Part shown: piece by piece, positions 1 through 55,940 of the stretch | Position numbering within the stretch: position 1 is the first letter of the stretch | Layout of the letters: each line of letters starts with the position of its first letter | Origin: an uncultured Candidatus Actinomarina sp. | GTDB taxonomy: Bacteria > Actinomycetota > Acidimicrobiia > Actinomarinales > Actinomarinaceae | Length of the DNA: 55,940 bases | Reading direction: 5' to 3' | NCBI GenBank assembly: GCA_902510995.1 | Contig: CABXDL010000006.1 | Coordinates: 1-55,940 of the forward strand | Notes under the pieces: generated by a model | What the model saw: the letters and a program-made list of their open reading frames with translations, nothing else | The model's database searches: none | What the model was told of the DNA's origin: nothing | Position numbers and translations under genes: made by a program

Positions 1-1
1 T

Positions 2-187
2 GAATTATTAGTTGTCATAGATAGAAGACTTACAACATCTTTTGAAGAACTTGTCCTAGGAGTTAAAACTACAGAACAAGCAGTAGCTTTTTTCCTAGCG
101 TTATTAGAAACTGTTAAATGGGGCTTTATAAAAGCTGATCAAGATAATATTGATAGAGAAATTAATATAGAAAAAAATTATGAATAA
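2..187 (+). CDS. scpA: Segregation/condensation protein A, 3' end (truncated by window edge)
   Basis: Open frame from nt 2 reads ...AFFLALLETVKWG...NYE*, matching the ScpA C-terminal FLALLE motif; overlaps scpB start. Confidence 0.85.
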   Translation, partial: ELLVVIDRRLTTSFEELVLGVKTTEQAVAFFLALLETVKWGFIKADQDNIDREINIEKNYE

Positions 188-704
188 GAAAATTATTACC
201 GCAACTTTATTAATAAGTGATGGACCTGTAGAACACTCTTATTTTACTGAGTTATTAGGAATCTCAAATAATGATTTATTGACCTTATTACAAGAAATAA
301 AATCTGAAATGCATAAAATTGAATTAGGTTTTGAAATAAATATTGATAAAAATAAATCAGATATTAAAACAATTAATGAAATTTCTACTTATTTAAGTGA
401 TATTAAGCCATCATCTATATTAAAAGGACTGTCAACACCAGCTTTGGAGACTCTAGCAATTATTGCTTATGAACAACCTATTACAAAACTAAAAATATCA
501 GAAATAAGAGGAGTAGAATCAGAATCATCTATTAAGACTCTTGAAGCAAGAGGGTTGATAGATAAAGGTGGACAATTAGATGTACCTGGAAATCCAATAC
601 TATATATAACAACAAATTTATTCTTAGAAAAGGCTGATTTAGTATCTCTTACAGACTTACCAAGTATTGGTGAATATTTTAATTCACCAAATGAAGAAGA
701 ATAA
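180..704 (+). CDS. scpB: SMC-Scp complex subunit ScpB
   Basis: LSTPALETLAIIAYEQPIT..I.EIRGV motif; G.P.LY.TT..FL. Confidence 0.95.
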   Translation: MNKKIITATLLISDGPVEHSYFTELLGISNNDLLTLLQEIKSEMHKIELGFEINIDKNKSDIKTINEISTYLSDIKPSSILKGLSTPALETLAIIAYEQPITKLKISEIRGVESESSIKTLEARGLIDKGGQLDVPGNPILYITTNLFLEKADLVSLTDLPSIGEYFNSPNEEE

Positions 705-1355
705 GTGAGAATTAATAAGTACCTAGCGCTTAATTTAAATACATCTAGAAGAGAAGCAGACAGACTAATTGAAAAAAAATTAATAAAAGTAAATGGTATT
801 GAAGGCAAGCTGGGGCAATTAGTTAATGAAAGTGATGTATTAACATATAAAAATGAAGTAATTAATTCTATTTCAGAACATAAATATTATAAATTCTATA
901 AACCGAAAAATTATACATCTTCAAGGACTAGTCAAGGTAACTCAAAAACAATGTATGAGTTAATCAATAATAAAAATTTAAAATATTCAGGTAGGTTGGA
1001 TAAAGACTCAGAAGGTTTAATGTTGCTTAGTACAGACGGGGATTGGTTAAATATTAATGCTCACCCAAGTAAAGAAGTTAGTAAAAAATATATTGTTACT
1101 ACAGACATAGAAGATGTAGATTTAACAAAATTTAATAAATCAATAAATGATAATAATGAAAAACTAATACTTTATTCAATAAATAAAATAACTAAATATC
1201 AATATGCTGTTACTTTAAAGACTGGCAAAAACAGAGAAATAAGAAGAATATTTGAATACAATAATGTAAAAATTACAAACTTAAAACGAATAAGTATTGG
1301 CAAACACACCCTAGGTAATATGAAAATAGGAGAACTTAAAGAAGTAAAAAAATGA
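705..1355 (+). CDS. rluB: RsuA/RluB-family pseudouridine synthase
   Basis: S4-like N-terminus SRREAD; catalytic GRLDKDSEGL; GKNREIRR; scpB-rluB-cmk synteny. Confidence 0.85.
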   Translation: MRINKYLALNLNTSRREADRLIEKKLIKVNGIEGKLGQLVNESDVLTYKNEVINSISEHKYYKFYKPKNYTSSRTSQGNSKTMYELINNKNLKYSGRLDKDSEGLMLLSTDGDWLNINAHPSKEVSKKYIVTTDIEDVDLTKFNKSINDNNEKLILYSINKITKYQYAVTLKTGKNREIRRIFEYNNVKITNLKRISIGKHTLGNMKIGELKEVKK

Positions 1356-1966
1356 AAAAAATAATAACTATTGATGGACCATCAGGTGTAGGCAAAACAA
1401 CTATTGGACAAGAAATAGCTGTAAAATTAAAATATTCTTTTTTTTCTAGTGGAAAACTATATAGATATATAGCTAAATATATAGATGATTATAAAATTAC
1501 AAATTATAAACATATAGAAATAAAAATAGATAATTCTGGAAGTTGCTTTATAAATGAAAAAAAATATAATGATAATGAACTTTATAATAAAAAAATTAAC
1601 CAATACAGTTCAGAAATTGCAAAAGATCCTTTAATAAGAAATTTAATAAAATTTACTTTATTAAATTATTATGAAGATATTGACAGGGGACTTGTTATTG
1701 AAGGAAGAGATATGGGAAGCGTTGTATTTCCAAATGCTGATTTTAAGTTGTATTTAGATGCTGATGAAGAAACTAGAGGCAAGAGAAGAGAAAATCAATC
1801 TGGATCTCAAGAAACTATTGAAGAAATCAAACAAAGAGATCATAAAGATATGCACAGAGAAGAATCGCCATTAATAGTTCCCAAAAATGCAATAGTAATT
1901 GACAATACAAACAAAAGTAAAAAAGAAACAGTAGAAGAAATTATAGAGAAGTTAAAGCTTCTTTAG
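1352..1966 (+). CDS. cmk: Cytidylate kinase
   Basis: IDGPSGVGKTT P-loop; EGRDMGSVVFPNA; RDHKD..R..SPL. Confidence 0.95.
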   Translation: MKKIITIDGPSGVGKTTIGQEIAVKLKYSFFSSGKLYRYIAKYIDDYKITNYKHIEIKIDNSGSCFINEKKYNDNELYNKKINQYSSEIAKDPLIRNLIKFTLLNYYEDIDRGLVIEGRDMGSVVFPNADFKLYLDADEETRGKRRENQSGSQETIEEIKQRDHKDMHREESPLIVPKNAIVIDNTNKSKKETVEEIIEKLKLL

Positions 1967-2972
1967 CTGACCAGTTGTTGTCATTTTTAACACCAAACAC
2001 AGACTCAACATTATTATCTGGAAACATTGAAGAAATAAAATTTGTTAAGTTTTTAATATTATTTCTTAATTCAGTTGGAAGAGGAAAATATTCTTTTTCA
2101 TCTTTGTGAATATAGAATTCAATATTTTTTGGTTTTATATACCTAACTAAATCTTGAACCATATGGTCAGGAGCTGATGCTCCAGCTGTTATTGCTACAT
2201 TTTTATTTTCTAAATTTATATTATTAAGATCTTCAGTTTTTTCAACTCTATGAGCAACTTTACCTATATTTTTTAATGAAGTAACAAGAGCGTTAGTATT
2301 GCTAGAAGTAGAAGAGCCAACAACAATTACTAAATCTACTTTTTCAGATATATTTATTATTGCTTCTTGCCTATTGGTAGTTGCATAACATAAGTCATTT
2401 TTTCTAGGTAAATTTAAATCTGGAATCATTTCTTTAGCTTTTATCATTATCGGTTCCCACTCAGATATAGCTAAAGTTGTTTGTGCAAGTAATGCGACAT
2501 CTTTTGTCTCTAAAGATACATCTTCCATATCTTTTACACTTTCAATCAAAGTCATAGATTCAGGAGCAACACCCATTGCACCCATAGCTTCATCATGATT
2601 TTTATGTCCTATATAAATGATTTCTGTGCCTTGTTCACTAAATCTTTTTGCTTCATGATGGACTTTTGTGACCAATGGACAGACAGAATTTATGTTAGTT
2701 AATGATATTGATTTAAACTTTTTTTCAATTTTTGGTGCTGTTCCATGGGCTGATAGCATAACTATTGCATTTTTAGGTAAATCTTCTGGATTATTTACAA
2801 ATTTGACATTGTTATCTTTAAATTTACTGACAATCCAGTCATTGTGTACAATTTCATGATAACAATAGATAGGTTCATCATATATTTTTAACAACCAAGT
2901 CAATGCTTTAATAGCCATTTCAACCCCAGCACAAAAACCTCGTGGAGTTACAACATATAGATTATTTACCAT
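1941..2972 (-). CDS. ispH: 4-hydroxy-3-methylbut-2-enyl diphosphate reductase
   Basis: PRGFCAGV, HEIVHN, SAHG, CPLVTKVH, QTT, CYATTNRQ, SSN, TAGASAP motifs. Confidence 0.97.
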   Translation of the reverse strand: MVNNLYVVTPRGFCAGVEMAIKALTWLLKIYDEPIYCYHEIVHNDWIVSKFKDNNVKFVNNPEDLPKNAIVMLSAHGTAPKIEKKFKSISLTNINSVCPLVTKVHHEAKRFSEQGTEIIYIGHKNHDEAMGAMGVAPESMTLIESVKDMEDVSLETKDVALLAQTTLAISEWEPIMIKAKEMIPDLNLPRKNDLCYATTNRQEAIINISEKVDLVIVVGSSTSSNTNALVTSLKNIGKVAHRVEKTEDLNNINLENKNVAITAGASAPDHMVQDLVRYIKPKNIEFYIHKDEKEYFPLPTELRNNIKNLTNFISSMFPDNNVESVFGVKNDNNWSAKEALTSL

Positions 2973-2998
2973 AAAATAAGGATAGCTATATTTAAATT
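2973..2998. promoter_or_regulatory. Back-to-back -10 hexamers for leaderless ispH and der transcripts
   Basis: TATCCT on - (2979-2984) and TATATT on + (2987-2992), each exactly 6 nt from the respective ATG. Confidence 0.55.
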
Positions 2999-4300
2999 AT
3001 GAAAGAAAATAATACTGACGAAGTTTTAATTTTGGGTTTACCTAATTCTGGTAAGTCAACATTAGTAAATGTGCTATGTTCAAAAAAAGTATCAATTATT
3101 GGTTCAACGCCTAATACAACTAGGGACAAGGTCTCTTCACTAGCAACTATTAATGACAGAACGTTTAAGGTTTCTGATTTACCTGGATATTTAGAGAATC
3201 CAGATGAATTAAATATAAAATTTCAAAAAAAATTAGAGGGGTACATAGATGATGCAAATATAATTTTATTTGTAATTGATGTTGATTCAAAAAACTTTAA
3301 AGGTCTAGATAAGTTAAATGACATATTGAGAAAAAGTAAAGGTAAGACAATTTTTACAGTATTTAATAAATGCGAAAACTTTGAAGTTCATGATCTAGAT
3401 AAAAACTTATATAAATATATATATGATCAGGATTTTTATATTTCATCTGTTCATAAAATAGGCACAGATGAGCTCAGTAACGCGTTATCTAATAAAATAA
3501 AAAGAACAAGTAATAATCAACCTATACAGAAATCAAATTCAATAGTATTAATTGGAAGACCTAACTCCGGAAAATCTACTTTATTTAATTCAATATTAAA
3601 AACAGATAGATCGGTAGTATCTTCTATTTCAGGAACAACAAGAGATGTTATAAAAGATACTTTCAAATTTGAAAATGATAAATATCAAATAATTGATACA
3701 GCTGGTGTACCAAGAAACAAACAAAAAAATCAGATTGATAGATACGCTTCTTCTCTTGCTGTTGATCAATTGAACCATTCGTTAGTAGCATTGTTGGTTA
3801 TTGATTCAACTATTGGAATAAGTTTTGAAGATTTGAGATTAATTAATGAATGTATTGAAAATGATGTTACTCCAATATTAATTTTAAATAAATGGGACCT
3901 ACTAGATACAGAACAAAAAGAAGGTATTAATAAACATATAAAAGATAACTTAAAAAAATTTGATTGGGTTCATGTATTAAGAATTTCCGCATTAACTACA
4001 AAAGGTATAAATCTAATTAATAATGTTTTGACAGATATAAATAAACAATTAAGAACCAGGGTCACAACTTCAGATTTAAATATTTACTTAAGAGAATTGT
4101 GGGTATCTAAGCCTCCACATCCATTTAGGGGCAAGCGTTCGAAATTAAAATATGCCACTCAATATGACTCATTACCTCCATCTATAGCAATTAATTTAAA
4201 TGGACGAATACCTAAAAATTATCAAAGTTTTTTAATAAACAAATTAAGAATAAATTATGGATTTTATAATATTTGTATAAAAATGAAATATAACTTATAA
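2999..4300 (+). CDS. der: Ribosome biogenesis GTPase Der
   Basis: Two tandem GTPase domains (GLPNSGKS..TTRD..NKCE; GRPNSGKS..TTRD..DTAG..NKWD) plus KH-like C-terminus. Confidence 0.95.
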   Translation: MKENNTDEVLILGLPNSGKSTLVNVLCSKKVSIIGSTPNTTRDKVSSLATINDRTFKVSDLPGYLENPDELNIKFQKKLEGYIDDANIILFVIDVDSKNFKGLDKLNDILRKSKGKTIFTVFNKCENFEVHDLDKNLYKYIYDQDFYISSVHKIGTDELSNALSNKIKRTSNNQPIQKSNSIVLIGRPNSGKSTLFNSILKTDRSVVSSISGTTRDVIKDTFKFENDKYQIIDTAGVPRNKQKNQIDRYASSLAVDQLNHSLVALLVIDSTIGISFEDLRLINECIENDVTPILILNKWDLLDTEQKEGINKHIKDNLKKFDWVHVLRISALTTKGINLINNVLTDINKQLRTRVTTSDLNIYLRELWVSKPPHPFRGKRSKLKYATQYDSLPPSIAINLNGRIPKNYQSFLINKLRINYGFYNICIKMKYNL

Positions 4301-4393
4301 ATGGAAAATTTTGGCTTTAAATTTGGCATTTTTTTATTCGGATTTTATCTAATTATTAGGCTTTTTCAGTTAATTTTAAGTTTTATAACGTAA
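4301..4393 (+). CDS. Putative 30-aa single-pass membrane protein (MENFGFKFGIFLFGFYLIIRLFQLILSFIT)
   Basis: ATG immediately follows der stop (TAA-ATG); hydrophobic stretch; below ORF-track cutoff. Confidence 0.5.
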   Translation: MENFGFKFGIFLFGFYLIIRLFQLILSFIT

Positions 4394-4472
4394 ATATAGA
4401 TATTTTCAATTCAAAATGTTAAAAATATTTCATATTAATTGTATAACTAGTAAGTCCCTCTATTATTAGATG

Positions 4473-4491
4473 ATTCCACTTAATGTGGAAT
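4473..4491. promoter_or_regulatory. 7-5-7 inverted repeat ATTCCAC-ttaat-GTGGAAT; candidate operator or 5'UTR hairpin of ABC operon
   Basis: Perfect palindrome between a TATAAC -10-like element (4442-4447) and the AAGGAG RBS (4505-4510). Confidence 0.45.
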
Positions 4492-4515
4492 TTTTGTATA
4501 CAAAAAGGAGAAACT

Positions 4516-6492
4516 TTGAGTAATTTCACAGGATCTAGATCTTGGCGATTTTTATTACTTTTCACAGTTTTTGCTATGGTAGTTGTCGCTTGCGGAGGCG
4601 GAAGTGACGATACTGCAGAAGAAGTAGTAGAGGAAGCTCCGGCTGAAACTGCTGCTCCTGCAACTACTGCAGCAGCTGCTGAGGAAGCTGCACCATCCGG
4701 ACCGGACGGTGTTTATAAAATGGCTATTTTCTCGGATCCACAAACACAGAATTATTGGAATTATCTTGATACCGAAACTGATGTATGGACAGCATATGTT
4801 ATGTCTGGACAAGCAGTTTCACTATTCTCTATATCATATCCAAACTATCAGCTTGTAACAGGTATAGCTGATGAGTTAGTTGAAACTTCAACTGACAATG
4901 GTGATGACACATATACTTATACTGTGCCAATCACACAAGGATATGAATGGAGTGATGGTTCACCTATAACAGCAAACGACATGGTATTTACATATAATAC
5001 CGCTCAAGGCCTTGGTCTTTTAAGCAACTGGGAAACTTATTACGCAGCTGCTGGTGAAGACACATTAGGTATTGTTAGTTTGGTTGCTGTTGATGACTAT
5101 ACTGTAGCAATCACTTTGAACTTTGATGCAGGACTTTCTGCATGGCAATACAAAGTAGCACAAGCACCAATACTTCCAGCAAGTTATTGGTCACAATATG
5201 CAACTGATAGAGAAACTCTATTAGCTGCTGACGGGAGCAAAGCTCCTGTAGCTAGTGCATTTGTATATGACAAAGTTGAACAAGGTGCATTCTATACATG
5301 GTCATATGATTCAAATACAATGTGGTTCGGCGGAGATACTACTATTTATAAGAGTGGTACTGCTGTTGAATGGGATAATGGAAAAGCTCCAAAAGTTAGT
5401 GCATCATTTGGTGACACTACTGGAGATTCATTTACCTATACATCAGGTCCTTATGTAGGAACTGTAGAATTTACATTATATAGTGATCAGGATGCTGCTT
5501 ACTTAGCATTCCAAAATGGGGAAGTAGACTTTGTTCTTAACCCATTAGGTGTAAAGAGAAATCTTTTTGACCAACTATCAAGAGTTCAAGGTGTCGAGAC
5601 TGTTGCTAACTTAGGTAATGGTATGAGATACATGGCTTTCAATACGAGAATTTTCCCTGGTAGTGACAAAGCATTTAGACAATCAGTAGCTTGTATATCT
5701 GATAAAGAATTTGTGCTTAATAACGTTCTACAAGGGGTAGCTGTAAACATGGACGGACAAATGCCTGAAGCATTAACAGCTTGGGTTGCACCAGTAACTG
5801 GTGTGCTTAAAGACTGTGCTGGACTATCTGCTGAAGAAAGATTCAACAAATCAGTTGAAATCCTTCAAAATGGTGGATGGACAGCAAGTGACTGGGGTTC
5901 ACACCCTGGTGGTGCTGACAGAGCAGTAGCTCCAACTGGAGTTAAAGGTCCTAATGGTGAAACACCACCGAGCGATATGTTACTATACGCTCCAGGTGCT
6001 GGTTATGACCCATTGAGATCTACTATGTCTTTGTTCATAGCTGATTGGATGCAACAACTTGGTTTTGATGTAACTGCTAGACCAACTGGTTTTAGCGTTA
6101 TTGTTGACAAGGTGTTCACACCAGAAAATTGTAATGACTGGTATTTTTATATGCTTGGATGGGGCTTGGGTGCATACCCAGACCATACAGTTGATTTCTT
6201 CAACTCAGCGTATGATACATGCGACGGTGGATATAACACACCAGGATTTAACAATGCTGAATTTGACGCTTTAACAGATCAGTTCAAAGCTGCAAAAACA
6301 GTTAGCGAAGCTATTGCAATATCACAGGCAATGGAAGCAATATTGTTTGAAGAAATGCCTTACTTAGTGTTGTTTAACGTACCAACACTTGAGGTATATA
6401 AGAGCAATGTTACCTTCCCATTCACTGATGTATTGGATGGTTTAACTGGTACAGGTGGCGGATACCCATCAAACGTAAAAGTATCTGATTAA
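4516..6492 (+). CDS. oppA: Peptide/oligopeptide ABC transporter substrate-binding lipoprotein (SBP family 5)
   Basis: Lipobox VVVAC; WSDG.PITA.D..FT motif; AAGGAG then TTG at 4516 is a better start than ATG 4483; heads a permease/ATPase operon. Confidence 0.85.
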   Translation: MSNFTGSRSWRFLLLFTVFAMVVVACGGGSDDTAEEVVEEAPAETAAPATTAAAAEEAAPSGPDGVYKMAIFSDPQTQNYWNYLDTETDVWTAYVMSGQAVSLFSISYPNYQLVTGIADELVETSTDNGDDTYTYTVPITQGYEWSDGSPITANDMVFTYNTAQGLGLLSNWETYYAAAGEDTLGIVSLVAVDDYTVAITLNFDAGLSAWQYKVAQAPILPASYWSQYATDRETLLAADGSKAPVASAFVYDKVEQGAFYTWSYDSNTMWFGGDTTIYKSGTAVEWDNGKAPKVSASFGDTTGDSFTYTSGPYVGTVEFTLYSDQDAAYLAFQNGEVDFVLNPLGVKRNLFDQLSRVQGVETVANLGNGMRYMAFNTRIFPGSDKAFRQSVACISDKEFVLNNVLQGVAVNMDGQMPEALTAWVAPVTGVLKDCAGLSAEERFNKSVEILQNGGWTASDWGSHPGGADRAVAPTGVKGPNGETPPSDMLLYAPGAGYDPLRSTMSLFIADWMQQLGFDVTARPTGFSVIVDKVFTPENCNDWYFYMLGWGLGAYPDHTVDFFNSAYDTCDGGYNTPGFNNAEFDALTDQFKAAKTVSEAIAISQAMEAILFEEMPYLVLFNVPTLEVYKSNVTFPFTDVLDGLTGTGGGYPSNVKVSD

Positions 6493-6502
6493 AAAAAATT
6501 AT

Positions 6503-6541
6503 TACATAGGTGAGCTTTTATAGCTCACCTATGTATTTTTT
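6503..6541 (+). terminator. Strong stem-loop/intrinsic terminator after the SBP gene
   Basis: 14-bp perfect stem TACATAGGTGAGCT/AGCTCACCTATGTA followed by T-tract. Confidence 0.85.
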
Positions 6542-6596
6542 ACATAAATCCTATTAATATATATAGGTCCTATAAATGTAGGTAGAGGATTAAATT

Positions 6597-7769
6597 ATGG
6601 CAGAATACATAATCAGAAGAACGCTTCAAATGATTGTTGTATTTTTTATTTTTCTTGTAAGTTCTTATTTATTATTTAATGCCATTCCTGGAAATGCTTT
6701 TCAAAATTTATTACTCAATCCTGATTTGCCACCAGACGCATATGAAAAAGTATTAAAAACTTATGGTTTAGATAAACCAATTATGGAAAGAGTTCAGTTA
6801 TATGTTGTTAATTTCTTTAAAGGAGATTTTGGTTATTCTTATAAATATTATCCAAAAACACCTATTGAGTTAATTGCTGAAAGACTGCCAAGGACGCTAA
6901 TGTTATTTGCAATTGTAAATATTGTTGCTTTTTACACAGGCTTTTTAGTTGGAAAAGTATTAGCTTGGAGAAGAGGTTCAAAATCTGAAACTTGGATTAC
7001 AGTAACTTCTGTTTTTTCTTATACAGTATTTTATCCATGGTTTGCTCTTATGATGCTTTGGTTCTTTGGATATAAAATGGGTTGGTTCCCAATAGGTAAA
7101 TTTTTATATCCTGAAAAATGGTATGACGCACCATGGGATAGTGATGTAATTTTTGTTTTAATGATTAAATTTACAGTAATAATTTCGGTAATTCAATTTA
7201 TGGCTTATTTATTAACAAGAGGAATAGAATCCTTAACTCAACGAAGAAATATAAGGTTTGGAAGTTTAATAGCAATATTTATAGGTAGTTATTTATTTTG
7301 GAACACTGGTGATGCACTAACAAAAAAACCATACGCAGCTGATATTGCATATCACATGATTCTCCCAGTTGTAGTTGTCACCATCGTCGCTTTTGCTGGT
7401 ACAGCTTTGTTAACAAGAACAACTATGGTTGAAGTTATAAAAGAAGACTATATTCTAACTGCAAGAGCTAAAGGCTTGAGTCAAAAAAGAATTAGAGACA
7501 GACATGCAGCAAGAACTGCTCTCCTGCCTGTTGTAACATCATTTATATTTACAATTGTTACGATCATAGATGGGTCTGTTTTAACTGAAACTATATTTTC
7601 TTGGCCAGGAATGGGTCAGTTGTTACTTCAAAGTGTTTTAGAAGAAGATATACCAGTAGCAATGGCAACATTTTCATTTGTTGGTATATTTGCCTTAATA
7701 GCACATTTAGTTGCAGATATATCTTATTCATACTTGGATCCAAGAATAAGAATTAAGTCACAAGGTTAA
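6597..7769 (+). CDS. oppB: Peptide ABC transporter permease
   Basis: GLDKP..GDFG.S; EDYILTARAKGL EAA loop; ETIFSWPGMG; LDPRI. Confidence 0.9.
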   Translation: MAEYIIRRTLQMIVVFFIFLVSSYLLFNAIPGNAFQNLLLNPDLPPDAYEKVLKTYGLDKPIMERVQLYVVNFFKGDFGYSYKYYPKTPIELIAERLPRTLMLFAIVNIVAFYTGFLVGKVLAWRRGSKSETWITVTSVFSYTVFYPWFALMMLWFFGYKMGWFPIGKFLYPEKWYDAPWDSDVIFVLMIKFTVIISVIQFMAYLLTRGIESLTQRRNIRFGSLIAIFIGSYLFWNTGDALTKKPYAADIAYHMILPVVVVTIVAFAGTALLTRTTMVEVIKEDYILTARAKGLSQKRIRDRHAARTALLPVVTSFIFTIVTIIDGSVLTETIFSWPGMGQLLLQSVLEEDIPVAMATFSFVGIFALIAHLVADISYSYLDPRIRIKSQG

Positions 7770-7771
7770 AT

Positions 7772-8851
7772 ATGTCAAATAATTTAAAAGAACAAGAAGA
7801 GCTTCAAAAACAACTAAGAAAAGATGCTTTAAGAAAAAACTGGAAATTATTTTCTCAAAGTAAACTTGGAATGATTGGATTATATATAGTTGCCTTTTTC
7901 CTTTTCTTAGCTTTACTTCAACCATTCTTATTTATTACAGGAATTTGGAATCCAGCAATTTATGATCCTGTTGTTGGCTATGACCAAATAAAAGCAGAAT
8001 TATTAGTTATAGAGTGTCCTAAAGAATATCCTACAGAAAAGTATGAATCATATTCTGACTGTCCAGGACCAGGTGAAGTTAATATTAAAAAATTATATAT
8101 GGCACCAGATTTAAAAGTTGGAGAATACTATGATACATTTATTCAACCTGCCCCTCCTTCAAAAACACATTTATTAGGTACTGATTCTCTAGGTAGAGAT
8201 GTTTTTTCACAGATTATGGAAGGCAGCCAAGTAGCTTTCGTGCTTGGTTTATTAAGCGCTACCTTAGGTGTTGGCATATCTACCATTCTTGGAACAATCG
8301 CTGCTTTTTTTGGAGGTAGAGTAGATGCATATTTGATGAGACAGTCAGACTTAATTTTAATGTTACCAAGCCTTCCATTGCTATTTATTATTTCTGCATT
8401 TGCTGAATTAAAAGTATGGCATTTAGCAGTAGTTCTAGGTGTGCTAGGTGGTTTAGGTGGTTCAGTAATAACTATTAAATCACAAGCATTACAAGTAAAA
8501 GTTAAACCTTATGTTGATTCAGCAAGAATTACTGGAGGATCTAAATGGCAAATACTTTTTCAGCATATTTTACCAAACGTAGCTCCTTTGGCTCTTTTGT
8601 TCATGGTGTTTTCTGTAACTGGAGCTATTGCTTCTGAGTCTGTACTTTCTTTTCTTGGTTTGTTAAATATTGATATGAGTTGGGGGATTATGATTTATTT
8701 ATCTCAGACTGATGGATTTATATTTTCTGGATTAGATTTCTGGTGGCTAATTTTACCTGCTGGATTAGCTGTAACTTTTTTAGCAGGTGGCTTTTATCTT
8801 GTAGGTAGAGGATTAGATGAAGTATTCAATCCTAGATTGAGAAAAAGGTAA
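7772..8851 (+). CDS. oppC: Peptide ABC transporter permease
   Basis: HLLGTDSLGRD; YVDSARITG; HILPN; LSFLGL. Confidence 0.9.
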   Translation: MSNNLKEQEELQKQLRKDALRKNWKLFSQSKLGMIGLYIVAFFLFLALLQPFLFITGIWNPAIYDPVVGYDQIKAELLVIECPKEYPTEKYESYSDCPGPGEVNIKKLYMAPDLKVGEYYDTFIQPAPPSKTHLLGTDSLGRDVFSQIMEGSQVAFVLGLLSATLGVGISTILGTIAAFFGGRVDAYLMRQSDLILMLPSLPLLFIISAFAELKVWHLAVVLGVLGGLGGSVITIKSQALQVKVKPYVDSARITGGSKWQILFQHILPNVAPLALLFMVFSVTGAIASESVLSFLGLLNIDMSWGIMIYLSQTDGFIFSGLDFWWLILPAGLAVTFLAGGFYLVGRGLDEVFNPRLRKR

Positions 8852-8853
8852 AT

Positions 8854-9828
8854 ATGGGTAAAGAGGTGTTAGTTGTCGATAAATTGAATATGCATTATGA
8901 AACACTTGATGGTCCAGTTGCAGCAGTAAAAGATGTATCATTTGTGCTTAACGAGGGTGAATCATTTGGTTTAGTAGGGGAGTCAGGTTGTGGCAAAACA
9001 TCCGTTGCTATGTCATTATTACAACTTCAGGCAGACAATGCAAAAATTTCTAGTGGAAGTATTAAATTAGAAGGTAAAGAATTAGTTGGTATGACGGAAA
9101 ATGAATTAAGAACAGTTCGTTGGGATGGTATAAGCATAGTGTTCCAAGGAGCTATGAATGCATGGAATCCTGTAGCTAAGATTGGAGAACAAATAAGAGA
9201 AGCTATTAGAGAACATAGACCTGATAACACTAAACAAGAAAATACACAAAAAATTGAAGAATTATTTAACATTGTTGGTTTAGATAACTCAATAATGGAT
9301 AGGTATCCGCATGAATTGTCTGGTGGTATGAAACAAAGAGCAATTATAGCCCTAGCACTTTCATGTGATCCAAAAGTTGTAATTGCAGATGAACCAACAA
9401 CAGCTTTGGATGTTGTAATTCAAGATCAGATTTTAAAAGAATTAAAAAAAGTACAAAACCTACTTGGACTAAGTTTGATATACATTTCACATGATATAGC
9501 TGTTATAGCCGAGATGACTGATAATATGGCTGTAATGTATGCAGGATCAGTAGTTGAAATGGGTCCTACAGCAAATATTTTTAACAAACCTAAGCACGCT
9601 TATACAAGACTTTTATTAGAATCAACTCCCTCAGTTGTCGGTAAAAGAAAAAAACTAAGATCTTTAGATGGAGAACCACCAAGTTTAATAAATGAAAATA
9701 AAGGTTGTTCTTTCTCTCCGCGTTGCCCTGAGCCATCAAAAGAATGCAAAAATCAAGAATTAGATATGAAGTTAGTTGAAATATCAAAAGGACATTGGGC
9801 TGACCTATGTTGCGTAAGCTGTGGATAA
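8854..9828 (+). CDS. oppD: Peptide ABC transporter ATPase
   Basis: GESGCGKT; YPHELSGGMKQR; DEPTTALD; C-terminal Cys cluster. Confidence 0.92.
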   Translation: MGKEVLVVDKLNMHYETLDGPVAAVKDVSFVLNEGESFGLVGESGCGKTSVAMSLLQLQADNAKISSGSIKLEGKELVGMTENELRTVRWDGISIVFQGAMNAWNPVAKIGEQIREAIREHRPDNTKQENTQKIEELFNIVGLDNSIMDRYPHELSGGMKQRAIIALALSCDPKVVIADEPTTALDVVIQDQILKELKKVQNLLGLSLIYISHDIAVIAEMTDNMAVMYAGSVVEMGPTANIFNKPKHAYTRLLLESTPSVVGKRKKLRSLDGEPPSLINENKGCSFSPRCPEPSKECKNQELDMKLVEISKGHWADLCCVSCG

Positions 9829-9831
9829 ATT

Positions 9832-10785
9832 ATGAAAAAAAATGTAATCGAAGTAAAAAACTTAGAAAAATATTATGAAATTTCTAGAGGGCTATTTAGT
9901 AGGGACAAAGGTGTAGTCAAAGCTGTTGATGATATTAGTTTTGAAATACCACAAGGTGAAAGCCTTGGATTAGTAGGTCAAAGTGGTTGTGGTAAAACTA
10001 CTACAGCAAGATCACTTTGTTTATTAGATCCCAAAACAAATGGTGATGTTAAATTTTTAAATCCTGAATCTCAAGAATTAGAAAGTATAGATGATTTAGA
10101 TGATGATGAATTAAAAAAGTTTAGAAGAAATATACAGATGATATTTCAAGATCCTTATGAATCATTAAATCCTAGATGGACAATTAAAGATATTATTTTA
10201 GAACCTTTAAATATACATAACATTGGAAACTTATCAGAAAGAGAAGAAGCTGTAAAAGAAATATTAACTACTGTTGGTTTAACTCCTCCCGAAAATTACA
10301 TGCCTAGATATCCTCACGAACTATCAGGAGGACAAAGGCAAAGAGTATCTATTGCTAGAACTTTGATTATGAAACCTAAGTTTGTTGTTTGTGATGAACC
10401 AACTTCTATGCTTGATGTTTCAATACGTATCTCAATTATGGATCTTATGTTAAATCTTGCTAAAGATTTAGATATTTCATATTTGTACATTACACATGAT
10501 TTAGCAGTTGCAAGATACATGTGTAATAGAATCGCCGTTATGTTTAATGGCAAAATTGTAGAAATTGCTGAAACGGAAGAATTACTTAAAAATCCAGTCC
10601 ATCCATATACAAAAAGATTAATATCTTCAATACCTGTACCTGATCCTAAATATAAAAGGACTGAATACGAGTTAAATTTTAATGAATTAGACGAAATAAT
10701 ATCAAATAATCCTGATAAAACAATGGTTGACATAGGGGGAGAGCACTTTATAGCAACTCATGATGTAAAGGATATTCTTTATTGA
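9832..10785 (+). CDS. oppF: Peptide ABC transporter ATPase
   Basis: GQSGCGKT; FQDPYESLNPR; LSGGQRQR; HPYT. Confidence 0.92.
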   Translation: MKKNVIEVKNLEKYYEISRGLFSRDKGVVKAVDDISFEIPQGESLGLVGQSGCGKTTTARSLCLLDPKTNGDVKFLNPESQELESIDDLDDDELKKFRRNIQMIFQDPYESLNPRWTIKDIILEPLNIHNIGNLSEREEAVKEILTTVGLTPPENYMPRYPHELSGGQRQRVSIARTLIMKPKFVVCDEPTSMLDVSIRISIMDLMLNLAKDLDISYLYITHDLAVARYMCNRIAVMFNGKIVEIAETEELLKNPVHPYTKRLISSIPVPDPKYKRTEYELNFNELDEIISNNPDKTMVDIGGEHFIATHDVKDILY

Positions 10786-11333
10786 AATTTAAGGATATAT
10801 TTTTACTTCCAAATTTGATAACTTTATCAAGATTATTTATAACGATTTACATTTACATTACATTTGAACCTGAAGAATTTTCTAGTTTTTATTTAATATT
10901 ATTAATCGCAATTATTGGTATCAGTGATTCAATTGACGGTGTTGTTGCTCGTAAATTTAATCTAGTTTCTAAGTTAGGGATTATTCTTGATCCTGTAACA
11001 GATCGTATAGTATTTGTTTTGTTATTATTTTGGTTGGCATCTTATTTTAATTTTATTTTTTTGATTTTAATTCTAATCAGAGAAATATTAGTTTCAATTG
11101 GTGGGTTATATGTAATCAAAACTCAAAAAACAGTAAAAGTTTCAAATAAAGGTAAAGCCGGAACAGCTTTAATATTTATTTCATTATGTTTATCCGTATT
11201 AGACCCAGGTTTATTAACTATTAATTCGTTATTATTCATTAAATTTGTTGATATTTTTCTTATATTTTCTATATTTTTTTACTATTTTGTAGCATTAGAA
11301 TATTTATATAAGTTGATAAATAAAAATGAATAA
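10782..11333 (+). CDS. CDP-alcohol phosphatidyltransferase (PgsA-like)
   Basis: PNLIT..R; DSIDGVVARK....S.LG..LDPVTDR signature. Confidence 0.9.
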   Translation: MKFKDIFLLPNLITLSRLFITIYIYITFEPEEFSSFYLILLIAIIGISDSIDGVVARKFNLVSKLGIILDPVTDRIVFVLLLFWLASYFNFIFLILILIREILVSIGGLYVIKTQKTVKVSNKGKAGTALIFISLCLSVLDPGLLTINSLLFIKFVDIFLIFSIFFYYFVALEYLYKLINKNE

Positions 11334-11676
11334 TGAAACAATACCGTTTGAAGAATCTCTTTTTATTAATCAGAATGCAAAATATATTCTATCAATTTTA
11401 AATGAAGATGTTAGATCCTCTTCTTGGTTATTAACAAATGGAATTCATAAAATTGGTAGGTTGAACGATAAAGAAATAATTCTTGACGACGTTACCGTAT
11501 CCAGAAATCATGCATACATCTCTGTAGATGATGATATGTTATTAATAACTGATGAAGGCTCGACTAACGGAATATTTGTTAATGGAGAACTTACTAAAGA
11601 AACACAACTATTTTCAGGAACAAGATTACAAATTGGAAAATATTTTCTAATTATATCCTCTGTAGATGCATCATGA
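11326..11676 (+). CDS. garA: FHA-domain protein, GarA/OdhI-like
   Basis: GR....I.LDDVTVSRNHA ... GSTNG..VNG ... QIGKY; typical actinobacterial locus. Confidence 0.8.
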   Translation: MNNETIPFEESLFINQNAKYILSILNEDVRSSSWLLTNGIHKIGRLNDKEIILDDVTVSRNHAYISVDDDMLLITDEGSTNGIFVNGELTKETQLFSGTRLQIGKYFLIISSVDAS

Positions 11677-12245
11677 ATATTGGTGAAGCCGTAAAAATAA
11701 TTCAAAAACAATATCCATCAGTAAGTATTTCACGAATACGTTTTTTAGAAAAGGAAGGATTAATTAAACCAAAAAGGTCTAATGGTGGTACGAGAGAATT
11801 TTCATCAAAAGATATAGAAAGAATATTAAAAATTTTAAATTTACAAGAAGATCAATTTTATAGCCTTAAAGCAATAAAAAATAATTCTGCACTTATATCA
11901 AATAATTCAATTAAAAATATTAAAATACAAGAATATTCAAAACATGATGCATTAAAAAAATCTGGAATTTCATTAGTTAATTATAATAATTTAATTGAGT
12001 ACAATTTTGAAAAAGATAAAGAATTATTTAGCCAGAATGATGTTGATAGATTAAGTTCTTTTGCTTATTTTTATAATCTTGGATTATCTGCAAAAAATTT
12101 TACATTAATTAAATCTTTATCAGACAGGGGACTAGGTTTTTTTGAGATAATTAAAAACAATGTTGATATTAATGAAAATGATTATAAATTAGCAGTTAGT
12201 AATTTCTCAAATATTATTAGGAGTTACATATTAGAAGAATCATAG
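11673..12245 (+). CDS. MerR-family regulator (FtsR-like)
   Basis: MNIGEAV...YPSVSISRIRFLEKEGLI.P.RS.GG.R.F. Confidence 0.85.
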   Translation: MNIGEAVKIIQKQYPSVSISRIRFLEKEGLIKPKRSNGGTREFSSKDIERILKILNLQEDQFYSLKAIKNNSALISNNSIKNIKIQEYSKHDALKKSGISLVNYNNLIEYNFEKDKELFSQNDVDRLSSFAYFYNLGLSAKNFTLIKSLSDRGLGFFEIIKNNVDINENDYKLAVSNFSNIIRSYILEES

Positions 12246-13303
12246 TTCTTTTCTTAGCAGTTCTCCTAATAAATAATTCTTCTTATGCAGAAGAGTTAAG
12301 TGAAGACTTTTTATCGACAGATCATTATATTTCTTATGATATACAAAATGACTCTATTTTATTTTCAAAAAACATTAATGAAAAAATTTATCCCGCTTCA
12401 TTAACAAAAATTATGACTGCTCTTATTTTGTTAGATAAATATAACTTAAATGAATATATAACAACTATTTATCCAATAGATTATGAAGAAAATGGTAAAG
12501 TAGCATACATTCCAGAAAATATAGAAATAAGTATAGTTAATCTCTTAGAATTACTCCTTGTTTATTCAGCTAATGATGCTGCTTATATATCAGCTATTGC
12601 TGTTTCAGGAAATATTGATGATTTTGTATTTTTAATGAATAAAAAAGCAAAAGCTTTTGGTATGGATGATACAAACTTTATTAATCCAGACGGATTGGAC
12701 GAAATGAATCATTACACAACTTTAAATGATCTTTTAAAAATGTCATTGAAAGCTATTCAAAAAAAAGAAATTCTCGCATTAGTAAGTAAAGAAAATTTCA
12801 TATCTAATATTTCAGGTAACGATGTGATTTATTATTCGACAAATATATTACTAAAAGAGGGTTTCGTAGGTTTGAAAACAGGATGGACTGATATGGCAGG
12901 CCTTACGTTCATTGGTTTGAATCAAAGTAATGAAAGAGAAATAATAACAATTGTTAACAAGTCAAAAGTAGATGAAAATAAATATTCTCATTTTTCTGAT
13001 ACTAAATTGTTATATAAAACTAGTATTGAAACTTTTAATAATTACAAAATTCTAAATAAAACTGAAAACATTTATATTCTAAGAAGTAGTTATGTTACTG
13101 AACAATATAAAAGTGAAATTGAATGGACTGAATTTATCAACTTAAGTGAAAAAAATAGCATTACATTATCCGACTATAGTAATAAAAATATTACATTATC
13201 ATTTAATCAATATAAAAAATCATTTAAAATCAGCAATAATCAAAAGAAAATAAAATGGGTCTTTGATCCCTTAAAAATATTTAAAATTAATGCAAATCAA
13301 TAA
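12230..13303 (+). CDS. D-alanyl-D-alanine carboxypeptidase (peptidase S11), probable ATT start
   Basis: SLTK lies upstream of ATG 12413 in the same frame; SAN and KTG motifs present; AGGAG RBS then ATT at 12230 followed by a signal peptide. Confidence 0.8.
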   Translation: MRRIIVLFLAVLLINNSSYAEELSEDFLSTDHYISYDIQNDSILFSKNINEKIYPASLTKIMTALILLDKYNLNEYITTIYPIDYEENGKVAYIPENIEISIVNLLELLLVYSANDAAYISAIAVSGNIDDFVFLMNKKAKAFGMDDTNFINPDGLDEMNHYTTLNDLLKMSLKAIQKKEILALVSKENFISNISGNDVIYYSTNILLKEGFVGLKTGWTDMAGLTFIGLNQSNEREIITIVNKSKVDENKYSHFSDTKLLYKTSIETFNNYKILNKTENIYILRSSYVTEQYKSEIEWTEFINLSEKNSITLSDYSNKNITLSFNQYKKSFKISNNQKKIKWVFDPLKIFKINANQ

Positions 13304-13360
13304 TAAAAAAATTTATTTATAAACTATAATTTTTGAAATAATACTTCTAATATTTTTGAT

Positions 13361-13840
13361 ATGAGTAGAAATATAAAGGTAGAAGTTAATTCAATAAGGT
13401 TAGATGAAACTTCAGAAACACCTATTTTGTTATTATTAGATCCATCATCTCAAAAAGTATTACCTATTTGGATTGGCACAATTGAAGCTGTCTCTATTGC
13501 TTACGCACAAGAGGGAATACTTCACGACAGACCTCAAACACATGATTTGTTAATAGATATCGTTGATGCACTAGATGGCAATATTAATGAAGTAAATATA
13601 TCAAATATAGATAATGACACGTATTTTGCAAATTTAATACTTAAAAATGGAAATGGCTTAGTAACATTATCTGCTAGACCAAGTGACGCAATAGCTATTG
13701 CTTTACGTTTAAATATACCAGTTACAGTAAATGAAGATTTATTTGAAACTCATTCTATAGATTTAATTGTTGATTCTTCAAATGAAATAGAAGAATTTAA
13801 AGAGTTTATTCAAGATGTAAAGCCTGAGGATTTTTCTTAA
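13361..13840 (+). CDS. Bifunctional nuclease family protein (DUF151)
   Basis: LPIWIG..EA.SI...RPQTHDL...ARPSDAIAIALR. Confidence 0.92.
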   Translation: MSRNIKVEVNSIRLDETSETPILLLLDPSSQKVLPIWIGTIEAVSIAYAQEGILHDRPQTHDLLIDIVDALDGNINEVNISNIDNDTYFANLILKNGNGLVTLSARPSDAIAIALRLNIPVTVNEDLFETHSIDLIVDSSNEIEEFKEFIQDVKPEDFS

Positions 13841-13878
13841 AACCTTGAAATAAAATATATTCATAGTAGATTGTAATT

Positions 13879-14322
13879 ATGCGACAGGGTTATACAGGAA
13901 CAGAAGTATGTAATATAACAGGTATTACATATAGACAATTGGATCATTGGACATCAACAAAACTTGTAGAAGCATCTATAAGAAATATAAAAGGTTCTGG
14001 ATTTCATAGAATATATTCTTTTCAAGATATTATAAAAGTTAAATTAGTAAATAAATTAAGAGATGCGGGTATTAGTCTTCAAAAAATTAGAATTGCTCTT
14101 TCAAATGTAAATAAAATATTAGGTAAAAATATAAATATTACTGATATATCAATTTTTTCAGACGGACAGTCAATTTATGTAATAACTGATAATAACCAAA
14201 TGTTAGATTTATTACGTAAAGGACAAGCTGTGTTTGGAATATCATTGGGGCCTGTACACACTGAAACGGAAGCTGAAATATTTTCTCTTTATCCTGAAAA
14301 AATTTCATCAAATAATAGATGA
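13879..14322 (+). CDS. MerR-family regulator (Rv1830-like)
   Basis: GITYRQLDHW...GSG..R.YSF.DI...L.DAGISLQKIR...GQAVFGI. Confidence 0.9.
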   Translation: MRQGYTGTEVCNITGITYRQLDHWTSTKLVEASIRNIKGSGFHRIYSFQDIIKVKLVNKLRDAGISLQKIRIALSNVNKILGKNINITDISIFSDGQSIYVITDNNQMLDLLRKGQAVFGISLGPVHTETEAEIFSLYPEKISSNNR

Positions 14323-14651
14323 AATTTGCTCACCCTTCAGAGAAGTTATTTACTGAACATCTTAATTTATTTGATATACCTTGGATTTATGAACCAATAA
14401 GTTTTCCTTTGAAGTGGGGAAGTGGTGCAATAAAAAAAATGTTTACACCAGATTTTTATTTACCAACATTAAACATTTATATTGAAATAACTACTATGAA
14501 TCAAAAACTTATAACAAAGAAAAGTAATAAAATAAAATTAGCTTCGAAACTTTATCCAAATAACAATTTTAAGTTAATTAATGAAAAAGAGTTTTATAAT
14601 TTTCTAACTAAAGATAATAAAAATTTAATTCAAGAAGCTATAGCTAGCTGA
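14319..14651 (+). CDS. Small PD-(D/E)xK-like nuclease-fold protein
   Basis: SE..F...L....I.W.YEP...FTPDFYLP..NIYIEITT pattern. Confidence 0.6.
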   Translation: MKFAHPSEKLFTEHLNLFDIPWIYEPISFPLKWGSGAIKKMFTPDFYLPTLNIYIEITTMNQKLITKKSNKIKLASKLYPNNNFKLINEKEFYNFLTKDNKNLIQEAIAS

Positions 14652-15569
14652 CTTTACCAACAATTCTTCTGGGTTCTCTATTCCTATTTTTTTACATATA
14701 TTTAATTCATTATTTACATCAGTATTACTCATTAGCCTATTGTCTGTATTTATTGAAACATTAAATCCTAGTTTTATTAAATCTAAAATTGGATGCTTTT
14801 CTTCATTTTCATACATATTTGTATGAATATTTGACGTAATACATACTTCTAGTGGAATCTGATTGTTAACTAAATATGTTGCTGTTTTACCAAGTAGTTT
14901 ATTTTCTAGATCTACATCTTCTATAATTCTTACACCATGACCAATTCTTTTAGCACCATTTTCTAAAGCATCTGAAATTGATTCCACATTGTCACCTTCA
15001 CCAGCATGAATTGTTATATTGATACCCTCATCTTCAACTTTTTTGAAAGTTTCTTTATAAAGCGAAGGTCTAAAATTTAATTCAACTCCGGCAATGTCAA
15101 ATCCTATTATCATATCTTTATAATCTATAGCTATTTGACCAACTTTTTCTACATTTTTCTTATCATTTCTCATTCCACATAAAATTAACCCCGAATGTAT
15201 CCCATACATTTGTTCTGCTTGTTTGAAACCAGAATTAATTGATTCAAGAACATTTTTTATAGATAAATTAGAATTAACTGAATATAGGGGAGCATATCTA
15301 CTTTCATAGATGTTAATACCATTATTATGCATATCTTCTGCTGCTTCGAAAGCAATTCTTTCTAAATTTTCATAAGTGTTCATTAGAGCAGTTGTGTGTA
15401 CAAAAGCTTCTAAGTAATCTTCTAATGAATCACAATTAGACCTATCAAAAAAAATATTTATATCGTCAACCTCTAATAATGGCTTGTAGGAAGCTTTTTT
15501 TGCAAATTCTAATGCTGTAGTAGCTCTTAATCCGCCATCTAGGTGATCATGTAAAATTGCCTTATACAT
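14625..15569 (-). CDS. add: Adenosine deaminase
   Basis: LHDHLDG; TIHAGE; RIGHG; EVC.TSN; NTDN. Confidence 0.92.
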   Translation of the reverse strand: MYKAILHDHLDGGLRATTALEFAKKASYKPLLEVDDINIFFDRSNCDSLEDYLEAFVHTTALMNTYENLERIAFEAAEDMHNNGINIYESRYAPLYSVNSNLSIKNVLESINSGFKQAEQMYGIHSGLILCGMRNDKKNVEKVGQIAIDYKDMIIGFDIAGVELNFRPSLYKETFKKVEDEGINITIHAGEGDNVESISDALENGAKRIGHGVRIIEDVDLENKLLGKTATYLVNNQIPLEVCITSNIHTNMYENEEKHPILDLIKLGFNVSINTDNRLMSNTDVNNELNICKKIGIENPEELLVKSASYSFLN

Positions 15570-15570
15570 A

Positions 15571-15598
15571 ACGCAACATAATATTAATTATACGACAA
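15571..15598 (-). other. Weak dif-like 11-6-11 site (TTGTCGTATAA-TTAATT-ATATGTTGCGT); also contains a TATAAT that may be the add promoter
   Basis: 6/11 and 7/11 matches to the E. coli dif XerC and XerD arms; intergenic; near the coding-strand switch. Confidence 0.25.
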
Positions 15599-15616
15599 AG
15601 TGAGATATTCATAATT

Positions 15617-16483
15617 TTACCTAATCTCATTAAGAACACTCTCCTTATGGGTCAATGGTAACCAATGTCCTGCACCTTTTACTTCTTTAATAGTAATGTC
15701 TGAGCCTAAATTATTTAATCGGTTACTCATTTTATCTGTCAACTTAACTGCAACATCTAATTCACCATAGAGAAATGTAACTGGTGTTTTTACTTTCTTC
15801 CTCCATTCACTACTTAACTCAATGTTCAAATCTATATTTGAATACCAACAAATGGGCTGGTATAAAGAGTGTCCTTTAAAATGGTCTATGTAATTGTAAA
15901 TCGTAGTATCGTCAACAACTAACTTCCTTGCTTTTCCGTGAGTAAATAATTTTTGTAGTGATAAATCAGGTTGTCCTATTTTTGTAAAAACATCTCTATA
16001 AGCTAATCTAAAGAAAGAATCTAGATTTAAATCAATTTCCTCTGCAGATTTTTTTGGATTTTGAAATGAAGTAATATAGTGATCTTCAAGATTAAATTTC
16101 AAATTATTATAAATATTTGAACCAGGAAACTCATCACCACCACATATAGATACAAAATTTTTAACACTTATATTTTTTCTTGATACTACTGCCCAGCCAA
16201 CAATTGATCCCCAGTCGTGTCCTACAATTGTTAATTCATTATCTAAATTTAATTCTTTAACTAACTCTTCTATATCTAGTGCTAAACACTCAATATTAAA
16301 ATCAATAGCAAGTGAATTATTTAATTCTGATAAAGGATATCCTCTCTGTTCAGGTACAGTTACTCTTTTATTGTTTATAATAAGATCTTTTTTAATTTCA
16401 TCCCAAAAATACATATTCGATGGGAACCCATGCAACAAAAGAACATCACTCCCCTCGCCTTCAATGGTGTGTGCTAATTTCAT
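15617..16483 (-). CDS. Alpha/beta hydrolase, epoxide hydrolase-like
   Basis: LHGFP; RGY; GHDWG nucleophile Asp; AGHW. Confidence 0.85.
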   Translation of the reverse strand: MKLAHTIEGEGSDVLLLHGFPSNMYFWDEIKKDLIINNKRVTVPEQRGYPLSELNNSLAIDFNIECLALDIEELVKELNLDNELTIVGHDWGSIVGWAVVSRKNISVKNFVSICGGDEFPGSNIYNNLKFNLEDHYITSFQNPKKSAEEIDLNLDSFFRLAYRDVFTKIGQPDLSLQKLFTHGKARKLVVDDTTIYNYIDHFKGHSLYQPICWYSNIDLNIELSSEWRKKVKTPVTFLYGELDVAVKLTDKMSNRLNNLGSDITIKEVKGAGHWLPLTHKESVLNEIR

Positions 16484-17139
16484 ATAAGCTTATTTTTTCT
16501 TAAAATCACAATACTTAAACATATAGCAAAAAAGAGCCATTGAATAGAATAACTCATATGTGGAGGACTATAACCTGTATTTAAAGGAGCACACTCAATA
16601 CCTACACCACAGTTTGAGGTTAAATGGACATATTTATCCGATAACTTAATAATTTGATCTTTTTCAATAAAGTTCTTATCAATACGAAAGATATATTCAG
16701 AACTTATTATGTCATCTTGACCTATAGGTGACTTTATATCATAATTTAGTAAGAAACCATCAAACCCATATGTAAAGTTTCCTATTTCGAACCTTGCATT
16801 TTCTAATGGTATCCATCCATGATTAACTGTTAAATGTGTATTATTTTGATCTTTATAAATAGCAATGATGTGATAACCAGAGATTCCATTGTAAACTCTT
16901 GAACGTAGTTTATAATAATCGACAAGTTTAAATGCCCCGTTTAATTTTATAAATGTATCACTTGTAGTTAAATTTATTTCATCAATGTTTATTAACTCTT
17001 GATTATTTTCATCATACGATAAGTTTTTATTAGTTTGATATCTATCGAATTGCCAATATGAAAGAATTAAAAATATAATAACAACCATAGAGCCAAAATA
17101 GAATAGATTCTTATGAGGAATACTTTTTAATTTGTCCAA
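16480..17139 (-). CDS. SURF1-family protein
   Basis: L.YWQ..R; VNHGWIP; H.SYSIQW..FA. Confidence 0.85.
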   Translation of the reverse strand: MDKLKSIPHKNLFYFGSMVVIIFLILSYWQFDRYQTNKNLSYDENNQELINIDEINLTTSDTFIKLNGAFKLVDYYKLRSRVYNGISGYHIIAIYKDQNNTHLTVNHGWIPLENARFEIGNFTYGFDGFLLNYDIKSPIGQDDIISSEYIFRIDKNFIEKDQIIKLSDKYVHLTSNCGVGIECAPLNTGYSPPHMSYSIQWLFFAICLSIVILRKNKLI

Positions 17140-18560
17140 CTTATATCCCCCCTTCTTTTGTCTCCATATGCAACTACATCATCATTTATACCAGTAACAC
17201 AAACACCACCAAAATACATATCATTTGGATTAGTAAAAGTAACATTTATATTTTCTTCAATTGATTCTGGTTCTGCTCTTACTGATTTATCTTGATTCAC
17301 ATGAAATCTTGGTTTTGATATAGCAGAAGCCCAATCATTATTATTTATATAATTATTTATCACTTGAGCTAAAGCTGTACTTATTCTATCCGCACCCGGT
17401 GATCCTAATGCATAAATTGACTCCTTGTTTGAAACAATAAGTGGGCTCATGTTTGAAATTAATCGTTCATTATATGTATTACCTAAAAAACCTTGGGGGT
17501 TTAATTCAATTTCTCCAAGAGAGTTGTTAAAAAACATACCTGTACGTTTACAAATAACTCCAGAACCATAACCACTTGAAAATGTAATTGAGTAATGGTT
17601 GTTATCAGTATCTGAAGTACTGATTTGAATTGTTGAAGGTGATGAACTTAATTTTTCTATTTCTTGTTTTACAAGACTACTTCTATTTTCAAATATTTCA
17701 AAATTTTGTTTCCTTTCAAGATATACATTTAGTAATGTTTCTTCTAAATTATCAGTAGATGATGTTAAAGCATTAAGGTACTTTAATACCATTAATCCTC
17801 CTATAGAGGGTCCTTTATGTCCGTATATTTTTATATTATTAAATTTATGTTCAAAAATAGAATCATGGATTAATTCATAAGAATTAAAATCATCAAAAGT
17901 AGCATGACCTCCACCTTCGTTAATTGTTTTAGTTAATTCTTTTGCGATATCACCAGAATTAAAGTCTTCAAAACCATTATTTGACATATGTGCATAAGTA
18001 TCAGCTAATTTCTCTAATTTGATAATTCCATTATCTAAACCGTCTTCTTTCAATACTTTAAATGTTTTCAATGCTTCATCGTTAATTGAAAATAAAGAAT
18101 CTAATGTATAACCTAAATATTCTTTTGAAGTTTCATTTAGTTTAAAACCATCTTTTGCAATTGATACTGGATATTCAAATAAAACTTCTAAAGGTAGTGA
18201 AGCTTTTTTTTGGTATATATATTCCATTAATTTATATATTCCTGGAATAGCAAATGTATTTACTCCCGTGCATGTTTCAACATAACCTCCATATGCAATA
18301 GCTATTTTATTTTGGCTTACATCATCTCCCCCAAATTTCTTAGGTGCTACAAAATAAGCATCAACTGTTTGAGCTGAATTTACATCACTATCAAAGAAAG
18401 TTAACAACCCACCTGATGTAGGTGTAATAACGCCTAAATCAGCCACCATAGAGGTTAAAATGCTAGTTATTAGTAAATCTGCAGCATTCGGGTTTAAATC
18501 AGAAATAGCTTTAGCTGCATCTAAAGACTGCATTGATGTACTTGATAAAGAAACTTTCAC
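17127..18560 (-). CDS. Gamma-glutamyltransferase family protein
   Basis: NAAD; IPG; G.GSG.....G.F.NN; SNMSP; GSPGADRI; PRFH. Confidence 0.85.
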   Translation of the reverse strand: MKVSLSSTSMQSLDAAKAISDLNPNAADLLITSILTSMVADLGVITPTSGGLLTFFDSDVNSAQTVDAYFVAPKKFGGDDVSQNKIAIAYGGYVETCTGVNTFAIPGIYKLMEYIYQKKASLPLEVLFEYPVSIAKDGFKLNETSKEYLGYTLDSLFSINDEALKTFKVLKEDGLDNGIIKLEKLADTYAHMSNNGFEDFNSGDIAKELTKTINEGGGHATFDDFNSYELIHDSIFEHKFNNIKIYGHKGPSIGGLMVLKYLNALTSSTDNLEETLLNVYLERKQNFEIFENRSSLVKQEIEKLSSSPSTIQISTSDTDNNHYSITFSSGYGSGVICKRTGMFFNNSLGEIELNPQGFLGNTYNERLISNMSPLIVSNKESIYALGSPGADRISTALAQVINNYINNNDWASAISKPRFHVNQDKSVRAEPESIEENINVTFTNPNDMYFGGVCVTGINDDVVAYGDKRRGDISWTN

Positions 18561-18603
18561 ACATATATTTTAGTTTATAAACCAATTATGCAACAATGTA
18601 AAT

Positions 18604-19518
18604 GTGCAACCAATTGTTAAAAAATTTGATAATAATATATATCAAATTGATGTATTAATGGAAGGTAAAGAAGGCAGGCTAGCTTGCTATTACATTGATT
18701 CTAAAGATCCAATACTAATTGAGGTTGGACCATCAAAATCATTCCCGTATCTTGTATCTGCTTTAGAGAGTTTAGGTATACAAAATATAACAAGATCCGC
18801 AATAACACATCTTCATCTTGATCACGTAGGTGGTATTGGGCATGTTGTTAGTAAATATAAGAATCATTTTGTGCATGTACATGAATTAGGAGTAAAGCAC
18901 CTACCTAATCCAGAGAGATTATGGAACGCCGTTGCCGAAATTTATACTGATGAATGGCTTACTAATAATTGGGGAAAAATAAAACCTACACCTATAGAAA
19001 ATATTAAAACTTTAAATGATGGTCATGAATTTAACCTTGATAAAAATAGAAAATTAAAGTCTTTATATAGTCCAGGACATGCAAAACACCACTATACATT
19101 TTATGATTCTGAATCTGGGACTATATTTATGGGAGACACTCTAGGCTTAATTTATCCTCATGGTGATTTTATACAACCAAACTTGCCTCCTCCGGATTTT
19201 AATAAAGATATACTATTTCAATCTTTAGAGAAAATATATAGTTTAGATTTAAAACAAATAGCAATAGCTCATTTTGGGTTACATTTAAATCCTTATGAGT
19301 TAATTGATAACGCTTATAAAAGTATTAACGAATGGATAATGTTTATTAATAACTTACCAAACACGAGTAATGATGAAGCAGCTGAATTATTAAAAAATTG
19401 GGTAGTAAATAATTATGAGAGTTTGAATGTAGATAGTGAAACAATACAAAACTATATAAGCAATTCTCATTTCTTGATGCAAGTTGCTGGAATAAGAAAT
19501 TATTTAAGTAGCAACTAA
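18604..19518 (+). CDS. MBL-fold metallo-hydrolase
   Basis: THLHLDHVGG; PGHAKHH; GD; AHFG. Confidence 0.88.
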   Translation: MQPIVKKFDNNIYQIDVLMEGKEGRLACYYIDSKDPILIEVGPSKSFPYLVSALESLGIQNITRSAITHLHLDHVGGIGHVVSKYKNHFVHVHELGVKHLPNPERLWNAVAEIYTDEWLTNNWGKIKPTPIENIKTLNDGHEFNLDKNRKLKSLYSPGHAKHHYTFYDSESGTIFMGDTLGLIYPHGDFIQPNLPPPDFNKDILFQSLEKIYSLDLKQIAIAHFGLHLNPYELIDNAYKSINEWIMFINNLPNTSNDEAAELLKNWVVNNYESLNVDSETIQNYISNSHFLMQVAGIRNYLSSN

Positions 19519-19916
19519 GAGTATCTATACCAATCAGGTTTTAAATTTATCTTCTCCTCAATTCTTTTTCTAATAATCTTTAAATCTTTATTTTTAGGTT
19601 TCCAATCATTGTATAAATATTTAGGCCATTGAGATTTATTAAATTTTCTTTTCGGATCTGGATTCATCCCCCTTCTTTTCATCTCTTTTACTAACAGTGA
19701 ATATCTTTTATCTAGGTACATACCTTTATTATAAAAAAAAGTAACATGTCCTTTGTTTAACGTAAATACATCAGGTATATTATTTTTAGTTTTTAACCAA
19801 TTTTTTGATTTAATAGATCGTTGTAGAGAACTTCCAACCATAAATATCTCACGATATTCAGCTACTAGATGTTGATCACTTAATTCTTTCGGATTAACTA
19901 AGTTAATTCTTGTCAT
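19515..19916 (-). CDS. denV: Pyrimidine dimer DNA glycosylase / T4 endonuclease V family
   Basis: MTRINL....L.DQHL.AEYRE; F.L..GHV.FFY.K..YL..R; KP.WY, as in T4 endonuclease V. Confidence 0.93.
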   Translation of the reverse strand: MTRINLVNPKELSDQHLVAEYREIFMVGSSLQRSIKSKNWLKTKNNIPDVFTLNKGHVTFFYNKGMYLDKRYSLLVKEMKRRGMNPDPKRKFNKSQWPKYLYNDWKPKNKDLKIIRKRIEEKINLKPDWYRYS

Positions 19917-20315
19917 TTAATAATTATTAGAGTTTTCAATTTTCTTTTTAATGAAGTAAAAAACAGGAGCACCTAGAAATTCAGCAGGATAAGCCATTAT
20001 TACAAACAACGAAATATTAAGGCCATCAACTAATATTCCATATGTACGCATAACAGCAAAAAGTATAAATATAATTATTAACGTGTTTATATGTTCTAAA
20101 TTATTTGTACCTAAATATTTAAAACCTAAAATTATCGTAAATAAATAAACAATACTTGGATAAGTTATAAAATTTATAAAACCGTAACTTTCACCTGGAT
20201 AAATATCATAAAATTCAAAAGCTATTTCACTTAAAAAATTTACTAGGATCAATAGTCCAGTTAGTAAAATAATCATAAAAATAATAAGAAATCTTAACAC
20301 TTTTGAATAATCCAT
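19917..20315 (-). CDS. Hypothetical four-helix membrane protein
   Basis: Four hydrophobic segments; R.YG..VDG motif; TATAAT 6 nt upstream of ATG; abuts denV. Confidence 0.7.
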   Translation of the reverse strand: MDYSKVLRFLIIFMIILLTGLLILVNFLSEIAFEFYDIYPGESYGFINFITYPSIVYLFTIILGFKYLGTNNLEHINTLIIIFILFAVMRTYGILVDGLNISLFVIMAYPAEFLGAPVFYFIKKKIENSNNY

Positions 20316-20339
20316 TATTTCATTATATATAAAAAATAG

Positions 20340-20362
20340 AAAAACCCCTGATTTCTCAGGGG
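20340..20362 (-). terminator. Intrinsic terminator after the displaced 5S fragment
   Basis: CCCCTGA-tttc-TCAGGGG hairpin with A-tract on + (U-tract on -). Confidence 0.85.
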
Positions 20363-20370
20363 CTCTTCAA

Positions 20371-20441
20371 TAAAAGTCGGCGGTGTTCTACTCTCCCAGA
20401 GGGTTGCCCCTCAAGTACCATCGACGCTAGTGGACTTTACT
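20371..20441 (-). repeat. Duplicated 3' portion of 5S rRNA (att-like direct repeat)
   Basis: 71 bp identical to 21542-21612; identity stops abruptly after GGACTTTACT. Confidence 0.97.
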
Positions 20442-20567
20442 AACGAAATTGGTAGGTATACAGTACCCTCATGTGCATACAGCGAATATAGGTAATAGTT
20501 GTACGAGTTTTTTCTTTAGTTTTTAGTAATTACGTAATCTGTTCATACTCAATATAAGGAAATAACA

Positions 20568-20623
20568 AAAAAAATAGTCGCATAATAGTCGCACTATTTT
20601 TACTACAATTATTTTATGAAACT
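20568..20623 (+). repeat. Cassette repeat copy 1 (A7-TAGTCGCATAATAGTCGCACT-ATTTTTACTACAATTATTTT-ATGAAACT)
   Basis: Tandem 11-bp units; first 28 bp identical to 21417-21444; downstream part near-identical to copy 2. Confidence 0.95.
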
Positions 20624-20999
20624 TTTTCGTTTTATGTTATTGGCAATTATGTTAATGTCTTGTTCATCTTTTCAAGCAAATAATACAGAAGAAGTAATTT
20701 CAGAGGAAGTATGGCACTGGTGTGTTGGCAACCATAGATATATTTCCTACAACTATGACTACTTGTGGAAAGATGAAGATTTGAGAAATGAAGAAATTGA
20801 TTATACCGAGATACATAAACTTTTTAGCACTTTACTCGCTGCTTTTGATCTTTCTAAAACCCAGCAACTAATAGAAAATAATAACCTAAATTATTCAAAT
20901 CTTCTAGAATCTGAATTTTATACAGCACTTCAAGTCAAAGAAGAAGCACATTTAGAAATTTGTACAATATGGTTTAATATGAATAATCCAAATAAATAA
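20616..20999 (+). CDS. Orphan lipoprotein 1
   Basis: MKLFRFMLLAIMLMS-C lipobox; WC and CTIW Cys motifs. Confidence 0.8.
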   Translation: MKLFRFMLLAIMLMSCSSFQANNTEEVISEEVWHWCVGNHRYISYNYDYLWKDEDLRNEEIDYTEIHKLFSTLLAAFDLSKTQQLIENNNLNYSNLLESEFYTALQVKEEAHLEICTIWFNMNNPNK

Positions 21000-21046
21000 T
21001 CGCATAATACTCACACTATTTTTACTACAATTATTTTTATGAAACT
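20995..21046 (+). repeat. Cassette repeat copy 2 (degenerate)
   Basis: AATAATCGCATAATACTCACAC-TATTTTTACTACAATTATTTTT-ATGAAACT; 3 substitutions and 1 extra T versus copy 1; contains the stop codon of lipoprotein 1. Confidence 0.92.
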
Positions 21047-21410
21047 AAAATATGTTATCTTATTTGCAATTATATTAACTTCTTGTACAACCACTGATCT
21101 AGCAACAGATAATCAAATAGATTGGTGTATTTCTAGATCACGTAGTATTAATTTTGTAGCTAATTCTGTATCAGGAAAAAGTTCAGATACGAAGTCTGAA
21201 ACAATAAATTTAATTATATATTGGGAAACAGCCTTGAACCGAGTCGCAAAAAATATGGAAATTGATCCCGATGATGTATTAAATATTGATTATAATACAA
21301 TTGACCCAAATTCCTTATTTCAAGACTTTCAAAATTTGCTAGAAGAAGATGGTGAAGATTTTATGCGTGCTTCTAGAGTTTGTAAAATTTGGGAAGAACT
21401 TTCAAATTAA
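21039..21410 (+). CDS. Orphan lipoprotein 2 (distant paralog of lipoprotein 1)
   Basis: MKLKYVILFAIILTS-C lipobox; WC and CKIW Cys motifs. Confidence 0.8.
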   Translation: MKLKYVILFAIILTSCTTTDLATDNQIDWCISRSRSINFVANSVSGKSSDTKSETINLIIYWETALNRVAKNMEIDPDDVLNIDYNTIDPNSLFQDFQNLLEEDGEDFMRASRVCKIWEELSN

Positions 21411-21416
21411 TTTTCT

Positions 21417-21444
21417 AAAAAAATAGTCGCATAATAGTCGCACT
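21417..21444 (+). repeat. Cassette repeat copy 3
   Basis: AAAAAAATAGTCGCATAATAGTCGCACT identical to 20568-20595. Confidence 0.95.
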
Positions 21445-21513
21445 TTCTATTTTTCAATAATATCGTTGAAAATTATTAGATAATATTTTATTAAAAATTA
21501 CACTATAAAAATG

Positions 21514-21535
21514 AAAAACCCCTGATAAACAGGGG
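21514..21535 (-). terminator. rrn operon intrinsic terminator after the intact 5S
   Basis: CCCCTG-ataaa-CAGGGG with A-tract on +. Confidence 0.85.
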
Positions 21536-21545
21536 CTTTTCTAAA

Positions 21546-21663
21546 AGTCGGCGGTGTTCTACTCTCCCAGAGGGTTGCCCCTCAAGTACCATCGACGCTA
21601 GTGGACTTTACTTCCGTGTTCGGAATGGGAACGGGTGTATCCCCACTGCTATCACCACCGCAA
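21546..21663 (-). rRNA. rrf: 5S rRNA
   Basis: Reverse complement has CCCATTCCGAACACGGAAGT, CGATGGTACT and GGGAGAGTAG; ends approximate. Confidence 0.97.
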
Positions 21664-21713
21664 TTCTTTAAACTTTTTAAACATTCTATAGCAAGCGCGC
21701 TTACTCAGCATTC

Positions 21714-24773
<3,060 letters not shown>

Positions 24774-24807
24774 ATATGAATACTTTTGCAATTGCGCTTG
24801 CTATACA

Positions 24808-24821
24808 ATTTTCAAAAAGCC
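24808..24821 (-). promoter_or_regulatory. Spacer boxA-like antitermination element
   Basis: GGCTTTTTGAAAAT on -, similar to the leader copy at ~26590. Confidence 0.5.
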
Positions 24822-24902
24822 TAAATCTTTGACTCTTTCACAGCTGAGTAGAATATCAGTCTATACAGACAACCAGTGATTGACCTTAGGACTTGCGTCC
24901 TA

Positions 24903-26440
<1,538 letters not shown>

Positions 26441-26580
26441 ATCTTTGAATTTTAATCTGACCAAAGAATCAACATGGGTTTTATCCCATATTATGGTTAA
26501 AAACCATAACCAACTTTTTCCTAAAAAGTTGACAAAAAAAGAGTGCTAGAAAATTAATTCTGCACTACCGGCGTTCATAC

Positions 26581-26602
26581 TCTACTCAGTTGTCAAAAAG
26601 CC
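26581..26602 (-). promoter_or_regulatory. rrn leader boxA-like element and 16S processing stem arm
   Basis: GGCTTTTTGACAACTGAGTAGA on -; TCTACTCAG (26581-26589) is the inverted complement of CTGAGTAGA (24844-24852). Confidence 0.6.
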
Positions 26603-26646
26603 AAATTTCTTAATTATTAGAGTAACACTAATAGGTTTAAAGTGTA

Positions 26647-27825
26647 TTATTTCTTAATAATTCTAACGAAATTTCGCTTTCCTATTTGTAGTGTTTTATT
26701 GATAAGAGCATCTGAATTAATATCTAAATCTTCATATTTTTCATCATTAATTTTAAATGCTCCTGATGAAATCAGCCTTCTTCCTTCAGAATTTGACTTT
26801 ATTATGTTGTTATCTAGAAGAAATTTAGGTAAATGTAGTTCAATGTTGCTATTAATTGCAATATTTTCTATTTCATCTGGAAAATTTTTATTTATGGTAA
26901 TATTTTCAAATGATTCATACGCTTTTTCTGCTGTTTGATTGTCAAATAATTCTGTAATTATTAAATTACCAAGTTGTTTTTTTAAATTGAATGGATTTTC
27001 TTTATCTGCTTTAACCTCATTTTTGTAATTTTCTATTTCTTTAATTTCTAAATCTGTAAGCATCAGAAAATAATCCCACATAGTTTCATCTGGTATGCTC
27101 ATTATCTTACCAAATATTTTTTCGGAATTATCAGTAATAGATATATAGTTATCATAAGATTGAGACATTTTCTTTTTACCATCAGTACCTATAAGAAGTG
27201 GAAAAGTTATTGCAATCTGTGGATCAATATTATAAAACTTTTGAATTTCCCTTCCAAGCATTAAATTCCAAAGTTGATCATTTCCACCAATTTCAATATC
27301 TGATTTTACTGCAACTGAATCGTAACCTTGGAAAAGTGGATAAAAGAACTCTAATAATGATATAGGATTTTTATTTTCATACCTGTTAGAAAAATCTTCT
27401 CTTTCTAACATCTGAGCCAAAGTAGTTGATGATGCTAAATGCATCATGTCGTTAATTGTTAATTTAGATAGCCAATCTTTATTTGAAACAACTTCTAAGT
27501 TATCTTTATGTAAAATAGATTTAATAATTGGAAGAACTCCTTCAGAATTCACACCTATACTATCATCATCTAAAACATTTCTAGTTTCTGATTTACCCGA
27601 TGGATCTCCAACTTTGGCTGTAAATTCTCCTAAAATTAAAATTACTTCATGTCCATATTCTTGAAACTTTCTTAAGGCTCTTATAACGGCATACCAACCT
27701 AATGTAACTTCAGGTGCGGTTGGGTCAACGCCAAGTTTAACTCTTAATTTTTTCTTAGACTTTAATAAACTATGATAATCTTCAAGTGGATTGATTACTG
27801 ACGAACGTTCTTCTATATATTTCAT
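26647..27825 (-). CDS. tyrS: Tyrosine--tRNA ligase
   Basis: KLGVDPTA; YPLFQGYD; GGNDQ; KKMSQS; C-terminal S4 domain; ATG 27825 overlaps mpg stop (ATGA). Confidence 0.96.
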   Translation of the reverse strand: MKYIEERSSVINPLEDYHSLLKSKKKLRVKLGVDPTAPEVTLGWYAVIRALRKFQEYGHEVILILGEFTAKVGDPSGKSETRNVLDDDSIGVNSEGVLPIIKSILHKDNLEVVSNKDWLSKLTINDMMHLASSTTLAQMLEREDFSNRYENKNPISLLEFFYPLFQGYDSVAVKSDIEIGGNDQLWNLMLGREIQKFYNIDPQIAITFPLLIGTDGKKKMSQSYDNYISITDNSEKIFGKIMSIPDETMWDYFLMLTDLEIKEIENYKNEVKADKENPFNLKKQLGNLIITELFDNQTAEKAYESFENITINKNFPDEIENIAINSNIELHLPKFLLDNNIIKSNSEGRRLISSGAFKINDEKYEDLDINSDALINKTLQIGKRNFVRIIKK

Positions 27826-28400
27826 TTTAATATTAAGGAAAATCTCCACAAATGTTTATCTCGAGGTTTAGAATTTTTTCTTTGTTTAGCTATTGCTTTA
27901 TCTGCGGGATGAATTCTTGGAGATAAGTTAATAGGTCCATCTAAAATGTTATTACCATCATTTTTCAAATTAATTCCTAAGGCTTTTGTTACATTCCCAG
28001 GACCGGTTAAATTGTCAGTCCTCATTTTCGTTTTTCTTCTTACTTCTATATAATTTTTTCCTAACAATATTTTTCCTGATCTGATTAGTACTGCTTCGCA
28101 GGAACCTTTTTTAGATGTTAAAAGATATAAACTTTTATTTGTCCCATAAGATTTAAGAATTAATACTGAAGGTGGTCCTGATGGTAAAGTCTTTGGTATT
28201 TTTCTATTTAATTGTGTAGCTAAAGACATTTGATCTGTATTGGCTCTACCAAATGCTTCTGTTTCAGTAATAAGTATTTCAGTAAATTTTCCATTAAAAT
28301 TTGTAGATAGTCTCATTCCTAATAAATCAACCGCAGCTTTAGAAGATTTTTGTGATAAAAGTTGATAAACCCTATTGTCTAAACCACTAATATCGGTCAT
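27822..28400 (-). CDS. mpg: 3-methyladenine DNA glycosylase (AAG/Mpg family), divergent
   Basis: A..LLG..L...I.ETEA; AVLIR; GPG....ALGI; WRF; position upstream of tyrS. Confidence 0.75.
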   Translation of the reverse strand: MTDISGLDNRVYQLLSQKSSKAAVDLLGMRLSTNFNGKFTEILITETEAFGRANTDQMSLATQLNRKIPKTLPSGPPSVLILKSYGTNKSLYLLTSKKGSCEAVLIRSGKILLGKNYIEVRRKTKMRTDNLTGPGNVTKALGINLKNDGNNILDGPINLSPRIHPADKAIAKQRKNSKPRDKHLWRFSLILK

Positions 28401-30760
28401 GATTTGCTCATATTCAATGTTATTTTAAATTTACTTTGTATTTTTTCAGCAAGCATTTCCAAAAGCCCTCTTGTTTCTTCTTCATTATAAGTTTGTTCAT
28501 AGTTTCTTGTACTTATTCTAATTCCTAAATTACGAGATTTCTCTTTTACATAATCATCAAAAATATCAATTTTATTTTCATTATTTTCAAGGAGTGATTT
28601 AACATAAGAAACTAACTCCATGGCTTTAAATTCTAGAGGTACGGTAAATGATAAGTCAAACTTAATAAACGGATACTGTGCTAGTGGAACATATTCAGTT
28701 CTATTACTAATGTTATTTTCTAAAGAATCCATATCTATTTGTATTAAAAATAATGGACTTTCAATATTCAATTCTTCCATTAAATTGTATGCTAATTGTC
28801 CAAAAAATCCTACGTTCTGACCATTTTTAATAATCAAATATGAATAATTCTGATGAAATCCTGGTTTCGATATACTTTTTATCTCATAGTCTCCAATTAA
28901 ATTATCAATAATATGTTTTACATAATGTATATCATATTGTAAAACACCACCACGAAGATCGACATTAGTTACAATTGAAGGTGTTATGATACCTACAGAA
29001 TAAGTTTGATTAGGTATTTTCTCGTAAAGTTTATGTTTTGAATTATCAAAAATAGTATTAATTTCAAAAAATTTTTCAGAAATATTATTTTGTTCAAGAT
29101 TAAATTTATATATATTTAATAAAGATGAAAATAAATTAGATCTTAAAAATTTGTTGTTTGTATCTATGGGATTGAATACTTGAACATATTTTTTGTCAGG
29201 GTTAAATCTACTATTGCTTTTTTCATCAACAAATGATAAAGTTTGAACTTCTTGATAGTTGTTTGCTCTTAATTTACTAGTAAAATATCTTTTTAAATTC
29301 CAAAAAGAACCAGGATTGTTTTTATTGTTTCCATATGGAAGTGTGCTCTCAAAATTATTAAATCCAAAATGTTTAGCTAATTCTTCAATTATATCTATAG
29401 GTCTTTCTAAATCATATCTCCATGATGGTGATATAAATGAAATATTTTCTTTATCAATGTTGTGTTCAATGTTTAATCTTGATAATGTTTTAGCTATAAA
29501 TTTAGAATCTAATTTAGTTCCAAGGATTTTATAAATTTCATTATCATTAAATGAAACAGTTTTATTTTGTATTTTCTTCTTGTCGTCTATTAAAGTTCTT
29601 GAATAATTAATTTCTTGATTTGATGAGAACAGTTCAATAAATCTCACTAAAGCATCTTCTTGTAAGTTGTAATCAATTCCTCTTTCAAATCTTATTGATG
29701 CGTCTGATATTAAATTTAATTTTCTGGATGTGTTCATAATTGAAACTTTATCAAAGTATGCACTCTCAATTAAAAGGTTGGTTGTATTTTCAGTTACTTC
29801 AGTATCAAGTCCACCCATAACGCCTGCTAATGCAATTGGCTTATCATTATCAGTAATCAATAAATCACTCTCATCAAGATTTCGTACTTGATTATCTAAT
29901 GTAGTTATTTTTTCTTTATTTTTAGCTTGTCTTACAGAAATAGTACCAAATATTTTATCTCGATCAAAAGCATGTAGAGGTTGTCCAATGTCATATAAAA
30001 CATAGTTAGTTAGGTCAACTACGTTGTTTATTACTCGTGTCCCAACCTGTGAAAGCCTATATCTTATAAAAAAAGGTGAATCAGTTATTTTAAAATTTTC
30101 TATTTCAACTGAAGCATAAGAGTTACATTCAATTATCTTTCCACTATTAGTAATAAGTACATTTTCTATTGATGGAGTAATTTTAAAACTATTAGTAATA
30201 AGTTTTAAGTCAAAATAATTGCTAAGTTCTCTAGCAACACCCAGGTGAGACATGCAATCTCCTCTATTAGGTGTCACACCTATTTCCCATGATGTATCAT
30301 AAGAACTATAAGTAGAACTAAAATCTGTACCTGGTTTTATATTTTCATCTAAAATTAAAATTCCTTCATGTTCTTCCCATAGTCCAAGTTCTTTAGCTGA
30401 ACATATCATTCCATTCGAGACAATTCCTCTAATTTCTCTTTTCTCAATTAAAAAATTATCTACAATATGCGATTTCGGTAATGCAACTGGAACAAGTGCA
30501 CCAATTTCAAAATTCCATGCACCACATACAATTTCGTAAGTATTGTTTCCAACATCTACTTGTGTCACTCTTAATTTGTCCGCATTATTATGTGGATAAA
30601 TATCTACTACTTTACCAACTACTATATTTTTATAATTTGGTTCTACAATTTTCATATTTTCAATTTCAAAACCTAAAGACTCTAAACCTTCGGAAATATC
30701 GTTATCACTAATATTTGATAAATCAATCCATTCATTTATCCATGATTTTAAAATAATCAT
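28397..30760 (-). CDS. pheT: Phenylalanine--tRNA ligase beta subunit
   Basis: ADKL; IVCGA.N; TPNRGDC.S..GVARE; GQPLHAFD; RFERG; PSWR.DL. Confidence 0.97.
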   Translation of the reverse strand: MIILKSWINEWIDLSNISDNDISEGLESLGFEIENMKIVEPNYKNIVVGKVVDIYPHNNADKLRVTQVDVGNNTYEIVCGAWNFEIGALVPVALPKSHIVDNFLIEKREIRGIVSNGMICSAKELGLWEEHEGILILDENIKPGTDFSSTYSSYDTSWEIGVTPNRGDCMSHLGVARELSNYFDLKLITNSFKITPSIENVLITNSGKIIECNSYASVEIENFKITDSPFFIRYRLSQVGTRVINNVVDLTNYVLYDIGQPLHAFDRDKIFGTISVRQAKNKEKITTLDNQVRNLDESDLLITDNDKPIALAGVMGGLDTEVTENTTNLLIESAYFDKVSIMNTSRKLNLISDASIRFERGIDYNLQEDALVRFIELFSSNQEINYSRTLIDDKKKIQNKTVSFNDNEIYKILGTKLDSKFIAKTLSRLNIEHNIDKENISFISPSWRYDLERPIDIIEELAKHFGFNNFESTLPYGNNKNNPGSFWNLKRYFTSKLRANNYQEVQTLSFVDEKSNSRFNPDKKYVQVFNPIDTNNKFLRSNLFSSLLNIYKFNLEQNNISEKFFEINTIFDNSKHKLYEKIPNQTYSVGIITPSIVTNVDLRGGVLQYDIHYVKHIIDNLIGDYEIKSISKPGFHQNYSYLIIKNGQNVGFFGQLAYNLMEELNIESPLFLIQIDMDSLENNISNRTEYVPLAQYPFIKFDLSFTVPLEFKAMELVSYVKSLLENNENKIDIFDDYVKEKSRNLGIRISTRNYEQTYNEEETRGLLEMLAEKIQSKFKITLNMSKS

Positions 30761-31752
30761 TAAAATTGCCTAAGAAATCTTAAATCGTTATCATAGAAAT
30801 TCTTTATGTGGTCAATATTGTGTCTTAACATTGCTAGTCGTTCAACACCTACACCAAAAGCAAAGCCTTGAGTACCTTTTTTAAAACCAACTTTTTCAAA
30901 AACATTAGGATCAACCATCCCACATCCAAGAATTTCTAACCAGTTATTATCTTTCCAACTAACTAATACTTCAGCTGAGGGTTCTGTAAATGGAAAGAAG
31001 TGAGGAATAAATTTAGTTTTGATATCTTTACCAAAAAATTCTTTAACAAAAAATTCTAACGTTCCTTTTAAATCAGTAAAAGAGATTGCATCATCAACAG
31101 CTAAACCTTCAATTTGATGAAATACAGGTGAATGTGTTGAATCAAGTTGGTCTGATCTATATACTCTTCCAGGGGAAACTATATAAATAGGTGGTTTTTT
31201 TTCTTGCATGTGCCTAACTTGGACAGTACTTGTCTGAGTCCTCAGCAAATTGTCCAATTTTTTATCTAAATACAAGGTATCTGATTCATATCTTGCTGGA
31301 TGCCAAATAGGTGTATTTAAAGCATCGAAATTATGCCAAGAAGTTTCTGCTTCTGGCCCATGAGCAACTGTATAACCGATAGATGAAAATATTTGTACTA
31401 CTTCTTCCATTACTGATGAAATAATATGTTCTTTTGTTCCGGTATTTTCAAACCAATCAATAGTTATATCTGTAAATTCTTTTTCCTCTCTGTTCTTATA
31501 TTTAGCTTTAACTAGTTTTAATTTATGAGATTCAATGTCATTTACAATATTTTCAGTAATTTCCTTGATTTTTTGACCATACTTTTTTTTATCATGATCA
31601 TTTAAACTTGCAATATTTTTACGTTCTTCAGAAATAACAGAATTTTTACCTAGAAATTCTTTTTGAATATCAATTAATTTATCAAGTGTATCGGTATCTT
31701 CTATAGCTAATAAGAATGAAGAATATATTTTGTCTAAATTTAATTCAGCCAT
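30760..31752 (-). CDS. pheS: Phenylalanine--tRNA ligase alpha subunit
   Basis: NFDALN...HPAR; LLRTQTS; FPFTEPSAE; GFAFG.GVERL. Confidence 0.98.
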   Translation of the reverse strand: MAELNLDKIYSSFLLAIEDTDTLDKLIDIQKEFLGKNSVISEERKNIASLNDHDKKKYGQKIKEITENIVNDIESHKLKLVKAKYKNREEKEFTDITIDWFENTGTKEHIISSVMEEVVQIFSSIGYTVAHGPEAETSWHNFDALNTPIWHPARYESDTLYLDKKLDNLLRTQTSTVQVRHMQEKKPPIYIVSPGRVYRSDQLDSTHSPVFHQIEGLAVDDAISFTDLKGTLEFFVKEFFGKDIKTKFIPHFFPFTEPSAEVLVSWKDNNWLEILGCGMVDPNVFEKVGFKKGTQGFAFGVGVERLAMLRHNIDHIKNFYDNDLRFLRQF

Positions 31753-32104
31753 TTATATTTTTTTTTGCTAAATCTACAAGTTTTTTAAATCCCTTTGGGT
31801 CGTTAATAGCTAAATCTGCAAGAATTTTTCTATCAATCTTTATCTCAGCATTGTTTAATCCATTAATAAACTTTGAATAAGATAATCCGTGGGTACGTGA
31901 AGCAGCATTTATTCTGCTAATCCACAATCTTCTATAGTCACCTTTTTTATCTTTTCTATGTGTAAACGCATCAGCACCGGCATGCATTACTTGTTCTTTA
32001 GCAGCTCTTAATCTTTTACTCCTTGCTCCTGTGTAGCCTTTAGCTTTTTTTAAGACTTTCTTTCTTGATTTTCTACTACTAACAGACGAACTAATTCTTA
32101 CCAT
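31745..32104 (-). CDS. rplT: 50S ribosomal protein L20
   Basis: AKGY.G.R; RRLWISRINAA; DRKILADLA. Confidence 0.97.
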   Translation of the reverse strand: MVRISSSVSSRKSRKKVLKKAKGYTGARSKRLRAAKEQVMHAGADAFTHRKDKKGDYRRLWISRINAASRTHGLSYSKFINGLNNAEIKIDRKILADLAINDPKGFKKLVDLAKKNING

Positions 32105-32293
32105 TTAACTCAACAACTTTCTTATTTTTTTACTGTCACCCTTAGATGCTTCTACATCTCTTTTTAACCTTGCCCAAGTGTTACTACCTTTAGCTAATTT
32201 ATAGTGCGATGAATGTGATCTTCTTCTCATAAATTTTCCTGTTCCAGTAACTCTTATTCTTTTCTTCATTCCTTTATGTGTTCTATGTTTCAT
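32105..32293 (-). CDS. rpmI: 50S ribosomal protein L35
   Basis: TH.G..KR..VTGTGK; between infC and rplT. Confidence 0.95.
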   Translation of the reverse strand: MKHRTHKGMKKRIRVTGTGKFMRRRSHSSHYKLAKGSNTWARLKRDVEASKGDSKKIRKLLS

Positions 32294-32805
32294 TTTTTTA
32301 CTCCATTCGGTGCTAATACCATAGTTAAAGACTTACCATCAGGTTTTGAAGTTGATTCTATTTCAGATATATCACTTAATTCATCCTTAAACTTATCAAG
32401 TATTCTTTGTCCAAACTCAGGATGTTCTGCTTCTCTCCCTCTAAATCTCATTGTAAATTTAACTTTATCTCCTTCACTTAAAAACTTTTTTGATTGATTA
32501 AGTTTATTTTGAAAATCATGAGTATCAATCTTAGGTTTTAGTTGCATTTCTTTAACATTGATCTTTACTTGATTCTTTCTTGATGATTTTGCTTTTTGAG
32601 ATAATTCATATTTATATTTCCCATAATTCATAAGTCTTGCAACTGGAGGTTTACTTTCTGGAGAAACCTCAACCAAGTCTAAATCTAATTCTTCAGCTAC
32701 AATTATTGCTTTTTTTAATTCTAAAACTCCAATTTGAACACCATCAGGCGCTATAACTAGTAATTTTTTAGATTTGATATCATCATTTATATTAAGTTCC
32801 GGTAT
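32290..32805 (-). CDS. infC: Translation initiation factor IF-3, probable ATA start
   Basis: LDLVEVSP...PPVARLM.YGKYKYE; FRGRE; AAGGAG RBS 5 nt before ATA at 32805. Confidence 0.95.
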   Translation of the reverse strand: MPELNINDDIKSKKLLVIAPDGVQIGVLELKKAIIVAEELDLDLVEVSPESKPPVARLMNYGKYKYELSQKAKSSRKNQVKINVKEMQLKPKIDTHDFQNKLNQSKKFLSEGDKVKFTMRFRGREAEHPEFGQRILDKFKDELSDISEIESTSKPDGKSLTMVLAPNGVKK

Positions 32806-32820
32806 AAGTACTCCTTCCAT

Positions 32821-32900
32821 AAAAAAAACAGCACGAAGCTGTCTTACTTACTCCACTATTACACACAGTGGGTGGAACATTGTTCGCTTAATCAATTATA
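32821..32900 (-). promoter_or_regulatory. Structured infC-rpmI-rplT leader with terminator-like hairpin (candidate L20 autoregulatory element)
   Basis: TATAAT at 32895-32900; hairpins at 32875-32885 and 32853-32871; ACAGC-N5-GCTGT plus U-tract just before the RBS. Confidence 0.5.
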
Positions 32901-32917
32901 TCTTATAAAAAATAAAA

Positions 32918-33310
32918 TCAAGTAAATAATAAATTAATAGCTTTAGCGGCTTCAGACCCTTTGTTATTACTACCTTGAGAGCGATTTATTGCTTGTTCGA
33001 GATTGTGCACGTTCAATATACAGTTTGCAATATATACAGAGTTGCTTACTGATAAGTTAATAAGACCGTTTGCTACTGCACTTGATATGTATTCATAATG
33101 ATCAGTTTCACCTTTACAAATAACTCCAACAGCGATAAAAATATTGTATTCTTTTGATAGAGTATTAATTTTGTAGACTATATCCCAACTTCCTGGAACT
33201 TCAAATAGAGAAAGATCGAAAGCTTTGTCCATATCTTTATCGATACCTTTTAATAGATTCTCTATTATTTCTGGGTAATATCCTGAATGTACAATAGCTA
33301 CTTTATTCAT
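32918..33310 (-). CDS. ribH: 6,7-dimethyl-8-ribityllumazine synthase
   Basis: VPGSWDI; G.I.KGETDHYEYI; NKG.EAA. Confidence 0.93.
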   Translation of the reverse strand: MNKVAIVHSGYYPEIIENLLKGIDKDMDKAFDLSLFEVPGSWDIVYKINTLSKEYNIFIAVGVICKGETDHYEYISSAVANGLINLSVSNSVYIANCILNVHNLEQAINRSQGSNNKGSEAAKAINLLFT

Positions 33311-34505
33311 CTTTAAAATTATGACCCATTTTTTGTTGTTTAGTATCTAAATATGACTCGTTTTCTTTAGTTTTATTACCAATGAGTGAGGTACGTTTTG
33401 TAATGTTTAAACCGAAACCTTCTAGGCCAGCTCTTTTTGATGGGTTATTAGTTAAAATATTCATATTATTAATACCTAAATCTCGTAAAATTAAAGCACC
33501 GGTACCATAGTCACGTTGGTCCATTTTAAATCCTAATTTTAAATTAGCATCAACTGTATCTTCTCCATCATCTTGCAAAGAATAAGCTTTTATTTTATTA
33601 CCTAAGCCTATACCCCTGCCTTCATGACCTCTCATATAAAGTAATACTCCAGATCCATTTTCTGTTATAGCTTTAAAAGCGTTTTCTAATTGCGAGCCAC
33701 AATCACACTTATTAGAAAATAATACATCTCCAGTCAGGCATTCTGAATGAACCCTAACCATTGTTTCATTATTTTCAAGATAGTCATTAAAAGTTAGCGC
33801 TATATGTTCAGTGTTATCTAAATTATCTTTATATACATGAGCAGTAAAATCACCATATGCAGTTGGTACTTTTGCTTTTGAAACAAAAGATACCATATCA
33901 GTCTTGTTGATTCTGTATTCAATTAAATCTTTTATTGTTCCAATAGGTAAATTATGCTCTTTTGAAAATTTTATCAAATCATCATAACGTGCCATAGAGC
34001 CGTCTTCATTAATTATTTCACATATTACTGCAACTGGATAGTGGTCTGCTAGTTTACATAAATCAATAGCAGCCTCTGTATGTCCCGCTCTACGCAAAAC
34101 TCCTCCGTCCATAGATTGAAGTGGAAAAATATGTCCAGGTACATTAAAATTTTTTCTAGTTGAATTTTCATTACACAGACCTTTTATAGTTTTATATCTA
34201 TCTTCAGCAGAGATGCCAGTAGTGACCCCATCTCCTTTTAAATCTACTGAAGCAGTAAATTGAGTCTCAGTTTCATTATTGACGCCTAACATTAATGATA
34301 AATCTAATTTTTGAGATATTTCTGTAGCAATAGGTGCGCAAACTAGTCCTTTACCTTTAGTAATCATAAAATTTATATGATCAGGAGTTAAATATTCTGA
34401 AGATACTACAAGATCTCCTTCATTTTCTCTTTCTTCATCATCAATAAGGATGATCATTTCTCCAGATTTAAATTTACTTATTATTGTTTCAATATCAGTT
34501 ATCAT
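33303..34505 (-). CDS. ribBA: Bifunctional DHBP synthase / GTP cyclohydrolase II
   Basis: DDEERENEGD; RAGHTEA; RVHSECLTGD...CDCG; EGRGIGL. Confidence 0.97.
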   Translation of the reverse strand: MITDIETIISKFKSGEMIILIDDEERENEGDLVVSSEYLTPDHINFMITKGKGLVCAPIATEISQKLDLSLMLGVNNETETQFTASVDLKGDGVTTGISAEDRYKTIKGLCNENSTRKNFNVPGHIFPLQSMDGGVLRRAGHTEAAIDLCKLADHYPVAVICEIINEDGSMARYDDLIKFSKEHNLPIGTIKDLIEYRINKTDMVSFVSKAKVPTAYGDFTAHVYKDNLDNTEHIALTFNDYLENNETMVRVHSECLTGDVLFSNKCDCGSQLENAFKAITENGSGVLLYMRGHEGRGIGLGNKIKAYSLQDDGEDTVDANLKLGFKMDQRDYGTGALILRDLGINNMNILTNNPSKRAGLEGFGLNITKRTSLIGNKTKENESYLDTKQQKMGHNFKDE

Positions 34506-35073
34506 TTATTAATCTTTCAACATATTTAGATAAAATATCATATTCAATATTAACTTGAGTACCGGCTTCTAAGTATTGAAAATTTGTTCTTTTGTAGGTT
34601 TCTTCAATTACAGCAATAGTAAATTCACTTTTATCAGGTTTGTTTGTAGTTAGGGATACACCGTTTATTGCTACAGATCCTTTATCTACTAAATATTTAG
34701 AATTGTTACTTGAAAATATAAATTCCCAAAGATTATTTTCTTGTTCAATTACATCGATGACTTTAGCCACTTCATCAACGTGACCTTGCACTATATGACC
34801 ACTTAGGAAATCGTTAGCTGTTACTGGAGTTTCTAAATTAACGTAAGAATCTACTTTATAATATTTAATAATACTTCTATTTATACTTTCGTTTGAAATT
34901 TGAAAGTTAATGTTATCGTTTTCTAGAGATGTTAAGGTTAGACATACTCCGTCAACAGAAACGCTAGTTCCAGTATCGATATTTTTAAATAGTTTATTTT
35001 CTGTATTAACAGATAATAAATTGTCACTAACACTTGTAACAATACCTATATTATTAATTATTCCTGTAAACAT
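34495..35073 (-). CDS. ribE: Riboflavin synthase (alpha)
   Basis: MFTGI; GVCLT; GHIVQGHVD; KGSVAINGVSLT. Confidence 0.96.
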   Translation of the reverse strand: MFTGIINNIGIVTSVSDNLLSVNTENKLFKNIDTGTSVSVDGVCLTLTSLENDNINFQISNESINRSIIKYYKVDSYVNLETPVTANDFLSGHIVQGHVDEVAKVIDVIEQENNLWEFIFSSNNSKYLVDKGSVAINGVSLTTNKPDKSEFTIAVIEETYKRTNFQYLEAGTQVNIEYDILSKYVERLINDN

Positions 35074-36089
35074 TATTTTCTAGTATAAATAACTAAATCA
35101 TTATCTTTAAGAAGAAATTTATTCTCTTCTTTATACTCTTTGTTAAATACATTTTGACTTAAATAGTTCATAGATAGACCTTTGTTAACAATATTTTGTG
35201 AACGAAATTCATAAAATTTAAGATATTTATTATTAGCAAATAACAATTCATGTACGTATTTACCACCCTCTACAAGAACTGATCTACAGTTATTTTTAAT
35301 TAAAATATCTTCTAATTCTTGTAAGGAATTTGACTCAATGAATGTATATTGATTTAATTTATCATTTTTGTTAATTTCATTAGGTACTTTTGATCCCCAC
35401 CAAACAAATTTTAATGGACTGTTTGTAGTTTCTTTTAACTCAGCATTCCTAATATTTAAAATTGGATTGTCTATAATAAATGTATTTTTACCAACCAATA
35501 TAGCATCAACTGTAGCTCTTAAAATATGTGAAATATCTAAAGATATATCATTCGTTATGTACTTATTTTTAGATTCAGAATCATATATATAATTGTTACC
35601 TGATATACCAATTTTTCCTATGTAAGTTAAAGGATTAGATTTACTTATATTTTTATAATATGGATTAAGTAAGTCATTTACACCTGTTTCAACTGTAATA
35701 TTTATTCCGTTATTTTTTAGAAGCTTGATACTTTTGCCAAATGTTCTTGAGTCTACATCAACATCTCCTATAATCACATTTTTGATATTTGTATTAATTA
35801 ATTCTTTAGCACATGAGGGAGAAGTATCGTCATGGTAACACGGTTCTAAAGTGATATATAGATAATCACTATCTTCTAACTGAGTCTGTTTAATTAATGC
35901 AACTTCAGCATGATCTAGACCTTTTTGTACATGATAAGATTTATTTTTTAAATTCATATTTTTATCGAATAAAGCAGCACCAACCTTTGGATTAGGAAAG
36001 GGATTGCTCTTTAATGCTTCTATAGCAGCAATGGTCATACCCTTAGAGATTTTTAAATAATTTAAGTTGTTAACCAAAAATTGCTCCAC
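35073..36089 (-). CDS. ribD: Riboflavin deaminase/reductase RibD
   Basis: PNP.VGA; HAE; TLEPC..H....PSC; VEGG; exact start uncertain. Confidence 0.9.
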   Translation of the reverse strand: MEQFLVNNLNYLKISKGMTIAAIEALKSNPFPNPKVGAALFDKNMNLKNKSYHVQKGLDHAEVALIKQTQLEDSDYLYITLEPCYHDDTSPSCAKELINTNIKNVIIGDVDVDSRTFGKSIKLLKNNGINITVETGVNDLLNPYYKNISKSNPLTYIGKIGISGNNYIYDSESKNKYITNDISLDISHILRATVDAILVGKNTFIIDNPILNIRNAELKETTNSPLKFVWWGSKVPNEINKNDKLNQYTFIESNSLQELEDILIKNNCRSVLVEGGKYVHELLFANNKYLKFYEFRSQNIVNKGLSMNYLSQNVFNKEYKEENKFLLKDNDLVIYTRK

Positions 36090-36681
36090 CTTGTACTGAT
36101 ATATCTACATTAAGTTCTTTTAGTTCTTCTAACATACTATCTGTAACGCCGCCATCCACCACAATTTCACCTTCATAGTTTGGAAATAATAGTTTAAATT
36201 CCTTAACTCTCTCTACTGGAGAGATAATAGGATTCTGATTTGAAAATCCAGGTTCTACACAAAGTAATAAAATATACTGAATACTAAATTTTTCATTATA
36301 AATAAAACTTTTTAAGATATTTAAATCAGAAGAGCCCAAAACACCGACACCTGTTTCGATATTGCTTTGTTTACTCATTTCAGTTAGAAATTTATTAATT
36401 GAATTTGATTCAACATGAAGTGATGCTTTTGTAATATTGCTTTTATTGTTTAATAGGTTGTTTAAAAGCTCTGGAAAATCATTAGTCATAAAATGCATAT
36501 CAATTAGTAAATCAATATCTTCTAAGAGTTTATATACAATTTCATGTGAGATTCCATATGTTGGACAAAAATCATTATCACCTATGTCTACATGAACATA
36601 GTCGTATTTATCTTTTTTAATTTTAAGATCTTCCAATACAGTTAGTTGATCTGCAGCTAATATGCTTGCTGAAATTTTCAT
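36070..36681 (-). CDS. rpe: Ribulose-phosphate 3-epimerase
   Basis: SASILAAD; HVD; D.H.M; V.PGF; VDGG. Confidence 0.92.
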   Translation of the reverse strand: MKISASILAADQLTVLEDLKIKKDKYDYVHVDIGDNDFCPTYGISHEIVYKLLEDIDLLIDMHFMTNDFPELLNNLLNNKSNITKASLHVESNSINKFLTEMSKQSNIETGVGVLGSSDLNILKSFIYNEKFSIQYILLLCVEPGFSNQNPIISPVERVKEFKLLFPNYEGEIVVDGGVTDSMLEELKELNVDISVQGGAIFG

Positions 36682-37493
36682 CTAATACCTCTTATGTAGT
36701 CTGCTACAGGCATTCTATTTTTACCCTCAGGAGTTATTTCAATTGGATAAATAAAACCATCTAGAAGTTTAAAATCTAAACCTTTGGTTTCGAAACCATA
36801 TTTATGGATTTTATAAACTTTATTATTATGAACATAATATGCGGGGCCGATTACATCAAATGCTTTAATTTTTTGTAAGGCTACTTCAATAGGGTCATTA
36901 TTTATGCATAAATCTTTTTTTTCAAATTTTTTAGTAAAATTTTCATTAGTATTCTTCTGATTTACTAAAAGATTTGAACTTTTAATTATTTCATCGTAAG
37001 AACTTATAAAATCTTTATAAATAAAGTTATATACATCAGATGCGTAGTGAGTTTCTAATAAGTTTATTTCTTTAGAGAACATTACTGGTCCTGCATCAAC
37101 GTACTTATTAATTTTGAATATTGTATAACCAGTTTTATTTTCACTATTTAAAATTTGTGTTTCAACAGGTGAGGGTCCTTTATATTTTGGCAGTAAACTT
37201 AAATGTAGGTTATAAATATCTTTGTTATTGTTCAAAAAATTATCACTAAAGATACTTTTAAAACTCACACAAAAAGCATTTAACATATCTTCATATATGT
37301 CGTTTTGATTGAAATATTTAAAATTGATATTGTTTTTTATACTGAATAATTCAATATCGTTTTGTTTCAATTTCTTTCCTCTACCTGCTTCTACAGGTGC
37401 TGTTGTAACTACGGTTATATTTTTATTTTTTTTATGTAAAAATTTAAGATAGTTAATACTTCTTTCATCAGAACCAAAAAAATAATTAAACAT
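36678..37493 (-). CDS. fmt: Methionyl-tRNA formyltransferase
   Basis: GRGKKL; NLH.SLLPKY.G.SP; DAG; PEGK..M; ATG 37493 preferred as start. Confidence 0.9.
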   Translation of the reverse strand: MFNYFFGSDERSINYLKFLHKKNKNITVVTTAPVEAGRGKKLKQNDIELFSIKNNINFKYFNQNDIYEDMLNAFCVSFKSIFSDNFLNNNKDIYNLHLSLLPKYKGPSPVETQILNSENKTGYTIFKINKYVDAGPVMFSKEINLLETHYASDVYNFIYKDFISSYDEIIKSSNLLVNQKNTNENFTKKFEKKDLCINNDPIEVALQKIKAFDVIGPAYYVHNNKVYKIHKYGFETKGLDFKLLDGFIYPIEITPEGKNRMPVADYIRGIR

Positions 37494-37980
37494 CTTTACC
37501 TGGAAATCCATTTAAAGAAATATCTTTCAAAGCTTGTTTACGTGTTTTTCTATCTAGAGATGTAAGCAAAACTTTACCTTTTAAATGATCTAATTCATGC
37601 TGAAGTACCCTGCCAAGGAGGTCATCCCCTTCATAATGTATATTATTGCCTTGTAAGTCAAAACATTCTATTTTTGCATACTCTGGTCTTGAAATCTCCC
37701 AATAATATCCTGGTAATGAAAGACAACCTTCAAGAAAGTTAATTTTGCCTTTCTTCTTAATTGATTTTGGATTAACAGCTATATTTGGACCATCACCAAC
37801 ATCGAATACGAAAACATTTTTATTAATCCCTATTTGAGGAGCTGCTAAACCCACACCGGGAGCAGCGTACATAATTTCCAACATCATGTCTGTAAGGTTT
37901 TTTAACTCGTCATCAAAAGAAGTAACGTTAATAGATTTTATCTTTAATGAAGGATGTCCAAATGTAACAATGTCTAACAT
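37486..37980 (-). CDS. def: Peptide deformylase
   Basis: GVGLAAPQIG; EGCLS; QHELDHL. Confidence 0.98.
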   Translation of the reverse strand: MLDIVTFGHPSLKIKSINVTSFDDELKNLTDMMLEIMYAAPGVGLAAPQIGINKNVFVFDVGDGPNIAVNPKSIKKKGKINFLEGCLSLPGYYWEISRPEYAKIECFDLQGNNIHYEGDDLLGRVLQHELDHLKGKVLLTSLDRKTRKQALKDISLNGFPGKDV

Positions 37981-37981
37981 T

Positions 37982-39349
37982 TCAAATATTCCTTATTTTT
38001 ATTGGTTCAAACTTACTTACATCAGAAAATAAACTCATTATCTTATTGTAATTAAGATTATTACTTAAAATTAATCTGATTTCATACTCAAATAAATCAT
38101 TACTATTTTTAGGACCTAATATATAATCATTAAAATTTTCATTAATATATTCATCTTTTGTTGCAAAAGAGAAAACTTTAGTATTTATATTTGGGCCATA
38201 ATCAATACGTTCTTGTATCTCTTTACGTGCCAATTTTTTAATATTGTTTATAGATAATAAATCATTAATATTTTGTTCTTTAGTAGATATTATTGTAACT
38301 TCAATGTCATTTTTTTTACAAAATTCTAACTGCTTTAATAAAGATATTAATCTTAATGAGTTAAGTGTTCTGTTGGTTGATATTTTAGGATTAAATAGTA
38401 TAAACATATTATTGTCTTTTTCATCAAAATGATTTGAGAAATTAAAATCAGAAAGAATATTTTTTACTATATCAGAAAATGTAAATGGTTTTGTAAGACT
38501 ACTATCAAATTTAGTTCGAAACATATTGATACATTCTTCTAGATTATTTCCATATAAGTAAGTTATTTTATTATTGATATCTATTTTATTAACATGTTTA
38601 ATAGAGTTAAAAACATCAAGCGCTGGAAATTTGTTATAAAATATAAAATTTCCACCAAAGGTCATATTCTTATAAACTGCTAATTCCACAATGTTCATAG
38701 AATTTAACTTAGGAAGGTTAAATGCTTTGTTATTTGTGTCATAAAAGTGAAAAATAGTTTCATCTTCGACCTCAAAATAGTTGAAATTGTTAGAAAGAAT
38801 AATTATGTTTTTAACTTTCAGTTTATTGGACAATATTTTTTCAATCTCATTTCTACCACCAGTTTTTTGAAAAAAGTCTATTTGTATATTTTCTTCGCTT
38901 AACTTATTATTTAATTTCATGCATTGTTCTAAGGAAGAAACTATAAATATATTTTTATGATTATCTGAAACGTTATCATTCAAAGTTTCTAATTCCATTA
39001 GTTTGTATTTTTTGTCATTAATTTTCTCTTGTGTTATGAAAGTAGTTAAATTGAATATATTATAAAGCAACATGCCAATGTTAAGATAATTTGAAATCGC
39101 AACTATTTTTATATAATCAAATTGTTCTTTAGATAAGTTGCATAACAATTTCTTAACTTCATTAGTTCTTATATTATTTGATAATTTAACGTTAATTTCA
39201 ACAACAACTGCATTATATTTTTTATTTCTAAATATAATTTCTATGATTGAACCTATGTCTATTTTATTTATAAATTTTTTAGGAACCTTATAGGTAAATT
39301 GAACAAAGTTATACGTATTGTTATAGATTAATTCAACATTGATATACAC
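37982..39349 (-). CDS. priA: Highly degenerate PriA-like protein
   Basis: N-terminal FTYKVP.....GS...I.FR 3'-DNA-binding domain pattern; ER....GP near C-terminus; position coaBC-X-def. Confidence 0.6.
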   Translation of the reverse strand: MYINVELIYNNTYNFVQFTYKVPKKFINKIDIGSIIEIIFRNKKYNAVVVEINVKLSNNIRTNEVKKLLCNLSKEQFDYIKIVAISNYLNIGMLLYNIFNLTTFITQEKINDKKYKLMELETLNDNVSDNHKNIFIVSSLEQCMKLNNKLSEENIQIDFFQKTGGRNEIEKILSNKLKVKNIIILSNNFNYFEVEDETIFHFYDTNNKAFNLPKLNSMNIVELAVYKNMTFGGNFIFYNKFPALDVFNSIKHVNKIDINNKITYLYGNNLEECINMFRTKFDSSLTKPFTFSDIVKNILSDFNFSNHFDEKDNNMFILFNPKISTNRTLNSLRLISLLKQLEFCKKNDIEVTIISTKEQNINDLLSINNIKKLARKEIQERIDYGPNINTKVFSFATKDEYINENFNDYILGPKNSNDLFEYEIRLILSNNLNYNKIMSLFSDVSKFEPIKIRNI

Positions 39350-39354
39350 AATAT

Positions 39355-40464
39355 TTAGAAAGTATTATTGATAATATGCTTAGCAATTATATATTTATTT
39401 TCATTATCAGATTCATATATTAATTTGTTATGATCAATTATTAAAATTTTATTGTTATCTGATCCAAAATCATTTGTCTGAAGGTTATTTATTACAAGAA
39501 AGTCACTATTTTTATCAGATATCTTTTCGTAATTTAAATCGTTATTTAATTGTGCAGAGAAAGCTATCACTTTAATGTCCTTATGTTTTTCTTTAATTGA
39601 TTTAATAATATCAATGTTGGGTGACAATTTTATATTTATCTCGCCATCCTTTCTGTTCAATTTTCCTTTGTGTTTTTCAGGTATGAAGTCAGATACAGCT
39701 GATGTCATATATATTTTTGTAACATTTTCAATATTATTTAGAATTTCATTATTTAAATCATTAGAAGAGATGTATTTAACGTTATTGGAATGAGGTACGG
39801 GATCAATTTTATCAGAATGAATATATGTTACTTCAAATCCTCTTGATAGGAGTTCAAAAGCTATTGCCCTACCCTGTTTTCCACTTGATGAATTTGTAAT
39901 ACCTCTTACGGAATCAATTTTCTCATAAGTAGGCCCAGCAGTAACAATTACCTTTTCATTATTACCATTTATAATTTCAAGAACTTCAGTAGGTTCTAAA
40001 AGCCTTCCTAACCCCTGATCACCAATATCTAAATTCCCATATCGTGGTCCACAAAAAATATGTTTGCTTGCTAATTTTGTGATATTAGTTTGTGTTTGTT
40101 TATTTAAATACATCTCTTCATGCATCGCTGGTGATATATAGATACTTTTTTTGTACATAAGCATTGTTGATAAAAGTAAATCATCAGAAATACCACTATT
40201 TAATTTTGCAATAAAATTTGCTGTTGCTGGATATATTATAACTTTGTCAGCCCATCGTGATAATTCAATATGTGGAGAACCAGGATAATCTTCCCAGGAA
40301 GATAAAACATTATGGTTAGTTATAAAACTTTTGCTTAAATATTTAAGACCCTCAATAGTTGAAATGATTTTAATATTATAAGAATCTATAAGTAACGAAT
40401 GTAGTTCCTCTGTTTTTGAAGCAGCAATACTACCTGTTACACCAAGCAGTAAATTCTTTTTCAT
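39355..40464 (-). CDS. coaBC: Phosphopantothenoylcysteine decarboxylase/ligase
   Basis: GVTGSIAA; HIEL; PATAN; PAMH..M; TAGPT.E.ID.VR.ITN.SSGKQG. Confidence 0.95.
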   Translation of the reverse strand: MKKNLLLGVTGSIAASKTEELHSLLIDSYNIKIISTIEGLKYLSKSFITNHNVLSSWEDYPGSPHIELSRWADKVIIYPATANFIAKLNSGISDDLLLSTMLMYKKSIYISPAMHEEMYLNKQTQTNITKLASKHIFCGPRYGNLDIGDQGLGRLLEPTEVLEIINGNNEKVIVTAGPTYEKIDSVRGITNSSSGKQGRAIAFELLSRGFEVTYIHSDKIDPVPHSNNVKYISSNDLNNEILNNIENVTKIYMTSAVSDFIPEKHKGKLNRKDGEINIKLSPNIDIIKSIKEKHKDIKVIAFSAQLNNDLNYEKISDKNSDFLVINNLQTNDFGSDNNKILIIDHNKLIYESDNENKYIIAKHIINNTF

Positions 40465-40470
40465 TAGGAC

Positions 40471-40698
40471 TTACTCTTTTTCTGAAACCTCAACCTTACC
40501 GGCAGCTATTTCCTCAAAAGATATTGTTAATGGTTTTCTACTTAAACTTTGCACTTGAGGAGGTGTATAAGCACCAATACCTTCACCCAACTGATTAAAA
40601 TATGAGTTAATATCCTTAGCTCTTCTTGCAGAAGCAATAACTAAAGCAAATCTTCCTGGTGTCTTATCTAACAATTCTTCAATAGGTGGTTTTATCAT
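40471..40698 (-). CDS. rpoZ: RNA polymerase omega subunit
   Basis: PPIEELL....RFALVI..ARRA..IN.Y; KPL.I...EI. Confidence 0.95.
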   Translation of the reverse strand: MIKPPIEELLDKTPGRFALVIASARRAKDINSYFNQLGEGIGAYTPPQVQSLSRKPLTISFEEIAAGKVEVSEKE

Positions 40699-41228
40699 GA
40701 TTCCTCTAAGTTACATATTATATCAAGAATATTATTAACAGTAGTATTAATATCAACATTCTTAACTATATAATCGAAATCATTTATTCTACTACGTTGT
40801 TCATTTGCTAAAGCCATTCTTTTATCGATAAATATTTCATCATGACCTCTTTCTTTTAATCTTTTAATTAATTCTTTATTTTCTATGTCAATAAAAATAC
40901 CTACGAAATGCTTATTGTTGTTTAAAAGCTTAGTAGCACCATTAACTTCAACATCTAAAACTATTATTGAGTTTTTATTTTCTAATTGATTTTTACCAGT
41001 TCCGTAATAATCTGTTCCGTATTTTTCGTATTCTATAAAAAATTCTTCAGAAATTAGCTCTTTAAATTGATCAGTAGTTACAAAGAAATAATCTTGACCT
41101 TCAATCTCATTATGACGTTTTTCTCTAGTTGTATGTGAAATAGAGAAGTATAATTCATGTTCTTTTATTAATTCATTAATTATTGTTGACTTGCCAACTC
41201 CTGAGGGACCGCTAAATATAATTATCAT
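40695..41228 (-). CDS. gmk: Guanylate kinase
   Basis: GPSGVGKST; SHTTR..R..E..G.DYFF; YYGT. Confidence 0.96.
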   Translation of the reverse strand: MIIIFSGPSGVGKSTIINELIKEHELYFSISHTTREKRHNEIEGQDYFFVTTDQFKELISEEFFIEYEKYGTDYYGTGKNQLENKNSIIVLDVEVNGATKLLNNNKHFVGIFIDIENKELIKRLKERGHDEIFIDKRMALANEQRSRINDFDYIVKNVDINTTVNNILDIICNLEES

Positions 41229-41518
41229 TTTTCACTACAGTATTTGGCTATTTTAATAATTAAATCGTCGTTAAGTTCTGATATTTTAAAAGTTTCATTT
41301 AAACCAATTGATTTTAAGTATCTTGCAGTGTTGACTTTTCCAAGCTTTTTATTGTTTGTGAGATATTTATGCAATCTAATTGAATTTAATTTATTATTGT
41401 TAACTGCTTGTGTTAGTGATTCAAATACAGATTCATATTTTATATCAAAATTTTCTAAAAAGTTATTGCGTAAATTTTTAATATTATTTACGTTGATTAA
41501 TATCTCTTTATAATTCAT
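41225..41518 (-). CDS. mihF: Actinobacterial integration host factor (mIHF/sIHF)-like protein, divergent
   Basis: L......LGKV.....L..IG......I..L H2TH-like pattern; immediately upstream of gmk as in Actinobacteria. Confidence 0.6.
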   Translation of the reverse strand: MNYKEILINVNNIKNLRNNFLENFDIKYESVFESLTQAVNNNKLNSIRLHKYLTNNKKLGKVNTARYLKSIGLNETFKISELNDDLIIKIAKYCSEK

Positions 41519-41876
41519 TACTTATCTTATCTAATATACCATTTACAAATTTTGCACCATTTGATGATGAGTGAGTGTCAGTTATCTTTACCCATTCTGA
41601 TATGATCACTTTATTAGGTGTTAAATTCATTATTAATTCTGAAATACCTAATTTTAATGATATTAATTCTACTTTACCTATCCTGTCGTAACTCCAGTTT
41701 TCAGAGTATGTTTCAATAGAGTTATCGATTCTTTCAATATTTTCCTTTGTGTTTAAAATTAACTGATCAGCTCTTAAAGTTTGATTTTCATTTAGTAAAT
41801 TTTTGTCAATTTCTATATCATTTAAATCTTTATTAAAAAATTCTTGAAAACAAAGGTGTCTAAAATCTTTAATCAT
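41508..41876 (-). CDS. nusB: Transcription antitermination factor NusB
   Basis: ID..I......WS.DRI; P.KVII.E; FVNGILD; follows efp. Confidence 0.92.
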   Translation of the reverse strand: MIKDFRHLCFQEFFNKDLNDIEIDKNLLNENQTLRADQLILNTKENIERIDNSIETYSENWSYDRIGKVELISLKLGISELIMNLTPNKVIISEWVKITDTHSSSNGAKFVNGILDKISNEL

Positions 41877-42430
41877 ACTCTTGTAATGTATGTTGAAGAT
41901 TTTGTATCTACTCTTATAACTTCGTTTTCTTCTATGAACATAGGCACATTAATTACTAAACCCGTTTCACAAGTTACTGATTTATTTGAAGAAGTAACGG
42001 TATCTCCTTTAACAGCAGGCTCAGCTTTTGTTACCCTTAGATCTACAGCACTTGGCAAAACAACATCAATTGGGTTATTTTGGTACATTTGAATTGTTAA
42101 TTCTTGATTCTCTTTCATAAAAAGGTTTTTATTTTCAATTATTTTTTCGTTTAAAGTGATTTGTTCATAATTTTCATTATTCATAAAAATATATTCTGAA
42201 CCATCTTTATATAAATATTGAAAGGATTGCTTGTCTATAAAAGCCTGCTCTACGTCTTCATCAGCTCTAAATGTCTTATCTACAACTCCTCCGTTACTTA
42301 AATTTTTTAATTTAGTTTTAACAAAGGCTTTTCCTTTACCTGGTTTTACGTGTTGATACTCTAAAATTAAAAAAATTGAGCCTTCGATAATTATTGATTG
42401 TCCCGGTCTTATATCGTTTGTAGAAACCAT
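41873..42430 (-). CDS. efp: Elongation factor P
   Basis: HVKPGKGKAFV; KGDT; ETG....VP.FI. Confidence 0.98.
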   Translation of the reverse strand: MVSTNDIRPGQSIIIEGSIFLILEYQHVKPGKGKAFVKTKLKNLSNGGVVDKTFRADEDVEQAFIDKQSFQYLYKDGSEYIFMNNENYEQITLNEKIIENKNLFMKENQELTIQMYQNNPIDVVLPSAVDLRVTKAEPAVKGDTVTSSNKSVTCETGLVINVPMFIEENEVIRVDTKSSTYITRV

Positions 42431-43503
42431 TAAGGATTGACACCTTCCTCTTTTGCTTTATTCTTCATATTAATAAAGTCTGAATAGTCATTAGTGAAAG
42501 ACATCTTCCCATTTTTATCTGTTAAAAGATAGTATATAAAATCACTTTCAGGAGCATTAAGTGTAGCTAATAACGATCTTTCCCCAAAACCTGAAATTGG
42601 AGTAGGCGGTAATCCAGTGTATTTATAAGTGTTATAGTTTGAATCAATTTGAAGATCAACAAGAAGTACTTGAGACTTTCTTTTTTGCAAAGCATATAAA
42701 ACTGTTGCATCAATTTGTAACAACATATCATCGTACAGTCTATTTTTAATAACTGATGCAACTAGTGGCCTGTCTTCTTCAAGCTTTGATTCAGCTTCAA
42801 CTAAGCTTGCAATTACAAATAGTTGATTATAAGTATCTATCCAGTAAGGTAGTTCTGTATTTTGAAACAATTTATCAACTACATTTTCAAGTTCAGAAAC
42901 CATAAGCTGCAATACTTCTTCACCGTTAGCTTCTAAATTAATTTCATATGTATTTGGATATATTAAACCCTCCCAATTTTGCAATTGACTATAATCACCG
43001 AGATATATATATTTACTTTCAACTAACCCAGATATTAAAGAATTTTTTAACAATTCAACATCAAAACCTGTTTGTGAAGCTATTGACTCTAACGTTTCGT
43101 TAATCCATAACCCTTCAGGAACAGTAATATTATATGTTTTTAAAGGAGGTCCTTTTAACAATATTTCAGTTAGCTCATCAAATTGAAGATTGTTAGCTAT
43201 TTCGTAATCTCCAGCCCTTAACTTATCAGACATATTCTCATTTCTTAAATATATTTCATAAGCTAAGGAAGAACTTATTACTCCTCTATTATCTAAAATT
43301 GAAGTGATATCTGTAGCAGAAGATCCTTGTGGTATTGATACATAAACAATTTTAACTTCTTGAATATTTTCTGAGCTAGTTACATCGATGATTTTCTTGA
43401 TTGAGTTAGCTGCACTATTCGCAAATATTACTGAAGCTATTACTGATGTAATAGTTATTACAACATAGAAATAGGATCTATTTTTATAATATAAACTATT
43501 CAT
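42430..43503 (-). CDS. mltG: Endolytic transglycosylase MltG
   Basis: N-terminal TM; PEG; EG...P.TY; ASLVEAE; LQIDAT; YNTY...GLPPTPI. Confidence 0.95.
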   Translation of the reverse strand: MNSLYYKNRSYFYVVITITSVIASVIFANSAANSIKKIIDVTSSENIQEVKIVYVSIPQGSSATDITSILDNRGVISSSLAYEIYLRNENMSDKLRAGDYEIANNLQFDELTEILLKGPPLKTYNITVPEGLWINETLESIASQTGFDVELLKNSLISGLVESKYIYLGDYSQLQNWEGLIYPNTYEINLEANGEEVLQLMVSELENVVDKLFQNTELPYWIDTYNQLFVIASLVEAESKLEEDRPLVASVIKNRLYDDMLLQIDATVLYALQKRKSQVLLVDLQIDSNYNTYKYTGLPPTPISGFGERSLLATLNAPESDFIYYLLTDKNGKMSFTNDYSDFINMKNKAKEEGVNP

Positions 43504-43876
43504 TTGAACAGTATGTTTCTAATAACTTAACAGCAGATAGGTCATCATATCTTTTATCAGTTGAGTGATCTATAATTTTTGACGTCAATCTTTCATCAAC
43601 TTTTTTGATAGGCAAATCAAAATTTACTTTTAAATCATTTTCTATAAAATTATCTACTAACTTACTCATTCTTGAAGGTTTTTTACTCAATCCAATCGGA
43701 TACCCGATTATTATTTTACTTATACCCTCTTTTTCTACAGTTTCTTTTATTTCAGAAATTAATTCAGTATTTTTGGTATCAATGATTTTATGTGCATAAG
43801 GGATTGAAATATTATTTTTTTTTATAGCTATACCTACAAACCTTTCTCCAAAATCAATTCCTAATAAATTATTCAA
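43496..43876 (-). CDS. ruvX: YqgF/RuvX pre-16S nuclease
   Basis: LGIDFG...G.A; IG.P; DERLTS; D..SA. Confidence 0.92.
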   Translation of the reverse strand: MNNLLGIDFGERFVGIAIKKNNISIPYAHKIIDTKNTELISEIKETVEKEGISKIIIGYPIGLSKKPSRMSKLVDNFIENDLKVNFDLPIKKVDERLTSKIIDHSTDKRYDDLSAVKLLETYCSNE

Positions 43877-43877
43877 T

Positions 43878-46406
43878 TTAAGTATTTTTAGTAAATTCTT
43901 GAGTTACATACTCAATACATTTCTTATCATCATATTCAGATGTACCACCGCCTATTGATAAAACCTGATCTTTGGAAGCACCTCCACCGTAAAGTTTGGA
44001 TGCGTTACTTACAATCTCAGATACATCAAACTTATCTAGACTTTCTGCGTTCTTGCATCCAACAATAACTGTTTTAGTTTCAATTTTTGCTAATAGGAAA
44101 ATAAAGTCTAGATTATGAGATTTTATAGTTTGCACCGCTAAATCTTTAGCTTCATTAGAGTCAGAAACATTTACTTTGCCTATGTAAGTGTTTAAATTAT
44201 TAATAACTTTTGCTTCGTTGATAATTCTAACTAATTCCTTACCGCTCTCTTGTTTGTTGTAAGTGTCTAACTTTTCTTTAATATCTTCATATGTTTCCAT
44301 AAAAGTTTTTAATTTTTCAGGAACATTCTCAATATTAGTTTGGAGCATTTCGCTTACTGATTTATATGATTTATAAGCATTACTCATAAAACTATAAGCT
44401 TGTTCACCAGATAACATTTCAATTCTTCTTAAATTAGAACCAATAGATGATTCGTTTAAAAGTACTATCAAGCCAACTTCATTAGAATTGTGAACATGAG
44501 TGCCACCACATAACTCTTTAGAGAAGTTACCTATATTAACTACGCGTACATCATCATCGTATTTATCACCAAAAAAAGCTAACGCACCTTCATCTTTTGC
44601 TTTTTTTATATCCATAACATTTGTATTAACTGATAAATCTTTGTAAATATTATCGTTACTCATTTGAAAAATCTCTTCCAGTTCTTCTTTTTTTACTTTT
44701 TCTGTATGGCTAAAATCAAATCGAAATTTTCCAGGAGCTACGTGGGAACCAGCTTGGGCAACATGATCTCCTAATATGTTCCTTAATGATGAGTGAACAA
44801 TATGAGCAGCTGTGTGGCTTTTTGAAACAGAACTTCTGAACCCTTTATCTACATTTAATGTGATCTTATCACCTATTTTTAAATTATTATTTTCAATTAG
44901 TAATCCGGTCGAACCTGTGTCTGATTGAATAACATCTTTTACATCAATTATTTTCTCATTAATTTTTATTGAGCCTTTATCAGATATTTGCCCACCTGCT
45001 TCGAAATAAAATGGATTTTCATTAGTAAAAATGACAGAATTTTTACCTACTTCTTCTATATGAAAAACTTCTGATTCTATAGATATTGAATCGTAACCAA
45101 CAAATTTGTTAATATCCACACCTATAATTTTATTGTCTGTTTCAGATTTTTTACCTGTATTTGATTTTATTCTGTGTTCATCAAGTAAGATATTAAATTT
45201 ATCAAAGTTAATAGATAAACCATGTTCGATTGCTGATTCTTGTGTTAATTCAAATGGAAAACCAAATGTTTCAAATAAATAAAAAGCATCTTTTTCATCA
45301 ATATCGTTTTTATTACTAAGCATATTGGTAATTTCTTGATTACCTTTAACAAGAGTATTTTGAAATAATTCTTCTTCTTTTTTGAACAGTTTAATTATTT
45401 TTGATTTGTTTTGTACTAACTCTGGGTATGTACTTTTATAATCATCAACTACTATTTCAATTAAAAAATCGAGAGACTTTAGTTCATCAGTTAATCTATA
45501 CATTGCTCTGGCAGCTCTTCTAATGATTCTTCTTAATACATAACCCCTTCCTTCATTAGTTGGTACAACTCCATCAGATATCATAAAGGTTGATGACTTT
45601 ACATGGTCAAGGACTATTCTTTCATATTTTTTATCATTTTTATGTATAACTTTATTAAGTTCTTCATACATAGAACTAAATGTATCGATCTCAAAAGGTG
45701 AATCTTTTTCCTGTAAAACCATAGCCATTCTCTCTAAACCCATTCCAGTATCTATATTTTTAGCTGGCAAATCATCTATAACATGATAAGGTTCGTCTTG
45801 AATTGATTCCATAAATACTAGATTCCATATTTCAATAAACCTATCCTCACCTCCTCCAATTGGACCACCTTCTTCACCAAAATCTTTACCTCTATCAATA
45901 AATATTTCAGAACAAGGACCACATGGGCCTGGAATATTCATATGCCAGAAATTATCTTTATCCCCCTTTTGAATTCTATCTTCCGGAATACCTATTATAT
46001 TTTTCCAGATATTATAAGACTCTTCATCATCTTTATAAACTGTGAACCAAAGGTCTTTCTTGTCAACACCTAATTCATTAGTTATAAATTCATATGACAA
46101 TCTCATTGCATCCTCTTTGAAATAATTATCAATACTAAAATTTCCTAACATTTCAAAAAATGTAAGATGCCTATCTGTATCTCCTACTATATCTATATCA
46201 ACGGTCCTGATACATTTTTGAGATGAAGTTAAATTATTATGAGGCGGTTCTTTAGAACCCATAAAAAATTCTTTTAAAGGAACCATTCCAGCTGCTGTAA
46301 ATAATAACGTCTCATCGTGTGGAATTAATGAAGATGATTCTAAAATTTTGTGATTGTTATCTTCAAAATATTTTAAGAATTTAATTCTTATTTGATCGCT
46401 ATTCAT
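43878..46406 (-). CDS. alaS: Alanine--tRNA ligase
   Basis: LLFTAAGM; TFFEMLGNFS; GPCGPCSE; HTAAH and CGGTH editing motifs; ATG 46406 preferred. Confidence 0.98.
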   Translation of the reverse strand: MNSDQIRIKFLKYFEDNNHKILESSSLIPHDETLLFTAAGMVPLKEFFMGSKEPPHNNLTSSQKCIRTVDIDIVGDTDRHLTFFEMLGNFSIDNYFKEDAMRLSYEFITNELGVDKKDLWFTVYKDDEESYNIWKNIIGIPEDRIQKGDKDNFWHMNIPGPCGPCSEIFIDRGKDFGEEGGPIGGGEDRFIEIWNLVFMESIQDEPYHVIDDLPAKNIDTGMGLERMAMVLQEKDSPFEIDTFSSMYEELNKVIHKNDKKYERIVLDHVKSSTFMISDGVVPTNEGRGYVLRRIIRRAARAMYRLTDELKSLDFLIEIVVDDYKSTYPELVQNKSKIIKLFKKEEELFQNTLVKGNQEITNMLSNKNDIDEKDAFYLFETFGFPFELTQESAIEHGLSINFDKFNILLDEHRIKSNTGKKSETDNKIIGVDINKFVGYDSISIESEVFHIEEVGKNSVIFTNENPFYFEAGGQISDKGSIKINEKIIDVKDVIQSDTGSTGLLIENNNLKIGDKITLNVDKGFRSSVSKSHTAAHIVHSSLRNILGDHVAQAGSHVAPGKFRFDFSHTEKVKKEELEEIFQMSNDNIYKDLSVNTNVMDIKKAKDEGALAFFGDKYDDDVRVVNIGNFSKELCGGTHVHNSNEVGLIVLLNESSIGSNLRRIEMLSGEQAYSFMSNAYKSYKSVSEMLQTNIENVPEKLKTFMETYEDIKEKLDTYNKQESGKELVRIINEAKVINNLNTYIGKVNVSDSNEAKDLAVQTIKSHNLDFIFLLAKIETKTVIVGCKNAESLDKFDVSEIVSNASKLYGGGASKDQVLSIGGGTSEYDDKKCIEYVTQEFTKNT

Positions 46407-48102
46407 CTTCTTCCCACTCAACTTTTATGTTATATTCAAGTAAATCTTGCTCTGATAATCTAGCTGGCGCATTTGTTAACGGATCTAATCCCGATTGTGT
46501 TTTAGGAAATGGTATTACATCCCGAATAGACTCTGCATTAACCATTTCAGCTATTAATCTATCAATGCCTATTGCAAAACCTGCATGTTGGGGAGAACCA
46601 TATGATAAAGCCTCAATAAACCAACCAAAACGTTCCCCTATTTCCTTATCAGATAAACCCCATTTACTTAAAACAATAGTCTGCATATTTGGATCATTTA
46701 TTCTTTGTGAACCTGAACCGAGTTCTACTCCGTTAAGAACAAGGTCATAATGTAATGCAGTAGCACTTTCTGGGTTATTATTAAATTCCTTTGTATTTTT
46801 AGGTGCAGTAAATGGATGATGAGATGGTTGCAATTCTCCATTTTCGTATTCAAAATATGGAAATTCATCTATCCAGATAAATTCATATTGATCTTTTTCT
46901 TTTTTTTCATACAGCTTTCTTCGGAGTATATCAAGAATAGAAGCTGTTTCTGTTGAATTCCCTGCCTGAAATATTACTGTACTATTGTTATATTTTTTTA
47001 TTTTGTTTATCTCGTTGTCTTTTAATATTTTTGTTAGAGGTCCGGATATTTCATTATCAGTGATTTTAAACCAACCTAAACCAGCGCTTCCTTCTTCTTT
47101 AACAAGCTTATCCAAATTATCTATTTCAGATCTAGTTAATAGTTTATCTAAGATAAAACCACGTACTGAACCTTTATTGTTAATGCTATTTTTTATGAAA
47201 GAAATTTCAGTGTCTATAAATATGTTTGTTAAATCTGTAATTGTTTCAGTTATTCTTAAATCAGGTTTATCAGTACCGTATAGCATTAATGATTCTTGAT
47301 ATGAAAGTCTTTTGAATGGAGTTTTTATCTGAATGGAATATACAGATTTAAGTAGATACTTCATAGTTTTTTCAACTATTTTTTGAACAGTTTGAGGATC
47401 GGCATTAGCTATTTCAATATCTAATTGTGTAAATTCAGGTTGTCTATCTTTTCTAGAATCTTCGTCCCGGTAGCATTTTGCTATTTGATAATAATTTTTA
47501 AGACCTGACAACATAAATAATTGCTTATACATTTGGGGAGATTGAGGTAACGCGTAGAAATTACCTGGTGATTTTCTTGAAGGAACAACGAAATCTTTAG
47601 CACCTTCTGGTGTTGATTTGATTAATGTTGGTGTGTCAATTTCATCTATACCAAGTTTGTTCATTGCTTCTCTAATACTTTTAAATGTTTTAGATCTTGC
47701 TAAGATATTATTTTTCATTTCATTTCTTCTTATGTCCAAATATCGATGTTTTAGTCTTATTTGCTCATCTACGTCAATACCATCATCAATTTGAAATGGA
47801 AGAACTTTACTCTGAGAGATAACACTTAAGGTTTCTAACTCTATTTCAATATCTCCATATTCCTCATCTGAATTAATATTCTCTTTTTGACGTTTAATAA
47901 GACTTCCTGATACTGATACATAATATTCATTTTTTATGCTTTCGAAATCATCAGGTTTATCTGTTACGATTTGTACTTTTGAGTCGTGATCTCTGAGTTC
48001 AAAAAAAAGTAATCCACCATGATGTCTAATGGTGTCTACCCAACCTCTTAGATCATCTATTTCATTATTAGTTTTTACACTACTTATATCTGATATATAC
48101 AT
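46399..48102 (-). CDS. aspS: Aspartate--tRNA ligase (probably non-discriminating)
   Basis: STPEGA.DF; LPQSPQ; RQPEFTQLD.E; HHPFT; FPKT. Confidence 0.98.
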   Translation of the reverse strand: MYISDISSVKTNNEIDDLRGWVDTIRHHGGLLFFELRDHDSKVQIVTDKPDDFESIKNEYYVSVSGSLIKRQKENINSDEEYGDIEIELETLSVISQSKVLPFQIDDGIDVDEQIRLKHRYLDIRRNEMKNNILARSKTFKSIREAMNKLGIDEIDTPTLIKSTPEGAKDFVVPSRKSPGNFYALPQSPQMYKQLFMLSGLKNYYQIAKCYRDEDSRKDRQPEFTQLDIEIANADPQTVQKIVEKTMKYLLKSVYSIQIKTPFKRLSYQESLMLYGTDKPDLRITETITDLTNIFIDTEISFIKNSINNKGSVRGFILDKLLTRSEIDNLDKLVKEEGSAGLGWFKITDNEISGPLTKILKDNEINKIKKYNNSTVIFQAGNSTETASILDILRRKLYEKKEKDQYEFIWIDEFPYFEYENGELQPSHHPFTAPKNTKEFNNNPESATALHYDLVLNGVELGSGSQRINDPNMQTIVLSKWGLSDKEIGERFGWFIEALSYGSPQHAGFAIGIDRLIAEMVNAESIRDVIPFPKTQSGLDPLTNAPARLSEQDLLEYNIKVEWEEDE

Positions 48103-48104
48103 AT

Positions 48105-49052
48105 TTATTCTAAATCCATTATTCTATCAATGCCGAATGCAACACCAAATCCATTTATTTCTTTGCCTCCAAGTAAACTAGATAGTCTATCATACTGGCC
48201 ACCGCCACCTAGAGCATCCTGGCTTCCATTGCTTTCATTAGGTACAATCTCAAAAGTAAAATCATTATAATAATCTAAACCCCTAACTAATAATGGATTT
48301 TCTTTATATGAGATTTTTGCATCAGAAATCATATTAATTATTTTTTCATAGCTATCTTTTGATTTATCGGATCTATATTCAGATAATTTAGGCGCATTTA
48401 CTAATATTTCTGTATCATTTTTGTTTTTAGAATCAAGAATCCTTAGTGGGTTGCTTTCTAATCTTTTTAATGAGTCTTCAGATAAATTATCTTTATGATC
48501 TTCTAAATACTTTACAAGAACTTGATTGTATTTAATTCTATCATCGCTATTACCAATAGAATTAATTTCGAATGTAAAATTTGAATCTACAGGTATGCAG
48601 GATTCTAAGAAGTCGTTACTTAATTGTATAATTGAAAATATTTCATTAACTGAATCACTTTTGTAACCTAATGTTTCTGCGCCTACTTGATGAAATTCCC
48701 TATACCTACCTTTTTGCGGTCTTTCGTAGCGAAACATTTGATCTGAATAATAATAATTTTTATTTTTGGAATACTTCTTTTCAATATGATGTCTCACAAT
48801 TCCTGCTGTTCCTTCTGGTCTTAATACTAAATTTCTACCCTTTTTATCAGGGAATGTATACATTTGCTTAGTAACAATATCAGTATGTTCACCAACTGAT
48901 CTTGTAAAAAGTTCTTCTTTTTCCAAAGTAGGTATTTTAATGTAATCAAACTCATATTTTTTAGCTACATTATGAAAGGTGTTAATAATTTCTAAATATC
49001 TTTTTGCCTCATCACCTTCGATAACTCTTGTACCTCTGACACCATCAATCAT
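48105..49052 (-). CDS. hisS: Histidine--tRNA ligase, catalytic domain only
   Basis: LRPEGTA; FRYERPQKGRYREFHQ; LVRGLDYY; GGG.YD; G.AFG.DRI then stop. Confidence 0.93.
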   Translation of the reverse strand: MIDGVRGTRVIEGDEAKRYLEIINTFHNVAKKYEFDYIKIPTLEKEELFTRSVGEHTDIVTKQMYTFPDKKGRNLVLRPEGTAGIVRHHIEKKYSKNKNYYYSDQMFRYERPQKGRYREFHQVGAETLGYKSDSVNEIFSIIQLSNDFLESCIPVDSNFTFEINSIGNSDDRIKYNQVLVKYLEDHKDNLSEDSLKRLESNPLRILDSKNKNDTEILVNAPKLSEYRSDKSKDSYEKIINMISDAKISYKENPLLVRGLDYYNDFTFEIVPNESNGSQDALGGGGQYDRLSSLLGGKEINGFGVAFGIDRIMDLE

Positions 49053-49671
49053 CTATAAATTCCTTTAAATAGTCATTATAGTTAAGAATATTAGAGACAG
49101 TGTCACTATCACCATGACCGGGGAAAACTTCCAAACCTTTATCAAATGATAAAAACACATTGTTGACTGAATCTTTCATTTCTTCATAACTTCCACTAAA
49201 CAAATCAGTTCTACCAATACCTTGAGAAAAGACAAAATCTCCTGTAAAAACTACTCCTATTTCTACGAATTCATAGGATATGCTACCTTTTGTATGTCCA
49301 GGATTTTTATATACCTTTATGACTTCATTATCAAACGTTTCAATATTTAATAATGGTCCTTTATACTCTTCAATTAATAGTTCTTCGTTAGTAAATTGAC
49401 TAAGTTGCTCTTGAGGGTTTCTGGCTAAAAATTCATCATCCATATTTAGATAAATATTACCATCTACTTTAGGCGCCCCTAAAGCGTGGTCATAATGCCC
49501 ATGAGTTAATAAATATCCACCAACAGATAAATTCCTATCTTTTATATATTCAATAGCTGGCTCTACATCCGGAGGTAAGTCTATTACATAGCATATATCA
49601 ATTTGAGGATCTGGTTGAACTACATAACAGTTGGAAGTAGTAAAACTAGTGAAAGTGTTAATAGTGTTCAA
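49045..49671 (-). CDS. MBL-fold metallo-hydrolase (glyoxalase II-like)
   Basis: THGHYDH; PGHT.G; GD..F...IGRTDL; PGHG. Confidence 0.9.
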   Translation of the reverse strand: MNTINTFTSFTTSNCYVVQPDPQIDICYVIDLPPDVEPAIEYIKDRNLSVGGYLLTHGHYDHALGAPKVDGNIYLNMDDEFLARNPQEQLSQFTNEELLIEEYKGPLLNIETFDNEVIKVYKNPGHTKGSISYEFVEIGVVFTGDFVFSQGIGRTDLFSGSYEEMKDSVNNVFLSFDKGLEVFPGHGDSDTVSNILNYNDYLKEFIDD

Positions 49672-49674
49672 AGA

Positions 49675-51840
49675 TCAGTCTCCTTTACCTGGAAATACTC
49701 TTTTTGCATCAAATACGTTTTCAATATCTTTAGAATCAGCAATAATAGACTCTAATTGTATGTTGTCACTTAACTCTATCTGAAAAAGTAAAGATACTAT
49801 TCTTTTACTATTAGTTACTGATTTAGCAACAAGTATGTTTCCACCATTATCAGAAATAGCGATAGTAGCGTCTCTTAACAGGTATGGTCTATCAATAGCT
49901 TCAATCTCAACCCAGACAATTGAACCAGTGTGTGTATTAAGCCCCCAACTAACATCAACAATACGTTCACCTTGAGAGTTATCTATATTAACGTTTAGAC
50001 AATCAGATCGATGTATTGATATACCATTATTAATTGTCACAAAGCCTAATATGTCATCTCCAGGTACAGGAACACAGCATCTTGCCATTCTTACTTTTAT
50101 ATCGTCATATCCTTCAACTAAAACCAATTGGGAACTATTACTAGGTGTGGATTCTGGTGATAAAATATCTTCTTCTGCTGAAATTTCCTCTGGAAAAACA
50201 AATTTTCTTATTCTGTTAGCTAAGTTATTAATTTTTAAATTGTTATTTCCCAAATTTAAATACAAAGTCTCATAATTAGGGTATTTATAGTCAGATAATA
50301 AATAATCTAGAATACTTTCTTTATTTGAAAAATTTAATATATCAGTATTTTCATCAAGCCAAGTATTTAAAAGTTGCTTGCCTCTTTGAATGTCCTCATC
50401 CTTCATTTGTTTTTGATGCCATTGTTTTATTTTTGACCTAGCACGTGTTGTTTTTACAAATCCTAACCAATCCCTGCTAGGTCCTTTATCCATATCTTTA
50501 GTTGTTAAGATTTCGACAGTATCACCAGTTTTTAATAAAGTACCTAAATTTACTAGTTTTCCATTTATTTTAGCTCCAATAAGTTTTTCTCCTACTTGTG
50601 TATGTACTGCAAAAGCAAAATCTACTGGAGAAGCACCAGTAGGTAAAGTAATTACATCTCCATTAGGGGTTAAGCAAAATATCTCTTGCTCATATAAGTC
50701 AAGTTTCATATGAGATAAAAATTCATTTGGTTCTGGGTATTCTTCAGAGATACTATTTAAATCATTCGTCCATTCTTGTAGATCATTTTTTGGTTTTTCT
50801 TTATATTTCCAGTGTGAAGCAACTCCAAATTCTGCTCTGTAATGCATATCATGTGTCCTTATTTGAATCTCCATTCTTTGACCTTCTGTTGTTAAAACAG
50901 TTGTATGCAAGCTTTGATATAGATTAAATTTTGGCATGGATATAAAGTCTTTAAATCTACCAAGAACAGGTTGAAAGTTAGCATGTATTAAGCCAAGTAT
51001 TGTATAACAATTTTTTACGTCGTCAGTAAGTATACGTATACCGACTAAGTCATTTATTTCATTAAATGAAAGTCCGCTGTTGATAATTTTTTTATAAATA
51101 GAATAATTATGTTTAGGTCTACCTACTACTTTGGCTGATAAAGAGTTGTCTGTTAATAACTTTTGAATAATAGATATAGATTCGTTAATGTTTTTAGCTC
51201 TATTTGGAGCGGATTTAGAAATTAAATTGTTAATTTCTTCATTTTGATTTTTAAATAAAATATTAAAAGATACATCTTCTAAGGTGTGCTTTATATTTTG
51301 TAATCCTAATCTGTGAGCTAATGGAGCATAGACGTAGAGTGTCTCTTGAGCAATTTTTTCCTTTTTCCATTCATTAAGATAATCAATTGTTTCAATATTG
51401 TGTAATCTGTCAGCTAATTTTAAAATTAGTACTCTAATATCCTTCGACATAGCAATAACCATTTTTCTAATGGCATCAGCTTTAGCTTCTTCTTTTGAAT
51501 TATAATTTATCTTATCTAATTTGGTTACACCGTCAACGATGTCAGCAATTTCCTTACCGAATTCTTTTTTTAGTTGACTGTAGGTAATATCTGTATCTTC
51601 AATTAAATCATGTAAAATTGCAGCAACAATTGATTCAATATCCATACTTAAATTGGAAAGATATATTGCAACATGTAAAGGATGTGTAATATAAGGCTCA
51701 CCAGAATGTCTTTTCTGATTACCATGCCCAGCTAAAGCTAAATCAAAAGCTTTTTTCAGTAAAGCTATTTCATCTTTAGAGTAACCATCTGTAAGTTTTT
51801 TAAATAGATTATCTACTTGTTCAATTGTCGAATTACTCAT
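49675..51840 (-). CDS. rel: Bifunctional (p)ppGpp synthase/hydrolase Rel
   Basis: SGEPYI.HP; LHD..ED; KLADRLHN; YQSLHT; EIQIRT; TGS, CC and ACT domains. Confidence 0.97.
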   Translation of the reverse strand: MSNSTIEQVDNLFKKLTDGYSKDEIALLKKAFDLALAGHGNQKRHSGEPYITHPLHVAIYLSNLSMDIESIVAAILHDLIEDTDITYSQLKKEFGKEIADIVDGVTKLDKINYNSKEEAKADAIRKMVIAMSKDIRVLILKLADRLHNIETIDYLNEWKKEKIAQETLYVYAPLAHRLGLQNIKHTLEDVSFNILFKNQNEEINNLISKSAPNRAKNINESISIIQKLLTDNSLSAKVVGRPKHNYSIYKKIINSGLSFNEINDLVGIRILTDDVKNCYTILGLIHANFQPVLGRFKDFISMPKFNLYQSLHTTVLTTEGQRMEIQIRTHDMHYRAEFGVASHWKYKEKPKNDLQEWTNDLNSISEEYPEPNEFLSHMKLDLYEQEIFCLTPNGDVITLPTGASPVDFAFAVHTQVGEKLIGAKINGKLVNLGTLLKTGDTVEILTTKDMDKGPSRDWLGFVKTTRARSKIKQWHQKQMKDEDIQRGKQLLNTWLDENTDILNFSNKESILDYLLSDYKYPNYETLYLNLGNNNLKINNLANRIRKFVFPEEISAEEDILSPESTPSNSSQLVLVEGYDDIKVRMARCCVPVPGDDILGFVTINNGISIHRSDCLNVNIDNSQGERIVDVSWGLNTHTGSIVWVEIEAIDRPYLLRDATIAISDNGGNILVAKSVTNSKRIVSLLFQIELSDNIQLESIIADSKDIENVFDAKRVFPGKGD

Positions 51841-51861
51841 AATTTAATGGTAGTAAGATTA

Positions 51862-52767
51862 TTATTTTTTAATTATTTTAGATAAAAATGGGATAGTAAC
51901 GAAAATTGAACTATATGTTCCAGATAATATACCGATAAATAAAGGTAAAGCAAAATCAGTTAAGGCTCCAGATAAACCAAGATAATTACCAATAAATAAA
52001 ATAGAAGCTATTGGAATAACAGAAGTAATAGATGTATTAATACTCCTCATTAATACAGCATTGAAAGTATTATTTAAAGTTTCAATATTGATATTATTTT
52101 GCTTATTAATTTTCTTAGAATCGTTAAGTTTATCAAAAAGGATAACAGTGTCGTATAGAGAATAACCTAATATTGTTAGCAGGGCGATTACAGTAGAAGG
52201 AGTTATCTCTAAATTTAGTAATAAATATACACTTAAACAAAGTAAGAGATCGTGTATAAGTGCAATTAAAGCAATTAGTGAAAATTTAAATTCATATCTA
52301 TAGCTAATTAAAATTACTATAAAACTTAAGAATATAATTAAAGCTCTCAAACCTTTTTCCGTAATTTCATCTCCAAATGTGGGTCCAACTCTTTGAAACT
52401 CAATATTTGAATCAGAAATATTAAATTTAGTTGATAAGTAAGATAAAAACTCTGCCTCTTTATCGGATGTAGATTCAGTTGCTCTAAAAATTATAGAGCT
52501 TGAGTTATCAAAAGTTTGATACCTTGAAACTTCTAATATTTTACTATTCATTACATCATTTATATCATCTGTTGAGTATTCAGTTTCAAGTTGATATGTA
52601 GTACCTCCTGTAAAATCAACAGAAAGATTCAATTCGAGTATATTTGTAAAAGTTAAAACTAATACAGTTGAAAATAATACTAATTCAACAATGAACATTT
52701 TATAAAAAATGTTACTGATTTTATAAAAATCTATTTTGGTATCACCTAGAAATAGTTTTTTAAACAT
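51862..52767 (-). CDS. secF: Protein translocase subunit SecF
   Basis: DFTGG; VGPT.G; HD; GYSL.DT...FD; RSINTS; GTYSSIF. Confidence 0.96.
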   Translation of the reverse strand: MFKKLFLGDTKIDFYKISNIFYKMFIVELVLFSTVLVLTFTNILELNLSVDFTGGTTYQLETEYSTDDINDVMNSKILEVSRYQTFDNSSSIIFRATESTSDKEAEFLSYLSTKFNISDSNIEFQRVGPTFGDEITEKGLRALIIFLSFIVILISYRYEFKFSLIALIALIHDLLLCLSVYLLLNLEITPSTVIALLTILGYSLYDTVILFDKLNDSKKINKQNNINIETLNNTFNAVLMRSINTSITSVIPIASILFIGNYLGLSGALTDFALPLFIGILSGTYSSIFVTIPFLSKIIKK

Positions 52768-54205
52768 CTTGTAAATCCTTATTTGTTATTGGAAAACACA
52801 TTCTTGGGCTCTTAGTAAAATTAGAAATAAGAGGTACAGAGTTTCTTGTATAAATTCTTGTAAATAGTAAATCAAATGTAGTTGCTAAACCTAGTGCTAA
52901 CGCAAAACCTCTAATTGGTCCAATAGCAAGAATGTATAATAGAAAAGCTGCTGATATAGAAACAAAATCTGCAATCAAAATAGTTTTCCATGCATCTTGA
53001 ACTGCTTTGTTAGCTGCAAATTCAAACGATCTACCTATTTTAAGTTCATCTTTAAACTTTTCAAATGTAACAATATATGAATCTGCTGCTAAACCAATCG
53101 AGACTATAGCTCCAGCTATACCAGCAAGAGTCAATGTATAGCCTTGGAATTTACCAAGTAAAGAAATAACAGAATAAAATAAAAAACCGAATGAAGAAAG
53201 GCCAAAAATAGCAATTAATCCAAGAAGTCTATAATAAAGAAGTAACAAAGTTGATACTATAATTAATCCAAATACACCAGCTTGAAGACCTAAATTTAAT
53301 GTATTTTCCCCTAAGGTAGCAGATACCTTTTGTATTGAGGATCTTTCAAATGCAACAGGTAAGGCACCATATCTTAATATGACTGCTAAATTATTTGCAG
53401 ACTCTCCTGCATCAGCATTACCCATAGATATAGCTGCTGTTCCACCTGTTATGCCAACATTAGGATCTACGTCAAAAGCTATACCGGGTGCTGAGACAAC
53501 CTCTCCATCAAGAACAATAGCAATTTTTCTTTGGTCGCCAGATTTAGAAGCTAGTTCTTTAGTAAGATTAGTAAATTTACTTTCTGATTCAGAATTTAAT
53601 TCCAAAGACACTATCCATTCATTATCTGGATAAACAGCAATTGCATCTGAAATATCATTACCTGTCAAAGCAGCTGGTCCAAGTTCATAGATAACTGGAA
53701 ATCCACTATTAACGCCTAATAGATAAGAAATTGTTGAAGGGTTATCATCAAGGCTTATCCCAACTAAATCATCTACACCTGCAGGTACAGTTTTAATCGG
53801 ATTATCAGGATCGTCTGGGTTAGGACTATATTCAAATGCTGGTGAGTAACCAGTATTTAATGAAGAATCTAATACTGGTCTAAATGTTAATAAACCAGTA
53901 GTACCGAGTGCTTCAATTGCTTTGTTTTGATCAGTAACTCCTGGTAACTGTACTAATACTGACCTATCACCACTTATTGAAATTTCAGGTTCTTGTACAT
54001 CTCCAAAAGCCTCTATACGTGTTCTCATAATCTCTACAGCTTTTATTAGGAGCTCTTCTTCTGTATCTTCAGGAGCAGTTAGTATTACTGATATTCCTCC
54101 TTGTAGGTCTAGACCTAATTTTGGTTTTATATCCAAAGCTACTGTGTAGTAAAACAAACCAAAAGCAATCAATGGTAAAAGAAGTATTTTAATTATATTT
54201 TTCAT
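52760..54205 (-). CDS. secD: Protein translocase subunit SecD
   Basis: LGLDLQGG; AIVLD; L.YGALP; LTLAGIAG; G...GFA. Confidence 0.97.
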   Translation of the reverse strand: MKNIIKILLLPLIAFGLFYYTVALDIKPKLGLDLQGGISVILTAPEDTEEELLIKAVEIMRTRIEAFGDVQEPEISISGDRSVLVQLPGVTDQNKAIEALGTTGLLTFRPVLDSSLNTGYSPAFEYSPNPDDPDNPIKTVPAGVDDLVGISLDDNPSTISYLLGVNSGFPVIYELGPAALTGNDISDAIAVYPDNEWIVSLELNSESESKFTNLTKELASKSGDQRKIAIVLDGEVVSAPGIAFDVDPNVGITGGTAAISMGNADAGESANNLAVILRYGALPVAFERSSIQKVSATLGENTLNLGLQAGVFGLIIVSTLLLLYYRLLGLIAIFGLSSFGFLFYSVISLLGKFQGYTLTLAGIAGAIVSIGLAADSYIVTFEKFKDELKIGRSFEFAANKAVQDAWKTILIADFVSISAAFLLYILAIGPIRGFALALGLATTFDLLFTRIYTRNSVPLISNFTKSPRMCFPITNKDLQDV

Positions 54206-54453
54206 GGTTTTTCTTGAATGTAGCTTTTATTAATTATGATTTCACCTTTTTTTAAAACTAGTGTTATCTGTTCTTTATTTATTGTTGTTACTCTTCCATG
54301 GATTCCAGATTCAGTTACAACATTGTCACCTATTTGTATGTTGTTTATAAATTCTCGATGTTTTTTGTTTCGTCTTCTCTGAGGAATATATAATAATGCA
54401 TAAAAAAATATGAAAATCGTAATTAAAGGCAGCAATGTTATTAAATCATTCAT
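54202..54453 (-). CDS. yajC: Preprotein translocase subunit YajC
   Basis: TM then PQ.RR; GD.V.T.SGI.G. Confidence 0.92.
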   Translation of the reverse strand: MNDLITLLPLITIFIFFYALLYIPQRRRNKKHREFINNIQIGDNVVTESGIHGRVTTINKEQITLVLKKGEIIINKSYIQEKP

Positions 54454-55531
54454 CTTGATATCTCTTTTTAAATTGATTAAAACTTGATTCTAATATACTT
54501 CTCCTAGCTTCATCAAGGATAATCTCAGTTTGAATTAAGTTGTGTACTGTTAAATAAAGCCATGAAGATGTATTTTCATTATGTATTAAATGTCTTAAAT
54601 AAGCTTTTGAAAAATTCTTGCATGTAAAGCAAGGGCAGTCTTTACTAATTGGATTAGGATCATTTTCATATCTTTTATTTTTAATGTTTATATAATCATT
54701 TCCATCAACTAACTTTCCATGCCTAGCTAGTCTTGCGGGCCAAACACAGTCAAATATATCTATACCTTCTTCTATTAAATCCACAATTCCATGAAGGTCA
54801 CCCAAACCCATTACATATCTAGGTTTATTTTCAGGCAACAACTTAGTAGTAAAGTTAACAATATCTTTTCTTTCAGACCTTGTCTCCCCTATTGCCAGTC
54901 CACCTATTGCATAACCGTCATAATTTTGTTCAATCATATATTTTGCTGATAACTCTCTTAAGTCTTTATGTAAACCACCTTGCAATATACCAAACAAAGA
55001 TTGTTTCCTATTAGCATGTTTTTCTTTTGATTTTAACCCCCAGGCTCTTGTAAGATTAATTGCAGCTAATTGTTTTTCTTCAGGATCGTTTATATCGATC
55101 AGACAGTCAAATATCATTGCTATATCGCTTCCAAGTTTATTTTGAGTTTCTATAGACATCTCTGGAGTCATCTCAAATGAAGAACCATCATATACATTTT
55201 TAAAAATAACTCCATCATCGTTTATTTTTGTAGGTATCGACCAAGCTTGAAAACCACCAGAGTCTGTAAGAATAACTTTGTCCCAATTCATAAATTTATG
55301 AATTCCACCCAATTCTTTAATTATGTCTGAACCAGGTCTTAAATGTAAATGATATGTATTTGCTAACAAAACATCTGTATTATTAAGAAACATGTGAGGT
55401 GTTGACTTTATTGCACCTCTTGTTGCAACCGGCATAAAACTAGGTGTTTTAATTATCTTATTATTTAGAATAATCTCAGTTGCCCTAGCGTTTCCATCTT
55501 TTTTAATTATATTTAAATTTAAGTTACTCAT
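54446..55531 (-). CDS. tgt: tRNA-guanine transglycosylase
   Basis: TP.FMPVAT; NTYHL.LRPG; TDSGGFQ; QGG; GGLAIGE; CPCFTC zinc site. Confidence 0.97.
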   Translation of the reverse strand: MSNLNLNIIKKDGNARATEIILNNKIIKTPSFMPVATRGAIKSTPHMFLNNTDVLLANTYHLHLRPGSDIIKELGGIHKFMNWDKVILTDSGGFQAWSIPTKINDDGVIFKNVYDGSSFEMTPEMSIETQNKLGSDIAMIFDCLIDINDPEEKQLAAINLTRAWGLKSKEKHANRKQSLFGILQGGLHKDLRELSAKYMIEQNYDGYAIGGLAIGETRSERKDIVNFTTKLLPENKPRYVMGLGDLHGIVDLIEEGIDIFDCVWPARLARHGKLVDGNDYINIKNKRYENDPNPISKDCPCFTCKNFSKAYLRHLIHNENTSSWLYLTVHNLIQTEIILDEARRSILESSFNQFKKRYQDE

Positions 55532-55940
55532 TCTATTTCAAATAATACAGCATCGCCAAAGCTTAAGAATTTAAGTTTAGATCTCTGAGCATATTTATAT
55601 AATTCATTCCATTTTTCTCCATATATTGTTAATACAATAGACAAAAGAGTGCTTCTAGGTGCATGAAAATTAGTTATTAATAAATCTACTATTTTAAATT
55701 TATAACCTGGTTTTATAAATAAACTTGTTTGTCCTTTGTAAACATTAGTGTTAGCAACTGTTTCTAATGTTCTCAATACAGTTGTACCTACTGATATGAT
55801 CTTATAACCTTTATTTTTAAGTTTTAATAATTCTGAAAAATCTTTTTTTGATACTGAGTAATTTTCTTCATGAATTTTATAATTTTCTAAATATTCTGTA
55901 TCTATTGGTTTAAAAGTCCCTAAACCAATATCTAAATTTA
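55528..55940 (-). CDS. queA: S-adenosylmethionine:tRNA ribosyltransferase-isomerase, 3' part (truncated by window edge)
   Basis: Frame stays open to window end: IGLGTFKP..VGTTVLRTLE..T.LFI.PG..TNFH.PRSTLL..F.SFGDA. Confidence 0.95.
   Translation of the reverse strand, partial: NLDIGLGTFKPIDTEYLENYKIHEENYSVSKKDFSELLKLKNKGYKIISVGTTVLRTLETVANTNVYKGQTSLFIKPGYKFKIVDLLITNFHAPRSTLLSIVLTIYGEKWNELYKYAQRSKLKFLSFGDAVLFEIE

Follow-up and report, generated by a model that had tools for sequence, protein, structure and literature searches.

A 1171 bp insert without an integrase in the only 5S rRNA gene of a Candidatus Actinomarina genome, and its possible entry by tyrosine integrase-type recombination

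In a 55,940 bp stretch of DNA from an uncultured Candidatus Actinomarina sp. (contig CABXDL010000006.1 of assembly GCA_902510995.1; the whole stretch is here called the window), we found a 1171 bp insert arranged as expected for a circular DNA that has recombined with the 5S rRNA gene. The explanation that we favour, with somewhat more confidence than doubt, is that this segment is an integrative cassette without an integrase, which entered the 3′ two-thirds of the 5S gene by lambda-type tyrosine integrase recombination. Actinomarina, which rank with the most abundant and streamlined bacteria of the sea, gain genes in the absence of plasmids, transposons and resident integrases. The assembly that holds the island, here named G000, is fragmented and 75% complete, and was compared with 63 other genomes of the genus (64 in total). 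The 5S gene was located in 55 of these.

The 5S rRNA gene in the window is the sole copy and lies on the minus strand at 21546–21662 (RF00001, 99.4 bits, model positions 1–120). In the Rfam scan it comes after the 23S (21713–24772) and 16S (24913–26439) rRNA genes. It is identical (117/117 bp) to the 5S genes of three other genomes, G018, G022 and G046. The last 67 nt of the gene (5S positions 51–117) and the next 4 nt downstream make up a 71 bp direct repeat, with a proximal copy at 21542–21612 and a distal copy at 20371–20441, both on the minus strand. A repeat search found the two copies to be 100% identical, and identity breaks off within the gene at 20441/20442. On its own, the distal copy scores 21.3 bits against an Rfam cut-off of 38, and it is therefore a 5S fragment rather than a second 5S gene. 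The intact gene is the attL side, with a resident 5′ part and its 3′ 67 nt within the repeat, and the displaced 3′ fragment (20375–20441) is on the attR side. We propose that the crossover point lies somewhere within the 71 bp.

Each end of the duplication has its own terminator. Terminator scans and comparison with the empty site of G018 identified an insert-borne intrinsic terminator downstream of the intact 5S gene (21513–21541, minus strand), which is unlike the native one and overlaps a plus-strand terminator at 21519–21535. The native 5S terminator (20339–20368, minus strand) is now found past the displaced fragment, and is near-identical to the one that follows the intact 5S gene in G018. 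A repeat search found no terminal inverted repeats at the ends of the insert, and what flanks it is a 71 bp repeat drawn from one specific gene, features that set the insert apart from transposons and MITEs. The sequence-only reading of this DNA had described an exact 71 bp copy, a sharp end of identity inside the gene and an interval that holds only two orphan lipoprotein genes and repeats, and all three observations held.

The two open reading frames between the repeat copies, Lpp1 (20616–20999, 127 aa) and Lpp2 (21039–21410, 123 aa), are both on the plus strand and encode orphan lipoprotein-like products with lipobox-like N-termini. Neither matched a Pfam or PHROG family. When they were used to query the 63 other genomes of the genus, no credible homologues were returned; the best E values were 1.7e-4 for Lpp1 and 0.003 for Lpp2, at 27–32% identity and within open frames of 462 and 572 aa. 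A word-index search of 5.8 billion proteins returned one homologue of Lpp1, with 42% identity. Lpp2 shares 24% identity with Lpp1 over its full length, and an alignment of three sequences shows three invariant cysteines. The AlphaFold2 model of Lpp1, built from a 3-sequence alignment, is all helical with a mean pLDDT of 62.8, too weak for a fold search. By analogy with cargo genes near phage att sites, our guess would be that Lpp1 and Lpp2 have a surface or exclusion role.

A repeat of approximately 72 nt (family D1), of the upstream type, is present in three copies within the insert. The first copy of its motif (20575–20598, plus strand) is a candidate P-arm site that includes an exact 19-mer at 20575–20593, and may double as a promoter element of Lpp1. 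The middle copy (20997–21022, plus strand) is degenerate and comes with a promoter-like region upstream of Lpp2. The third (21424–21446, plus strand), approximately 100 nt from the 5S end, is a candidate P′-arm site that again contains the exact 19-mer and consists of two 8 nt repeats, 11 nt apart. In the whole G000 assembly the exact 19-mer is found at two sites only, one at each end of the insert, and it is missing from the 63 other genomes of the genus when up to two mismatches are allowed. We regard the repeat motifs as putative arm sites. As the spacing between the motif and the lipoprotein gene downstream of it is constant, and as the motif also lies upstream of a 5S gene in two metagenome contigs (L112 and L117), it could have a promoter or operator role instead, and the presence of the 19-mer as tandem arrays in unrelated bacteria (L115 and L123) counts against the arm-site reading. 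A scan of genome contigs with the 19-mer had just two matches, in a MAG of Ignavibacteria and in a contig of Mycobacterium, both unrelated.

Between the distal repeat copy and the first motif there is a conserved non-coding arm region (20442–20572, plus strand) that is 82–83% identical to L112 and L117 over 151–166 nt. This region matched no Rfam family and exhibited no covariation, which does not support an RNA gene. Among the 18 metagenome matches to the 19-mer, homology extended beyond the motif in L112 and L117 alone. In these two short contigs, the two arm sides of the insert are adjacent, as they would be in an unintegrated attP, and a complete 5S gene lies beside this att-like region, where G000 has Lpp1. 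The att-like junction is without the last approximately 40 nt of 5S, which counts against our main reading. Neither contig had a match in the phage record collection, their 5S gene was not found in viral contigs, their ORFs matched no PHROG family and one ORF of 182 aa is missing from all 64 genus genomes. The one indication that L112 and L117 may be phage-like is that two genes are approximately 74% similar, at the nucleotide level, to contig C30 of G019.

An empty site was found in contig C3 of G018, where the 5S gene and the native terminator are followed directly by a homologue of the gene at 19917–20315, with flanks that are 96% identical. Assembled contigs in two of four metagenome runs (X3 and X4, from two studies) join position 20370 to 21542, skipping exactly 1171 nt; 71 letters fit both sides, and the contigs show 3 differences over 469 nt and 10 over 792 nt. 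A 111 nt contig (record 10 of run X2, 6 differences) spans the fragment/insert junction at 20441/20442. As metagenomes include contigs that lack the insert, it is present in some natural cells and missing from others. The empty-site alleles expected by the sequence-only reading are thus found in a relative and in metagenomes, and the insert is polymorphic for presence and absence, with an ancestral empty site. The empty-site contigs fit an integrase and RecA-dependent insertion or deletion alike. The interior of the insert had almost no cover in the four runs, from which neither abundance nor habitat is read, and a search of sequencing runs gave word shares of just 0.26–0.38, likewise not taken as a measure of abundance or habitat. 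The circle junction was not seen among the assembled contigs of public runs.

The insert occupies one end of a slot that is an insertion hot spot across the genus. The slot is bounded by a conserved metallo-beta-lactamase-fold (MBL) gene (18604–19518, plus strand; Lactamase_B, 5e-19), which adjoins it in 49 of the 55 genomes with a located 5S gene. The MBL-to-5S gap is 36–48 bp in 10 of the 49, 439–600 bp in 22, 844–1022 bp in 11 and 1274–3425 bp in six, and gene content differs likewise, which bears out the variable cargo foreseen in relatives. In the window, older variable content on the minus strand (19515–20315; Pyr_excise 1e-16, phrog_1183 1.6e-44) comprises genes for a pyrimidine-dimer glycosylase (19515–19916), found in G000, G018 and G061 only, and a membrane protein (19917–20315) with paralogues in many genomes. 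Extra copies of the 3′ end of 5S, or 5S tail, were found in 8 of the 55 genomes, with one to five in each and at least five in G016. These copies bound mostly single-gene cassettes, several with defence-like cargo, and cargo in the slot includes AIPR, NB-ARC NTPase and T5orf172 genes. Cassettes without phage gene remnants are present at the slot in at least eight genomes; most contain one gene, and the smallest are 234–334 nt. The G012 cassette has an 11 nt repeat pair at positions 61–85 and 729–753 of 801, and the 2096 nt cassette of G054 has repeat pairs at both ends. Arm repeats are missing from many of the cassettes in other genomes, where the repeat units take in the whole terminator, a host-like sequence.

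Seven viral stretches, in seven IMG/VR contigs, were found to have a tyrosine integrase gene beside an attP in which a 5S tail lies between repeat motifs. In all seven the order is integrase, repeat pair, 5S-tail core, repeat pair. The integrase matches PF00589 (1.9e-16) and has an N-terminal SAM-like domain; three of the stretches share it at 100% identity, and the others are 78–87% identical. In three cassettes from the genus (G054c, G016c7 and G012), the 170 nt ahead of the 5S-tail fragment are homologous to these viral P arms. Compared with the P arm of L149, identity is 72% over 159 nt for G054c (E 8e-18) and 78% over 93 nt for G016c7 (E 1.5e-14), and L151 and G012 have arm repeats of the same sequence. 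Judged by these sequences, some phages combine an integrase with a 5S-tail attP to which sister cassettes of the island are homologous, and viral contigs that place a 5S 3′ fragment next to an integrase, as the sequence-only reading had anticipated, do exist.

The island itself is connected to these phages less directly. Its arm shows no homology to the viral arms that are linked to an integrase, which counts against our main reading, and the island is therefore tied to an integrase through architecture rather than sequence. No integrase was found beside the island's own arm type anywhere that we searched. Scans of viral contigs returned no matches to the island's long 5S fragment and none to the 19-mer, and the four matches to an invariant arm 18-mer were all due to chance. 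There is no tyrosine recombinase (PF00589) match in G000, at 75% completeness, a further point against our main reading, and none within the island, which agrees with the earlier description of an element without an integrase. PF00589 matches are present in 61 of the 64 genus genomes (all except G000, G063 and G076), mostly as two Xer-like proteins of approximately 290–300 aa, and the few extra integrases in the genus adjoin tRNA-Val and tRNA-Leu/Ile genes, away from the 5S slot. When a viral integrase was used to query 401 genomes at class level, the homologues returned were only 26–30% identical; of 15 such loci inspected, four are beside tRNA genes and none is beside a 5S gene. No intact prophage was found at a 5S gene.

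These elements can be combined as follows. The cassette would have had a circular form with an attP made up of a copy of the 67 nt 5S 3′ end and its own terminator, with two 8 nt direct repeats, one helical turn apart, as candidate arm sites to either side of the core. Recombination inside the common 5S sequence would rebuild a perfect 5S gene and bring a fresh terminator, and would leave the former 3′ end of 5S, together with the native terminator, 1171 bp further downstream. As cargo, the cassette would have two paralogous genes for secreted lipoprotein-like products, both preceded by a copy of the motif-containing upstream region. A core and an arm would be kept at both ends, and excision and transfer should therefore still be possible given a cognate integrase in trans, for example from an infecting phage. 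The topology of the insertion is plain from the empty and filled sites. An integrase rather than RecA probably made the insertion, and the cassette may still be mobile and be mobilised in trans. The proposal that 5S rRNA serves as an attB for a non-autonomous or remnant cargo element gains support from the empty sites, the variable cargo and the viral integrases with a 5S tail.

The strongest alternative, which we consider unlikely though by no means far-fetched, is that the island is a dead prophage remnant: a full phage with an integrase entered the 5S gene, and an internal deletion left the att ends and two cargo genes, now immobile. The architecture fits this equally, since any internal deletion leaves both arms, and phages with a 5S-tail attP do exist. 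An empty allele at approximately 99% flank identity is compatible with gain or with precise loss. The two 71 bp copies are still identical, which is consistent with a remnant and points to a recent event, yet no phage gene remains. At least eight genomes contain phage-gene-free cassettes, and repeated clean deletions are less likely than the arrival of small units. Nor did the viral stretches, or five viral records, contain the cargo genes or any homologue of them.

Insertion without any integrase, by RecA-dependent homologous recombination of circular or linear DNA that contains the 5S 3′ part and a terminator, appears improbable to us. Cassettes would in that case be shuffled, lost and exchanged via 60–80 nt repeats of 5S tail plus terminator and via the conserved 23S/5S and MBL flanks. 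The perfect 71 bp repeat would be enough for RecA-dependent insertion or deletion, the repeat units of other genomes include a whole host-like terminator, and many cassettes are without arm repeats. Double-crossover island replacement and cassette addition at tRNA repeats are described in the available part of the 2020 Actinomarinales paper (PMC7771536), in which the word integrase is nowhere to be found. However, this explanation does not account for the origin of a 5S fragment on a foreign module and the sharp end of identity inside the gene, nor for the unique motif at both ends or for sister cassettes that are homologous to integrase-adjoining attP arms of viruses.

Less probable by a wide margin is an IMEX-type element that exploits host XerC/XerD, with a dif-like site in the vicinity of 5S. 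Most genus genomes have just two PF00589 proteins of approximately 290–300 aa, one PF00589 gene lies approximately 21 kb from 5S in at least five genomes (G059, G057, G011, G062 and G009), cassette arrays form without an integrase, and the rRNA operon is near the replication terminus according to GC skew, PMC7771536 and the available part of a 2026 preprint (10.64898/2026.04.03.716425). However, the GC-skew turning point, a maximum, is at approximately 13–14 kb in the window, approximately 7 kb from the island. No dif-like sequence was recognized in the repeat by eye, a degenerate dif-like pattern did no better than a control in five genomes (a weak test), and dedicated integrases are linked to sister cassettes. 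Finally, an artificial duplication of part of the 5S gene during assembly or amplification, the outcome that could have undone the sequence-only reading and one for which the fragmented, 75% complete assembly gives some grounds, is contradicted by the independent metagenome contig that bridges the fragment/insert junction, by an ordered topology with two different terminators and by the same kind of structure in seven other genomes, and its probability is negligible.

Among known systems, the preferred integrase-mediated cassette most resembles the tyrosine integrase prophages and islands at the 3′ ends of tRNA and tmRNA genes. In both, the restored target and a displaced 3′ fragment form direct repeats, the new 3′ part comes with the element, arm-like repeats lie on both sides of the core, and there are relatives with empty sites. 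The island differs in its target, the only 5S gene of the genome, in having no integrase and in its 1.2 kb length. The cis-mobilizable elements (CIMEs) of streptococci are flanked by att sites, have no recombination or transfer genes and can stand in tandem with other elements at one site; they stem from conjugative or mobilizable elements at tRNA or protein-gene sites. The island likewise has functional-looking att sites on both sides and no recombination or transfer genes, whereas the 5S cassettes have phage-like relatives and are single-gene cassettes, and their mobilization is putative.

Related islands are known in streamlined marine bacteria. The available part of the Actinomarinales paper reports that successive insertions at RNA genes leave direct repeats of partial tRNA genes between cargo modules (PMC7771536), and that of the tycheposon preprint reports partial-gene direct repeats between cargo at tRNA genes in Prochlorococcus islands (10.1101/2020.12.28.424599). 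Tycheposons have their own integrase and replication genes. The 5S cassettes share with both the streamlined marine host and serial insertion at one RNA gene, but the target is 5S rather than a tRNA gene, and the available parts of the two papers do not mention a 5S slot. The rRNA operon is placed apart from the hypervariable region in the available part of the 2026 preprint (10.64898/2026.04.03.716425). A full-text literature search returned nothing relevant on 5S rRNA as an att site.

Like integron arrays, the 5S cassettes are mostly single-gene, each ends in a hairpin-containing repeat, and they are stacked at one site. Unlike integrons, the slot has no resident IntI-type integrase; attC sites and a resident IntI with attI are lacking there, the repeat is a 5S piece plus terminator rather than an attC, and the cassettes have promoter-like sequence of their own. 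We tentatively consider it possible that the stretch downstream of 5S is an integron-like gene-capture array without a resident integrase, and this grading applies jointly to the following. Tiny, mostly one-gene circles with a 5S-tail attP would be inserted in trans by temperate-phage integrases, newer cassettes would shift older ones outward, and the array would store defence and surface genes in a genome otherwise without mobile-element machinery. More boldly, elements of the island's arm type (L112 and L117) might bring their own complete 5S gene beside the att region, at the place of Lpp1 in G000.

If the integrase-mediated reading is correct, an rRNA gene joins the tRNA and tmRNA genes as an attachment site for phages and islands, and each insertion must rebuild the 5S gene exactly, the target being the only one in the cell. 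The slot would also appear to be a miniature hot spot for defence genes, given its AIPR, NB-ARC NTPase and T5orf172 cargo. Matching of attP to attB via the 5S tail would provide a new handle for pairing uncultured phages with uncultured hosts, and the MBL-to-5S locus, which is small and easily scored, could be used to track gene gain and loss in wild populations of Actinomarina.

The window carries a single rRNA operon, on the minus strand, with 16S (24913-26439), 23S (21713-24772) and 5S (21546-21662) rRNA genes, and contains no tRNA genes. From these coordinates, the 16S-23S spacer is approximately 140 nt and the 23S-to-5S distance approximately 50 nt. As these agree with the 135-153 nt and 46-49 nt given for Actinomarina in the available text of a 2026 preprint (10.64898/2026.04.03.716425), we took the organism to be Actinomarina. 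Its assembly, here G000, is 0.98 Mb in 32 contigs, 75% complete and approximately 28% GC outside the rRNA genes, and belongs to a genus of 64 species-level genomes of approximately 1 Mb each. A repeat search of the window returned the exact 71 bp direct repeat described in the sequence-only reading (20371-20441 = 21542-21612), which consists of 5S positions 51-117 and four bases downstream. The distal copy alone scores 21.3 bits, below the 5S family cut-off of 38. On the RNA strand, intrinsic terminators follow the proximal copy (21513-21541) and the distal copy (20339-20368), and they differ in sequence.

That reading had also placed only two orphan lipoprotein genes and repeats between the copies, and this holds. 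Both ORFs, Lpp1 (20616-20999) and Lpp2 (21039-21410), have a lipobox-like N-terminus; they are paralogues that are 24% identical, and three cysteines are invariant in a three-sequence alignment. Neither matched a family in Pfam or PHROG, and the 63 other genomes of the genus contained no credible homologue, the best matches being weak (E 1.7e-4 and 0.003, 27-32% identity) and within far longer open frames. A word-index search of 5.8 billion proteins returned one relative of Lpp1, 42% identical. A region of approximately 72 nt, with a core of two 8 nt direct repeats 11 nt apart, lies ahead of each gene, with a third copy beyond Lpp2. An exact 19 nt motif occurs just twice in the assembly, at 20575-20593 and 21424-21442, the middle copy being degenerate, and it was absent from the 63 other genomes with up to two mismatches allowed. 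When the 1171 nt cassette is numbered along the RNA strand, one motif pair is at 102-125, approximately 100 nt past the end of the intact 5S, and the other is at 951-975, approximately 130 nt short of the fragment. The 19-mer and close variants also form a tandem array in an Ignavibacteria MAG (L123:3580-4010), with three exact copies at intervals of 93 bp, and are likewise arrayed in an unrelated metagenome contig (L115:220-625), which points to a DNA-binding or promoter motif of wide occurrence.

The empty site expected among relatives was found in G018:C3, a contig of a related genome with a left flank 96% identical to G000, where a complete 5S gene is followed by its native terminator and then directly by a homologue of the 19917-20315 gene. 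The G018 terminator and the sequence downstream of it match those after the G000 fragment, not those after the intact G000 5S. The order in G000 is thus the 5' part of the host 5S, the shared 67 nt, a foreign terminator, cargo, foreign sequence, the shared 67 nt again and the native terminator, the outcome to be expected if a circle joined the chromosome by one crossover within the shared 67 nt. The rebuilt 5S is identical (117/117) to those of G018, G022 and G046. We also compared window 19300-22100 with contigs from four marine metagenome runs, which show the presence of alleles, not their frequency or circles. Empty-site alleles were present here too: in X3 and X4, runs from two studies, one contig each joins 20370 to 21542, omitting exactly 1171 nt, with 71 letters that match either side and flanks differing from the window at 10/792 and 3/469 positions. 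In run X2, a 111 nt contig with 6 differences spans the fragment/insert junction at 20441/20442, and the occupied form therefore exists beyond this assembly. An assembly artefact, which had been named as one way to refute the reading, is ruled out for practical purposes by these metagenome contigs.

The 5S gene was located in 55 of the 64 genomes and its downstream side retrieved. In 49 of these 55, the slot is bordered by a conserved metallo-beta-lactamase-fold (MBL) gene, at 18604..19518 in the window. The MBL-to-5S gap is 36-48 bp in 10 of the 49, the ground state with a terminator only, 439-600 bp in 22, mostly with one small membrane-protein gene, 844-1022 bp in 11 and 1274-3425 bp in 6. 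Extra copies of the 5S tail and terminator are present in eight of the 55 genomes (G000, G022, G017, G050, G054, G016, G058 and G012), and in G022, G050 and G012 the outermost copy meets the MBL gene in exactly the way that the true 5S terminator meets it in ground-state genomes. Most displaced fragments comprise 16-25 nt of 5S and the terminator, the longer ones being those of G000 (67 nt) and G017 (73 nt). The repeat-bounded cassettes mostly hold one gene, and the shortest are 234-334 nt. G016 has at least five extra 5S-tail copies across two contigs, G016:C10 (L076) and G016:C7 (L052), where, from the conserved flank to the 5S gene, 5S-tail-plus-terminator repeats delimit cassettes of one gene each. 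This array, the longest observed, includes a 511 aa P-loop protein and a T5orf172 protein.

Variable cargo at this locus, which had likewise been anticipated, is seen across the genus: T5orf172/MUG113 proteins in two genomes, a weak HIRAN match and a further lipoprotein-like gene are among the slot contents. As a 1101 aa NB-ARC/TPR NTPase (L061:714-4019, in G068, on a 3.4 kb insert without repeats) and a 598 aa AIPR protein (3e-34; L049:10152-11948, in G054) also sit there, in two other species, the 5S slot appears to act as a small defence-gene hot spot. In the window, the variable slot also holds a phage-type pyrimidine-dimer DNA glycosylase (19515-19916; phrog_1183, 1.6e-44). Of the genomes examined, only G000, G018 and G061 were seen to carry it, and no flanking repeat was detected.

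When IMG/VR contigs were scanned for the 5S tail, three proved to have just the last ~22 nt of 5S and no whole gene. In the viral contig L101, the 5S-tail core is flanked by two pairs of 11 nt direct repeats, with a 397 aa ORF approximately 1 kb away and tail genes on the opposite side. The ORF matches Phage_integrase (1.9e-16) and has a SAM-like domain at its N-terminus; its match to an arm-binding domain is below threshold. When this integrase was used as a query, seven stretches on seven IMG/VR contigs were returned, three with identical integrases (100%) and four with relatives at 78-87% identity. All seven are ordered integrase, repeat pair, 5S-tail core, repeat pair, so a 5S 3' fragment does occur beside an integrase on phage contigs, where a search for the 71 bp fragment had been proposed, with arms unlike those of the G000 insert. 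Two of the viral records, of approximately 31 kb, are 93-95% complete by CheckV, and the phages are approximately 40% GC versus 30% in the hosts. Arms were compared without the core, over 170 nt on the upstream side of each 5S-tail fragment. Those of cassettes G054c, G016c7 and G012 are homologous to viral P arms (G054c versus the L149 arm, 72% over 159 nt, E 8e-18; G016c7 versus L149, 78% over 93 nt, E 1.5e-14), and the repeat in the arm of viral stretch L151 reads identically to that at either end of the G012 cassette. Because of this agreement, these three cassettes appear to descend from, or to be serviced by, phages that attach at the 5S tail.

The G000 arm is not homologous to the viral arms beside the integrase. 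Its sole relatives, found via the 19-mer, are two short contigs from marine metagenomes, L112 (1255 bp) and L117 (1482 bp), each with two motif copies 245 bp apart and a region between them 82-83% identical to 20431-20596. As the flank of the first copy matches that of the third copy in G000 (91% over 44 nt), the two arm sides, separated by 850 bp in G000, are adjacent here, as expected of an unintegrated junction. The 5S piece between them is just ~26 nt, without the 5S tail, and no integrase is visible on either contig. Directly after the motif and the arm region shared with the G000 insert, a divergent 5S rRNA gene begins at the place of Lpp1 and in the same orientation. It is complete in L117 (L117:534-650, minus strand, Rfam 77.5 bits, ~70% identical to Actinomarina 5S), and in L112 the first ~55 nt alone are present (L112:1-55), where the contig ends. 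This gene may be carried by a mobile element, or by the chromosome of an unknown organism. Two ORFs adjoining the L117 5S are approximately 74% nucleotide-identical to genes of the phage-like contig G019:C30 (L137-L139), in an Actinomarina bin rated 5% contaminated. This 58,316 bp contig has a terminal overlap of 14,457 bp, giving a 43,859 bp circle of 34% GC, with phage-family matches (a single-strand annealing protein, phrog_1501 and phrog_7084) and no tyrosine integrase.

The topology, ancestral empty site, unique end motifs, sister cassettes and viral attP sites together lead us to favour insertion by a lambda-type integrase. Because both ends are kept and clean cassettes of one gene abound in the genus, the insert is better read as a non-autonomous cassette serviced in trans than as a decayed prophage, a less likely alternative though one hard to separate from it. 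RecA-dependent recombination via the 71 bp repeat is improbable as the source of the insert, and very likely adds to the later loss and shuffling of cassettes. The low-GC stretch at 10000-16000 (0.26) includes a peak in cumulative GC skew near 13-14 kb that is likely the replication terminus, the rRNA operon beginning approximately 7 kb past it. An Xer/dif mechanism is highly unlikely, as this maximum lies some 7 kb from the island; a direct search for a dif-like site in 5 genomes, a weak test, gave no hits above its control.

For a non-autonomous cassette inserted by an integrase acting in trans, the mechanism would be that of elements targeting tRNA and tmRNA genes. Elsewhere in the genus, L142 (G045:C1:220000-238000) has two tRNA-Ile(GAT) genes 5 kb apart, with a tRNA-Leu and a 339 aa integrase-like frame between them. 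The arrangement resembles insertion of an element at a tRNA gene, with the tRNA duplicated at full length. In the available text of a 2020 Actinomarinales paper (PMC7771536), cassettes are bounded by tRNA-fragment repeats and further tRNA repeats were screened for; the 5S gene is absent from that account, as is the word 'integrase' from that text. The preprint, in its available text, holds the rRNA operon separate from the hypervariable region (10.64898/2026.04.03.716425). The full-text literature searched, main texts only, returned nothing relevant on attachment sites in 5S genes. What is new is the target, a single-copy rRNA gene; the element is a minimal one without an integrase, and the outcome is a hot spot that forms arrays, in a lineage believed to be without such machinery.

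Follow-up and report, generated by a model that had tools for sequence, protein, structure and literature searches.

Arm-type sites are known from the P and P' arms of lambda, from the paired sites of mycobacteriophage L5, from the repeats of pSAM2 and from the DR-2 11-mers of Tn916. Cis-mobilisable elements (CIMEs) carry att sites and cargo and no recombinase, and they usually measure tens of kb and derive from conjugative elements. The sites on which IntI or XerC/D act, attC and dif-type, are imperfect inverted repeats with a central region in between. A dif-type site measures about 28 nt and has two 11-nt arms, among them a conserved XerD arm, in inverted orientation about a centre of 6-8 nt, and attC folds into a hairpin that its copies conserve, with IntI and attI close by. 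Actinomarina and SAR11 bacteria show large strain-to-strain variation in gene content and have almost no mobile-element genes.

In a passage of the SAR11 paper of 2007 the mechanisms are called 'poorly understood' (PMC2217521). For 'Candidatus Actinomarinales', a flexible island with gene cassettes flanked by tRNA fragments has been described (Lopez-Perez et al., 2020; PMC7771536); the main text of that paper describes no paired 11-mers, no conserved arm and no 5S site, it names no integrase, recombinase or attP, and 5S rRNA occurs in it once, in the description of the operon. Tycheposons are integrase-mediated elements at tRNA genes of Prochlorococcus, a streamlined marine bacterium whose islands also contain degenerate remnants of them; some are PICI-like, and their repeated integration at the same site leaves additional partial tRNAs across islands (Hackl et al., bioRxiv 10.1101/2020.12.28.424599); the text of this preprint mentions neither rRNA nor arm-type sites.

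The window analyzed here, a contig of 55,940 nt from an uncultured Candidatus Actinomarina sp. (genome of 982 kb, 75% complete), contains an island of 1.1 kb (20442-21541) at its 5S rRNA gene. A repeat search of the window revealed that the island lies between two copies of a perfect 71-nt direct repeat (20371-20441 and 21542-21612, 100% identical), which comprises the final 67 nt of the 5S rRNA gene and 4 nt more, with a similar terminator hairpin after each copy. The island ends proposed in the initial annotation are real. The intact 5S rRNA gene, which would be the target (attB), is encoded on the minus strand at 21546-21662 (Rfam RF00001, 99.4 bits) and its last 67 nt form the right repeat copy. 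The left copy (20371-20441, minus strand) is a partial 5S rRNA and would represent the core on the attL side; when the Rfam 5S model was applied to 20375-20480, a score of 21.3 bits was obtained, which is under the gathering score of 38. Together with a fold z-score of -2.44, this score gives weak grounds for thinking that the arm and the 5S fragment might encode a chimeric RNA.

A terminator scan located the two hairpins on the minus strand, T_L at 20339-20368 and T_R at 21513-21541. The closest relative (G022) lacks the island, is 96% identical upstream and carries at this site a bare 5S gene with a terminator of the left-hand type, with no single-repeat platform. T_L is the same as the terminator of this relative except for one base just past the hairpin, and is the original 5S terminator of the host, now displaced to the far side of the island. 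T_R differs in sequence from the terminator of G022 and therefore came in with the island.

Within the island, a non-coding long arm of 131 nt (20442-20572) leads from the 5S fragment to the first copy of a 22-base motif, AATAGTCGCAT-AATAGTCGCAC, which consists of two tandem 11-mers. Pattern search located this motif three times on the plus strand, at 20573-20594 (REP1, no mismatch, preceded by A8), at 20995-21016 (REP2, AATAATCGCAT AATACTCACAC, three mismatches) and at 21422-21443 (REP3, no mismatch), just as initially annotated, and no match arose by chance in 100 shuffles. A degenerate additional unit, AATAGTTGTAC, lies inside the long arm at 20494-20504. REP1 and REP3 are situated 131 nt and about 100 nt, respectively, inside the island ends, so that the long and the short arm both carry short repeats, tens to roughly 150 nt away from the core. 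Over 28 bases, which begin with seven A and go on as TAGTCGCATAATAGTCGCACT, copies 1 and 3 are identical, and copies 1 and 2 are followed by a near-identical run, TATTTTTAC-TACAAT-TATTTT(T)-ATGAAAC; both features had been recognized previously and were borne out on reading the sequence. REP2 is internal, between the two cargo genes, and includes the stop codon of gene 1 (20997-20999), again as annotated. No gene lies downstream of REP3; the spacer from there to the terminator of the intact 5S gene (21444-21512) has no ORF of at least 30 aa. Past copy 3, the sequence bears a faint resemblance to the promoter and start region of the repeat-gene units. One contig in sequencing run X1 joins 21427 to 21508.

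The tandem form of the motif occurs nowhere else in the genome to which the window belongs, and among 64 relatives no tandem copy with matching flanks was encountered, only three 3-mismatch matches whose flanks are unlike the window. In public genome contigs three matches were obtained, in a Bacteroidetes MAG, in an Ignavibacteria MAG, where three motif copies lie 93 nt apart, and in Mycobacterium intermedium. Viral contigs gave no match for the motif and none for the type-I repeat. The 30 viral stretches that match a 17-mer of the arm were discarded as chance hits, as the seed alone matched. Tandem 10-12-mers of any kind numbered 33 in the genome, and recurrence within 6 kb was limited to three loci, the 5S island, the tRNA-Val array and one GTTGTAGTTGTA-type repeat run.

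Both cargo genes are located on the plus strand and encode proteins with lipoprotein-type signal peptides, one of 127 aa (gene 1, 20616-20999) and one of 123 aa (gene 2, 21039-21410). The latter is a distant paralogue of the former (24% identity over the full length, E 2e-6), and the repeat-promoter-lipoprotein units measure 422 and 427 nt. The end of gene 2 (21410) is separated by 5 nt from the shared A-run and by 11 nt from the 22-mer of copy 3. A TACAAT is found at 20604-20609 for gene 1 and at 21026-21031 for gene 2, that is 6-7 nt 5' of the ATG, and because only 6 nt separate it from the ATG of gene 1, the mRNA of gene 1 is probably leaderless. The gene 1 product has a conserved Cys pair and its AlphaFold model is all-helical (pLDDT 83), with no fold match in the PDB at E<=0.001. 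A Pfam search found no family for the lipoproteins. A search of 5.8 billion proteins returned one homologue, and a profile search yielded 18 proteins in total at E<=0.001, including the three query proteins; the homologue P0003 is encoded on a contig of 729 nt. None of the sequencing runs searched contained half of the words of the island. Logan contigs from four marine runs covered the 5S flanks and, at low depth, the arm, and left the lipoprotein genes nearly uncovered, which in such contigs does not amount to evidence that the cargo is absent.

The anatomy of the island recurs in relatives. The order RNA gene, spacer, tandem 11-mers, cargo, tandem 11-mers, arm and partial RNA gene was recognized, wholly or in part, in 24 tRNA-Val cassettes, three further 5S islands and two elements with an integrase gene. 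Paired 11-mers are present in three of the seven relatives with extra 5S fragments: the island of G023 has AAAACCTGGCC-type repeats at both ends, that of G031 has AAAACTGAGCC repeats, and in G033 the left pair is clear and the right pair degenerate. No tandem 11-mers, allowing up to one mismatch, were detected in the 5S cassettes of G010, G015, G028 and G051 or in the first cassette of G023. In the islands of G023 and G031 the equivalent repeats on one of the two sides directly adjoin the cargo's 3' end, and the type-I 5S arm contains further repeat sets, ACGGAAATA three to four times and TAATTCCG. The relatives' cargo includes an AIPR abortive-infection protein, T5orf172 nucleases and an SF1 helicase, and the 5S site may therefore be a small defence island.

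At tRNA-Val, the genome studied here has an array of three cassettes, each with its own 11-mer. This array is an instance of the cassette phenomenon described in the main text of PMC7771536, with cassettes common to several genomes. We scored 21 such loci with 24 cassettes, in genomes that are kin and do not constitute independent samples. Left and right repeats of the same cassette had a median distance of 1.1 of 22 positions in these kin genomes, with a distance of at most 2 in 17 of the 24, and repeats of different cassettes a median distance of 6.5. Left and right repeats match in 17 to 21 of the 24 cassettes. Copies within a cassette match, while the repeats differ between cassettes whose arms are mostly 86-97% identical. 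Across genomes spacer and arm co-vary with the repeat type, and one arm of the present genome is 100% identical to an arm of G052. What moves is therefore the whole stretch between one core and the next, both repeats included, and spacer, repeat, cargo and arm mostly travel as one unit.

Some cassettes depart from this scheme. One relative (G057) has three repeats and no tRNA fragment between its two cargos, and the middle repeat is a hybrid whose first unit corresponds to the left repeat type and whose second unit corresponds to the right one. Another (G050) has three repeats of a single type, one of them internal, also with no RNA-gene fragment between the cargos. An 'empty' unit in G008 consists of a partial tRNA, a spacer, one hybrid repeat and an arm of 64 nt. 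Such hybrid and single repeats show cassettes that appear to have been fused or emptied by repeat-by-repeat recombination. The idea of modular units of repeat and gene, put forward in the initial annotation, is thus retained in part: homology with other strains breaks at the motif and hybrid or single repeats do occur, but the units that move are bounded by RNA-gene fragments, and spacer and arm mostly move with the cargo.

We consider it probable that the segment 20442-21541 is a miniature integrative cassette, with no integrase gene of its own, in the 3' end of the genome's single 5S gene. On the strength of its position and recurrence, the motif would, with about the same degree of confidence, represent a pair of arm-located recombinase-binding repeats of such an integrase-less cassette. 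Entry would have occurred by a Campbell-type crossover within the last 67 nt of the 5S gene, which would place the displaced 5S fragment and the host terminator at one end and the intact 5S gene and the imported terminator at the other. The tandem 11-mers a short way inside either end would then be putative binding repeats for a protein, arranged in pairs. In a circle they would lie on both attP arms with the 5S-like core between them, like the arm-type sites of heterobivalent integrases, and an integrase supplied in trans might bind copies 1 and 3, the presumed functional pair, while exchanging strands in the 5S core. A homologous exchange of a donor chromosome fragment would import island and terminator equally well and may have taken place instead of a site-specific crossover. 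The copy in the middle is probably left over from a fusion or duplication of lipoprotein cassettes: either two related cassettes might have fused via their repeats, with deletion of the junction composed of arm, 5S fragment and spacer, or one cassette might have been duplicated by unequal exchange between its repeats.

Like arm-type sites, the repeats are short direct repeats of about one helical turn and come in pairs. Both arms have them, tens to roughly 150 nt away from a core formed by the 3' end of an RNA gene, and the integrated element has one set a little inside either end. Unlike lambda, L5, pSAM2 or Tn916, the island has no integrase gene, carries two small cargo genes and has a 5S rRNA target. 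The repeats also differ from classical arm-type sites, here in a comparison at the level of sequence, in that they vary by cassette though the arms are mostly 86-97% identical. The arm-type sites of one integrase would be expected to be conserved across such cassettes, so the variation requires co-evolution with many integrases, gene conversion or another mechanism. With CIMEs, and with other elements mobilised in trans, the cassette shares the combination of att sites and cargo without a recombinase gene, so that mobility would need a helper integrase, but it is far smaller (1.1 kb versus tens of kb). Judged by the text of the tycheposon preprint, the cassettes differ from tycheposons in size (0.3-3 kb) and in lacking an integrase, yet they have complete arms with paired repeats.

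The search for an integrase gave the following picture. No match to PF00589 or PF00239 was obtained in the 75%-complete genome, and no integrase is encoded in the island. In the relatives, the tyrosine recombinases are Xer-sized, apart from a few longer integrases located at tRNA genes. No integrase was encountered beside the 5S gene in any of the 64 relatives, and the extra integrases that were checked sit at tRNA genes. A cognate integrase with an N-terminal arm-binding domain was thus not encountered for the 5S island. In the two integrase-bearing elements that were examined, tandem 11-mers lie inside either end. The element of G049 (5.9 kb, at tRNA-Val) encodes an integrase of 366 aa with PF00589 and PF14659, a DUF3631 protein, a weak small-terminase match and an XRE regulator, a content that resembles tycheposons as described in the preprint text; tandem pairs of TTTCCCCCACT lie in it about 65 nt past the tRNA and, towards the other end, about 115 nt short of the partial tRNA. 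The element of G007 (4.9 kb) lies between two tRNA-Ile copies, encodes an integrase of 336 aa and has GGTGACTTTTT pairs about 45-50 nt inside both ends; its unit on the other strand, AATAGTCACCA, has 8 of 11 bases in common with the unit of the window. The integrase of G007 has a weak Arm-DNA-bind_4 match (E 0.03, 14.4 bits, under the family cut-off), and that of G049 has no Arm-DNA-bind match. These two integrases are candidate helpers. Arm-type integrase sites, one of three options offered in the initial annotation, are therefore the best supported, since the geometry recurs, wholly or partly, in 5S islands, in tRNA-Val cassettes and in the two integrase-bearing elements, although a cognate integrase of the 5S type did not turn up.

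Two marine metagenome contigs of 1.2-1.5 kb bear on this interpretation. Among 24 metagenome stretches that hold an exact 19-mer of the motif, two (L067 and L073) have it twice, 245 nt apart. In both, the two motif copies flank a decayed 5S copy and the same arm as in the window, in the order motif, 5S-like core, arm, motif. The long arm of the window aligns with L073 at 81% over 193 nt, the alignment ending about 10 nt beyond the motif, and with L067 at 80% over 165 nt, the alignment stopping at the motif. The flanks of copy 3, TTTYCTAAAAAA on the 5' and CACTTTnnnATTTTT on the 3' side, are common to the first motif copy of both contigs, and beyond the two motif copies their sequence shows no relation to the window. 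The module adjoins another 5S gene, which is complete and of a different kind (77.5 bits); the second motif copy lies about 20 nt upstream of this gene, with a TATACT 5 nt past the motif. This layout is as would be expected of an unsplit attP, though it may instead be a junction inside an array. In 400 sampled genomes of the phylum, no 5S gene is more than 76% identical to that of the two contigs, and because of the split 5S arrangement the contigs recall the 5S edge of the SAR11 hypervariable region HVR2. Searches of both contigs against PHROGs and Pfam gave nothing above threshold, viral contigs yielded no relatives of them and the phage collection no match, and the ESM Atlas provided weak portal-like leads, with recognition below the usual level.

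The alternative that survives best treats the repeats as the crossover sites themselves, so that recombination of a left with a right repeat would excise or insert the cassette, and the RNA fragments with their arms would be earlier docking platforms. We regard this as rather unlikely, and equally so its corollary that the cassette-specific sequence is an address by which matching sites alone recombine. Crossover at the repeats would account for repeats that match within a cassette and differ between cassettes on similar arms, for the hybrid middle repeat of G057, the three same-type repeats of G050 and the empty unit of G008, for the three-copy array of the window and for the break of homology with L073 and L067 at the inner edge of the motif. 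However, the bare 5S gene of G022 offers no single-repeat platform, spacer and arm mostly co-travel with repeat type and cargo, the integrase-bearing elements carry both repeats inside their RNA-gene boundaries, and ordinary recombination of 22-28-nt direct repeats can yield hybrids and empties too. A combined, two-tier system, in which RNA-gene core and conserved arm dock the cassette and matched 11-mers serve as the address for its excision, fusion or loss, seems slightly less doubtful and is offered only tentatively.

As crossover sites the repeats would also lack the inverted binding arms of Xer, Cre or IntI sites, and this touches the second option of the initial annotation, recombination sites for XerC/D or of the attC type. 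There is a resemblance to attC sites and Acinetobacter pdif modules insofar as short sites bracket single-gene cassettes, with fusion and loss at the sites. Unlike in those, the two units of the motif are direct repeats, with no centre flanked by inverted arms; the sequence to the right, CACTATTTTTA, is not a mirror image of that to the left, and the boundaries that co-travel are RNA-gene fragments. A hairpin (AAAAATAGT/ACTATTTTT) does exist at copy 1, as had been noted, but it is absent at copy 3 and at all four motif copies of L067 and L073 and is therefore not conserved. No tyrosine recombinase was found in the 75%-complete genome. In its XerC/D or attC form, this option did not hold. Scans with generic dif patterns gave no match at the motif. 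A dif candidate on contig C3 was dropped, as it was present in only 3 of the 64 relatives. A dif-like word occurs at window position 15578, near the switch in GC skew.

It is quite unlikely that the repeats are instead architectural or accessory sites, either a phased A-tract bend replacing IHF or sites for an excisionase-like or replication protein of the helper. Most units do start with an A-run (or with a T-run on one strand) at an 11-nt period (AAAAACCCCAC, AAAACCTGGCC, AAAAGACACCT, AATAGTCGCAT); this period and the A-run persist while the specific 6-7 nt vary widely, and the further repeat sets of the type-I 5S arm suggest a multi-protein assembly. Pure bending leaves unexplained why the specific bases match between the two copies of a cassette. 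Excisionase sites are usually confined to one arm, and iterons are not expected at both ends of cassettes without a replication gene.

A transcription-factor box or promoter element of the OmpR/PhoB type, with two direct units over the -35 region and driving the lipoprotein genes and, in the metagenome contigs, the 5S gene, was the third option initially annotated, and we now regard it as very unlikely. Copies 1 and 2 end 9 nt upstream of TACAAT, the second copy of L073 and L067 stands close upstream of the complete 5S gene with its TATACT, and the 11-nt period fits one helical turn. The form of such a box is, however, present at copies 1 and 2 and not at copy 3, neither copy 3 nor the first copy of L073 and L067 has a gene downstream, and the spacing to the -10 element is unequal (9 nt versus 5 nt). 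Scanning of the genome and the 64 relatives for tandem pairs revealed no regulon, that is no box upstream of several genes, and in the genome itself returned the three island copies only. Equivalent repeats of relatives abut gene 3' ends as often as 5' ends, as in G023 and G031, and scanning the plus strand with the sigma-70 consensus gave no promoter-like site at the motif.

Finally, that the three copies are functionless remains of an old tandem duplication or triplication of the repeat-promoter-lipoprotein unit is highly improbable: similar unit lengths (422 and 427 nt), paralogous proteins and the faint promoter-like resemblance after copy 3 would fit, but copies 1 and 3 are identical over 28 nt versus proteins only 24% identical, the motif pair with the same flanks surrounds different content in L067 and L073, and paired end 11-mers recur in single-gene cassettes without duplication.

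The reading of the motif as arm-type repeats of an integrase-less cassette adds the 3' end of a single 5S rRNA gene as an insertion hot spot and defines a testable unit of RNA-gene core, short spacer, conserved arm and cassette-specific paired tandem 11-mers. Repeats that match within a cassette and differ on near-identical arms pose a puzzle, in which classical integrase biology stands against a new form of cassette addressing. If true, the two-tier system would allow gene turnover in genomes without a resident integrase, and it may operate or spread across phyla, as L067 and L073 combine an Actinomarina-like decayed 5S core with a stand-alone 5S gene and variable genes, an arrangement reminiscent of SAR11 HVR2. 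The paired repeats hint at how streamlined marine bacteria swap genes.

The 16S-23S-5S operon lies on the minus strand, and its 5S gene was located with Rfam at 21546-21662. The final 67 nt of this gene, plus 4 nt, recur without mismatch at 20371-20441 (71 nt); a further terminator hairpin of a similar kind comes next, and the whole motif array is situated between the two 5S copies. With a 140-nt spacer without tRNA genes, a 23S-5S gap of 50 nt, a GC content of ~29% and a genome of ~1 Mb, the features agree with those of Actinomarina in the accessible part of a preprint (10.64898/2026.04.03.716425). In the closest species-level relative, G022, whose upstream genes are 96% identical, the island (20442-21541) is absent and the 5S gene passes directly into the left-hand type of terminator. 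For this reason, the 1.1 kb at 20442-21541, right-hand terminator included, was probably inserted into the 5S gene at its 3' end. That the island was lost from G022 by recombination between the repeats, rather than inserted here, is a less likely explanation of this difference.

A pattern search of the window located the 22-nt tandem 11-mer AATAGTCGCAT-AATAGTCGCAC exactly at 20573 (copy 1) and 21422 (copy 3) and with three mismatches at 20995 (copy 2), as the initial annotation had described; the number expected by chance, from shuffled sequence, is 0. Likewise borne out were the identity of copies 1 and 3 (28 nt in common), the near-identical continuation of copies 1 and 2 (the next ~35 nt, including TACAAT and the start codon) and the strong divergence of the two ORFs between the copies, which encode small lipoproteins with a mutual identity of 24%. 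No second site with the tandem form of the motif was found in its own genome (982 kb, 75% complete). In both lipoprotein genes TACAAT lies 6-7 nt before the ATG (20604-20618 and 21026-21041), leaving no room for a ribosome-binding site, and their mRNAs are therefore probably leaderless; the island cargo of relative G031 shows a TATAAT 6 nt before the ATG. The lipoproteins (20616-21410) belong to a rare family (P0001-P0018, 93-143 aa), of which 18 proteins were recovered by a profile search at E ≤ 0.001, counting the three queries and one 481-aa outlier. Besides the lipobox Cys, members share an invariant Cys downstream of it and a further one near the C-terminus. The predicted structure is all-helical (pLDDT 83), and the model had no fold match in the PDB at E ≤ 0.001.

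The 5S 3' end is a hot spot for insertions. Among 64 relatives searched, seven (G010, G015, G023, G028, G031, G033 and G051) have one to three extra copies of terminator plus partial 5S within 0.3-3 kb of the 5S gene (in G033 on a second contig; loci L037-L044), with different small genes between them and with fragments of two lengths, comprising ~27 nt or ~67-77 nt of the gene. Since the cargo includes an AIPR abortive-infection protein, two T5orf172/MUG113 proteins and an SF1 helicase, in addition to a weak HIRAN match and another lipoprotein, the region downstream of 5S may be a small defence island. Scanning the 5S islands for tandem 9-13-mers revealed TAAACCTGGCC-AAAACCTGGCC in G023, ~125 nt past the 5S fragment, and also AAAACCGGGTC-AAAACCGGGCC, ~45 nt short of the terminator that belongs to the intact 5S gene. 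The island of G031 has GAAACTGAGCC-AAAACTGAGCC at both ends, and that of G033 a clear left and a degenerate right pair; G010, G015, G028 and G051 showed none, nor did the first cassette of G023. In type-I 5S islands (L037 5018-5125; L039 500-596), the arm has ACGGAAATA in three or four tandem copies beside the 5S fragment. A word partly similar to its own reverse complement, (A/T)TAATTCCG, also occurs several times in this arm, and these extra repeat sets suggest an assembly site for several proteins.

Tandem 10-12-mers that recur within 6 kb occur at three loci of its own genome, namely the island, a tRNA-Val array on contig C16 and a run of GTTGTAGTTGTA-type repeats. In the C16 array (L113, C16:18000-27594), three cassettes are divided from one another by the tRNA-Val gene and by two partial copies of its 3' part. 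An 11-mer particular to the cassette (AAAAACCCCAC, AAAACACCCAC or AAAAGACACCT) stands on both sides of each, a conserved ~107-nt arm follows, and the module of arm plus partial tRNA was detected in 57 of the 64 relatives at E ≤ 1e-6. Repeats were scored at 21 loci (19 from relatives, one from a second contig of its own genome, and the C16 array) with 24 cassettes, each delimited by a tRNA piece and the arm that follows it. Left and right repeats of the same cassette had a median distance of 1.1 of 22, with 17 of 24 pairs at ≤2, as compared with 6.5 of 22 and 54 of 552 pairs for the left repeat of one cassette and the right repeat of another, counts that describe a pattern among kin and do not constitute a test. 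By inspection, the distance within a cassette was ≤2.3 in 21 of 24, the discordant three being those of G048, G007 and the second cassette of G026. Because the spacers between RNA-gene core and first repeat co-vary with repeat type, because arms do so partly (the nearest arm is of the same repeat type in ~10 of 23 by hand count), and because one arm of its own genome is 100% identical to an arm of G052, the unit moving between genomes comprises spacer, repeat, cargo, repeat and arm, and its crossover would fall within the RNA-gene core.

Most relatives possess just two tyrosine recombinases of Xer size, one of them ~21 kb from the 5S gene, and the window begins too late to take in that gene. 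Elsewhere in the window (~13000-16000), cumulative GC skew has its maximum near 14 kb and gene orientation flips at ~14.6 kb, as at a replication terminus; a dif-like intergenic word, AACGCAACATAATATTAATTATACGACAAA, is found at 15578 (within 15570-15616). Longer integrases occur in a few relatives. In G049, 5.9 kb between tRNA-Val and a partial copy (L114, G049:C3:162000-178000) carry genes for a 366-aa integrase matching PF00589 and PF14659, for a DUF3631 protein and for an XRE regulator, plus one whose product weakly matches a small terminase, a gene content similar to that of a PICI or tycheposon; TTTCCCCCACT is present twice ~65 nt after the tRNA and CCCCCACTTTTCCCCCACT ~115 nt before the partial tRNA, with more single CCCCCAC-like words nearby. 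In G007, 4.9 kb between two tRNA-Ile copies (L134, G007:C1:221000-237000) encode a 336-aa integrase with a weak N-terminal match to Arm-DNA-bind_4 (E 0.03) and, as judged by reading the ORF sequences alone, a protein resembling a DNA methyltransferase and perhaps a restriction enzyme. Pairs of GGTGACTTTTT lie ~45-50 nt inside both ends, and the unit on the other strand, AATAGTCACCA, agrees with that of the window in 8 of 11 bases. Both integrase-bearing elements examined show the paired-repeat layout and are candidate helpers for cassettes that lack an integrase. The search for integrase-bearing elements at 5S genes, in its own genome and the 64 relatives, gave none.

When 241 million metagenome records were scanned for an exact 19-mer of the motif, 24 stretches were obtained, 22 of them with a single copy and unrelated flanks. 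The other two, L067 and L073, have two copies 245 nt apart; the interval contains a short spacer, a 5S copy that is decayed and reversed in orientation, and a stretch with 80-81% identity to the non-coding arm of the island (20442-20572). Aligned by hand over 21-30 nt, the decayed 5S is closer to the 5S type of the window than to the complete 5S of the same contig. Beyond both copies these contigs are unrelated to the window, with small genes, different in each, on one side and a complete 5S gene of a different type (77.5 bits) on the other, starting ~20 nt past the second motif copy (L073 534-650 and L067 1-57, both minus strand), an arrangement reminiscent of the split 5S that borders HVR2 of SAR11. 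Circularising the island of the window through its 5S repeat gives motif, spacer, 5S core, arm and motif, the very order found in L067 and L073, and their module would therefore be either an unsplit attP or a junction between two cassettes of an array. In Logan contigs of four marine runs the arm was present at low depth together with hardly any lipoprotein genes, which fits an arm common to more cassettes than that of the window. One Logan contig of run X1 (depth 6.8) joins 21427, at the start of copy 3, directly to 21508, where the 5S terminator starts, leaving out 80 nt, and may represent a variant with a shorter spacer. An Ignavibacteria MAG contig from an unrelated genome (L083, 3682-3886) has the exact 19-mer three times at 93-nt spacing.

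Arm-type sites of attP are known from lambda, L5, pSAM2 and Tn916, where they show the same geometry after being split by integration. The motif has the geometry of arm-type sites in such a split attP, and by analogy copies 1 and 3 are probably an arm-type pair and the island a cassette mobilised in trans. Integrase arm-type sites had been among the options initially put forward; the geometry fits them and recurs in relatives, but a 5S-type integrase was not found, and neither this nor the several 5S cassettes without repeats fits arm-type sites. The island could also have come in with a donor fragment through homologous exchange. Furthermore, cassettes with arms of mostly 86-97% identity differ in their repeats, although the repeats of one cassette match, a combination not expected from a single integrase whose arm sites are fixed.

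Copy 2 has counterparts in relatives, and recombination between repeats fuses and empties cassettes, of which the G057 and G008 units are direct traces: G057 (L118, G057:C2, 3231-5010) has a fused double cassette with three repeats, no tRNA fragment between the two cargos and a middle repeat that is a hybrid of the left and right neighbouring types, G050 has three repeats of one type, and G008 (L131, G008:C9, ~3471-3598) has an "empty" unit of partial tRNA, spacer, one hybrid repeat and the start of an arm. Loss of a junction like that of L067 and L073 would leave one internal repeat exactly like copy 2. The initial idea of modular units bounded by repeats thus holds for fusion and emptying, whereas the moving unit itself would cross over in the RNA-gene core; that the repeats are themselves the crossover sites is unlikely, and a role as architectural or accessory sites is less probable still. 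Of the other options raised initially, a Xer or attC-like site is rejected in view of the site form and of a hairpin that is not conserved. A PhoB/OmpR box is likewise rejected because searches of the genome and the 64 relatives gave no regulon, copy 3 has no downstream gene, the distance to the -10 varies between copies and equivalent repeats abut gene 3' ends. Functionless duplication leaves the identical outer copies and the same motif pair around other content unexplained.

Partial-tRNA repeats at cassettes have already been published for this order (PMC7771536), in a main text where "tandem", "attP", "integrase" and "recombinase" are absent and "5S rRNA" appears once, in the operon description. 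The accessible text of preprint 10.64898/2026.04.03.716425, which describes the rRNA operon as apart from the hypervariable region, does not use the word "integrase", and neither of these two Actinomarina papers mentions the 5S 3'-end hot spot in that text. "rRNA" and "arm-type" are absent from the accessible text of the tycheposon preprint (10.1101/2020.12.28.424599), and integration into a bacterial 5S gene is described in no title or abstract surfaced by a full-text literature search. On this basis of texts, titles and abstracts, two features would be new: putative integrative cassettes cut down to cargo and complete arms, with cassette-specific paired 11-mers, and the 5S gene as an additional integration target.
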